A stretch of DNA of 64,000 nucleotides, from assembly GCA_035402825.1 (NCBI GenBank), contig DAONDZ010000001.1, forward strand, positions 44,839 to 108,838. The letters run 5' to 3'. Position 1 is the first letter of the stretch. Every line of letters begins with the position of its first letter. Positions 1-64,000 of this stretch are shown here, piece by piece. The stretch comes from a bacterium. GTDB lineage: Bacteria > Patescibacteriota > Patescibacteriia > Patescibacteriales > UBA12465. A model generated the notes under the pieces. It saw nothing but the letters and a program-made list of their open reading frames with translations. It searched no databases and was not told the origin of the DNA. A program made the position numbers and the translations under genes.

Positions 1-761
1 TGCGCCCAATTGGTATCCTGAAACTCATCCACCATGATATATTTAAACTGCTGGCGGTATTTTGCCAAGATATTAGGACGCTCTTTAAAAAGTCGCAGGG
101 TATAAACTATCAAATCGCCGAAGTCCAAATATTTTTCATCTAACAGCAATTGATTATAACCATGATAAGCGCGGGCTAATTCTTTGACTCTCGCCACCTC
201 CATTTCTGTCTCCTCCGCCCCGCTCAACATGCCGTCTTCATCTTGCTCCAAGCCTTCGGCATAATCCAAATACTCCTGACTGGAAACATTTTCATCTTTC
301 AAGCGGGAGAAATGCTTGATAAGCTCATGAATAAACTTAGTGGGGTTGCCCAAGGGACGATAATAGTCCAAACCTAAGCCGGTTAAATTATTCTTAATTA
401 GCATCCATTCTTCCGTGGTGCTCAACAGCTTGAAATCCGGACTAAGCCCAATATCCAAAGCATGTTCACGCAAAATCCTTTCGCAAAAGCCATGAAAAGT
501 ATTAATCCAAAGATCAAAATAACCATAAGGCAGAATTTTATCGGCTCGTTCTTCCATTTCCGCCGTAGCTTTTTCGGTAAAAGTCATGATTAATATCTCC
601 TCCGTGGACAATTTCTTTTCTAAAACTAAATAAGCCAAACGATTAATCAAAACCGTAGTCTTGCCAGTCCCGGCACCGGCCACAATTAAAAGCGGACCGC
701 CCTCGTGGGTCACGGCCGCTAATTGGCTGGGGTTAAGTTTGGCTAATAGCTCGGGGTCCAT
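1..761 (-). CDS. UvrD/PcrA/Rep-family SF1 DNA helicase, N-terminal part (gene runs off left edge)
   Basis: Not in ORF track because it is open at the window edge. Reverse translation from ATG 761-759 gives MDPELLAKLNPSQLAAVTHEGGPLLIVAGAGTGKTTVLINRLAYL ... KYIMVDEFQDTNWA. This shows Walker A GAGTGKT and the DEFQD motif II. Confidence 0.85.
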   Translation of the reverse strand, partial: MDPELLAKLNPSQLAAVTHEGGPLLIVAGAGTGKTTVLINRLAYLVLEKKLSTEEILIMTFTEKATAEMEERADKILPYGYFDLWINTFHGFCERILREHALDIGLSPDFKLLSTTEEWMLIKNNLTGLGLDYYRPLGNPTKFIHELIKHFSRLKDENVSSQEYLDYAEGLEQDEDGMLSGAEETEMEVARVKELARAYHGYNQLLLDEKYLDFGDLIVYTLRLFKERPNILAKYRQQFKYIMVDEFQDTNWA

Positions 762-764
762 ATC

Positions 765-1859
765 TTATTTTTCGGAAATTATTAACTCTCCTTTTTTCAA
801 AGCATCTTGTTGGGTGGCAGACAATTTAGACCAAGTGAAAAACTTAGACCAGAGAACATTGGCCTCGGAGGCGGTCATAACTTTTGGCACGCTGGCTATT
901 GACTTTAAAGGCACTAATCGCAAAGTCCAAGCGCCGGAATTATAATCAGCTAACAAGGCTAAGCCATTTTGAGTGTCAGCGGAAAAATACTGGTCAAAGA
1001 TAAAATTGCCGAGAGAATAAAAAATCGGATGATTGTTGTAGATCTCCATCCCCTGAATAACATGAGGGTGATGGCCGATAATAATATCGGCGCCAGCATC
1101 CACCAAGCTATGACCGATATTTTCCTGAATCTTATTATATTGATGCTGATATTCCGTACCCCAATGGATACTCACCACCACCAAATGTCCAGCGGCTTTT
1201 TGCTCCTTAATTATTTTTACAGCTTTAGCCAGATCAAAATGATTATAGACCATAGATAGTCCGACTAAAGCAACTTCTTGGTTCTGAATCTCTTTAACTA
1301 TTACCGAATTGCCATCAGCTTGAGCATCAACGCTGCCGCTATGATCAATCCCCAGAGCCGTCAAATTATCTCTAGTCTCTTTAACCCCCTTCTCTCCTTG
1401 ATCACTAAAATGATTGTTAGCTAAGTTGAAGAAGTTGAAGCCATAGGGCTTTAATTGAGCAATTAACTCAGGAGAAAAAGCAAAATCATAGGCATTCTGA
1501 GGAGCATAATGAGCGCCTTGGTTAGTAACGGCTCCTTCTAAATTAGCCATTATTAAATCCCGATTAACAAATAGCCCGGCCTTTTCTAAATCATTAAACA
1601 AAAAACTAAGCTCATTATTTTTAATCTTCTTGCCCACATTCCTGTCCAACATCATATCGCCAAAAGCCAAAATCTTTAATTCCTCTGGCTGAGTATTAGG
1701 CGGCACCACATCCTCCAAGCGCACGCTATTGGCATCAGTGAAATCCAAAACTTCTTTCTGGTCTCCCAATAATGGTTTCACCCAGAAAAAGATTAATCCT
1801 AAAAGGAGAATTAATCCCAGAATAGATATCAGCCAAGAGTAGCGATTAAGTAATTTCAT
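765..1859 (-). CDS. CapA/PgsA-family metallophosphatase-like protein with N-terminal membrane anchor
   Basis: 364 aa. Motifs ILAFGDMMLDR, ANLEG, ANNHFSDQG, SIHWGTEYQ and IIGHHPHVIQG are typical of the CapA (poly-gamma-glutamate capsule synthesis) family. Confidence 0.8.
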   Translation of the reverse strand: MKLLNRYSWLISILGLILLLGLIFFWVKPLLGDQKEVLDFTDANSVRLEDVVPPNTQPEELKILAFGDMMLDRNVGKKIKNNELSFLFNDLEKAGLFVNRDLIMANLEGAVTNQGAHYAPQNAYDFAFSPELIAQLKPYGFNFFNLANNHFSDQGEKGVKETRDNLTALGIDHSGSVDAQADGNSVIVKEIQNQEVALVGLSMVYNHFDLAKAVKIIKEQKAAGHLVVVSIHWGTEYQHQYNKIQENIGHSLVDAGADIIIGHHPHVIQGMEIYNNHPIFYSLGNFIFDQYFSADTQNGLALLADYNSGAWTLRLVPLKSIASVPKVMTASEANVLWSKFFTWSKLSATQQDALKKGELIISEK

Positions 1860-1867
1860 ATAAGCAA

Positions 1868-3139
1868 TTAAAATTTTAAAAGCTGTTTAATCTTAGCTTC
1901 ATTATTCACCTGGCCGATAATCGCCAAGTTCAAACCTTGGTCCTTAAAAACTTGCTGAGCGGCGCGACGAATATCTTGAGGGGTCACCTTTTTAATTTCC
2001 CGCCAAATTTCCTCCGGTGATTGAGCCTCCCCCTTAACCACTATCTGTTTGGCATAGAAATAAGCCAAGCTATCCGACGATTCCAGTCCCATGAATAATC
2101 TGCCCCGATACATATCTTTAACCCGATTGAGCTCTTTCAAGGGAACAAGCTTCTGGGTCATCTCCCGATATTCTTTCATAATAATTTTCACGGCTAGCTC
2201 CAATTCACTGGAACGAATACCGGAAGCAGTGGTTAGATAAGCTGAATCGGTTAAAAACTCTACTTGCGTACGGACATAATAAGCTAAGCCTTGACGTTCA
2301 CGGAGGTTAACAAACAAACGAGAGCTCATGGACCCGCCTAGAATCATCGCCAACACTCGCCAAGCCGGAGCCAAAGGGTCGTTAACCTGACCGATTCTAA
2401 CCCCCAAAGAAAGATGCATCTGATCAGTTTTCTTCTGCTTGACCTTAAAGACCGGGGCGGTTTGTTTTTCTACCACTGCCAACTTCCCTTGAGCTTTTCC
2501 CCGACGGCAAGATTTAAAAAGCTTAGCTAACTCCAATTCCATCTTCCGGAAAGGCAAATCGCCGGCTAGACAAATAAAACCATTAGAGGCGACATATTGG
2601 GAATTATAGTATTTCATGAAATCGGCGCGAGTGAAGCGGCGAATATTTTCCTTAGTGCCAATCACTTCCCAGCCGGCCGGAGTGTCGCCATAGAGCACGC
2701 CTTCAAAAACATCTTCCAAACTGGAACGGGGATCATCTTCATACATATTGATCTCTTCAATAATCACCCCTTTCTCCCGAGCAATTTCTTTAGCATCAAA
2801 TTTGGAATTAATCAGCATGTCGCTAATAATCTCCGCAGCTTTCAATATTTGGCTATTTTCCACTTTAACAAAATAGCCGGTATGCTCTTTGGAAGTGAAA
2901 GCATTATACTCTCCCCCCAAAGCATCTAAGTCGCTAGCCAGAGTTAAAGTATTGGGACGTTTTTTAGTACCCTTAAACATCACATGTTCCACAAAATGGG
3001 ACAAACCGCTGATTTCCCGAGATTCATATTTAGATCCAGTCTTAAAAATCACTAAAATGGTGGCGGTTTTAGAGCCGGGAGACTTGATATTGAGCAAAGA
3101 CAGACCATTGGGGAGTTTTTTCATTTCCACGTTTTTCAT
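1868..3139 (-). CDS. M16-family (pitrilysin/insulinase-like) zinc peptidase
   Basis: 423 aa. Inverted zinc motif HFVEHVMFKGT (HxxEH) and M16-like overall length. Confidence 0.85.
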   Translation of the reverse strand: MKNVEMKKLPNGLSLLNIKSPGSKTATILVIFKTGSKYESREISGLSHFVEHVMFKGTKKRPNTLTLASDLDALGGEYNAFTSKEHTGYFVKVENSQILKAAEIISDMLINSKFDAKEIAREKGVIIEEINMYEDDPRSSLEDVFEGVLYGDTPAGWEVIGTKENIRRFTRADFMKYYNSQYVASNGFICLAGDLPFRKMELELAKLFKSCRRGKAQGKLAVVEKQTAPVFKVKQKKTDQMHLSLGVRIGQVNDPLAPAWRVLAMILGGSMSSRLFVNLRERQGLAYYVRTQVEFLTDSAYLTTASGIRSSELELAVKIIMKEYREMTQKLVPLKELNRVKDMYRGRLFMGLESSDSLAYFYAKQIVVKGEAQSPEEIWREIKKVTPQDIRRAAQQVFKDQGLNLAIIGQVNNEAKIKQLLKF

Positions 3140-3219
3140 AGAGGCTTTATTTAGTATTAGTCCTTTTAATTTATCACAAATCTGCTATAATTAAAAGACA
3201 GAAATTAACCCTATTTTCT

Positions 3220-3936
3220 ATGCCTAAGTATCAAATTAAGCCCCAGGACTTCATTGTGGGCCTGGATAAAAAGTATATTCTGCGGGTCAAAGACATGGTG
3301 GAAGACGAGCGTCCCCGGGAAAAATTAATCAAAGAAGGTGTTGCCGCCCTGTCGGTTGCCGAGCTTTTAGCGGTGGTTTTAGGAGTGGGCACCAAAAAGG
3401 AAGAAGTTTTCTCTATGTCTTCCCGATTGCTGAGAGAATACGGCGAGAGAACTATTGCTTTTGAAAAAGATCCGAAGCTGATTGAAAAAGAATTAAAAAT
3501 CCCGGAAGCTAAATCTTGTCAGATAGTGGCCTGCTTTGAATTAGGTCGCCGCTTCTTCCAAAAGAAACCGGGCGGATCAGTAACCATTCGCACCGCCAAG
3601 CAAGCCTATGACTACTTAAAAGATATGGGGTCTTTGCCGAAAGAACAATTCCGCGGCCTCTATTTAAATACTCACTATCAAGTGGTTCATGATGAAGTTA
3701 TTTCCATCGGCACCTTAGACGCAGCCATAGTTTCTCCCCGCGATGTTTTCCGCCCGGCCCTGGAATATTCTGCCGCCGCGATTGTCATCGCCCACAATCA
3801 TCCTTCCGGCAGCCTGAAAGCTACTCGCCCCGATGTGGAGATTACCAACAAATTAGTGGAAGCCGGCCAGATCCTCGGCATTGAAGTATTGGACCATTTG
3901 ATAATCGCGAATAATAAATTCGCCAGCATCATTTAA
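3220..3936 (+). CDS. radC: RadC-like JAB-domain protein (UPF0758)
   Basis: 238 aa. HhH-like N-terminus (LSVAELLAVVLGVG) and JAMM motif AHNHPSGSLKATRPDVEITNKL. Confidence 0.85.
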   Translation: MPKYQIKPQDFIVGLDKKYILRVKDMVEDERPREKLIKEGVAALSVAELLAVVLGVGTKKEEVFSMSSRLLREYGERTIAFEKDPKLIEKELKIPEAKSCQIVACFELGRRFFQKKPGGSVTIRTAKQAYDYLKDMGSLPKEQFRGLYLNTHYQVVHDEVISIGTLDAAIVSPRDVFRPALEYSAAAIVIAHNHPSGSLKATRPDVEITNKLVEAGQILGIEVLDHLIIANNKFASII

Positions 3937-3937
3937 T

Positions 3938-4180
3938 ATGGCGGAGAAAAAATATCAAATTAAACCGCTCATCTTGCTAATGAAAGATGAGGACAGCGTT
4001 CGTTTCCATGTCCAGAATGATGATTATTTCGGTACCATCGCCACCGTCATCAGCCTAATTAGGCAAAAGATAGCCAAGGAATGTCCCCGGGATGCTTTGT
4101 TGAAAAAATCATTAAACAATTTAGAAAAAGATTTAATGTTTCTCCAGAAAAACTACCAAATCAGCCGCAAGAAAAAATAA
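3938..4180 (+). CDS. hypothetical small protein
   Basis: 80-aa ORF starting 2 nt after the radC stop. No recognisable motif. Confidence 0.4.
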   Translation: MAEKKYQIKPLILLMKDEDSVRFHVQNDDYFGTIATVISLIRQKIAKECPRDALLKKSLNNLEKDLMFLQKNYQISRKKK

Positions 4181-4192
4181 TTTTCCCAATTT

Positions 4193-4222
4193 AAAAATCC
4201 GACTGGAAGGCCGGATTTTTTG
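4193..4222. terminator. putative bidirectional hairpin terminator between convergent genes
   Basis: AAAAATCCG ... CGGATTTTTT inverted repeat flanked by A-run and T-run. Confidence 0.45.
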
Positions 4223-4223
4223 T

Positions 4224-4616
4224 TTACCTAAATTGTTTCGGGCAAGGAATTATCTTCCCCCGAACAATAGTAGGAAATACTTTGGTAATCAGAATGACTT
4301 CATTGACCTGAGGCACGCACGGAACATCATTAGGAAAATCTAAGAAACAGGGCAAAGCCTGGCCGCGCCAAGCAGAAAAAAATAGTCCTCTGCCGTCATA
4401 GGGCACGGCTTTAAAAACGCCAGTGACTATTTCGGTTCCAGGAATTAATTGGTTAAACATGAGTAATAGGGCGTTATAGTCTCTCGCTCCGCCTTTTCTC
4501 CACATACCAATTGGCATTCCAGGAATCGCCGTTTTGATAATGCTCCCGACTTTGATTTTTCCCTGATGCTCTCCCGACCCCAGATGAATTGGTTCAGACG
4601 GAAATTTAGCATCCAT
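4224..4616 (-). CDS. hypothetical protein
   Basis: 130-aa ORF directly downstream of the O-antigen-ligase-like gene on the same strand. No motif recognised. Confidence 0.35.
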   Translation of the reverse strand: MDAKFPSEPIHLGSGEHQGKIKVGSIIKTAIPGMPIGMWRKGGARDYNALLLMFNQLIPGTEIVTGVFKAVPYDGRGLFFSAWRGQALPCFLDFPNDVPCVPQVNEVILITKVFPTIVRGKIIPCPKQFR

Positions 4617-4649
4617 GGCAAAGAACTTTTAGGTTAGATTAATATCTTT

Positions 4650-5978
4650 TTACTCTTCCTCTCTTTTTTGGTCAATCCCCCAAACTGCACCGGAAAAAAT
4701 TATTCCCAGAAGCAGCCAGCCGAAATGAAGGCTGAATAACCAATGATCCAACATGGTTAAAACTATCAATCCCGACAGAAAAGCAGCTAGCTCCGGTTGA
4801 TTATAGGGCAGATATTTAAGAAACAAAAAGAAAATTAAAACCAAAGAAATGAGCAAACCGACGATACCGGTTTCCACTAGAATTAGCAGCCAGACATTAT
4901 GAACCGGCTGATAGAAATAGGCCGGCTCTTGAGGCGCTATCCTAACCAGACTATTGGTATAATTTCCCAGCCCCACCCCTAAGAGCCAATTATCCTTCAC
5001 AATCTTCTGGGCTTGAGAATAGCCAGTGAGCCGCTCGCTCTGAGAAATAACTGACAAACGATTCTCATTATCCAAGCGCGCCGACCACAAAGGATATAGA
5101 CTCAAACTTAAAAATATTAAAAACAAGCAGACTGTTCCCAGCACCCAAGATCTTTCCTGAGATTGGCGCCGGCTGCTATAAGGATCGGCTAAGAACCAAT
5201 AAACAAAAATGGACAGCAAGGCGGCCAGAATGGCGGCGCGAGAAAAAGATAAGATTAAAGCCGACGTAATCAAGATAAAATAAAGCCCGAACAATACCAA
5301 GAATAATCGCGGACGAGCTTGATACCAATCGCAATTTTTGCGGCGGCGGAAATAAATGACCGCGGATAAAAGAACTAGGACCAAAAATCCTCCCAGGATA
5401 TTAGGATGGCCAAAAGGGCCATAGGCTCGCAATTGGCGCTCAACTCCTAAATTAGAATTATATTCTACCACTGAAACCCCCAAAACTTCGGGGCGTTGCT
5501 CAGCCAACCCTAAATATTTATTGCTGCCAGCATAATTATTAACAAATTGGCTGATGCCTAGAATAGCCGGCAAAATAGCGGAGAGCAAAAACATCCGCCA
5601 AGCCATCCGCTTGCTAATCGCCGGACAAGCAGAAATAAGATAAGCGATAAATAAAGCGGCTAGTAGCCAAAAGATCCGACTCAAGCTTAAAGTCAAATCA
5701 ATCCCAGCTAAAGTCAAAGCCGCCGCCGCGATGGTGAAAATAATCACCAACAGCCAAGCGCCGCGCAATCTGATTTTCTCTCGAGCTTTAATGGCCCGGA
5801 TTAAACTCAGGCCGGCCAACAACAAGATGAGCAAATCCACGGCATAAAGACTGTAGGTGGTATATTCGCAATAACCACCGTTAATTTCTCCCGGACGCAA
5901 GAAATAACGAGTCTGCCAAGGCAAGAAAAAAATCAAAAGATAACTCAAGCGGCTAATGAGCCGATCTAAGATTTTCAT
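4650..5978 (-). CDS. O-antigen ligase/polymerase-like (Wzy_C-type) polytopic membrane protein
   Basis: 442 aa, about 10 or more hydrophobic segments. Central loop with FSRAAILAALLS-type segment typical of the O-antigen ligase family. Confidence 0.6.
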   Translation of the reverse strand: MKILDRLISRLSYLLIFFLPWQTRYFLRPGEINGGYCEYTTYSLYAVDLLILLLAGLSLIRAIKAREKIRLRGAWLLVIIFTIAAAALTLAGIDLTLSLSRIFWLLAALFIAYLISACPAISKRMAWRMFLLSAILPAILGISQFVNNYAGSNKYLGLAEQRPEVLGVSVVEYNSNLGVERQLRAYGPFGHPNILGGFLVLVLLSAVIYFRRRKNCDWYQARPRLFLVLFGLYFILITSALILSFSRAAILAALLSIFVYWFLADPYSSRRQSQERSWVLGTVCLFLIFLSLSLYPLWSARLDNENRLSVISQSERLTGYSQAQKIVKDNWLLGVGLGNYTNSLVRIAPQEPAYFYQPVHNVWLLILVETGIVGLLISLVLIFFLFLKYLPYNQPELAAFLSGLIVLTMLDHWLFSLHFGWLLLGIIFSGAVWGIDQKREEE

Positions 5979-6867
5979 AAGATTGTTTAAATTTAAAAGC
6001 TATCTCTGCCCGCTTATCCGCGACGTAGAGCTTTAACATATGATTATTAATTACCACGCCGCTATTATTTCCCGGCCGAGATAACGCTAAGGGCATAATT
6101 TTCAACTGCCAGCGGCGCAGCAATCTTTCCAGTGCTAAAGAAAATGAATTAGGTTGAGACAACCGCTTTTCAGGAACTCTCCTCACATTAGGTTGCCAAT
6201 TAGGCAAAGCATAGCGCAGCCATTTGTTCTCTCGAATTAATCGAGGATAGAGGAACTCACCATAGACCGGCAACAAATCAGCTAACCAATAAGTGAAATA
6301 AGGATCATAGGGGTTGAGACGAAGACGAGTAAAGTCTAAGGCGGTAGTATCAACATAAAAACTCAAACAAATCTTGTCGGCCTTGTTGACTCCCTGCGGT
6401 CGACGACGCAATAGCTTCATTAATCCGGCGGCAAAAAAACGGCTAGTCCACACCCGTCCCGGAGAGCTGATTACCAATAAATCAATATCACTATTAGGCC
6501 GCCAGTTATGAGCGCCAATCAGGTTGGCGATGCCAATGAATTTTATTCCCGGCAATATTTTCAATAGAGCGATGCTCCGTTTAGCTAAACGCAATTTTTC
6601 GCGGCTAACATTATACCTCCTGATTCTTTCTAAAATCAATTTATCTCGACCGACCCGGAAATAGACCCCGCCGCCACCACTGATTCCCGTTATCCCTTGA
6701 TCTAAAATTTCCATCACTGCCCGCAAGCTAGCCGGCCGGTCTAAATAGCGCCAAATTTCATAAGCGGTCAGCGGATAATCGAACAAGTCAAAAAATAAGA
6801 CGGCGCGGAGAGCGGCCGCCTTGAGATCGGCGTTGAGTTGAGAATTGTTGTTAGTTAAATCAATCAT
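5953..6867 (-). CDS. conserved hypothetical protein, possible nucleotidyltransferase-fold
   Basis: 304 aa. SDIDLLVISSPGR resembles the NTase acidic motif. Overlaps the downstream gene by 26 nt, suggesting an operon. Confidence 0.45.
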   Translation of the reverse strand: MIDLTNNNSQLNADLKAAALRAVLFFDLFDYPLTAYEIWRYLDRPASLRAVMEILDQGITGISGGGGVYFRVGRDKLILERIRRYNVSREKLRLAKRSIALLKILPGIKFIGIANLIGAHNWRPNSDIDLLVISSPGRVWTSRFFAAGLMKLLRRRPQGVNKADKICLSFYVDTTALDFTRLRLNPYDPYFTYWLADLLPVYGEFLYPRLIRENKWLRYALPNWQPNVRRVPEKRLSQPNSFSLALERLLRRWQLKIMPLALSRPGNNSGVVINNHMLKLYVADKRAEIAFKFKQSYENLRSAH

Positions 6868-7972
6868 CTAATTTCGGATTAGCGATTAATACCGGATCCA
6901 TGACGGTCTCACCGCCGGTGACCCGCAACACATCTTTATCAATCTTCTTTAACTCGCGATAAGCGTTATTATAATGGTTAACGGTAGTGGACATAGATAG
7001 TCCCAATTTTTTCATGAAATCTTCATAGCTCAAAATATGCTTACCTAATTTTTCCACGTTAAGCTTAATCTCCTTAGCGCTTTCTTCGATTTGCATTGCC
7101 CTCAATCCCTGCAACACGGTCTGAAGATAAGCCAAGAAAGAAGTCGGCGAAACGATAATCACCTTCTTATCCTTAAAAGCATACTCGATTAAATCTCTGG
7201 TATTCACCGATACCGCCCCCACTTTGTTCACTAAAAGGTCATAGTAGATAGCTTCGGAAGGAATGAACATAAAAGCAAAATCCATAGTTCCCTCTCCCGG
7301 CTTCACATACTTAGCGGTTTCATCAATGCGATTCTTGAGGTCTTGCTTAAAAGACTTCTCTAGTTTTTCTTTTTGCTCCGGATCACTGGCGTTTAATATT
7401 CTTTCATAATTCTCCAAGGAGAATTTGGCATCCACCGGAATAATCTTCTCTTTGACAAATACCACCGCATCAACAATGCTGCCGTCCTTGAAAGGATATT
7501 GCATCTGATAGGAATTAGGCGGCAAAACATTCTTGAGAGTTTCCTCCAAATAATATTCCCCTAAAATGCCGCGCTGTTTGGGATTTTTTAAAATATCTTG
7601 CAAATTCTGCAATTGAGCGGAGAAATTAATCACTTGTTTGTTGGTTTCGTCCAATTTAGTCAGTCGTTCAGTGACATCAGCAATTAGCTTGGCGCTTTGG
7701 CCGGTGATGCCTTGGATAATTTTGGTGGTATTAGCAAAATGTTCCTGAGTGGTGCGATGAGTTTCGGATAATTTCTTGTCTAATTCATAACGCAGCTCTT
7801 TATTCTGTTCCGAAAGCAGCGCCAAACGTTCCGACTGTTGAGTCATTTTTTCCATGAGGGCCAAAGCCTTAGAGCCGTCATCATCATTGCCCTTATTTCT
7901 CTTAGACAACAAAAAAATGACTATGGCGAAGCCGATAATTATCAGGATGATGAAAATAAAAGAATTGTCCAT
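6860..7972 (-). CDS. rmuC: DNA recombination protein RmuC
   Basis: N-terminal TM, coiled coil, then DAKFSLENYERI ... FMFIPSEAIYYDLL ... IIVSPTSFLAYLQTV. I prefer ATG at 7972 (MDNSFIFIILII) over the ORF-track start at 8092. Confidence 0.85.
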   Translation of the reverse strand: MDNSFIFIILIIIGFAIVIFLLSKRNKGNDDDGSKALALMEKMTQQSERLALLSEQNKELRYELDKKLSETHRTTQEHFANTTKIIQGITGQSAKLIADVTERLTKLDETNKQVINFSAQLQNLQDILKNPKQRGILGEYYLEETLKNVLPPNSYQMQYPFKDGSIVDAVVFVKEKIIPVDAKFSLENYERILNASDPEQKEKLEKSFKQDLKNRIDETAKYVKPGEGTMDFAFMFIPSEAIYYDLLVNKVGAVSVNTRDLIEYAFKDKKVIIVSPTSFLAYLQTVLQGLRAMQIEESAKEIKLNVEKLGKHILSYEDFMKKLGLSMSTTVNHYNNAYRELKKIDKDVLRVTGGETVMDPVLIANPKLDD

Positions 7973-8113
7973 ACTGCAATAGATTATACTTAAATTATAG
8001 TATAAAAATGGAAGGAAGTATAGTTGACAGCCCCCGGGGTTAGTGTCCTCACCCCACCAAAAGACCGCTCTAAAAAGCGGCCTTATTTTCACTGCAACCT
8101 ATTAAAATATTAA

Positions 8114-9136
8114 TTAATCATGCAGACAACGAACCGACTGGCCAAAACCGGAATAACTCGGTTCAATTCGGATTGTAGAGTCGCTGCTGCCAATGTTTCT
8201 GTCATACGGAAACGAACCATATTGTAAAGAAGAGGTCCAATAATAAGCTTGGGTGTTTTGGTAGGAAAAATAAGAAGCGATAAAATACCACATGCCGGGA
8301 AAAAGCGAATTAAAACCGGAAGATCCTCCTAATTTTAACTTGGCACCTTCATCAGTGCCTCTAATCGCGGTCGGCTGAGTATCGCCATAGGGAAAATCGG
8401 TGACACAAGTGGCTGAAGTGCAAACCGCTCTTTCTAAGGTAGTCCACTCATCGTTAGTCGGGATATGCCAGTTATCCGGACAAATACCTTGAGCCCCGGC
8501 AGTAGTGCTGTATTGCATAGCCTCATTCCAAATATATAATCCGCCGCGAGCTGTGCAATTGGCATCCAAATCGTCAAAACAATATTTTTCCACTATACCG
8601 TTATTGGCTTGACCGGCGGTGCCATTAATTCGGACGCCGACATTTAAATTCTCCGCCATCCAACATTGCGTACCAATTTGAACCACGTCATAAGTATGGC
8701 CATCAACGGTCGGGGCTAAAAGCGCCTGGCAGCAATCGCCGGCGGAAGTGCCGCCGCTATGACCGCAGGTTTTGCCGGCGGGCAAACTAGAAACTTGGCC
8801 GCCTAAACAAAAATTCAAATAATAATTAGCTCCGGCATCAGCCTGAGTATATTGATAAGCATTGCTGGCGGCGGTACAGCTGCCGTCCGGGGTAGTCGGG
8901 GCGGTGGGAATATTGGCCAGATAAGTAGTTGTAGCGCCGGAAGAAGTAGAATAAATAGAACCAGAAGCCCATTCGGCGTCGCTGGGATAACGGCCCATAT
9001 CATTAAAAAATAATTCCAAGGCGGTGGAAATCTGTTTGATATCAGCCACCCGCTTAGTATCTCTAGCTTTGGCGCGAGCGGTATTTAAAGCAATAACGGA
9101 AATAGAAGCCAAGAGCCCGATAATGGCAATCACCAC
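8114..9136 (-). CDS. type IV pilin-like protein fused to a FISUMP (Fibrobacter succinogenes major paralogous, TIGR02145-type) domain; 5' end unresolved
   Basis: The N-terminus continues upstream in frame as ...IKSKKAFTLVELLVVIAIIGLLASI (prepilin helix). The C-terminus has CWMAENLN, GGLYIWNEA, CPDNWHIPTNDEW, SSGFNSL, YYWTSS and SVRCLHD. The GTG start of the ORF track lies inside the pilin helix. Confidence 0.8.
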   Translation of the reverse strand: MVIAIIGLLASISVIALNTARAKARDTKRVADIKQISTALELFFNDMGRYPSDAEWASGSIYSTSSGATTTYLANIPTAPTTPDGSCTAASNAYQYTQADAGANYYLNFCLGGQVSSLPAGKTCGHSGGTSAGDCCQALLAPTVDGHTYDVVQIGTQCWMAENLNVGVRINGTAGQANNGIVEKYCFDDLDANCTARGGLYIWNEAMQYSTTAGAQGICPDNWHIPTNDEWTTLERAVCTSATCVTDFPYGDTQPTAIRGTDEGAKLKLGGSSGFNSLFPGMWYFIASYFSYQNTQAYYWTSSLQYGSFPYDRNIGSSDSTIRIEPSYSGFGQSVRCLHD

Positions 9137-9275
9137 TAATAGTTCTACTAGGGTGAAGGCTTTTTTTGATTTTATAAAAATAAACTCATTAATTATTAAT
9201 TTAATTATAGCTTATTTCGCTAAAAGCAACAAAAAACCAAGGTGTTAAGCTAGCTCTTTGATGACGGTACTCTTT
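9042..9275. repeat. left arm of perfect 234-bp inverted repeat
   Basis: By manual block-wise reverse complementing, this is the exact reverse complement of 9947-10180. Position p pairs with 19222-p. Confidence 0.9.
9204..9232 (-). promoter_or_regulatory. sigma70-like promoter inside left IR arm (TTGTTG-17-TATAAT)
   Basis: Mirror image of 9990-10018. The TATAAT box lies about 15 nt upstream of the out-of-frame ATG. Confidence 0.45.
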
Positions 9276-9436
9276 GGTTCGTTAAAAAATAAGGTTTTAT
9301 TGGGTTAATTATCAAGTTAATCTTTCGCCAGCTAACGGGGCCATTCGACAAAATGATCAAAGGAAAAAGCCCAAATTATAATATAAATTATTATAGCTCT
9401 AAATCTATCTCCGATTCCGAAAAAATTGGAATTTGA

Positions 9437-9790
9437 GACTTCATTTTAGTAGAACAAGGCCGAGCCGAAGCATGTGGAGGATTATCATATTCTTTAATTG
9501 AGCGGTGTTCAATCAGTGTCGGAATTGGCATTGAACAAGTCCCAGCTCTTTACCGCCTTGGTAGCAGAATCTATTTAGGTAATAACGAAAGTGCTTCCGT
9601 AACTTGTTTTGAAAAAGGCGATGACAAAAATAACTGGCGACATAAAAATATTCTCAAATACAATCTAAAAAACTTTGAATTAGATCTCCTGCCTTGGAGA
9701 TGCCACCCAACAAATCTTTATTTTGGTTATAAGCCTAATAAGATAATGACCGTCTGGATTAATCCGGGCCGTTATTTGGTATTCGGTTAA
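9437..9790 (+). other. 117-codon stop-free frame without canonical start codon in the IR core (gene remnant or non-canonical-start gene)
   Basis: Hand translation after TGA 9434-9436: DFILVEQGRAEACGGLSYSLIERCS...KIMTVWINPGRYLVFG, ending in TAA at 9788-9790. There is no ATG/GTG/TTG until near the 3' end. Confidence 0.3.
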
Positions 9791-9946
9791 GACCAGATTG
9801 TAGCTGGCCTAGGTTTCAAACTTAATTAATAAACCGATTGTCTCACTAAAAATTTTGCGCCAGAATAGCAGCTAAAATATAAACGGCGAGAAAGCCTTTT
9901 GGATAAAAGATTTTTTTATTCCCCCAAATTTATAACTAAACTCCAA

Positions 9947-10180
9947 AAAGAGTACCGTCATCAAAGAGCTAGCTTAACACCTTGGTTTTTTGTTGCTTTT
10001 AGCGAAATAAGCTATAATTAAATTAATAATTAATGAGTTTATTTTTATAAAATCAAAAAAAGCCTTCACCCTAGTAGAACTATTAGTGGTGATTGCCATT
10101 ATCGGGCTCTTGGCTTCTATTTCCGTTATTGCTTTAAATACCGCTCGCGCCAAAGCTAGAGATACTAAGCGGGTGGCTGA
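9947..10180. repeat. right arm of perfect 234-bp inverted repeat
   Basis: See left arm. Covers 139 nt upstream of the GTG at 10086 plus the first 95 nt of the ORF-track pilin CDS. Confidence 0.9.
9990..10018 (+). promoter_or_regulatory. sigma70-like promoter inside right IR arm (TTGTTG-17-TATAAT)
   Basis: -35 at 9990-9995, 17-nt spacer, TATAAT at 10013-10018. Confidence 0.45.
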
Positions 10181-11168
10181 CGTTAAACAAATTTCTACAG
10201 CCCTGGAATTATATTTTAACGACGCAGGAAGATATCCGACTGCCGCCGAATTTACTACAGGATCCCTTTATTCTACCTCGACCAACGGAACAACTACCTA
10301 TATGGCCACCGTCCCCCTGGCACCCGACCCGCCGGACGGCAATTGCAGCCAGGCAAATAATAATTATAATTACGTGGAAACGGAAAATGGCGCTGGCTAC
10401 CAGCTTGTTTTCTGTCTAGGAGGAAGAACCGGCAGTCTGAATAGTAATTGCGTTCAGGCCAGCCCGACCGGAATGGTCAACACCAATTCCAATCCCTTAT
10501 GTATCGTCGGCTTAAAATTATGGCTCGATGCCGCTGATACCAGTACCTTGTTTTCGGACGGGGATTGTTCGATCCCGGCGGCCGCCGACGGACTGGTCGG
10601 TTGCTGGCACGACAAAAGCGGCAATAACAATGATGCTCGACAGGTTTCTGGCCCCAGTCAAGCGGTCAGGAAAGACGGCGTCCAAAATGGCAAGACGGCT
10701 TTGCGCTTCGATGGAACGAATGATTTTTATTCACATAACAATATCACCGACGAACGCACTATCTTTTTCGTCATCAAGCATGCAGACGGAGACCAAGTAT
10801 ATCTCGGATATGACTATGATGCACCCCTCGGACACAGCGTCAGCTTTAATTGGAGCGGCGGAAACGCTTTTCCGGGCAGCACTTTCTTGAGTCCATTCGC
10901 ATCTCCTTATATCCTGAACGGTGCCGCTTATGACGATGCCGCAACGACGAATGCGATTTCTATTCCCAAGCCCTACCCCAATTTTCACATTTATTCCTTT
11001 GTCACGACCGACAATGTCGAAAGCGAATATATAGCCAATGACCGAAATACACCGAGTTATTATTGGGAGGGCGATATCGCCGAATTAATTATTTATAATG
11101 TGCCTTTAACCGATGCCGACCGTCTGAGCATCCAGAATTATCTGAACGACAAATACCATATCTATTAA
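10086..11168 (+). CDS. type IV pilin-like protein fused to a LamG/concanavalin-A-like lectin domain; 5' end unresolved
   Basis: Same N-terminal helix as 8114-9136. The C-terminus has LKLWLDAADTSTL, CWHDKSGNNNDA, NGKTALRFDGTNDF and GDIAELIIYNVPLTDADRLSIQNYLNDKY, typical of the LamG_3 family. Confidence 0.8.
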   Translation: MVIAIIGLLASISVIALNTARAKARDTKRVADVKQISTALELYFNDAGRYPTAAEFTTGSLYSTSTNGTTTYMATVPLAPDPPDGNCSQANNNYNYVETENGAGYQLVFCLGGRTGSLNSNCVQASPTGMVNTNSNPLCIVGLKLWLDAADTSTLFSDGDCSIPAAADGLVGCWHDKSGNNNDARQVSGPSQAVRKDGVQNGKTALRFDGTNDFYSHNNITDERTIFFVIKHADGDQVYLGYDYDAPLGHSVSFNWSGGNAFPGSTFLSPFASPYILNGAAYDDAATTNAISIPKPYPNFHIYSFVTTDNVESEYIANDRNTPSYYWEGDIAELIIYNVPLTDADRLSIQNYLNDKYHIY

Positions 11169-11225
11169 TCGACGCAGCTATTCGAAGAAGTCGATTGCAA
11201 TAAGCAAAGAACTTTCTATATAAAC

Positions 11226-11259
11226 AAAAAAACCTTGATATTATCTATCAAGGTTTTTG
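11226..11259. terminator. bidirectional rho-independent terminator (pilin gene / gyrA convergent)
   Basis: AACCTTGATA-ttatc-TATCAAGGTT perfect 10-bp stem flanked by A7 and T5. Confidence 0.75.
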
Positions 11260-11352
11260 TTATATCTCAGTAATCACGAAATACGGTCTATAAATTTATA
11301 GTTAAACTCCAAAAGGAGTTCGATTCATAAATATAACTACCTTATTATTAGT

Positions 11353-13908
11353 TTAGGCCCAAGTAACTCCGGCAACCTTATCACCGGCTTCCTTGAGACG
11401 CATTATTTTTACCCCTTGAGTATCGCGGCCTAATTCATTAACGGATTTAAATGACAGACGGATAACTTGGCCCTTTTCGGAAATAACAATTAAATCTTTA
11501 TCAATCATGGTATCGGCATTAACGATGAAAGCATTAACTATTCGGCCAGTCTTGTCGGTTACTTTAGCGGTTCTGATACCGCTGCCGCCGCGACCCTGTA
11601 ATTTATATAATTTCAAATCAGTTCGCTTGCCAAAACCATTGGACATCAAAGTCATTACTTGATAATTGCGTTTTTTATCCTTATCGGTCTTAATCACTCC
11701 CATGCCCACCACGATATCTTTGCCTTTCAAGCGCATGCCTTTGACTCCGGCGGCGCCGCGGCCCATATCGCGGACATCTTTTTCTTTGAATCGGATAGCC
11801 TGACCCAAAGCGGTAATTAATTGAATTTCATCATTACCGGAAGTCGGCTTAGCCCAAATCAATTTATCATCATCTTTAATCTTAATAGCAATCAAACCGC
11901 TGCGGCGGACATTATTAAAAGCGCCCAATTCCACTTTTTTAACCAAGCCTTTTTCGGTGGCGAAGAATAAATACTTAGCGTTGGTTATCTTATCTAAAGG
12001 CAAAGTGGAAGTCACTTTTTCTCCGCTTAGTAGCTGCAAAAAATTAACAATCGGCGTGCCCTTGGCAGTTCGAGAAGCTTGCGGCACTTCATGCGCCTTT
12101 AATTGGAAAGCTCGCCCTTTGGTGGTGAAGAAAAGCAAATCGCTATGAGTGAAAGTGGTGAACATGAATTCTACCGAATCCTCTTCTTTGGTCGTGAGAC
12201 CAATAACGCCCTTGCCGCCGCGAGCTTGAACTTTAAAAGTATCGGGATCAATTCTCTTAATGTAGCCGTCTCTGGTCATCATGACCATGGTTTCTTCATT
12301 AGGGATTAAATCCTCCACATTAAAATCTTTGACGCCATGAGCCACCACTTGAGTGCGGCGTTCATCGGCGAACTTATCGCGCAAACCTTGTAATTCATCT
12401 TTGATAATACCTCTGATACGGGAAACGGATTTCAAAATAGCTTCCAGCTCTTTAATTAATTTCATTTTTTCTTTCAACTCTTCTTCAATCTTCAAGCGCT
12501 CCAAGTTGGCCAAATTCTGCAATCTCATTTCCAAAATAGCCACGGCCTGTTTTTCTGATAATTTAAATTGCTTAATCAAATTAACTCTCGCCACGTCCTT
12601 ATCTTTAGAGGCTTTAATAGTTTTAATCACCGCGTCGATATTCTTCAAAGCAATCATTAATCCTTCTAAAATATGAGCCCGATCCTTGGCCTTGTTCAAT
12701 TCAAATTGAGTGCGGCGACGAACCACCACTTCTCGATGCTTGATATATTCCTCCAAAATCATCTTCAAAGTCAGAACCTTAGGCTGGATACCATCTACCA
12801 AGGCCAGCATGTTCACATGGAAAGCTGTCTGCAAAGCGGTATGTTTATACAAACTGTTTAAAATCTTTTTAGGATAGGCATCTTTCTTTAAATCCATAAC
12901 GACGCGCACGCCCTCTTTGTCTGATTCGTCACGCAAACTCTTGATACCTTCCAGTTTTTTGTCTTTAACCAATTCCGCAATCTTCTCCACCAGAGTCGCT
13001 TTGTTGACTTGGTAAGGAATTTCGGAAATTATAATTTGAAAATCACCGTGCTTATTTTCGCGGATATCGGCTCGGCCGCGCATCACGATGCCGCCTTTAC
13101 CGGTGGCATAAGCGGTTAAAATATCTTTTTGATCATAGATAATGCCGCCGGTCGGAAAATCAGGGCCTTTAACAAATTGCATTAAGTCCTCCACGGTAGC
13201 TTCTGGATGATCAATTAAATGATTAATAGCATCAATTAGTTCTCCCAAGTTATGCGGCGGGATTTCAGTGGCCATACCCACGGCAATACCCATGGTACCG
13301 TTAAGCAATAAGTTCGGCAGTTTAGCCGGTAAAACTCGCGGTTCTTGGTGCGACCCATCATAGTTAGGAATAAAATCAACCGTATCCTTATCAATATCAA
13401 ACATCATCTCTTCGCTGATGCTGGCTAATTTAGCTTCAGTATAACGCATGGCCGCAGCCCGATCGCCGTCCATAGAACCGAAGTTACCCTGGCCTTTAAC
13501 CAGCGGATAGCGCATAGAAAAATCCTGAGCCATTCTAACCATGGAATCATAGACAGCACTATCGCCATGCGGATGATATTTACCTAACACTTCGCCGACG
13601 ACGGTAGCTGATTTTCTAAACTTAGCGTTAGCCCGCAAACCGATGCTCCACATTGCATACAAAATGCGACGATGAACCGGCTTCATACCATCCCGAACAT
13701 CCGGCAAAGCGCGAGAAACGATAACGCTCATAGCGTAATCCAAATAAGAGCGGCGCATTTCCTCCACTATCGGCTGTTCTTGAACCGTACCAAATTCAGT
13801 TTCATGGCGGACGATTAAATCAGCCGCCGGTACTTCCTTGGCAGTTTCTTTCTTCTTATTATCTTTTTCCGGCGTTGCTTTAGCCGGCTTAATTATTTTT
13901 CTGGCCAT
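11353..13908 (-). CDS. gyrA: DNA gyrase subunit A
   Basis: 851 aa. [35 protein letters not shown] (catalytic Tyr region) and C-terminal beta-pinwheel repeats. Confidence 0.97.
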
Positions 13909-13909
13909 A

Positions 13910-14332
13910 TTATGGATTATTGCGTTCCAATTTATTCTCTAAATCTTCCAACCGGGACTTTATCGCCGCGGCTTCAATGTCGCTGGAAGAAGCGGTGGTG
14001 GACGCAGTGGTTGATCCCGCCGACAAAGTATTCATTAAATCTTGTAGCTGCTGGTTGGTGGTGGTCGGTGTAGTTGTCGGGATCTTGTCCTTATCCGCCG
14101 TGTTCAATTTGCCGCCAATTTGGCTCATAGTGGCATCAAATTTTTGCTTTAATTCCGCCCAAGTCAAATTGTCAGGACTGCTAGTCGCCTGCTTAGCTCT
14201 TTGACCCGGGTTGATGAAATTATTAAAATTTAAAATCCAAACCACTAAAATGACCCCCATCACCAAAATGATGCCTAGGGTCATTCGCTGACGATTCTTG
14301 CTGTCTGATTGTTCCCGTTTAGAATCGTTCAT
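13910..14332 (-). CDS. hypothetical membrane-anchored protein (Thr/Ser-rich, C-terminal coiled coil)
   Basis: 140 aa, single TM ([16 protein letters not shown]). Tightly packed between ndk and gyrA. Confidence 0.5.
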
Positions 14333-14334
14333 AA

Positions 14335-14937
14335 CTATTCCAAAATACCATCCAAGTTAATATCGTATAGAATCTGTTCAGCGATTAAGCGATAGTTCAA
14401 CAGCTCTTCTTCTTTAAACCATAAAGCGATTTCTCTTTGTGCTTCTGATACCTGGTCGGAACAATGCACTAAATTGCGCACCGCTCGATTATCCAAGTTG
14501 GCAATTTCATAAGAGTCCAAAGTTAAGTCACCACGAATAGTACCGACATCAGAAGTGGTCGGTTCAGTACCGCCCACTATTTTTTTCACCACAGCCACTG
14601 CCTGATTACCCTCCCAAACCATCGGCACAATCGGGCCGCAAGTCATAAACTTAATCAAAGCGCGAATAATATCTCGGCCATATTCCATGGCTTCCTTTTC
14701 AATCGGTAAATTCATCGCTTGGCGGTTTTCAATAATCTTCTGGCCTTTGGACAAGAACCAATCGTCTTGCTTGTCATAATGCTTCCAGAAAATATCTTCT
14801 TGAGCCAAAATCATTTTCATGCCAACCAACTTCAAACCGGCTCGTTCAATTCTGGTGATGGTATCGCCGATTAAAGAGCGTTGAATAGTGTCTGGCTTGA
14901 GGATAACAAAAGTTCGTTCCTTTTTTGGGTGTTCCAT
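14335..14937 (-). CDS. ndk: nucleoside-diphosphate kinase (long form)
   Basis: ERTFVILKPDTIQRSLIGDTITRIERAGLKLVGMKM, TIRGDL, HCSD. Confidence 0.85.
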   Translation of the reverse strand: MEHPKKERTFVILKPDTIQRSLIGDTITRIERAGLKLVGMKMILAQEDIFWKHYDKQDDWFLSKGQKIIENRQAMNLPIEKEAMEYGRDIIRALIKFMTCGPIVPMVWEGNQAVAVVKKIVGGTEPTTSDVGTIRGDLTLDSYEIANLDNRAVRNLVHCSDQVSEAQREIALWFKEEELLNYRLIAEQILYDINLDGILE

Positions 14938-14949
14938 ATAAATAAATTA

Positions 14950-15600
14950 TTAATTATTAAGATCTAAGACTACCAATTCCATATCTTCTTGAGGCAAGTC
15001 TTTCTTGTTGATTTTTAACTTCTCTTCTTTGGTCGGAGCAATGCCCAATTCTTTAACAAACTTATCCAAACTATCCAAATCCAAAGTTACCCCTGGAGTT
15101 TTATAGTGCATCGGAATGACTATCCGAGGTTCAATTTGAGAAATAACTTCCACGGCCGTCTTGGCATCCAGGCTATCTTTGCCGCCCACCGGTACAAATA
15201 GAATATCAATGCCCTCCAGTTTTTCCAATTGTTTGTTTTCTAAAACATGGCCCAAATCGCCTAAATGACAAAGGGTGATATCATCCATTTCAATGCGATA
15301 GATAATATTGCTGCCTTTATTCTTCCCCTTTTCAGAATCATGATAAGCCAAAATACCCTCTACCATCACGCCTTTAATATCATATTCACCGGCGCTATTA
15401 ATAATGTGGGGATTGCCTCTCAAGGCCTCTACATTATTATGATCTTTATGATCATGACTAACGGTAATAATGTCGGCTTCAAAGTTAGACAGCTTCAAAC
15501 CGATGTACTTATCATACGGGTCAGTAACCAAAGTCAGGCCGTCAGATCCGGTCTTATCTTGAATTTTAAAACAAGAATGTCCTTGCCAAGTAATAATCAT
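14950..15600 (-). CDS. metallo-beta-lactamase-fold hydrolase (UPF0173-like)
   Basis: MIITWQGHSCFKI..., SHDHKDHNN (HxHxDH). I prefer ATG at 15600 to the TTG at 15615. Confidence 0.8.
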   Translation of the reverse strand: MIITWQGHSCFKIQDKTGSDGLTLVTDPYDKYIGLKLSNFEADIITVSHDHKDHNNVEALRGNPHIINSAGEYDIKGVMVEGILAYHDSEKGKNKGSNIIYRIEMDDITLCHLGDLGHVLENKQLEKLEGIDILFVPVGGKDSLDAKTAVEVISQIEPRIVIPMHYKTPGVTLDLDSLDKFVKELGIAPTKEEKLKINKKDLPQEDMELVVLDLNN

Positions 15601-15642
15601 AGATTTCAAAAACAAAAATAAATAGGCCTAAAACCTATTTAA

Positions 15643-15671
15643 ATTATAGCAGTTATCATCCCCTCGGTCAA
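15643..15671 (-). promoter_or_regulatory. sigma70-like promoter TTGACC-17-TATAAT
   Basis: Minus strand reads TTGACCgaggggatgataactgcTATAAT, upstream of the MBL-fold gene. Confidence 0.6.
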
Positions 15672-15704
15672 ACGATTTATCCACCAGTATTTAGTTGAGA
15701 CAAT

Positions 15705-15736
15705 TAAAAAAGCATCGTTTGGAACGATGCTTTTTG
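15705..15736 (-). terminator. rho-independent terminator after 15760-16803
   Basis: AGCATCGTT-tgg-AACGATGCT stem flanked by A and T runs. Confidence 0.75.
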
Positions 15737-15759
15737 TCTAAATTTAAAGGTCGATTGGC

Positions 15760-16803
15760 TCAATAGGTATAAGCTGATCCCCCTTGTGTAGTGTTGATCA
15801 CCTTCAGCCCATACTTGAGGCTTCCAGAGATTGTAACCGTTTTCTGACGATCGAAAATTATCGTCTGGAGGTCGTAGCGGTATTCCTGCCCCTTATATGA
15901 CAAATTGATTGTCATCGGGAGAGAACCCAGATTTACATCAAACCACTTAACCGTTTTAGATTTCGGTCCAAGGTAAATGGTGACGGGATCCTCTGCTACT
16001 TTGCTTTTGCCATTGGCTTCCGAAGTGCTGGACATAAAGGTGATAGTAACCGGATAGCTGCTCTCATTAGCAAACTTTACACTGGTTACTTCTCCGCCAT
16101 CTCCAGCGGCGGAAATCGGTAATACATCGGCACCGTTGAATTCAACTACATTGGAAGTGTTGGAGATAAACACCGTTTTCACGGTGTGAACTGTTACACC
16201 CTTTTGCAAAGTGTACAGATCGAAATGATACACTCCTGATTTAGCAGCACGTGGAGTGTAGGTCGATCCTCCCGGGGCTAATGTAACTCCATCCAACGGA
16301 AAATTTAACGCTTCCTGGGTCTTCACCAACATATCGTATTCGCTGGTGTTCTTCACCAGGAGCAGATCGGATTTGAACTCCGATTTGGTCGGAGCCATGT
16401 AGCCGATAACTGCGGGCGTCAGCACGATTGTTGTTACGTCCTCATTTAAATCGAATGTCGTTGAAAATACTGTTTTCCCTTCGTTATAAATGAAGGTAAC
16501 GTACAGAACTTCAACCGCTGTGGGCACTACCCATTCTCCGCGGGAGGGCTTATAGCCGTTCGCTGCGCTGGGGCTGGGGAGTTCCAGATCATCGATCAAT
16601 GCATTTTCATAGATTCCCTCTCCGGAAGCCAACAGGGTGTCCAGGTCTTCATTGACTGTAATAACTACTACCGGTACTAATTCTGCCGGTACGGTGTTGA
16701 TAAATACAACCTGACTGCCTTCATGAATTTGGGCGTTGGCTGACGGAATTGAGGTGGCTGCAACAGCAACCATGGCGATAAGGAAAAAAATTAACTTTCT
16801 CAT
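15760..16803 (-). CDS. secreted hypothetical protein (beta-rich)
   Basis: 347 aa. Signal peptide MRKLIFFLIAMVAVAATSIPSANA|Q. Has its own promoter and terminator. Confidence 0.6.
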   Translation of the reverse strand: MRKLIFFLIAMVAVAATSIPSANAQIHEGSQVVFINTVPAELVPVVVITVNEDLDTLLASGEGIYENALIDDLELPSPSAANGYKPSRGEWVVPTAVEVLYVTFIYNEGKTVFSTTFDLNEDVTTIVLTPAVIGYMAPTKSEFKSDLLLVKNTSEYDMLVKTQEALNFPLDGVTLAPGGSTYTPRAAKSGVYHFDLYTLQKGVTVHTVKTVFISNTSNVVEFNGADVLPISAAGDGGEVTSVKFANESSYPVTITFMSSTSEANGKSKVAEDPVTIYLGPKSKTVKWFDVNLGSLPMTINLSYKGQEYRYDLQTIIFDRQKTVTISGSLKYGLKVINTTQGGSAYTY

Positions 16804-16975
16804 GACAATAGATTTTATGGTTTCAAATTAATATTAGGATTTATATTTGTGTTAGCTCAATCAAGAGCCCTAAAGAATAAGACGCTTAATTGAGCTAACA
16901 CTCCCCAAAACCACAAAATAGTCCATGAAAAAAGTTAAATCTTGCCTGATTATTAAAGTGCTAAATTAACTGAAT

Positions 16976-17004
16976 AATATAGCATATCGGTTAAACTTTG
17001 TCAA
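16976..17004 (-). promoter_or_regulatory. consensus promoter TTGACA-17-TATATT
   Basis: Minus strand reads TATTGACAaagtttaaccgatatgcTATATT. It would give a roughly 165-nt 5' UTR containing an 11-bp inverted repeat (16851-16861 / 16889-16899). Confidence 0.6.
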
Positions 17005-17092
17005 TACTCTAGCTAATATACCCTAAAAATGCCCTATTTTATTAAAAAACCGGAAGATTGCTCCTCCGGTGAATGCTTTGACAATACCAGAA

Positions 17093-17773
17093 CTACTGCT
17101 TGGGTGCTTTGTTGTAGTTTTGATATCCGCCTGTCCGATTGCTTTTTGGTGTGTACTGCTTTTTTTTCTCCTTCTTGTCAGGAGGTGATTGACCATCGCC
17201 AGCTTGGTTGTCAACCGGCAGTTGGAATTTTTTGTTTTCCTTTTTGGCGGTAACCGGATTGTCGATAACAGTCTTGGCCTGAGATACGGAGTCCATCTTC
17301 GCTTTGAAATTTTGGCGGTTAACTTCCGCTAAAGAATCTTTCTTGGCGATGTAGTCCATGTTGTCCTTCCAGACTGTTTTCAACTTTTCGATGTCCTTGC
17401 GGGCTTTGTAATCTATCAGCACGCTTGGCCGGCTCTGCAGAGCTTTAATTTGTTCCCTGATATTTTCGATGCTGGTGGAATCACTCCGTTGTTGACTAAC
17501 GTAGTAACTCAGAAAGCCATCGAAATCGGACCTGACATTATCCGCAGTTCCAGCCGCATAGTTTGCAGTCTGAGACACGGAATCCAGCCGTGCCGATAAG
17601 CCATCAATGCTGACCTGCCCTAACGGGCGGCCACCAGTGATTACCAGGATATAGATCAAAGCACTCAGCATAAAAGCACCTAAGGTGCCAGCAATGGAAT
17701 AAAACAGAATCTTTTTGTTTTTTTTCTGCTTTTCCGGATTCGTGGTTGGTTCACTCATTTTATAATCCTCCAA
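17093..17773 (-). CDS. membrane-anchored hypothetical protein (N-in TM, coiled-coil ectodomain, Lys-rich tail)
   Basis: 226 aa. TM ILFYSIAGTLGAFMLSALIYILVI. Confidence 0.55.
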   Translation of the reverse strand: MEDYKMSEPTTNPEKQKKNKKILFYSIAGTLGAFMLSALIYILVITGGRPLGQVSIDGLSARLDSVSQTANYAAGTADNVRSDFDGFLSYYVSQQRSDSTSIENIREQIKALQSRPSVLIDYKARKDIEKLKTVWKDNMDYIAKKDSLAEVNRQNFKAKMDSVSQAKTVIDNPVTAKKENKKFQLPVDNQAGDGQSPPDKKEKKKQYTPKSNRTGGYQNYNKAPKQ

Positions 17774-17829
17774 ATGGTTTTAGATTGGTTTAAAAATAGA
17801 TTGTTTTATGTACGTTAAATTGATTTTGG

Positions 17830-17858
17830 ATATTAACATTATAGAAAATATTTGTCAA
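17830..17858 (-). promoter_or_regulatory. consensus promoter TTGACA-17-TAATAT
   Basis: Minus strand reads TATTGACAaatattttctataatgtTAATAT. Confidence 0.6.
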
Positions 17859-17926
17859 TAGACCCCAGAAAATTAGAAAAGCGGGCCTTTGGGGGTCCGC
17901 TTTATCAATCCTGTTTATTGAAAAAA

Positions 17927-18592
17927 CTAATAACCGAATTCACCTCCGCCGGTGTAAGTGTTGATGGGAGCACTCCTTCTCTTGCGTTTCTTTTTCTTGC
18001 AATCGCAAGGAGCGGTTTTAGTAACGGTCGAAGCAGTGTTATTGGTAATCGTGGTGGTGCGGCTCACTTTGTTATTCACAAAAGTGGAATCCACATACTC
18101 CGGATGGTTGTGCTTTGGGAGCCTGAAACTGCCGGAATTTTTTTTCTTTAAAGCTTCCGTCAGCGAATCTATCTTGCTCCTTAATTTAGCATCACCTGTT
18201 ACGATCATCAGACTGTCGTTGTAGGCCACCTGATCGATGTAATTGAATGCAGCATTCAATCCAGTTGATAAAGTATCAACCTTCCCGTCGAACTTATTTT
18301 CGATTCTGTTATCATTTTGGCGCAACGAGATGGCTGCAAAAAAACCAAGAATTAACAGAAGCAAAAGCGCGATACCACCAATTATCCACCCCAGGAACCC
18401 TCTGCTTCCTCCTGAAATCGGAGGTGTGGGAGGAGTAATGGGAGGAGTAGGAGTAATCGGAGCAGGAGGCTTGGTCGGAGGTTTAGTCGAAGGCTTGGTA
18501 GCCGGTTTTCTTTTCGGGGTCGACTTTTTAGTAGCCGGGGATTTCGGGGTGGCGGCGGGTTTAGCCGTTGCCTTTTTCTTTGTTGTTGCCAT
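17927..18592 (-). CDS. membrane-anchored hypothetical protein (Pro/Thr/Lys-rich N-terminus, TM, ectodomain)
   Basis: 221 aa. KPATKPSTKPPTKPPAPITPTPPITPPTPP low-complexity region, then TM WIIGGIALLLLLILGFFAAI. Confidence 0.55.
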   Translation of the reverse strand: MATTKKKATAKPAATPKSPATKKSTPKRKPATKPSTKPPTKPPAPITPTPPITPPTPPISGGSRGFLGWIIGGIALLLLLILGFFAAISLRQNDNRIENKFDGKVDTLSTGLNAAFNYIDQVAYNDSLMIVTGDAKLRSKIDSLTEALKKKNSGSFRLPKHNHPEYVDSTFVNNKVSRTTTITNNTASTVTKTAPCDCKKKKRKRRSAPINTYTGGGEFGY

Positions 18593-18679
18593 GGTTACGG
18601 TATTTTTGGGTTATTAATATTATTGATTTGGTAATATACGATTTCATAGACTCGGAAATGAGCCTATTTATAACTGCTA

Positions 18680-18708
18680 ATAGTAGCATAAGGAAAAACT
18701 TTTGTCAA
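18680..18708 (-). promoter_or_regulatory. consensus promoter TTGACA-17-TACTAT
   Basis: Minus strand reads TATTGACAaaagtttttccttatgcTACTAT. Confidence 0.6.
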
Positions 18709-18734
18709 TAGTGGAAAATAAGAGGATAAAAGCC

Positions 18735-39400: not shown

Positions 39401-39491
39401 CCGTCTCCTTCGCCAATAACTTCCCCTGCGGCGAATCATCGCCGCCGGTCTTTTGGCTTAAAAGAGCGTTGATGGAATCAAATCCACTCAT
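36471..39491 (-). CDS. pilB: type IV pilus/T2SS assembly ATPase (PilB/GspE family), tandem-duplicated: two complete ATPase modules in one chain
   Basis: 1006 aa. Two Walker A (TTGPTGSGKTTTLYAILNKL, NTGPTGSGKTTTLYSILREL), two Walker B/Asp boxes (IMVGEIRD, MMIGEIRD), two His boxes (TGHLVLSTLHTN, TGHLVLSTIHAN), two tetracysteine motifs. Confidence 0.9.
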   Translation of the reverse strand: MSGFDSINALLSQKTGGDDSPQGKLLAKETELKSKKQEEQTEAQAAASGLGYINLFGFPISPEAIGLISEEEARANKIVCFYYDGENIRLGLVGAVTPSSRAIIDHLNNQYFTNSRLYLISELSFNYALELYKILPKIKKYESGVEIKPEDLKRFEAAISSYKNLNEEINKVNISDVVTLMLATALKVGASDIHIEAEAQGIVVRLRIDGVLQEAAVIDKLKWKKIISRMKILAGVKINIEDKPQDGRYSIYLDNEIADVRSSFLPTAYGESVVMRLLKSQSVGLPFEELGLRPESFQLLKVAMEKPNGLILTTGPTGSGKTTTLYAILNKLNQPGTKIITLEDPIEYQLKGISQSQVDPKKGYTFAEGLRSILRQDPNVIMVGEIRDVETAEIAVQASLTGHLVLSTLHTNDASGVIPRLVDMGVKPFFLTPAVNAVLGQRLVRQLCPKCKQAHVLNSEEEEQVKKILAVVSPKAGINIPSTLPAIYKVGPGCEFCNGIGYKGRIGIYEVFTMDDKIKQLTNDGAPAFKILQQAIENGMVTMLQDGVLKVLDGTTSLEEVYRVAGDFDYVNELYDIVISQTMGRGIKISLPELEQAQGLLKQPQELSQILAQMPTKQLLHLVSALAVKEDAGDIHIEPAEGAVKIRFRIDGVLHDIITLPFDHYLPLLSEVKILSGFATNVKQATMDGRFVIIMPDKKIDCRVSIISGGYGETVVVRLLTGAGANLSLDALGIAPYTLPVIKEAMKKTRGIIINTGPTGSGKTTTLYSILRELNKPDVKIITVEDPIEYRLEGLIQTQIDNAAGYTFAMAMRSLLRQNPNIMMIGEIRDEETAKIAIEASLTGHLVLSTIHANSAAGAISRFVGLGVDRQQLANAIECAIGQRLARRLCPHCKTEAFLDENTKTEVKKIISQITNPLAQIPLPWKTYKAVGCEQCGFLGYKGRLGLYEAVGMNADIQKAIQNINLTDMEVETLAVQAGMITMMQDGLVKALNGETTVEEVFRVCA

Positions 39492-39499
39492 AAATTAAG

Positions 39500-40507
39500 T
39501 TAGCCTAACCTTGTCTTTAGGCTGTCCGGGGCTAAGCGCTCCATTTTGCTTTTGCCAAGGCCGGAATTAAGCTTCATGAAAATATCGGTCCAAGCCACTG
39601 TTTGAAAAGTGGTCAGAAGCGAACCGCAAATGACAACAAAAACGGTTAGAGTTAAGAATCCTAAAATCACCATCACCCAGAAAGCGCTGACTGAGAAGAG
39701 ATACAAGAAGGCCGCGGCCAAGATGATGAAAGGAATAGCCACTACCAAACAAGCCAAGAGCACGGCGAAAGTGGCCAAGAAGTTAACTGCGAACAACAAT
39801 AAACCGGACTCCACGGTAATTAGCCAATTCTTTCTAAACAAACGCCAACCCTGGACCAAAGCCACGCTGAACTTTTCGTTCTTCAAAACCAAGAAAGCAA
39901 TAGCATACTTAATAACCCAAGAGATACAAATAGCTACCGGGATAAAGATGATGAATAATATCAAGTAAATAGTATTAACGGCGAAACGATTAACCAACGG
40001 GAAAAGAAGCGGCAAGCTCACTAAGGTAATTGCCACATTAACTAGCACCTTGGAAATTAAGTTATAGCCAAACACCGGCCAAAACTGCTTATGAGCAAAA
40101 CGCAAATGCCAGCGCGCGGCCGGTTCCAACTTCTCTTTCGGATCATTGATAATCTTTTCGGAGTTTTTAACCAAAGCTACCTGCGAAGTCACGGCCAACC
40201 AAATTAAGAACACCACCAAGACCAAGAAGGCGATGAAAATAAAGAGGAAAATAGTAGTTGCTCCCGGCTGGGTCTTAAATAAATAGCCGATGTTGCTAAA
40301 AACCTTAGTACTAAACAGACCAGAATTGATAAAATTATACAAACTACCAAACCAAGTCATGGCCGCCTGAGAACTGGAAGGGCGGGACAAAATTTGGTAT
40401 TCAGCCCCAATAGACAACAAAGAAGCGAATAACCCAAAAAACCACAAAAATTTGTTTTTCCAACTGATTCTTAACGCTTGTTTAAGGATTTGACGATATG
40501 AGAACAT
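39500..40507 (-). CDS. polytopic hypothetical membrane protein
   Basis: 335 aa, about 7 TM. Immediately downstream of pilB on the same strand. Not PilC-like. Confidence 0.55.
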   Translation of the reverse strand: MFSYRQILKQALRISWKNKFLWFFGLFASLLSIGAEYQILSRPSSSQAAMTWFGSLYNFINSGLFSTKVFSNIGYLFKTQPGATTIFLFIFIAFLVLVVFLIWLAVTSQVALVKNSEKIINDPKEKLEPAARWHLRFAHKQFWPVFGYNLISKVLVNVAITLVSLPLLFPLVNRFAVNTIYLILFIIFIPVAICISWVIKYAIAFLVLKNEKFSVALVQGWRLFRKNWLITVESGLLLFAVNFLATFAVLLACLVVAIPFIILAAAFLYLFSVSAFWVMVILGFLTLTVFVVICGSLLTTFQTVAWTDIFMKLNSGLGKSKMERLAPDSLKTRLG

Positions 40508-40601
40508 AATGTTAAAAGCTAAAAATTAGCTATTAATTAATTTGAAAAACTTGTAATAGTTTGATAATATTATAACATATTAATTAATTACTAACAAATA
40601 T

Positions 40602-41831
40602 ATGGCTAGAGCAATAACCGATCCGGAGCGGATATCCGAACTCTTAGAACGAGGCGTAGAGCAAGTCTATCCTTCCCGTGAACTTTTAACCAAAAAATTA
40701 ATGTCCGGCGACAGAATCCGGCTCTATTGTGGTTTTGATCCCAGTGCCACCTCTTTGCATATCGGCAATGCTATTTCCCTAAAAAAGCTGGGCGAATTTC
40801 AAAAACTCGGCCATGAGGTTATTTTTTTAATCGGCGATTTCACCGGTATGATTGGTGATCCCACTGACAAAAGCGCCGCCCGCAAGCAATTGACCCGAGC
40901 AGAAGTTTTGCATAATGCCAAAAACTATAAAAAACAAGCATCAGCCTATCTCAACTTTTCCGGCCAAAATGCCGCTAAGATAAAATACAACAGCCGCTGG
41001 AATGACAAATTAAAGTTTGCCGATTTAATCAAACTGGCCTCTAACTTCACTGTCCAATACATGATTCAGCGCGATATGTTTCAAGAGCGCCTCAAGGAAG
41101 AGCGCCCCATTTATCTGCACGAGTTCTTCTATCCCCTCACCCAAGGATATGACAGCGTGGCTATGGATGTAGATATGGAAGTCGGCGGCAATGATCAAAT
41201 GTTCAATATGATGTGTGGCCGCGATTTGCTTAAAGCTTTGAAGGGCAAAGAAAAATTCGTTTTAACCATGAAACTATTAGCCGACGAAACCGGCAAGAAA
41301 ATGGGAAAATCCGAAGGCAATGTCATTAACCTAGATGAAACTCCGGACAATATGTATGGCATAGTGATGTCCTGGCCCGATGGCATCTTGTCTTCCGCCT
41401 TTGAGCTCTGTACTAATTTAGAGTTAAAAGAAGTGAAAAAGATACAAGCGGACATCAAATCAGGCCAAGCTAACCCCCGCGATTTAAAAATGCGTTTGGC
41501 GTTGGAAATTACTAAAATAAATCACGGCGAAGCTAAAGCTCAGGCCGCTCAAGAACATTTTATTAAAACCGTCCAAAACAAGGAAATGCCGGATGAAATT
41601 CCTACCTATCACGCCAAGGCTAACCAAATGAATGTCCTGGATTTATTAGTGGCCAGCAAATTAACCGCCAGCAAAGGTGAAGCCAAAAGATTAATTGAGC
41701 AATCTGGAATTAAGATGAAAACCCAAACCACAGATTTTGAAGTAATTAATTCGCCTAGTCTGGAAATAAATCTGCAAACAGAAATAATCCTGCAGCGCGG
41801 CAAACGGCAATTCGTTAAAGTTATAAAATAA
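40602..41831 (+). CDS. tyrS: tyrosine--tRNA ligase
   Basis: GFDPSATSLHIGN (HIGH), KKMGKSEGN (KMSKS), C-terminal S4-like ASKGEAKRLIEQSGI. Confidence 0.92.
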   Translation: MARAITDPERISELLERGVEQVYPSRELLTKKLMSGDRIRLYCGFDPSATSLHIGNAISLKKLGEFQKLGHEVIFLIGDFTGMIGDPTDKSAARKQLTRAEVLHNAKNYKKQASAYLNFSGQNAAKIKYNSRWNDKLKFADLIKLASNFTVQYMIQRDMFQERLKEERPIYLHEFFYPLTQGYDSVAMDVDMEVGGNDQMFNMMCGRDLLKALKGKEKFVLTMKLLADETGKKMGKSEGNVINLDETPDNMYGIVMSWPDGILSSAFELCTNLELKEVKKIQADIKSGQANPRDLKMRLALEITKINHGEAKAQAAQEHFIKTVQNKEMPDEIPTYHAKANQMNVLDLLVASKLTASKGEAKRLIEQSGIKMKTQTTDFEVINSPSLEINLQTEIILQRGKRQFVKVIK

Positions 41832-41841
41832 TCTCAACTAA

Positions 41842-43524
41842 ATGAGTTTCTGGCTCGATCTCAAAGAACAAATCAAAAACGAAGTGGGCGAATTGGAAAT
41901 CAGCTATCCGCCCAACCCCAAACTCGGCCATTTATCATTGGCCGTTTTTGCCTTAGCTAAAAAGCAAAAGAAAAATCCTAATGAACTAGCTCAAAAAATA
42001 GCGGAAACCATTAAAAACAACGCCAAGCTAAAAACCCTGATAGCCGAAGTCACCCTTGCCGGCCCCTATATCAATCTCCAGCTCAATCAAGCCGCTTTGA
42101 CCGACTCTTTGCTTAAGGAAATAAAAATAGACAAGGATAAATATGGCCGCGATGAAAAACTTGATCCCAAGACGGTGATGATTGAATTCTCCAATGTTAA
42201 TACCCACAAAGAATATCATGTTGGTCACCTCCGCAACCTGCTCTATGGCCGCAGTTTGAATAATATCCTAGCAGCGTCCGGCGAAAATACTATTCCCGTT
42301 TCCTATATTAACGACTTCGGCATCCACGTTGCCAAAACTCTCTGGGGATACTTAAAGTTTCATCAAGACAAAAAACTTACCGGCTATACTTTAGGAAAAA
42401 TCTATGCTGAATCGGCTCAGAAACTGGAAAGCCAGCCGGAATACAAAGAAGAAGTAGCGGAAATCATGAAAGGTATTGAAAGCCGCCAGGGTGAGGCCTA
42501 TAATCTCTGGCAAAAAACCAGAGAATTAAGTTTAAATTATTTCCAAGCTATTTATAACGACCTGGGAGTAAAATTCACTAATACTTTTTTTGAAAGCGCG
42601 GTAATCGCCGCCGGGTTAGAACTAGTGGAAGAATTAAAAAATAAAAAAATATTAATCAAAAGCGACGGGGCGATTATAGCCAACCTAGAAAAATATAATT
42701 TAGGCGTTCTGCCGATCATTCGTTCCGACGGCACCGCTCTTTATCCGGTAGCCGACTTGGCTTTAGCTAAATGGAAGTTTGACCACTACAATTTATTTGA
42801 ATCTATCTATGTTGTGGACTCCCGCCAGTCTTTATACTTCAAGCAACTATTCAAAATCCTAGAACTTTCCGGCTATGAAGCTAAAATGACTCATCTCCCT
42901 TATGAATTTGTGACCTTGCCTTCCGGCATGATGTCTTCCCGTAGCGGCAATGTTATTACCTACGATGAACTGTTAGATATCGCTCAGGAAAAAGCAACGC
43001 TAGAAACTAAATCTCGCCATCAAAATTGGAGCGCTAAAAAGATTGCTAAGACCGCTCGAGCTATTGCTCTCTCCATTATCAAATTCGAGTTGATAAAAGT
43101 ATCGGCTAACAAAACTATTGTTTTTGATATCAATGAAGCTTTGCGTTTTGACGGCTACACTGCGACCTATTTGCAATATACTCAAGCCAGAGCCAACAAA
43201 CTAATCAAGAAAGCTCCCGGTCGTATTTTCCCTGTTCGCAACCTGGGACAAAAATTAACCTTGGATAAAGAAATAGAATTGATTACCGCTCTAGCTAAAT
43301 ATCCCGAAACTATTCAGAAAGCCGCCCTAGAATATGACCCCTCTATTATCGCTCACTATCTCTTTGAATTATCTCAAAAAATCAACGATTATTATCAATC
43401 CGTACCAGTGCTCAAAGCCGAATCTAAATTGAGAAAAGCTAGAATAGAGCTGTTTAAAGCCTCTCGACAAACCTTGATTAATGGCCTAGAATTACTGGGC
43501 ATCAAAACGATTAAAGAAATCTAA
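41842..43524 (+). CDS. argS: arginine--tRNA ligase
   Basis: SNVNTHKEYHVGHLRN, MSSRSGNV, C-terminal DALR anticodon-binding-like domain. Confidence 0.92.
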   Translation: MSFWLDLKEQIKNEVGELEISYPPNPKLGHLSLAVFALAKKQKKNPNELAQKIAETIKNNAKLKTLIAEVTLAGPYINLQLNQAALTDSLLKEIKIDKDKYGRDEKLDPKTVMIEFSNVNTHKEYHVGHLRNLLYGRSLNNILAASGENTIPVSYINDFGIHVAKTLWGYLKFHQDKKLTGYTLGKIYAESAQKLESQPEYKEEVAEIMKGIESRQGEAYNLWQKTRELSLNYFQAIYNDLGVKFTNTFFESAVIAAGLELVEELKNKKILIKSDGAIIANLEKYNLGVLPIIRSDGTALYPVADLALAKWKFDHYNLFESIYVVDSRQSLYFKQLFKILELSGYEAKMTHLPYEFVTLPSGMMSSRSGNVITYDELLDIAQEKATLETKSRHQNWSAKKIAKTARAIALSIIKFELIKVSANKTIVFDINEALRFDGYTATYLQYTQARANKLIKKAPGRIFPVRNLGQKLTLDKEIELITALAKYPETIQKAALEYDPSIIAHYLFELSQKINDYYQSVPVLKAESKLRKARIELFKASRQTLINGLELLGIKTIKEI

Positions 43525-43533
43525 AATAATCAT

Positions 43534-44928
43534 ATGGAATTAACTCTAATGGACAAATTAGTTTCCCTGGCCAAGCGCCGCGGCTTTATCTTTCCTTCTT
43601 CCGACATCTATGGCGGTTTTGCCGCTGTCTATGACTACGGCCACTACGGCACTTTGCTCAAAAATAATATCCGTGATTCCTGGATCAAATCCATGATTCA
43701 AGAACATGACGACATTGTCCTCATGGATGGAGCTATTTTCATGAGTCCCAAAACCTGGGAGGCCTCCGGACACCTCGCTAATTTTGACGACCCGCAAGTT
43801 GATTGCAAAAAATGCAAGAATCGCATGCGCGCCGATCACCTTCTGGAAACAATTCTCGGAGAAGATCTTTTTGACAAAGCAGGCTTGAAAGATATTAATG
43901 CTAAATTAGATGAGCTAAGGGCAGCCAAGAAATTAAAATGCTTAGAATGCGGCTCCACCGATCTGACCGCCGCTAAACGTTTTTCCTTGATGGTTAAATC
44001 AAATTTGGGCTCCCCCACCGAAGAATTGAGCGACGACAATGTCGTCTATCTCCGCCCAGAAACTTGCGGCAGCATCTATTTGCAATACAAAAATATTCTA
44101 GACTCCACTCACCCGAAGCTGCCTTTCGGTATTGCCCAAGTCGGCAAAGCTTTCCGCAATGAGATTGTAGCGCGCCAATTCATTTTCCGTACTCGAGAAT
44201 TTGAACAAATGGAGCTCCAGTATTTCCTGCCGGAAAAAATGGCTATGGAAAAATATGACGAATGGAAAGCGGCTCGCTTTGATTGGTATGTAAAAAACGG
44301 CATCGACCAAAATGATATCCGCTGGTATAAACACGAAAAATTGGCCCACTATGCTAAAGCGGCCTATGATATTGAATATAACTACAAATCCCTGGGAGGG
44401 TTCAAAGAAGTAGAAGGCATTCACGCTCGAGGCGATTGGGACCTCACTCAACACAGCAAATTTTCCGGAGTGGACTTAAGCTATTTTGACGAAGCTGAAA
44501 AGACTCGTTATATGCCGCACATAGTGGAAACATCTGTGGGCTTGGGCCGCTTGGTGCTGATGTTTTTAGATAAAGCCTATACCGAAGAAGCGATTAACGA
44601 TGAAACTAGAATAGTCATGAAGTTCCCCTATGCTTTAAGCCCGATCAAGGCCGCCATTTTCCCGTTGCTTAAAAACAAACCGGATTTAGTGGCTAAGGCC
44701 AAAGAAATATATGAAACTTTGCGTGGTTCATTCATGTGCGAATTTGATGACAGCGGCAACATCGGTAAGCGCTATCGCCGCCAAGATGAAATTGGCACGC
44801 CCTTTTGTCTCACTGTTGATTTTGACAGTTTAGAAAATAATGATGTCACCGTGCGCGACAGAGACACCATGAAACAGGAGAGGATAAAAATAGCGGACTT
44901 AAAAGAATATATAATCTCTCGCCTTTAA
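43534..44928 (+). CDS. glyQS: glycine--tRNA ligase (alpha2 type)
   Basis: FPSSDIYGG, RPETCGSIYL, FRNEIVARQFIFRTREFEQMELQYF, GIGKRYRRQDEIGTPF. Confidence 0.92.
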   Translation: MELTLMDKLVSLAKRRGFIFPSSDIYGGFAAVYDYGHYGTLLKNNIRDSWIKSMIQEHDDIVLMDGAIFMSPKTWEASGHLANFDDPQVDCKKCKNRMRADHLLETILGEDLFDKAGLKDINAKLDELRAAKKLKCLECGSTDLTAAKRFSLMVKSNLGSPTEELSDDNVVYLRPETCGSIYLQYKNILDSTHPKLPFGIAQVGKAFRNEIVARQFIFRTREFEQMELQYFLPEKMAMEKYDEWKAARFDWYVKNGIDQNDIRWYKHEKLAHYAKAAYDIEYNYKSLGGFKEVEGIHARGDWDLTQHSKFSGVDLSYFDEAEKTRYMPHIVETSVGLGRLVLMFLDKAYTEEAINDETRIVMKFPYALSPIKAAIFPLLKNKPDLVAKAKEIYETLRGSFMCEFDDSGNIGKRYRRQDEIGTPFCLTVDFDSLENNDVTVRDRDTMKQERIKIADLKEYIISRL

Positions 44929-44986
44929 ACTATTTTGGACAAGATAAAAGCCCCGACTTGGTCAGGGCTTTTTTCTTAAGGTACGA

Positions 44987-45634
44987 TTAGCGACGTTCGC
45001 AAATAAATACTTTTCTGTTTTCAGAAGCAACTTCAAATTCCTTTAAGGATTTGAAGTCGGAAGGGAGATCTTTCTGGACGGCCATGAATTTAGCTCCTTT
45101 AGCCATTTTAGCCTGCTCTCCCAGAGGAAAAACATAAACATCCACGATAAGCATTCTACCCTTTTCATTTTTCTTCTCCTGAATAACAATTTCCGCGGCG
45201 ACTTTTTTGCCTAAAGGCATATTGCGGAAATCATCAATGGAAAATAACGGATCGAGGTTTTTAGTCCTCTGGGCATAGTAGTTAATCACCAGAGTTGCCG
45301 GGCCTTTAGTCTGATACACATTAGCCAGACTCCAGCGTGAAGCAACCAGCGTAACGTTACTACCCACAATCATGTAAACCTCCGGCTTGGGTGTTAAGAA
45401 TTGGATAGTCGGGAGGTATACTTCGCAAATACCTCTCCAAATCTCAGTGTAGGCGGACTTTACAACGCACATTTCTTTGCGTTCCGGTCGTCCACCTTTG
45501 CGGCGATAGCAATCAACCAAATAATGGCCTTCTTTTTCGGTGGCTTCAATAGGTTTGAAATCTACATAGCCAGCTCTTTTGGCACACTGATGCGCCAAGG
45601 CCAGTTTTTTCTGAATAGCGGTATTTGTTTCCAT
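44987..45634 (-). CDS. hypothetical protein
   Basis: 215 aa with its own consensus promoter. No motif recognised. Confidence 0.55.
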   Translation of the reverse strand: METNTAIQKKLALAHQCAKRAGYVDFKPIEATEKEGHYLVDCYRRKGGRPERKEMCVVKSAYTEIWRGICEVYLPTIQFLTPKPEVYMIVGSNVTLVASRWSLANVYQTKGPATLVINYYAQRTKNLDPLFSIDDFRNMPLGKKVAAEIVIQEKKNEKGRMLIVDVYVFPLGEQAKMAKGAKFMAVQKDLPSDFKSLKEFEVASENRKVFICERR

Positions 45635-45681
45635 TTATAGGGGTTTTTGTACGGTTAATATTTAATTGTTAAGGACTTATA

Positions 45682-45710
45682 ATAATAGCATTTTTATAAA
45701 CTTTTGTCAA
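45682..45710 (-). promoter_or_regulatory. consensus promoter TTGACA-17-TATTAT
   Basis: Minus strand reads TATTGACAaaagtttataaaaatgcTATTAT. Confidence 0.6.
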
Positions 45711-45794
45711 TAACCAGTTAAAAGGCTATTAATTACCTAATTTAATGGCTTTTCTTGATAGTTTTTTCATCCTCTCTATGCTAGACTAAAAACC

Positions 45795-46649
45795 ATGAAA
45801 CATTTCCGTCGTAAAATATTTTTAATCCTCGCTATATTCCTAGCTATCTTGGTCTATAGTTTGTTAAGGCAAAATACCCCGGGACTGGAAGTCTCGTTCT
45901 TTTCCGTGGGGCAAGGAGACGCTATTTTCATTGAAACTCCTTCCGGCAAACAAATTTTAATTGACGGCGGACCCAGCCAAAAAGTTTTAGAAAAGCTAGG
46001 AAGCGCTATGGATTTAACTGATAATTATATTGATTTAGTTATTCTCACTCACCCCCACGATGATCACGTCCAAGGATTAGTGCCGGTTTTAGAAAGATAC
46101 CAAGTAGGCGAGCTTATTTATAACGGCACAGCAGCAGCTAATCAAAACTATGAATACTTGCTAAAAACAGCCAAAAACAAAGGAATTCCCACTATAATTG
46201 CTAATCAACCTAGCACTATTAATTTAGAAGAAAATTGCGCGTTGCGCATCATCTATCCCCTCACTGATTTAAGCGGGCAAAGTTTAAAAAAAATAAATGA
46301 CGGCTCAATCGCCACTCGTCTAGATTGCGCCGGCCATAGCTTTTTGTTCATGGGCGACTTAGAGAAAAAAGGTGAAAGCGAATTACTTTTAACCGATATT
46401 GATTTGCGCGCTGAATTTTTAAAGCTCGGCCATCACGGATCATATACTGCCTCCAGTTTAGGATTTTTAGAAGCCGTGTCACCCAACCTAGCGATAATCT
46501 CAGTTGGGTTGGATAATTCTTATAATCTTCCCGCTACCAGTACCCTAGAAAGCTTAAATAATTTAGGAATAGACTATTGGCGGACTGATAAACAGGGGGA
46601 CTTGATAATTGAAGTCAGAAATGGCCAGTTAACTCAAAAAAGCCAATAA
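45795..46649 (+). CDS. ComEC/Rec2-related metallo-beta-lactamase domain protein (lactamase module only, N-terminal TM)
   Basis: 284 aa. VGQGDAIFIETPSGKQILIDGG, LTHPHDDHVQG, GHHGS. Confidence 0.8.
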   Translation: MKHFRRKIFLILAIFLAILVYSLLRQNTPGLEVSFFSVGQGDAIFIETPSGKQILIDGGPSQKVLEKLGSAMDLTDNYIDLVILTHPHDDHVQGLVPVLERYQVGELIYNGTAAANQNYEYLLKTAKNKGIPTIIANQPSTINLEENCALRIIYPLTDLSGQSLKKINDGSIATRLDCAGHSFLFMGDLEKKGESELLLTDIDLRAEFLKLGHHGSYTASSLGFLEAVSPNLAIISVGLDNSYNLPATSTLESLNNLGIDYWRTDKQGDLIIEVRNGQLTQKSQ

Positions 46650-46694
46650 AAACGGGGCTATAATAACCATTAGACTCTGTGGATATCCTGTGTA

Positions 46695-46723
46695 TTGACA
46701 ATTCGTTTTCTATATGGTATAGT
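46695..46723 (+). promoter_or_regulatory. consensus promoter TTGACA-17-TATAGT with no downstream CDS
   Basis: TATTGACAattcgttttctatatggTATAGT. Confidence 0.6.
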
Positions 46724-46729
46724 ATTAAA

Positions 46730-46866
46730 TCATTTAAAGAAAACAAAGACCTTTTAGACGGGGTCGGAACGACAAGCATGGGATCGCCTCTCTCGGTTTT
46801 AGGGCTACGGCTCACGAATTCGAAAGAGACGACTTTCTTTCCTATCCCGTCCAAAAGGTTTTTTTA
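46730..46866 (+). ncRNA. candidate stand-alone small RNA (about 135 nt), family unknown
   Basis: Downstream of a consensus promoter. 46748-46761 pairs with 46846-46859 (13 of 14 positions by hand), followed by a T-run at 46859-46865. The next plus-strand gene is 3 kb away. Confidence 0.4.
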
Positions 46867-46878
46867 TACCAAAAATAT

Positions 46879-46910
46879 AAAACCCCGCAATTAATTATTG
46901 CGGGGTTTTG
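46879..46910. terminator. bidirectional terminator (serves VanW-like gene on minus strand)
   Basis: CCCCGCAA-ttaatta-TTGCGGGG flanked by A and T runs. Confidence 0.8.
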
Positions 46911-46930
46911 TTATAGAAAAAATAATTCAA

Positions 46931-48811
46931 TTAGTTGGTAGTGGTGGAAACAGTGGACGAAGAAGATGAGGAAACCGCTGGAGTGGAGGTGGCGGTAGAA
47001 GAAGCTACCTGCCCCACCAAACAAACTTCTTGCCACGGCACATAATGAGATGAGAATCTATTCTCTTTAATCTCTTCTTTATCGGTACCGGGGTTATAGA
47101 CAACCTTATAATCAAAATAAGCATCAGCGCCGTTATGGGCCCTTTCAGTGCACTTTTTCTCGCCCGGTTTCAAATCGGGACTGGGGATGAACTTGGTAGC
47201 CGCCGGCTTCACGATATTATAAACCACCGGTTTAGAAATATTTATCTGCCGGCCATCTTTCACTCCCCAAAAATCAAAATAGATATCATCACCCACAATT
47301 CGTGATTGAATTAAAATATAATTTTCAGTATCATTGATGAAACGAACATCGGGTTGCGGGATATAAATAGCGGCATCCATGCCTGCCGGTTCGTAATAAG
47401 TAACGCGATAAGAATGGTTGCGGCGAGCAGTAATCGGCAATCCAGATTCAATAGCCGCTCTAAAGAGAGTGGTCCCGACCTGGCATAAACCACCGCCATA
47501 TTCCGGGACAGTCCGATTCTCCTTAATAACTAATTCCGGTAGATAACCTGATTCTTTATCAACTTCTCCCAAGGCCTTAACCAAGGAAAACTCTTCCCCT
47601 GGTTTAACCAACAAACCGCTCACCGCCGCCGCTCCCACGGCAATATTATGACGGCGATTTTTGGGCGAACCGGCAAAATTAGATTGGCCGGTACCAATAA
47701 TCTGTTCAATTCCTAAGCTATCAGGCTGAACGCTATCATCAGCGACTATCTTTATTTCCAAATCAACGCTGGTTTGTTTATTATCCAAAGCGGCAATAAT
47801 CTTTTTGGCGCTAGCGCTTAAATCAATCTGGCGGCCATCGGCGCTAGTTTGAAAACTTTGCACCCGAGCCCCCTTCATCTCAAACTTAGCTGGGTTAGGT
47901 TCGCGATCAATTAGCGGTACTGCCTTTTCGGTCAGCCAAGCCTCAATTCTAGCTGGATCAAAGCCTATTTTAACGCGGCCGGAATCCTGAATATAATTAA
48001 TCCATTTGGCAAAATCAGCTTTGTCGGCTTTGATAACCACTGGCGAGCTAGAAGCTGGATTTAAATCTTTAATCTCCAGAGCCGGCAAATCCAATAGCCC
48101 GCTGATATTATCAGCCGCTGGAGCGCCAGCTAATTTTATTTCCGGCCAAGCATCTTTAACCGCTAAAACTATTTCGCTGTATTCTCCGGATTCAATTTGT
48201 TTTTTGAGCTGGCTGATAGCCGCAGCGTAGTCTATCTCGCGACCGGTTTGCTCTGGAATAGTTTTTACATCCAGCGAACCGTTAGGATTAATAGTGATAT
48301 TTAAGCCGGCGTTTTGCAGCGGCTTTTCTTGGTCACCAAACTTTTCTCGCAAAGTTTCTTTAAGGCGAGTTTCATCTAAATCATATTGCCAAACAATTTT
48401 CTTAGAGAAGATCAAAGACCGCCAAGAATTGAACCAATCAATGGCGAAATTGCCCTGTCGGCCGACATTCCAAGCCTGAGCGGCAGTCTTTTCAACATTC
48501 ATATCAATCAAAGGGCGAGCGGAGTCAATATTAGCCGTCTGGCCCAGCTGCGGATCAATGGTCAGCTTATCGTTGTTATAGCTGAATAGCCAATCACTTT
48601 CCATAACCTGCTTAGCACGATCAGATACTTTAATCGCTAGCCCGGCTTCGTCTTGACCAGAGAGCTTGGTGTCGCCTAATTTGATATTAGGATAAACGCG
48701 GCCGTCATAGACGCTGGCCAATACTAAATAGCCGACTATTAAAATAGCGGCCAAAGAAAGAATGACGCTCCAAAAGATAATTAAGACCCGAGGGCCGGCT
48801 AATCTTTTCAT
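46931..48811 (-). CDS. VanW-family protein with N-terminal TM and Ser/Thr-rich C-terminus
   Basis: 626 aa. YGGGLCQVGTTLFRAAIESGLPITARRNHSYRVTYYEPAGMDAAIY. Confidence 0.85.
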   Translation of the reverse strand: MKRLAGPRVLIIFWSVILSLAAILIVGYLVLASVYDGRVYPNIKLGDTKLSGQDEAGLAIKVSDRAKQVMESDWLFSYNNDKLTIDPQLGQTANIDSARPLIDMNVEKTAAQAWNVGRQGNFAIDWFNSWRSLIFSKKIVWQYDLDETRLKETLREKFGDQEKPLQNAGLNITINPNGSLDVKTIPEQTGREIDYAAAISQLKKQIESGEYSEIVLAVKDAWPEIKLAGAPAADNISGLLDLPALEIKDLNPASSSPVVIKADKADFAKWINYIQDSGRVKIGFDPARIEAWLTEKAVPLIDREPNPAKFEMKGARVQSFQTSADGRQIDLSASAKKIIAALDNKQTSVDLEIKIVADDSVQPDSLGIEQIIGTGQSNFAGSPKNRRHNIAVGAAAVSGLLVKPGEEFSLVKALGEVDKESGYLPELVIKENRTVPEYGGGLCQVGTTLFRAAIESGLPITARRNHSYRVTYYEPAGMDAAIYIPQPDVRFINDTENYILIQSRIVGDDIYFDFWGVKDGRQINISKPVVYNIVKPAATKFIPSPDLKPGEKKCTERAHNGADAYFDYKVVYNPGTDKEEIKENRFSSHYVPWQEVCLVGQVASSTATSTPAVSSSSSSTVSTTTN

Positions 48812-48812
48812 A

Positions 48813-49028
48813 TTATTGAATATGTAGTATTTCGTTTAAAATTTCTTGAGCTAGCTCCTTATTATCTGTCGACAAATTCTTGGTTTCTTGGACCGACAGC
48901 AATACTTGATCTCCGGCCAGGGCCTTCTCGGAGACGAAATTACGCGGCACAAGCAGCCGCTGGTTATCATCGCTTAAAAGATAGGCCTGATTAGCGTCCA
49001 AAGATTCTATTTTAAAACTTTTAGTCAT
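48813..49028 (-). CDS. hypothetical small protein
   Basis: 71 aa, tightly packed between the hsp20 and VanW-like genes. Confidence 0.45.
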   Translation of the reverse strand: MTKSFKIESLDANQAYLLSDDNQRLLVPRNFVSEKALAGDQVLLSVQETKNLSTDNKELAQEILNEILHIQ

Positions 49029-49033
49029 AAATA

Positions 49034-49456
49034 TTATTTTACCCGCACGGTAATGTTGTTTTCCGCCCCCAATTTATGCAAAACTATGGTCAACACGCCG
49101 TTTTCCAACACGGCGTCAATCTTCTTTTCTTCCACTTCCACCGGCAGAACTAAAGAGCGAGAGAAAGACCCCCAATAGCATTCCTTGGTTAGATATTTTC
49201 CGGAATCGGTTATTTTCTCCATCTCCCTTTTGCCCCGCACGGTCAAAAGATCATGGTCTAAGGTTATTTCTAAATCTTGCGGCTTAACCCCGGCCATAGC
49301 GGCTTTGATAATCACCCGATTATCGGTTTGAAAAACATCAACCAAAAGCTGCCCCTCGGCTAAATCTTCCGGCAGCCATTTCTCATCCCACAAATTGTCA
49401 ATTGATTTTACCGGCGCCGGAGTATTAGACTTCGGGAACCAATGTTTAAATATCAT
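49034..49456 (-). CDS. Hsp20/alpha-crystallin small heat-shock protein
   Basis: VDVFQTDNRVIIKAAMAGVKPQDLEITLDHDLLTVRGKRE ... AVLENGVLTIVLHK. Confidence 0.9.
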   Translation of the reverse strand: MIFKHWFPKSNTPAPVKSIDNLWDEKWLPEDLAEGQLLVDVFQTDNRVIIKAAMAGVKPQDLEITLDHDLLTVRGKREMEKITDSGKYLTKECYWGSFSRSLVLPVEVEEKKIDAVLENGVLTIVLHKLGAENNITVRVK

Positions 49457-49472
49457 AAGAGTAAAGTTAGGG

Positions 49473-49546
49473 TGGGCCCGGCCTGACTCGAACAGGCGAC
49501 CTTTACGATGTCAACGTAACGCTCTAACCAACTGAGCTACGAGCCC
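49473..49546 (-). tRNA. tRNA-Val(GAC)
   Basis: Minus strand GGGCTCGTAGCTCAGTTGGTTAGAGCGTTACGTTGACATCGTAAAGGTCGCCTGTTCGAGTCAGGCCGGGCCCA. Confidence 0.9.
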
Positions 49547-49844
49547 TAAAAAATTGATTTTTCAAAGAAATCGCTTTTATTATAACAAAAGGCTATTTAT
49601 TCAGCAAGAGGCGGAAAATGGCTAAAAATACCGTCTTTACAAACAATTTTCGGTATGCTAATGTAGGAAGGTCAGAAATTAATAATTAATCAAGCTGTTT
49701 TTAGGAAAATTGATTGCACCGGTTGTTTTTTCCCCTTAAATTTTATCTTTACTCTCATAAAAATCTTGACCTTTCGCGCTCTTAAAAGTTTTTTTAAGTT
49801 TGGGCGAAGCTCAATTTCTTCCTAAAACAGGTTATACTTTGTAT

Positions 49845-51359
49845 ATGACTTACTTAATCTACGCAGGCGTCTTAATCGTCGGTTTTGTTATCGGCTATTT
49901 CCTGTATCGCCAAATTGCCTCCGCTCACGTTAACAGCGCCTCTGCCAAAGCAGAGAAAATTTTAGCTGAAGCCAGAGCTAAGCAGAAGAAAGCCGAATTG
50001 GAAGCCCAAGAAAAAGCTTTAAAAATCATTGAGGAAGCTAAACACGAAGAAGCCAACCGCCGCAAGGAAATCAACTCTTTGCAAAATCGCTTAGAACAAC
50101 GCGAAAACGCTTTTTCTCAGAAATTATTGGATTTGCAGGACAAACAACAGAAATTATATGACAAGGTGAACGAAGTTCAAGAAATCAAAGAAAAAATTAA
50201 AGAAATCAAGGAAGAGCAACTGGCTAAATTAGAAAAGATCGCTCAACTCAACAAAGACGAAGCCAAAGATGTCTTGTTGAAGAACGTAGAAGACCAATAT
50301 AGCCAAGATCTATTGATTCGCATCAAGAAGATGGAAGATGATAATGATGACGCCATAGACGAAAAAGCTAAGAACCTCTTAGCTAACGCCATGCAGCGTC
50401 TAGTCTCTTCCTATACTCCAGAGTTGACCACCACCACCGTTGATTTGCCGAGCGATGAAATGAAGGGACGCATCATCGGCCGTGAAGGTCGAAACATTAA
50501 ATCCATTGAACAGATGACCGGCGTGGAAATCATCGTTGATGACACCCCGAACGCCATCACCATTTCCGGCTTCTCTTTAATTCGCCGCCATATCGCTAAG
50601 AAAACCTTGGACTATCTAATTAAAGACGGCCGCATTCACCCGACCAAGATTGAAGAAGCGGTAGAGACCGCCAAAAAAGAGATTGCTATTGATATCAAGA
50701 AAGCCGGCGAAGAAGCCATGTATGAAGTGGGCGTCACCGGTTTTGATCCGAAACTAGTTTCTATCCTCGGTCGTTTGAAATACCGTACCAGCTATGGCCA
50801 AAATGCTTTGCGTCATTCCATTGAAGTCGCTCATTTGTCAGCCATGATTGCCGAAGAGCTGGGCGCTGATGTAACCATTGCCAAGAAGAGCGGTTTGCTC
50901 CATGATATCGGCAAAGCTGTCGATCATGAGATTCAAGGCAACCACACCGAAATCGGCCGCGATATTGCCAAAAAATTCAATTTGCAGGAAGACCTAATCC
51001 CGGCTATTGAAACCCACCACGACGACCATCCTTCTTCTTTGTCCGCGGTAATCGTCAAAGTAGCTGATGCTATTTCTGCTTCCCGTCCGGGCGCTAGAAG
51101 CGATACCAGAGAAAACTATTTGCAGAGATTGGAAGAATTGGAAAAGATTGCCAGCACCTTTGAAGGTGTGGAAAAGACCTATGCCATTCAAGCCGGCCGC
51201 GAAGTTCGCGTCTTTGTCCAACCCGATACCATTGACGATCTAAAAGCCAAGCGCTTAGCCGGAGATATTGCCAAAAAGATAGAAGAAGAGTTAAAATATC
51301 CTGGAGAGATCAAGGTCAATGTAATCAGAGAGATGAGGGTTATTGAATACGCCCGCTAG
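49845..51359 (+). CDS. rny: ribonuclease Y
   Basis: N-terminal TM, coiled coil, KH (GRIIGREGRNIK), HD (LLHDIGKAVDHE). ATG at 49845 preferred over TTG at 49800. Confidence 0.92.
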   Translation: MTYLIYAGVLIVGFVIGYFLYRQIASAHVNSASAKAEKILAEARAKQKKAELEAQEKALKIIEEAKHEEANRRKEINSLQNRLEQRENAFSQKLLDLQDKQQKLYDKVNEVQEIKEKIKEIKEEQLAKLEKIAQLNKDEAKDVLLKNVEDQYSQDLLIRIKKMEDDNDDAIDEKAKNLLANAMQRLVSSYTPELTTTTVDLPSDEMKGRIIGREGRNIKSIEQMTGVEIIVDDTPNAITISGFSLIRRHIAKKTLDYLIKDGRIHPTKIEEAVETAKKEIAIDIKKAGEEAMYEVGVTGFDPKLVSILGRLKYRTSYGQNALRHSIEVAHLSAMIAEELGADVTIAKKSGLLHDIGKAVDHEIQGNHTEIGRDIAKKFNLQEDLIPAIETHHDDHPSSLSAVIVKVADAISASRPGARSDTRENYLQRLEELEKIASTFEGVEKTYAIQAGREVRVFVQPDTIDDLKAKRLAGDIAKKIEEELKYPGEIKVNVIREMRVIEYAR

Positions 51360-51388
51360 AATTGATATATTATTAAAATATTGTTAAT

Positions 51389-51697
51389 ATGAACAAAGCC
51401 AAACTAATTGAAGTACTCGCCGAAAAAACCAATAAACAGGCCAAGAAAGACGAGGAATATATCAACAAAAAAGTAGCCGAAAGAATGTTAGATATATTAA
51501 CCGATACCATTACCGATGAACTAAAGCATAACCGCGAAGTAACCATCACTGGCTTTGGCACTTTTGAAGCTATGGTTCGCTACGCTAGAGGCGGCGTTAA
51601 TCCCCGTAACCCTAAAGAAAGAATCACTATTCCGGCAGTCAAAGTGGCTAAGTTTAGAACTGGCAAAAATTTAAAGGATGCACTGAAAATGAAATAG
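51389..51697 (+). CDS. hup: HU/IHF-family DNA-binding protein
   Basis: MNKAKLIEVLAEKTN..., GFGTFEA...R.ARGGVNPRNP...I.IPA.KV.KF..GK.LK. Confidence 0.9.
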   Translation: MNKAKLIEVLAEKTNKQAKKDEEYINKKVAERMLDILTDTITDELKHNREVTITGFGTFEAMVRYARGGVNPRNPKERITIPAVKVAKFRTGKNLKDALKMK

Positions 51698-51770
51698 CAC
51701 CCGTAGCTCAACTGGATAGAGCGCCTGGCTTCGGACCAGGAGGTTGTGGGTTCAAGCCCTGCCGGGTGCA
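51697..51770 (+). tRNA. tRNA-Arg(UCG)
   Basis: Acceptor GCACCCG/CGGGTGC perfect. Anticodon stem-loop CCTGG-CTTCGGA-CCAGG. G1 is the last base of the hup TAG stop. Confidence 0.9.
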
Positions 51771-51780
51771 CGAAAGATAG

Positions 51781-51854
51781 GGCTGGGTAGCTCAGTTGGT
51801 CAGAGCGTGGCACTCATAACGCCAAGGTCGAGAGTTCGAGCCTCTCCCCAGCCA
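51781..51854 (+). tRNA. tRNA-Met(CAU), elongator type (or Ile2 if lysidinylated)
   Basis: GGCTGGGTAGCTCAGTTGGTCAGAGC...CTCATAA...GAGAGTTCGAGCCTCTCCCCAGCCA. Lacks the initiator 3xGC anticodon stem. Confidence 0.85.
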
Positions 51855-51867
51855 CTTAATTGAATAT

Positions 51868-51940
51868 GCGCTGTTAGCTCAGCTGGTAGAGCAGCTCCCT
51901 CTTAAGGAGAAGGTCGAAGGTTCGAATCCTTCACGGCGCA
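51868..51940 (+). tRNA. tRNA-Lys(CUU)
   Basis: GCGCTGTTAGCTCAGCTGGTAGAGC...CTCTTAA...GAAGGTTCGAATCCTTCACGGCGCA. Confidence 0.9.
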
Positions 51941-51945
51941 CAGTA

Positions 51946-51974
51946 CAAAAAACAGGTTAATCGCCTGTTTTTTG
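51946..51974 (+). terminator. rho-independent terminator ending rny-hup-tRNA unit
   Basis: ACAGG-ttaatcg-CCTGT followed by TTTTTT. Confidence 0.7.
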
Positions 51975-51987
51975 TTAAATTTTAACA

Positions 51988-52016
51988 TTGACTCCGATAA
52001 AATATCTTGATATAAT
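51988..52016 (+). promoter_or_regulatory. promoter TTGACT-17-TATAAT
   Basis: TTGACTccgataaaatatcttgaTATAAT, about 110 nt upstream of 52129. Confidence 0.6.
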
Positions 52017-52128
52017 CAAACATTAAATTCGGTCCATTAAAAAATGGCGTTAGCTTATTAAACCCACCCCCTTCTAGGTGCGTTTATAGTTAACTTAATT
52101 AATACTAACCTTCGTAAATTTGTTTATC

Positions 52129-52539
52129 ATGGCAGAAAAGAAAAATTTGGAATTTCGTAAAAAATGTTCGGCAATTGTTGAACAGTTAATTAAGGCCCTG
52201 GATGAAGATTTTGGAAACAACATTTTGGTAAAATCAGAACCAAACGATTTCCTTCATTCAGTAATTCTAAAAACTCACAAACGCTTGCCGGGTTCGAAAA
52301 CCATTGTTATCTGGATCAAAGTGGCTGGAGGCATAGACCTTAAATACTGTTATTTTAGCAGACAAATAGGCAATATGCTGATTGAAGAACTGCCCGAAAT
52401 TATCAAAAGCCTATCAATGAGCCAATCCAGCAAAAAAGATTTGACTCAGGAGCAATTACTGACAGAAATAGATGCTATGAAAGATTATCTTTTGTCTCCG
52501 GAAATGCCGGTAACGACAGACTATCTTAAATCATTTTAA
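52129..52539 (+). CDS. hypothetical protein
   Basis: 136 aa from ATG 52129 (the ORF-track TTG is at 52120). No motif recognised. Confidence 0.5.
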   Translation: MAEKKNLEFRKKCSAIVEQLIKALDEDFGNNILVKSEPNDFLHSVILKTHKRLPGSKTIVIWIKVAGGIDLKYCYFSRQIGNMLIEELPEIIKSLSMSQSSKKDLTQEQLLTEIDAMKDYLLSPEMPVTTDYLKSF

Positions 52540-52557
52540 AAACACCAGGAACGTATT

Positions 52558-52586
52558 AAGGAAGTCCACACAGACTTCCTTTTTTA
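52558..52586 (+). terminator. rho-independent terminator
   Basis: AAGGAAGTC-cacaca-GACTTCCTT followed by TTTT. Confidence 0.75.
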
Positions 52587-52652
52587 TTTTTCCTCACCTT
52601 ATACCAAGAAATAAACTGATAAATCTATCACAAATAATAGCCAAAATCACAC

Positions 52653-52681
52653 TTGACCGTACTAGTATATTGTTGTAATAT
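52653..52681 (+). promoter_or_regulatory. promoter TTGACC-17-TAATAT
   Basis: TTGACCgtactagtatattgttgTAATAT. Confidence 0.55.
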
Positions 52682-52723
52682 AATGAATCAACTAACGAAC
52701 ATTAAAAATCAATTAAATACCTT

Positions 52724-53332
52724 GTGAACATGGAAAAAATCACTTTATCTGACGTTGCCAAATGGACCGGCAAAGCGATGGAACGTAAGCCACCGCGATC
52801 TGTCCTAGTTTGGTTTTTAGCCATAATCTTTTTCTCTGTTTTGGTCATTCCCATTCTGGTGCAATTTTCCTTCCCGCTTATCCGAACCTTTTCAATCGGA
52901 TGGCAAGCTACCGCGATAGCATTAATCGCTCTGGCCTTCATAAGCTTGACATTGGCGCCGATGCTCTTTAATCGCCCCATATTCAACCTCGTCGGCCGAA
53001 AAAGTCGGAAGCTGCAAGTGAGGTTCGTGAACGGAGAAATCCAGCGGATAAGAAACTATCGAATTATGAAAGAGGACGAGGAAGTTATTCTACAAGACTT
53101 GGAACGCGATGTCTTTGACAGATTTGATAACATGGTGAAATATGACATTATTAGTCATCACGAAAAAGGAGAGCAGATATTAGACACCGAAAAAATCCGG
53201 GCAGAAACTACCGCCCGACTCAACGCCTCTCTGGAAGCTCGCATTGAAGCATACCACCAGCAAAAAATGGATCTGGAAAAAGAATTAGCCAGATGGCAAG
53301 AAGTTTTAGCGGAGCTAGAACAAGAAAATTAA
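52724..53332 (+). CDS. hypothetical membrane protein with C-terminal coiled coil
   Basis: 202 aa. Two TMs, then a heptad-like C-terminus. Confidence 0.55.
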   Translation: MNMEKITLSDVAKWTGKAMERKPPRSVLVWFLAIIFFSVLVIPILVQFSFPLIRTFSIGWQATAIALIALAFISLTLAPMLFNRPIFNLVGRKSRKLQVRFVNGEIQRIRNYRIMKEDEEVILQDLERDVFDRFDNMVKYDIISHHEKGEQILDTEKIRAETTARLNASLEARIEAYHQQKMDLEKELARWQEVLAELEQEN

Positions 53333-53376
53333 TTTTGGATAATTAAAAGCGGACCTCGCAAGGGTCCGCTTCTTTA

Positions 53377-53832
53377 TTATTTATCTTGAAACATGTTTAT
53401 AATCTCCTGCATCAGCCAAATGAATGATTGGCGGTGATGGCTATCCATCTCGGTGAAGGTGTCATTTAGAACCGGCAGAGTCAAAGTGCCCTTTCTGTCG
53501 CTAGAGGCAAAATAGCTCTTGGTTTCGTCGGAATAGAAAATTTTGACGCCGCCGCTGGAAGATACGGAATAGGAATAGACCTCATCGCCATCAAATCCGA
53601 AAACAAATTCGGAGTCTCCGGCTGAGCAAGGGAAAAAATGATATTCGCCTTTTTTTGATTTAATCGGATCCAGGCAACGATTATTAGAAACAATGCTCTG
53701 GTCCAAGCGATGGATTTTAGCGATCAATTTGCGGTTATCCTGCAGAAAGGCTCTGAGGTTAGTGACCGCCTGCGCTTTAGCCAATCCAGCTAAGCCCAGA
53801 ACGAGGCAAGCGACAACTATCAATCTTTTCAT
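53377..53832 (-). CDS. small secreted protein, paralog family member A
   Basis: Signal peptide MKRLIVVACLVLGLAGLAKAQ. Shares blocks with 53954-54451 (see findings). Confidence 0.6.
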   Translation of the reverse strand: MKRLIVVACLVLGLAGLAKAQAVTNLRAFLQDNRKLIAKIHRLDQSIVSNNRCLDPIKSKKGEYHFFPCSAGDSEFVFGFDGDEVYSYSVSSSGGVKIFYSDETKSYFASSDRKGTLTLPVLNDTFTEMDSHHRQSFIWLMQEIINMFQDK

Positions 53833-53876
53833 GAGAGAGAATTATAAAGTTAATAATGAACAAAAAGTGTCTTAGG

Positions 53877-53905
53877 GTTATACCAATAAAAATGAATATT
53901 GTCAA
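53877..53905 (-). promoter_or_regulatory. promoter TTGACA-17-TATAAC
   Basis: Minus strand reads cTTGACAatattcatttttattggTATAAC. Confidence 0.55.
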
Positions 53906-53953
53906 GAGGTATTAACCAATTTAAAAGCAGGCTTAGATGGCCTGCTTCTTTTT

Positions 53954-54451
53954 TTAAATCAATGCTGTTATCAGCTCCCTAATAGTTTTGATGAATCCGT
54001 CTCTTTGCGGATCATTCATACGGGAAAACGTTCCTTGCAACACCGGAATTTCCAGCGTGCCGTTTTGAGGATCCTCAAATAAGAAGAGACCCTTTTCTTC
54101 ACGGCTGGAATAGAATACTCTGGTCGGTTGATTGGGATCCGGGCCGCATAAATAAACTGAAACCAAATCAGGGATATTGTCATACTCAGCGGCAATATAC
54201 TTGTGACAAGTAAAGGTAAACATTATCTCCAGTCCCTGGTTGGAACACGCCAGAAACAGATAAGTGCTTTTAACCTTAGTGTCCATGGGCTCCAAGCAGT
54301 ACCCCGAAGTAAGGGTGACTTGCTGTTTAGAGGCATGGGCCTTGGCAATCTTTTTCTGGTTAGTTTTAAGCAGCTCTAAAAAACTGCTTTCCTGAGCCTG
54401 AACCAAGCCAAAGGCAAAAATCGCGGCAACAAAAACAATAATCTTCTTCAT
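53954..54451 (-). CDS. small secreted protein, paralog family member B
   Basis: Signal peptide MKKIIVFVAAIFAFGLVQAQ. Terminator-like hairpin AAGCAGGC...GCCTGCTT at about 53925-53950. Confidence 0.6.
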   Translation of the reverse strand: MKKIIVFVAAIFAFGLVQAQESSFLELLKTNQKKIAKAHASKQQVTLTSGYCLEPMDTKVKSTYLFLACSNQGLEIMFTFTCHKYIAAEYDNIPDLVSVYLCGPDPNQPTRVFYSSREEKGLFLFEDPQNGTLEIPVLQGTFSRMNDPQRDGFIKTIRELITALI

Positions 54452-54496
54452 TATTCGATTGGTTTAATTGGTGAATGAACGGATATTAGACTTTAA

Positions 54497-54525
54497 ATAA
54501 TACCAGTAAATATGGTGATTGTCAA
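54497..54525 (-). promoter_or_regulatory. promoter TTGACA-17-TATTAT (divergent pair, minus)
   Basis: Minus strand reads ATTGACAatcaccatatttactggTATTAT. Confidence 0.6.
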
Positions 54526-54535
54526 TATAGTCTGA

Positions 54536-54564
54536 TTGACATATACCGAATTATGGTATATTAT
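54536..54564 (+). promoter_or_regulatory. promoter TTGACA-17-TATTAT (divergent pair, plus)
   Basis: TTGACAtataccgaattatggtaTATTAT. The two -35 boxes are 11 nt apart, back to back. Confidence 0.6.
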
Positions 54565-54601
54565 AGAATGCTCACCTAGTACACCAACAAAAAAATAACC
54601 G

Positions 54602-55087
54602 ATGAAAAAGTTACTGATTTTATTACTTTGCCTCGCTCCCCTTTGGGTTTCTGGCCAAACGTTGATTGACACCATTGAAAAACAAGGACCGAAGCTTTGG
54701 CGAGCCTGCACCGAAAAGGCTACTATTCCCTGGGGAAATGCAGACGGATTTCTGGAAAAAAATTATGCCAAAAAACATCAAGGAATCTTGTTCTTCCATT
54801 ATTCCGCTCCGGCTAACGACCAGCCCCGCGTCCAGGAAATTGAGGCTTTAATCGGATTCAAAAGGTTGTCGGTCGCTATAATCTCTTTTAGTTTTTTAGA
54901 AAACGACCAAAGAGTAAACCTGGTATTCTGCCCTTCAGTTTCCTCACAAATATTAGAGGATAACCCACAGGGCTATTTCCAGGTTCCCGGTTATGGAGAT
55001 TGGCAAAAATTCGCCGAGACATCGAACTCCAGAATGAACATGTTCTGGATAAATAGCAAGCTTCTGATTAAAAGCCTGCTGGAATGA
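54602..55087 (+). CDS. small secreted protein, distant member C of the same size class
   Basis: Signal peptide MKKLLILLLCLAPLWVSGQ. Weak similarity to A and B near the C-terminus. TGA stop. Confidence 0.55.
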   Translation: MKKLLILLLCLAPLWVSGQTLIDTIEKQGPKLWRACTEKATIPWGNADGFLEKNYAKKHQGILFFHYSAPANDQPRVQEIEALIGFKRLSVAIISFSFLENDQRVNLVFCPSVSSQILEDNPQGYFQVPGYGDWQKFAETSNSRMNMFWINSKLLIKSLLE

Positions 55088-55091
55088 AACA

Positions 55092-55121
55092 AAAAAGGAA
55101 CAGACGCAACTGTTCCTTTTT
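55092..55121. terminator. bidirectional terminator
   Basis: GGAACAG-acgcaa-CTGTTCC flanked by A and T runs. Confidence 0.75.
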
Positions 55122-55142
55122 AAATTTCTCAATATAATCTAA

Positions 55143-55502
55143 TTATCGTTTTCTCTCCTCATGCAGAACTATTTTCTTAACGATAAAATAAAGCACCACC
55201 AGTACGATGAGCAGGGTCAACAAAGTGCTAACTATGCCGCCGATATTAAATCTGATTCCCCGGACATAAAAATCTAAATCGCTGAAATTTTCCGCAGAAA
55301 ATATTACCTGGATCAAAGGAATAAAAAATCCTTTGACTAAAGCGTCCACAAAGTCTTTACCGGCTTGAGCGACAATGACGCCGATAGCCACTCCGAGTAC
55401 GGCATATTCCTTAATGAACTCGGAAATCTTGCCGAAGAGAGAGGAGATGGGTCTGGTATGTTTTATTTTTTCTATTCTACCTAACATATTATTTGGCATC
55501 AT
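55143..55502 (-). CDS. mscL: large-conductance mechanosensitive channel MscL
   Basis: [36 protein letters not shown] plus a second TM. The start is ambiguous (ATG at 55502, 55499 or 55487) and abuts the recA stop. Confidence 0.82.
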
Positions 55503-56538
55503 CAATCTTCTCTTGGGCCACCCCCTTTAAGACTGCCTCACGAATTTGAGCGATAATCTTCGGGTTGTCTTTCAAGAATTGTTTAGCGTTCTCACGGCCA
55601 GTGCCCAATTTAATATCGTTATAGGTATAGGTATTGCCGGATTTTTTAATCGCCCCGTAATTTACACCGCAATCTAAGACATCGCCAGCAGTAGAGATAC
55701 CTTCGTTATACATGATATCAAACTCAGCTACTTTAAACGGAGCAGCCACTTTATTCTTCACGATCTTAGCTCTAACCTGGTTGCCTAATATCTTGTCGCC
55801 TTGCTTGATCTGAGCGGTGCGGCGCACTTCGACGCGCACTGAACAATAAAACTTCAAAGCATTGCCGCCAGTAGTAGTTTCCGGACTGCCGAAGAAAACA
55901 CCAATTTTGTTTCTAATTTGGTTAATGAAGATAACAATGGTCTTGCTTTTGGAAACGATACCGGTCAATTTGCGCAAAGCTTGGCTCATCAATCTAGCCT
56001 GCAAGCCCATGTGCTGATCGCCCATATCACCCTCAATTTCTTTCTGCGGTACCAAAGCAGCCACGCTGTCTACAACGATAACATCCACGGCGTTAGAACG
56101 TACCAAGGTTTCTACAATGTCCAAAGCTTGTTCGCCGGTATCAGGCTGAGAGATTAACATCTCTTTGATATTAACACCTATTTTCTGGGCATAATCAGGG
56201 TCTAAAGCATGTTCAGCGTCTACAAAAGCGGCGATACCGCCCAACTTTTGAACTTCAGCCACAATGTGCTGGGCTAAGGTAGTTTTGCCGGATGATTCCG
56301 GACCAAAAATCTCAATAATTCGGCCTCGCGGTACACCGCCGATGCCGAAAGCGATATCTAAAGATAAGCAGCCGGTGGAGACAGCGTCAACATCAGTTTT
56401 GCGGACATCGCCAAATTTCATGATGGCTCCCTCGCCGAACTTGTCCTTAATCTGATTAATAGCGGTTAAAGCCGCTTCATCGCGGCCGGAATGATCGGCT
56501 TTCTTCTCAGCTTCGCTCTTAGGTTTTTCTTTGCTCAT
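55489..56538 (-). CDS. recA: recombinase RecA
   Basis: [48 protein letters not shown]. Confidence 0.97.
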
Positions 56539-56662
56539 ACACGTATCGCCCGCAGCTTTGAAGTGACCTCCAAAAGGTTTAAGGCAGAATTAAATATTAA
56601 TAAGGTAATGGTATCACAACCGGCCTGAAGCAATCATCAAAAATAAATAAAATTAGAATAAA

Positions 56663-59347
56663 CTACTGGGCGCAATTGCCATCTTCATCCAAAATCGCTC
56701 CCGGAGTACCATTGCAGCAAGATGGGTTAATTTGGGTAGCCAGACAAGTAGCGCTGGCGCTAGGCTTGAAACAATTCTGATAAATATCACGGACCGCGCT
56801 GCCGGCCTGGGAATTATAATCCACTGCTTCGGCCAGCATCACATGGTTCAGCCTGACTTTAGTATAATCCATTTCTCCGTCCTGAGGTGAATTATCAATA
56901 TTGTCGCCGGTAATCCAATAGCCTGGAGCCGGACCGGTCTTGGTGAAAAGATTGAAGAAATGATGATCAACAGTACTGGTGCCAATCTTAATAGTTTCGG
57001 AACCGCTGCGCAACGAGCTATTCATGAGCAAGGAATTAAAATCAACTACCACCGGATCAACTAAGTTATTGCTATTGCCATTAACCGCCGGGGTGATATC
57101 AGTGATTTTAGGCGGGTCAGTCGCTACTTGGTTGTTAATATAGAATGACCAGCGATAGTTATCCTTATAAGCCGCATTGCCGGCATTTTCATCATAGAAA
57201 TATCGCAGACCGCCCACTACTATCGGACCATCGGCATAAGTATCGCGGTTACCATCCAGGGAATTCATAGCTGCGTCCATAATACCAGAGGTGGTCGGGC
57301 TGGCAGCGATAGAATAATTGTGTCCGTTATTATCTTGGCAAGTCTTATGACCCAAGGAAGCATTATTAGCACAAGTGCTATAAGGAGCGACACAATCGGT
57401 ATCAGTACTACAAGTCTTTAAATCGGCCGCCATGATTTCAACCTTAATCTGAGAGCTGGCCGGCAAGCAATATATTTTTTCTCCGCAACCGTTCATGCCG
57501 CATTCTCGATTAGACTTGAACTCTACAGTTTTATAGCCATTAGCGATACTGAATTTTCCATCCAAATAATCACCAACACATTTATTGCTTTCACACTTAA
57601 ATGACAAACAAGCATTGTCGCTATTGCAAGTGGCGCCATTAGCCAAAGAACCGGCGCGAGCATTAACCACCCGCAAGCCATCTTTCAGCTGATCAGCGGT
57701 TCCAGAAACGGCAATGGGATTAAGGGCTTCGTTGAAATTAATTTGAATGACTGAGTTCATCGGTTTATCCGGTTTGTCGTTGACAGTAAAAGTAACTTGC
57801 TGATTAGCGCCGCCGGATAAAGGAATTACCTCAAAAGTTTGGTTGTTGTTAGTTAAAACCTCAATGCTATTGCCAGATTCTCCAGCCGCTTTAGCTCGCA
57901 AATTGACTCGAGTTGGAGACGCATCGGTAATAGTCGGCTCAACGTCGTTTCGACCGCTTAAGATGTCCTGAATTCGACTCGCTTGTTGTGGCAAACCACT
58001 AATACTTTGAATATTAACACTAGATGAGGCATTCACAAAAGTATAAACATCGCCGGAAATAGTAATTGTATCAGCGGTCTTTTCTGGAGAAACCGTGACA
58101 GTCCAAGAATTCCCCGGATCCCGGTCGTCCTCGCTGGCTAGTGTCAAAGAGAAATAGCCGGCGAAATTAACCGTCTTGCCGGAAAAATCGGCCAGACCTA
58201 AAGAACTACCTCCGGAGTATAATTGAGCTCTGGTGGCGCCTCCCTGGCCCACTAGAGTGACGGTAAAAATGGTATTCTGGCCTTGATAGCCGGCATCGGC
58301 TACGGCCGTGGCGTTCTGGTAACTGCCGCCGCCATTCTTGGCCACGGAAACGATACTGGCCGGAGCATAAACTTGCGGCTGTTGCTTTACTCGAATTGAT
58401 CCGGAAGCAAAAGCCCAATTGCTGCTAGTGGCCGCTTGGTCGCGATTATTATCCGGAGCCGGAAAGATGCCGCCGCTTCTCACTTGAGGCGGAGTTAAAT
58501 CTAATAAGCTATTAACCTCAAACTGCCAGCGGAAATAATCAGTAGAGCAGGTATCAAATAATTGTCGGCCATCAGCCTTTCTTAAATCGTTAGTTAAAGA
58601 AACAGTATACCAAGTATTAGCGGAAGCTGAGCCTAAAGGCGTAGTCGGGACAAAAACCAAAGTCATATCATTAGGAGTCATCACTTTCAAATCCGTAACG
58701 CTATTTTCAGCTCCGGCATCGGTAGGATAAACTTTTATTCTTTCCGAATTAGGTTTATTACAGGTATTAGTATTGCAAATACACTCGCCGCCGTTATCAT
58801 CAACGCAGACCGAACTCAAGTCTAATGATTCTTTAAAGGTAACGATAATTGAAGTATTGCGAGCTACATCTTTCTGATCAATTTCCGGATAAACACTATC
58901 TATCACGCAAGAACCAATAGCGCCAAATCCTAAAGCACCACCATTCTTGCCGCCATTATTTAATTCATTACCGGTTCCACCGGTAGTACCCAGAAGACGA
59001 CTGAAAATAAAAGTAACTATCCCCCAAGCTGATAAAATTATCGCTAAGCCGATTAAAGCATTGCGTAAAGTCTTTTTGGCTATCGCTATCTGCTCTTCAT
59101 TGCCGCCCGAAGTCATCCATTTAAAGCCGGCAAACAAAATAAGACCTACGGCAATCGTCCCCAAAAATATCATGAAGATATTAATGATCCGAGCCGCTAT
59201 CCGCAAAGGGCTTTCGGAGCCCAATTGGATGGCGCTATTAATTTCATTAGTGCCGACATCGACTGCTGCTCCGGCTTGAATTGCCGAAATTGCTAAAAGC
59301 AAGGCCACGCCCCCGATGATGTAGAAAAGACGTGATTTTTTTATCAT
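56663..59347 (-). CDS. large surface protein: TrbC/VirB2-like pilin-type N-terminal membrane module fused to about 770 aa of Cys-rich/Ig-like extracellular region
   Basis: N-terminus ...IFMIFLGTIAVGLILFAGFKWMTSGGNEEQIAIAKKTLRNALIGLAIILSAWGIVTFIF matches the GFxWMTAxGNEExxxKAKxxLxxAxIGLxIIL pattern of small pilin-like proteins common in Patescibacteria. SbsA-Ig-like segments follow (NTSIIVTFKESLDLSSV, SVIQINFNEALNPIAV). Confidence 0.7.
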   Translation of the reverse strand: MIKKSRLFYIIGGVALLLAISAIQAGAAVDVGTNEINSAIQLGSESPLRIAARIINIFMIFLGTIAVGLILFAGFKWMTSGGNEEQIAIAKKTLRNALIGLAIILSAWGIVTFIFSRLLGTTGGTGNELNNGGKNGGALGFGAIGSCVIDSVYPEIDQKDVARNTSIIVTFKESLDLSSVCVDDNGGECICNTNTCNKPNSERIKVYPTDAGAENSVTDLKVMTPNDMTLVFVPTTPLGSASANTWYTVSLTNDLRKADGRQLFDTCSTDYFRWQFEVNSLLDLTPPQVRSGGIFPAPDNNRDQAATSSNWAFASGSIRVKQQPQVYAPASIVSVAKNGGGSYQNATAVADAGYQGQNTIFTVTLVGQGGATRAQLYSGGSSLGLADFSGKTVNFAGYFSLTLASEDDRDPGNSWTVTVSPEKTADTITISGDVYTFVNASSSVNIQSISGLPQQASRIQDILSGRNDVEPTITDASPTRVNLRAKAAGESGNSIEVLTNNNQTFEVIPLSGGANQQVTFTVNDKPDKPMNSVIQINFNEALNPIAVSGTADQLKDGLRVVNARAGSLANGATCNSDNACLSFKCESNKCVGDYLDGKFSIANGYKTVEFKSNRECGMNGCGEKIYCLPASSQIKVEIMAADLKTCSTDTDCVAPYSTCANNASLGHKTCQDNNGHNYSIAASPTTSGIMDAAMNSLDGNRDTYADGPIVVGGLRYFYDENAGNAAYKDNYRWSFYINNQVATDPPKITDITPAVNGNSNNLVDPVVVDFNSLLMNSSLRSGSETIKIGTSTVDHHFFNLFTKTGPAPGYWITGDNIDNSPQDGEMDYTKVRLNHVMLAEAVDYNSQAGSAVRDIYQNCFKPSASATCLATQINPSCCNGTPGAILDEDGNCAQ

Positions 59348-59458
59348 TTTATTGGTAGTTAATTATATATTGTCTATCAATATTATAGCATAAACTATAA
59401 TAACCAAAAAGAGGCTTGGTCGCCTCTTAATTTCGCTAATTTGGGATAAAATGTCGCT

Positions 59459-60715
59459 TTAAAATAAACCTATTTGTTTGGCTTTGGGCCCGACCTCGGC
59501 TTCAGAAAAAATATTAATTCTACCATATTCCCCATCAAATCCAGGATTGATAATTAATTTCCCGGCTCGGACCCTTTCCACCCCCAAAGCAATCAATTCG
59601 CCCGCTGCTTCTTTAAACTTTTTCAAATCAAGATAAAGCAAAATATTTATCTCGCTGCCGAAGATACCTATCAAACGATCATATTCCCGTCGGACTTTTT
59701 GTGAGCTTCGGCTTTTGATATTAAAAGATTCGGCGATTATCTTATCCAGCCCGACTAAACGTTGGAAAGCGCGTGGTTTCTTTTTGGTGCCAATTTCCCT
59801 GTCAGCTAGTTCTTCCAGGCGGTAAGCCACACCCACAGTCAAAGGGCGGCGACATTTAGGACAAATCCCTTTGAGTTTTTTAGTTTCGGCTGGAGCACAG
59901 CTAAAGCCGCAGGCGCGATGTCCGTCAAAATGGTACATACCCTCTTCCGGATAAAACTCAATAGTGGAAACAATCCGTTCTGGCTCATTCTTTAAAATCT
60001 GATAAAGATCAGCGTAAGATTCTTCTTTCATTTCTAAAACGTTGGCCTCGCGGCCGATATTCATCGGGCTGTGGGCGTCGGAGTTAGAAAGACAGGCCAG
60101 ATTATCCAAAGCCGAAACCCGATCATTCATTTCCGGGTCGCTGGAGAGTCCGGTTTCAAAAGCAAAAATATTTTCAGTCTGTTCATGAAAACACTCTTCC
60201 AAAAAATCAAATCCCGACTTGGAACCAAAAACTGAAAACCAAGGAGTCCAAATATGGGCGGGATAAACAATAAACTTAGGGTCAATCTGCAAACAAAGAG
60301 CCACTAGTTTCGGGGCGGTAGTCCCTAGTATCGGCCGACCATCAGACTTCAAATTAAAGCTTAGTCCTAACTGGCGATTTAATTCCGTAGCGGCGGCGAT
60401 ATTAGGAGCATGAATTACCAAATGAATTCTCCGCGCCCGGCCGCCATCTTTATAAATTAAAGCTACTTCGGTGGATAATAAAAATTTTATTCTCTCATAT
60501 TTTCCCGAACGCAATTTATACAATCCCGCCCCTGGTCTTGTCTCCACTAATTCTTTGGTAATAAACGAAAACCACTGGGGATGAGTAAAATCACCAGTGG
60601 CCACGATATCAATTCCTTTAATTTGAGAATACTTAGCAATATTTTCCAAGGTCAAATCCTTAGAGCAAGCCCGGGAATAACGAGAATGAATATGTCCGTC
60701 AAAAACCTGACGCAT
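59459..60715 (-). CDS. endonuclease Q-like PHP-domain protein
   Basis: DGHIHSRYSRACSKDLTLENI...GIDIVATGDFTHPQWF, PAHIWTPW, SNSDAHSP, CPKCRRPLTVGV and a C-terminal GGxGEYG-like tail. Collinear with my recollection of archaeal EndoQ. Confidence 0.7.
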   Translation of the reverse strand: MRQVFDGHIHSRYSRACSKDLTLENIAKYSQIKGIDIVATGDFTHPQWFSFITKELVETRPGAGLYKLRSGKYERIKFLLSTEVALIYKDGGRARRIHLVIHAPNIAAATELNRQLGLSFNLKSDGRPILGTTAPKLVALCLQIDPKFIVYPAHIWTPWFSVFGSKSGFDFLEECFHEQTENIFAFETGLSSDPEMNDRVSALDNLACLSNSDAHSPMNIGREANVLEMKEESYADLYQILKNEPERIVSTIEFYPEEGMYHFDGHRACGFSCAPAETKKLKGICPKCRRPLTVGVAYRLEELADREIGTKKKPRAFQRLVGLDKIIAESFNIKSRSSQKVRREYDRLIGIFGSEINILLYLDLKKFKEAAGELIALGVERVRAGKLIINPGFDGEYGRINIFSEAEVGPKAKQIGLF

Positions 60716-60716
60716 A

Positions 60717-61754
60717 CTAGAGAGTAGCTAATTGCTCTAATTGTCCCTCAGCCGTCTCTTGATCAATCAAATTTTGTTCATAGAGTTCGCGAATGTGGCG
60801 GCTCATGGTAATCATGCCTTCGCTATAACCGGTTTCAATGACATTCTTAATCTGCTGGATCTTTTGCTCCCGAATTAAGTTGGCAATAGCCGCGTTGCGG
60901 ATCATAATTTCTCTGGCCACAATTCGGCCGCCGCCCACTTTAGGCAATAACTTCTGAGAAATAACCGCTGATAACACGGTAGTCAACTGAGAACGAATTT
61001 GAGCCTGTTGATAAGGAGGGAAAACATCAATAATTCTATCAATAGTCTGAGCGGCATTAAAAGTATGCAAAGTGGCTAACACCAAATGTCCGGTTTCAGC
61101 TAAAGTAATGGCCGCGGCAATAGTTTCCAAGTCGCGCAACTCACCGACCATAATTACATTCGGGTCTTGGCGCACCACATGCTTCAAGCCGGCCGAAAAA
61201 GAAGTCAAATCAAAACCGAGCTGGCGCTGAGTGATAATACTTTTGTTGGAGGTAAATAGATATTCAATCGGGTCCTCAAAGGTAATGATATTATGAGCGA
61301 AATTATCATTCAAATAATTAATCATAGCCGCCAAGGTAGTTGATTTTCCGGACCCGGTCGGACCGGTAACCAATATCAATCCTTGTTGATGGCCCAATAG
61401 TTTGTAAATCACTTTAGGGATACCGATTTCATCTAAAGACGGCGGCTGCTGTCTCACTACGCGGGCCACCATGCGATAATGGTCTCTTTCAAAAGAAAAA
61501 TTAACGCGGAACCGCGTGTTGTTTACCGAATAACCCAAGTCTAAATCTTTTTCCTGATCCAATCTGGTTCTTTGATCGGCATTTAACATGGTCTTTACCA
61601 CATTCATCAGAGCCTCATCATTAATCACCTCAAAATTATCTAAACTGATTAATTTTCCGTCTACCCTAATTAATGGTTTCAGATTACAAACCACATGTAA
61701 ATCTGAAGCCCAGCGATCCGCGGCTACTTGTAATAAATCATTGATATTTACCAT
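60717..61754 (-). CDS. pilT: type IV pilus retraction ATPase PilT
   Basis: 345 aa. ASDLHV, VTGPTGSGKSTTLAAMINYLN, IMVGELRDLETI, TGHLVLATLHT. Confidence 0.9.
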   Translation of the reverse strand: MVNINDLLQVAADRWASDLHVVCNLKPLIRVDGKLISLDNFEVINDEALMNVVKTMLNADQRTRLDQEKDLDLGYSVNNTRFRVNFSFERDHYRMVARVVRQQPPSLDEIGIPKVIYKLLGHQQGLILVTGPTGSGKSTTLAAMINYLNDNFAHNIITFEDPIEYLFTSNKSIITQRQLGFDLTSFSAGLKHVVRQDPNVIMVGELRDLETIAAAITLAETGHLVLATLHTFNAAQTIDRIIDVFPPYQQAQIRSQLTTVLSAVISQKLLPKVGGGRIVAREIMIRNAAIANLIREQKIQQIKNVIETGYSEGMITMSRHIRELYEQNLIDQETAEGQLEQLATL

Positions 61755-61758
61755 ATAT

Positions 61759-62448
61759 TTACCAGCCCTTATTTTGAAGGCCTAATTCGGCCGCCTTAAC
61801 TTGAGCTTCTTGTTTAGATAGTCCGACTCCGGTAGCTACTAGTTCTTCGTTCAAATAAAGGCCGACGGTGAAAACCTTTTCATGATCCGGGCCTTCTTCG
61901 CTTAAAGTTTTGTAAATCGGAGTAACCCCCTCTTTCTCTTGAGCTAACTCTTGAAATTTAGATTTAGGATCTAAATAAAGTTCGTTGCTCAATATATATT
62001 CCAATTTCGGAATCAAGTGAGCGATAACAAAACGACGCGATATTTCCAATCCCTGATCCAAATACATGGCGCCGATAATCGCTTCCATGGCATTGGCCAA
62101 GATATATTGGCGAGCCTTGGTATTTTTATCTTTAGCTTCGCCCTTGGATAAGCGGAGATTATCCTCCACCCCCAATTCAGCGGCAACCTGATAAAGCATT
62201 TTGGCATTCACTAAACTGGCGCGCCAGTTAGTTAAATCGCCTTCCGGGGTATCGGGATAAGCATTATATAAAAATTCAGTAATCACAATTTCCAAAACAG
62301 CATCGCCCAAAAATTCCAAGCGCTCATTATGGCCGCCGGTAAAATCAGGATGTTCATTCAAATAGGAACGATGCGTTAAAGCTTGTTCCAATAGTTTGGA
62401 ATTCTTGAAGTTAACTCCTAAATTTTTTTCTAAATCAGTCGTTTTCAT
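61759..62448 (-). CDS. rnc: ribonuclease III
   Basis: NERLEFLGDAVLE signature plus a C-terminal dsRBD. Confidence 0.92.
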   Translation of the reverse strand: MKTTDLEKNLGVNFKNSKLLEQALTHRSYLNEHPDFTGGHNERLEFLGDAVLEIVITEFLYNAYPDTPEGDLTNWRASLVNAKMLYQVAAELGVEDNLRLSKGEAKDKNTKARQYILANAMEAIIGAMYLDQGLEISRRFVIAHLIPKLEYILSNELYLDPKSKFQELAQEKEGVTPIYKTLSEEGPDHEKVFTVGLYLNEELVATGVGLSKQEAQVKAAELGLQNKGW

Positions 62449-62452
62449 GAAA

Positions 62453-62962
62453 TTAGCTGGCGACAGCCGGAGTCTCGGTTTCGGTCTTAGCCTCCCCAGA
62501 ATCGCCCTTCAATTTAAAAGTGATAGCTTCGCGCTTCTCTTTCTCCGCTTCTGGCAGATTATTATAGATAGCGCCTAAAACACCGTTGATAAACTTACCC
62601 GATGATTCACCTCCGAAAGCCTTAGCAATTTCAATAGCTTCATTAATAGCCACCCGGGGCGGAATATTCTCGGAATAAAGTAATTCATAGATACCAATTC
62701 TAAGCACATTGCGGTCAACCGGAGTAATCTGCTCCAAAGGCCACTCGGTAGCGTACTTGCGAATATAATTATCAATCTCGTCCACTTTTTCCAAAACAGA
62801 ATGAACGGTGTCTTTAACAAAACCGCCGTCATCAAAATTAGGTGCAAAGTTTTTAAAATTTTCGGCAATGATATAATCTAAATTATCAACTTTGCGGTCA
62901 TTAAAATCCCAGGCGAACAAAGTTTGCATGGCGAGGGTTCGAGCTAAATGACGGTTAGACAT
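62453..62962 (-). CDS. nusB: transcription antitermination factor NusB (with acidic C-terminal extension)
   Basis: [41 protein letters not shown]. Confidence 0.85.
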
Positions 62963-62978
62963 AATTAATTATAATTAA

Positions 62979-63200
62979 TTATTTCTTAGTAGAAGTTTTC
63001 TTGGCGGCTTTCTTGGTCGCAGTCTTTTTGACCTTCAAAACTACTCGGCCCTTATATTCACCGCAGAATCCGCAAGCGGCATGAGGTTTAACTGCCTGAG
63101 CGCATTTCGGACATTTGTTTAAAACAGTTTTCTTGAGCGCTAAATGAGCGCGATTCTTACCAACGGCACTCTTAGTCCGTCTTTTCTTAGGATTAGCCAT
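62979..63200 (-). CDS. rpmF: 50S ribosomal protein L32 (Lys-rich tail)
   Basis: MANPKKRRTKSAVGKNRAH...CPKC...CGFCG. Confidence 0.9.
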   Translation of the reverse strand: MANPKKRRTKSAVGKNRAHLALKKTVLNKCPKCAQAVKPHAACGFCGEYKGRVVLKVKKTATKKAAKKTSTKK

Positions 63201-63218
63201 AAAATTAATTTTAAATTA

Positions 63219-63668
63219 TTAATGCTTGATAAATTTTACAAATTTTTGAGTATCCTGATCCAATTCAATAAATCCTTTCACGTCCTTCCCTTTCTCGTCT
63301 TGAAAATGGACAAACACAGTCGGGTTAGGTCGGGCTGGATTTTCGCTGTCATAGACACTGCCGATATAAAATACCTGTTCTGGCGTTAAACTATATTGCT
63401 TAGCCAATTCTTCTCGAGCTGCTTGGCGCAGACCGTCATGGTCTGGGGCAGTCTTTTCTAAGAAGGCGTTAACTTCTTGGGCGTGAATCTTTTCTGACTG
63501 GCGATGGCGACGTACTGGTTTTGGCTTTTCCGCCTCTACCCGTCCCATTTTAATCAATTTCTGTTCCTGAGAAGGCAAAACCTTAGCTCCGGTCAGGGAC
63601 TCTAACTGTCGGTTTTGAGGCCTGGAAGCGGAAGATACCGGCCATTTTTCACCTGCAAAAGCATTCAT
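63219..63668 (-). CDS. hypothetical protein
   Basis: 149 aa upstream of rpmF. Not obviously DUF177-like. Confidence 0.45.
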   Translation of the reverse strand: MNAFAGEKWPVSSASRPQNRQLESLTGAKVLPSQEQKLIKMGRVEAEKPKPVRRHRQSEKIHAQEVNAFLEKTAPDHDGLRQAAREELAKQYSLTPEQVFYIGSVYDSENPARPNPTVFVHFQDEKGKDVKGFIELDQDTQKFVKFIKH

Positions 63669-63717
63669 AGCTATTAAAAGTATAACGCAAATCGTTAAAT
63701 AGTCAAGCTAAAATAGC

Positions 63718-64000
63718 CTATTTTTTCGGCTTCGGACCGACGATAGCTTCAAAATCAGCCTTCTCTAAAGTTTCTTTTTCTAGCAAGGCCTGGACAACTT
63801 TGTCAATCTCTGGCTGGCGGTCATGAATAATCTCTCGAGCTTTGACTGTGGCCTGTTTAATTAAATCAGAAATTTCTAAATCAATTTGTTCGGCTACTTT
63901 TTCGCTATAGTCTCTCTGCTCATGAATTTCTCGTCCCAAGAAAATCATTTCTTCTTTTTCGCCATAAGTCCGCGGACCTAAAACTTCACTCATGCCATAA
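63718..64000 (-). CDS. ftsH: ATP-dependent zinc metalloprotease FtsH, C-terminal end (gene runs off right edge)
   Basis: ...GPRTYGEKEEMIFLGREIHEQRDYSEKVAEQIDLEI...LLEKETLEKADFEAIVG is typical of the FtsH C-terminal helical region. Confidence 0.8.
   Translation of the reverse strand, partial: YGMSEVLGPRTYGEKEEMIFLGREIHEQRDYSEKVAEQIDLEISDLIKQATVKAREIIHDRQPEIDKVVQALLEKETLEKADFEAIVGPKPKK

Follow-up and report, generated by a model that had tools for sequence, protein, structure and literature searches.

A perfect inverted repeat between two divergent modular pilin genes of a CPR bacterium as a probable footprint of gene conversion

Results

Two divergent pilin genes share an identical 5′ unit

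In a Falkowbacteria-like CPR bacterium, two divergent genes for modular type IV pilins begin within the arms of a perfect 234-bp inverted repeat, which we consider a probable footprint of concerted evolution in a pilin multigene family, left when the 5′ unit of one gene was recently copied onto its sister. A first-pass annotation of the 64-kb window (the whole stretch of DNA analysed here) had described this repeat and proposed it as a candidate recombinational switch. The repeat was borne out in full (Table 1), with all 234 positions of the left arm identical to the reverse complement of the right arm, and it is the only exact inverted repeat of at least 25 nt in the window. Moving out from the arms, identity falls to 32/41, then 70/100, and then 127/192, meaning that the drop reported earlier is real, although its count of 31/41 needed correction. 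In a relaxed repeat search, the arms extend to 426 nt at 85% identity. The coding part of each arm amounts to 134 nt from the ancestral start, or 116 nt from Phe+1, rather than the approximately 95 nt first estimated: the left arm encodes the leader IKSKKA followed by residues 1-39 of the mature FISUMP pilin, and the right arm encodes the leader and N-terminal helix of the LamG-like pilin.

Table 1 Features of the pilin locus and of recA, in window coordinates.
Feature	Position	Strand	Detail
Modular type IV pilin, C-terminal FISUMP (Fib_succ_major)	8114..9175	-	353 codons from ATA
Left arm, perfect inverted repeat	9042..9275	-	234/234 complementarity
Left arm, upstream ORF	9172..9189	-	
Left arm, ATA at pilin start	9173..9175	-	
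Left arm, promoter-like site	9204..9232	-	TTGTTG-17-TATAAT
Spacer (core) between arms	9276..9946	.	671 bp, AT-rich, GC 0.30-0.38
Pseudogene, outer-membrane-type beta-barrel family	9281..9829	+	~82% of spacer
28-nt direct repeat, copy A	9926..9953	+	across right arm's inner edge
Right arm, perfect inverted repeat	9947..10180	+	234/234 complementarity
Right arm, promoter-like site	9990..10018	+	TTGTTG-17-TATAAT
Right arm, upstream ORF	10033..10050	+	ATG 10033 to TAA 10050
Right arm, ATA at pilin start	10047..10049	+	
Modular type IV pilin, C-terminal LamG/concanavalin-like lectin module	10047..11168	+	373 codons from ATA
28-nt direct repeat, copy B	11292..11319	+	between bidirectional terminator (11228-11258) and gyrA stop (11353)
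recA	55489..56538	-	PF00154, E 1.5e-134

The inverted repeat is present in independent assemblies

The inverted repeat is real and no chimera. At least six independent metagenome assemblies break at the repeat or span it, as expected for a true repeat; the comparison covered contigs with MEGAHIT (k141) and SPAdes-style (NODE) names as well as Logan and JGI assemblies. In other samples, flank contigs break off 141, 123, 127 or 30 nt into an arm, or exactly where the arm meets the spacer. The four internal stops are all found in the left arm, and on the right side two contigs (L004 and L005) end precisely at 9947 and a third (L003) at 10058. These distances probably track the k-mer size of the assembler, which is explicit for k=141 in the contig name k141_512189 and deduced from common assembler settings for 123, 127 and 31. 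One assembly returned the spacer as a contig of its own (L099, precisely the 671 nt of 9276-9946), and another returned it as a contig of 917 nt (L098, 9153-10069), corresponding to 671 + 2 × 123. Flank contigs and this core-only contig with its 123-nt arm stubs jointly cover every arm position with shared k-mers. Since one sample has a flank contig that reaches 123 nt into the arm from outside and a core contig that reaches 123 nt into it from inside, no copy-specific k-mer exists anywhere in the 234 nt.

We therefore give next to no credence to a palindromic join, or a perfect identity, made by the assembler, whether as a chimera or through collapse of two slightly different copies. Near-identical repeats can indeed be collapsed in short-read metagenome assemblies, and most assemblies leave this locus unresolved, but different assemblers and samples agree on the same outer (9042/10180) and inner (9275/9947) boundaries, the two 123-nt stops leave no room for copy-specific k-mers, and the spacer is covered as deeply as the flank (5.64x versus 5.99x), which counts against a chimera. 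The chimeric or palindromic join that the first-pass annotation wished to see checked is thus answered across assemblies, samples and coverage. The arm's inner 30-mer had no exact match in JGI metagenome contigs, a collection without this organism.

Both genes encode modular type IV pilins

Both genes carry the FTLVELLVVIAIIG class III signal motif (PF07963 E ~5e-7, TIGR02532 E ~8e-7), with a prepilin signal motif, a hydrophobic alpha-1 helix and Glu5, and the family profile matches solved pilin structures. In each, the pilin module is followed by a recognisable non-pilin C-terminal domain. The left gene matches N_methyl (PF07963, E 4.6e-7), PF09603 (E 6.9e-28) and TIGR02145 (E 6.5e-30), and has 857 homologues at E<=1e-20, the top non-self match being 54% identical. 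The right gene matches N_methyl at E 5e-7, while its own Laminin_G_3 (PF13385) score is only E 0.052. PF13385 is matched by 5 of its 16 full-length homologues, which are 35-45% identical to it, and its family profile matches the lectin module of Streptococcus sanguinis PilC (7oa7/7oa8, E 2e-4). The right gene can accordingly be called LamG-like through its relatives only, and with that qualification the earlier description of unrelated C-terminal domains, FISUMP on the left (E 7e-28) and LamG on the right, stands. The LamG-like pilin retains 36 of 39 family-invariant positions, most relatives losing 0-2.

The residue at -1 is Ala and not Gly in both window pilins, as in 98 of 117 relatives. 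At least five further FISUMP pilins are encoded elsewhere in the genome, and the window holds two T2SSE ATPases (36471-39491 and 60717-61754); no prepilin peptidase was identified among the window ORFs scanned. Among 5.8 billion proteins, no orthologue exceeded 54% identity to the FISUMP pilin or 45% to the LamG-like pilin. Gene callers start the former at an internal GTG (9136, 340 aa) and the latter at another (10086, 360 aa), so that the pilin signature is lost from both.

Each arm carries the family promoter

The TTGTTG-17-TATAAT promoter-like site that had been pointed out in each arm was found exactly once per arm. It conforms to a pilin-family promoter pattern, TTTTTTGxTx-17-TATRAT, located ~28 nt upstream of the start. 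The pilins of relative L095 have TTTTTTGATT-17-TATGAT, 26 nt upstream of the ATG (gene at 5510, by count), and the window arm has TTTTTTGTTG-17-TATAAT, 28 nt upstream of the ATA, with a spacer sequence resembling that of L095. Judged by this conservation, each arm contains the predicted promoter of the pilin family itself, so that flipping 9276-9946 would alter neither gene. A further promoter-like site, TTTAGA-17-TATAAT (10/12 matches), lies in the core from 9403 to 9375 on the minus strand, facing the FISUMP gene; sites of this type number 11 against 8.2 expected, that is, they occur at chance density in AT-rich DNA.

ATA replaces the ancestral start codon in both pilins

A leader had been noted in each arm, but neither arm contains an in-frame ATG, GTG or TTG upstream of the pilin motif. 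At the same site, the same-genome paralogue P0024 reads ATT TTT ATG AAA and the arms read ATT TTT ATA AAA. The ATG start is kept in P0024 and in all examined relatives carrying the pilin motif; among 120 relatives listed, 117 have the motif, all of them with a called leader. The commonest leaders are of 6-7 residues ending in Ala, for example MKSKKA, matching the IKSKKA of the window. The window pilins depart from the combination of a short basic leader, Gly at -1 and a canonical start codon, and neither of them has a canonical start codon. A 5-codon, out-of-frame upstream ORF precedes the start position in each arm, and its TAA overlaps the ATA. The effect of the ATA on translation may be weak initiation from ATA or ATT, or else fresh silencing; both pilin ORFs are otherwise intact, which argues against silencing of long standing. 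A programmed -1 frameshift from ATG 10033 at UUU-UUA-UAA, or slippage on the T-run, was also considered; the sequence alone suggests it, and its probability is low.

The spacer holds a decayed beta-barrel gene

The core had been described as non-coding, with no start-codon ORF. It indeed contains no long ORF with a start codon, but the non-coding label does not hold, as most of the spacer is a pseudogene (Table 1). In-frame stops interrupt it at TAA 9290, TGA 9434 and TAA 9788, its start is lost (MKK is now VKK), and conserved Trp residues are replaced. The alignment nevertheless remains colinear across the stops, from the signal peptide through to the C-terminus. A phmmer search with the 117 stop-free codons (9437-9787) gave 27 matches at E<=1e-3, the top match from outside the spacer locus having E 6.7e-21 and 42% identity. 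The family comprises signal-peptide proteins of ~185-200 aa predicted to form a 12-stranded outer-membrane-type beta-barrel; its AlphaFold model (pLDDT 90.8) is matched in Foldseek by the KdgM and NanC porins. The spacer is thus the remnant of an unrelated gene for an outer-membrane beta-barrel, probably acquired by horizontal transfer.

TGA serves as a normal stop codon in the source genome, and P0121 (145 aa, TGA read as Trp) is no intact allele but a code-4 gene call on contigs identical to the window, TGA included. The core shows no similarity to the 248-aa membrane gene of L015, of which it might have been a remnant, and the ‘DFILVEQ’ stretch is not the third, degenerate start of a pilin for which it might have passed, since it aligns with FxLVE, a conserved internal strand in the beta-barrel family. 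An Rfam scan of the locus and of the whole window gave no match in arms or core.

The identical tract stands out from diverged paralogues

The coding part of the arm differs from P0024 at 30 of 134 positions, the tandem pilins of L095 are 71-75% identical over their first 300 nt, and paralogue identity over the pilin 5′ region is about 67-78%. At 0.78 per position, the chance of 134 identical positions is 0.78^134, or ~3e-15 (own arithmetic). Over the next 135 nt, the LamG-like pilin has 41 mismatches to the FISUMP (Fib) pilin and 44 to P0024, and the latter two have 28 between them. Identity within the tract is therefore in abrupt excess over the paralogue baseline, at 234/234 against 78% for P0024 and 66-70% for the adjacent 135-192 nt, and a perfect 234-nt tract amid paralogues of 67-78% identity calls for a recent non-reciprocal exchange or an inverted duplication. 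This supports the earlier suggestion that the pilin 5′ module underwent gene conversion.

The mechanism that we infer would start from two pilins, each with its own family promoter, a short leader lacking a Shine-Dalgarno sequence, a prepilin leader peptide of 6 residues and an alpha-1 helix. A recent homologous, non-reciprocal event would then have pasted 234 bp of the 5′ unit from one gene onto the other, by gene conversion or, equivalently, by an inverted duplication that ended on one side within the pilin N-domain common to both. On its outer side the tract ends within homologous coding sequence, where identity steps down from 100% to ~78% and ~66%, and its inner end marks the limit of shared sequence. 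The copied unit would have brought with it the ATG-to-ATA change and the out-of-frame upstream ATG, leaving both genes without a canonical start. A RecA-mediated crossover between the arms could flip the spacer; no phenotype is predicted for such a flip, as the identical arms contain the promoter and the 5′ end of each gene.

The direction of transfer would have to be read from a single feature, a weak similarity extending across the inner edge of the right arm. A 28-nt direct repeat has its copy A there, and copies A and B, which are 25/28 identical, are the sole two matches found in the window, against 0 expected from shuffled sequence. A fainter similarity continues ~45 nt further into the right arm, and the two copies enclose the right arm together with the LamG pilin gene and the bidirectional terminator.

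Discussion

Comparison with known systems

The closest precedent for the favoured reading, a recent copying of the 5′ unit between sister genes, is provided by Salmonella tufA/tufB, for which RecA-dependent gene conversion between inverted paralogues is established; the identical tracts that result measure a few hundred bp and end where homology ends (PMC5485169). As with the tuf genes, the window holds inverted paralogues with an identical tract, between which a reciprocal exchange would invert the intervening DNA. Unlike the tuf genes, which are hundreds of kb apart, the window genes are separated by 671 bp, and only their 5′ unit is homogenised while the remaining protein domains are unrelated.

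Modular type IV pilins have been described in S. sanguinis as PilB and PilC (PMC8179133, PMC9934059). The window pilins likewise fuse a pilin module to a C-terminal functional module, and in the family of the right gene the LamG-like module matches the lectin module of PilC itself (7oa7/7oa8). They differ in belonging to a CPR lineage, in having Ala instead of Gly at -1, and in forming a large multigene family whose tips include FISUMP, LamG and Lcl_C.

Gene conversion among pilin paralogues is familiar from Neisseria pilE/pilS, where variable 3′ parts are converted from promoterless silent copies into one expression locus; in the window, by contrast, conversion appears to have hit the conserved 5′ part including the promoter, between two complete genes. 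In the inversion systems of Moraxella bovis/lacunata (Piv), Hin, Gin and FimBE, a site-specific recombinase gene lies beside short crossover sites, and inversion swaps alternative coding segments or a promoter. The window resembles the Moraxella system in that an inverted repeat is associated with pilin genes. It differs from all four in having no recombinase in the window ORFs scanned and in that a crossover would exchange identical sequence. As the arms include promoters and N-termini, the analogy with a Moraxella-type swap of coding segments, raised in the first-pass annotation, fails.

Alternative readings of the locus

[quoted passage not shown] Dworkin and Blaser reportedly described it in 1996 as having a single promoter on an invertible segment; the sap cassettes are promoterless, the unique promoter lies on the invertible segment, and inversion is RecA-dependent with no dedicated invertase. 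A flip of this kind, in which the sole effective promoter in the 671-bp core would alternate between two adhesin-tipped pilins, is very unlikely here. The resemblance is considerable, since the window has opposed surface-protein cassettes, a long conserved 5′ region that starts upstream of the ORF (234 bp perfect, 426 nt at 85%), a recA gene, whose earlier identification is confirmed, and no dedicated invertase; moreover, the best consensus promoter match of the region is the outward-facing site in the core, and many assemblies fail at the locus, as a mixed population would also produce. What is absent is the arrangement that defines sap, in which the cassettes lack promoters and the invertible segment carries the only one: unlike sap, the window has a family promoter within each arm and a dead gene as its segment, the core site falls in the Asn/Tyr/Ile-rich coding remnant of the pseudogene, in DNA where such sites occur at chance density, and the contig breaks fit the assembler k-mer size, as any 234-bp repeat would give. 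The readable spanning contigs (L001/L009 and L002/L010) have the orientation of the window, although the orientation that short-read assemblers choose across a 234-bp repeat is perhaps not an independent line of evidence. Neither a serine or tyrosine recombinase nor a Piv-type invertase was found in ~45 window ORFs searched against Pfam or in precomputed neighbour annotation, and recA is the sole window recombination function found able to act on the arms. Inversion of the core as a switch is therefore unsupported, with the promoters inside the arms, a dead gene in the core, no invertase in the window and one contig orientation. We hold it highly improbable that the arms are an active RecA-driven module of an ultrasmall episymbiont in any form, whether as such a flip or as a ‘parked’ pilin pair, in which the shared non-AUG start would hold both pilins off until conversion or reversion turned both on; if true, CPR pili would have their first described system of recombinational phase or antigenic variation.

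The more serious alternative, which we consider possible though doubtful, is that the locus is decaying, both pilins being young pseudogenes through the shared ATG-to-ATA change and the repeat having no present function. It would account for the ATA at the family start position of both genes with an out-of-frame ATG ahead, for the clearly dead neighbour in the spacer and for the three invariant residues missing from the LamG pilin, and the genome has at least five other FISUMP pilins. Yet the ORFs are intact over 353 and 373 codons, the ATA state is fixed across samples, and initiation at ATA or ATT, or reinitiation after the 5-codon upstream ORF, may operate. It is also conceivable, though unlikely, that recurrent, selected conversion keeps the 5′ units identical for equal regulation, processing and incorporation of two tip-adhesin pilins. 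The absence of any difference over 234 nt, the recurrence of this identity in at least six assemblies and a tract that is exactly the regulatory and assembly-relevant unit would all fit. However, recovered strains are all 100% identical across the locus, giving no evidence of repeated events, the tandem paralogues of relatives and other same-genome paralogues are not homogenised (71-78%), and loss of a start codon within the tract is hard to see as selected.

If the ordinary reading, a recent copying of the 5′ unit, is true, the locus would be a clean natural case of conversion spreading a 5′ regulatory and coding unit between surface-protein paralogues, and the start-codon defect would have travelled with the converted unit. 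It also carries a practical lesson, in that gene callers cut both pilins to an internal GTG and called the dead spacer gene in the wrong genetic code.

Genomic setting and tip variation

The pilin pair is located in the gap between gyrA and rmuC. The ndk-gyrA-(0.2-1.9 kb)-rmuC order is conserved in relatives, where it lacks pilins; the gap that holds the pair is therefore a variable site of insertion. In relatives, LamG-like and FISUMP pilins stand in tandem rather than divergently. The comparison with sibling genomes proposed earlier revealed no comparable inverted repeat in 80 GTDB loci anchored on RmuC. One of these 80 has a pilin at the gyrA-rmuC site (L015, RmuC 88%, truncated contig), and an orthologous locus in a sibling species was found neither in the RmuC-anchored loci nor in the pilin homologue searches.

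For the CPR more broadly, the locus is one more instance in a picture of large families of modular pilins with lectin tips. The window FISUMP pilin was considered as a remote target of a DGR, and nothing in it matches the template repeat. Outside this locus, the genome does carry a genuine DGR, whose target is another FISUMP pilin, P0161, with 16/16 mismatches at TR adenines. Given this retroelement-diversified member and the large pilin paralogy, paralogy and DGR mutagenesis account for tip variation in this organism better than inversion does.

Inverted repeat and its occurrence in independent assemblies

The perfect inverted repeat described in the first-pass annotation proved exact, with 234/234 positions matching between the arms, and no second inverted repeat with exact arms of at least 25 nt occurs in the 64-kb window. 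Outside the outer arm ends the two sides can still be aligned, with identity declining from 32/41 to 70/100 and then 127/192, and a repeat search allowing mismatches returns arms of 426 nt at 85% identity.

Features of the pilin locus and other genes in the window
Feature	Position	Strand	Remark
Left arm	9042-9275	-	
Right arm	9947-10180	+	
Spacer	9276-9946		671 bp
FISUMP pilin gene	8114-9175	-	
LamG-like pilin gene	10047-11168	+	
ATA at family start position	9173-9175; 10047-10049	-; +	Both pilin genes
Five-codon upstream ORF	10033-10050; 9172-9189	+; -	Out-of-frame ATG (10033), TAA overlapping ATA
Pseudogene, family of ~190-aa proteins	9281-9829	+	In-frame stops, lost start, replaced Trp
28-nt direct repeat	9926-9953; 11292-11319		25/28 identical, unique in window
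16S rRNA gene	18979-20458	+	Complete
1006-aa protein	36471-39491	-	Two T2SSE (PilB-like) ATPase stretches
894-aa protein	56663-59347	-	T4SS_pilin domain
PilT-like ATPase	60717-61754	-	

Exact protein look-ups with the adjoining GyrA and RmuC located the same strain in about ten assemblies of differing origin (JGI 3300010352, 3300009692, 3300009694 and 3300025867; GCA_964476145.1, GCA_035353275.1, ERZ795026, ERZ27257423 and SRR4236661). Two readable contigs span the locus at 100% identity to the window across 3.4-5.4 kb, both with the spacer in the window's orientation, which is weak evidence given that a short-read assembler chooses the orientation. The remaining contigs extend 141, 123, 127 or 30 nt into an arm from outside and end there, and some terminate precisely at the inner edge, 9947. 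These stop distances fit assembler k-mer sizes; k = 141 is explicit in the contig name k141_512189, and we infer k for the 123-, 127- and 30-nt stops. One assembly holds the spacer alone as a contig of exactly 671 nt (9276-9946), and a second spacer contig of 917 nt (9153-10069) adds 123 nt of each arm. For sample 3300009692, a flank contig reaches 123 nt inward from outside and a core contig 123 nt outward from inside, so that every position of the 234-nt arm lies in a k-mer common to both copies. Coverage in ERZ795026 is 5.64x for the spacer versus 5.99x for the flank. Together, the contig breaks, core-only contigs and matching coverage show that reads from several samples contain the perfect repeat. 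The inverted repeat is not an assembly artefact; these data and the spanning contigs contradict the chimera considered earlier.

The spacer contains a pseudogene

Although the spacer had been annotated as a non-coding core lacking a start-codon ORF, it is not featureless DNA: by homology, most of it is a dead gene. Searching 1.84 billion proteins with a run of 117 stop-free codons at 9437-9787 (+) gave 27 homologues (best match from outside its own locus 6.7e-21, 42% identity), and 9278-9832, conceptually translated, aligns colinearly with the family all the way from the signal peptide to the C-terminus. Three in-frame stops interrupt this translation: TAA at 9290, TGA at 9434 and TAA at 9788. 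The TGA, an ordinary stop in this genome, falls opposite a Trp in the closest relative; the family's MKK start is now VKK, and conserved Trp residues are substituted. On core-only contigs (L098, L099), P0121 (145 aa) is a spurious code-4 (TGA=Trp) gene call, which now stands in protein databases. No Pfam or PDB sequence match was found for the family; its structure, predicted with high confidence (pLDDT 90.8), is a barrel of 12 strands similar to the porins KdgM and NanC, suggesting an uncharacterised β-barrel of outer-membrane type. Bacteria of the CPR lineage are generally regarded as having no outer membrane, and the pseudogene was probably acquired horizontally from a diderm and is now decaying.

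Two modular pilins with identical promoter-like sites and ATA at the family start position

Judging from the relatives of its RmuC, the host is a Falkowbacteria-like member of the Patescibacteria. Both genes encode the prepilin N-terminal methylation motif and fall within a very large CPR family in which one of several tips (FISUMP, LamG, Lcl_C or another) is attached to a conserved module of ~140 N-terminal residues, a class of modular pilins already described (PMC8179133, PMC9934059). At least five other FISUMP pilins are encoded in the same genome. The annotated FISUMP tip of the left gene is a strong FISUMP/Fib_succ_major match. The LamG assignment of the right gene holds mainly through its family, its own match being weak (E 0.052): 5/16 full-length homologues match PF13385, and the family profile hits PilC, a modular minor pilin of Streptococcus sanguinis, in its lectin module (7oa7/7oa8). 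Pilus and secretion machinery genes are dispersed across the window.

As annotated, each arm carries one TTGTTG-17-TATAAT promoter-like site, 28 nt from the ATA. Related pilins of another species (L095) are preceded by a T-run that passes into TTGATT; then come a 17-nt spacer similar in sequence to that of the arms, TATGAT and 26 nt to the ATG (counted for the gene at 5510). This common architecture places the family promoter inside each arm. A consensus scan also placed a promoter-like site in the core, from 9403 to 9375, facing the FISUMP gene; it lies within the Asn/Tyr/Ile-rich pseudogene remnant, and matches of this kind are about as frequent here as chance would give (11 found versus 8.2 expected).

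In both pilin genes the frame upstream of FTLVELL contains no ATG, GTG or TTG, and its codons read ATA AAA TCA AAA AAA GCC TTC (I-K-S-K-K-A-F). The prepilin motif is present in 117/120 listed relatives, with leaders mostly of 6-7 residues, Ala-terminated in 98, and with MKSKKA recurrent, while a same-genome paralogue (P0024) reads ATT TTT ATG AAA where the arms read ATT TTT ATA AAA, indicating that an ancestral ATG became ATA in both arms. Public gene calls (P0001, P0152) use internal GTG starts, giving truncated proteins without the pilin motif. Initiation at ATA or ATT, or reinitiation, may yield some pilin protein, and since the LamG pilin retains 36/39 family-invariant residues, any silencing would be recent. 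The common non-canonical start codon is the single detail deserving experiment.

Gene conversion versus inversion

Paralogues are ~78% identical over the coding part of the arm and 66-70% just outside it. Against this baseline, a perfect 234-nt tract including 100 nt of upstream DNA calls for recent non-reciprocal exchange or inverted duplication, either of which would have put the ATA and the upstream ATG into both pilin genes at once. On one side the tract ends within coding sequence that is homologous between the genes, on the other where homology stops, as described for inverted paralogues such as tuf genes (PMC5485169). Of the two routes first proposed, homogenisation of the pilin 5' module by gene conversion, single or recurrent, is thus supported. 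The other, an inversion switch, is not supported. A reciprocal crossover between the arms would flip the spacer, but each gene has its promoter and 5' coding end within an arm, the arms are identical and the spacer is a pseudogene, so that no effect of a flip is predicted. The ~45 window ORFs scanned include no serine or tyrosine recombinase, which also speaks against a switch.

The locus resembles Campylobacter fetus sap in its opposed cassettes and reliance on RecA, and recA is indeed present in the window. The analogy stops there: sap, in the 1996 work of Dworkin and Blaser (cited in PMC4902306), reportedly has promoterless cassettes and a single promoter on an invertible segment, whereas here each arm carries the family promoter. 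The proposed parallel with invertase switches, including Moraxella Piv, fails on the absence of both a recombinase and alternative coding segments. The closest fit is concerted evolution by gene conversion in a pilin multigene family.

Genomic surroundings

Relatives keep the order ndk-gyrA-(0.2-1.9 kb)-rmuC-orf304-wzy without pilins, and the gap here is 3.4 kb, implying that the pilin pair and pseudogene sit in a variable insertion gap. LamG-like and FISUMP pilins occur in tandem in relatives, with 5' ends merely 71-75% identical. The closest relative, a sibling species (L015 1-1100; RmuC 88% identical), lacks the FISUMP pilin and pseudogene at the equivalent site and instead has a gene for a 248-aa membrane protein and a pilin gene that starts with a normal ATG (MKKPQA, then FTLVELL), inside whose 5' end the contig stops. 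The 28-nt direct repeat flanks a segment made up of the right arm, the LamG gene and the terminator, and its similarity crosses the right arm's inner edge. This is weak evidence that the right arm stands where it originated and that the left arm was copied from it, and the direct repeat may be the scar of an event that placed or duplicated the LamG cassette beside gyrA. Nowhere in the window is the 16S rRNA gene accompanied by a 23S or 5S match, which suggests that the rRNA genes are unlinked.

The window FISUMP pilin was ruled out as a target of a diversity-generating retroelement. Outside the window, a locus of the same genome (L104 8001-12566; JGI 3300009692 Ga0116171_10000002) holds tandem FISUMP pilins followed by bAvd and a reverse transcriptase. 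Between its template repeat (11159-11336) and the 3' end of the second pilin (10400-10577) there are 16 mismatches, 16/16 of them at template adenines, a pattern that marks it as a genuine element of this kind, predicted to diversify the FISUMP pilin tip. A large serine recombinase is encoded ~4 kb beyond it.
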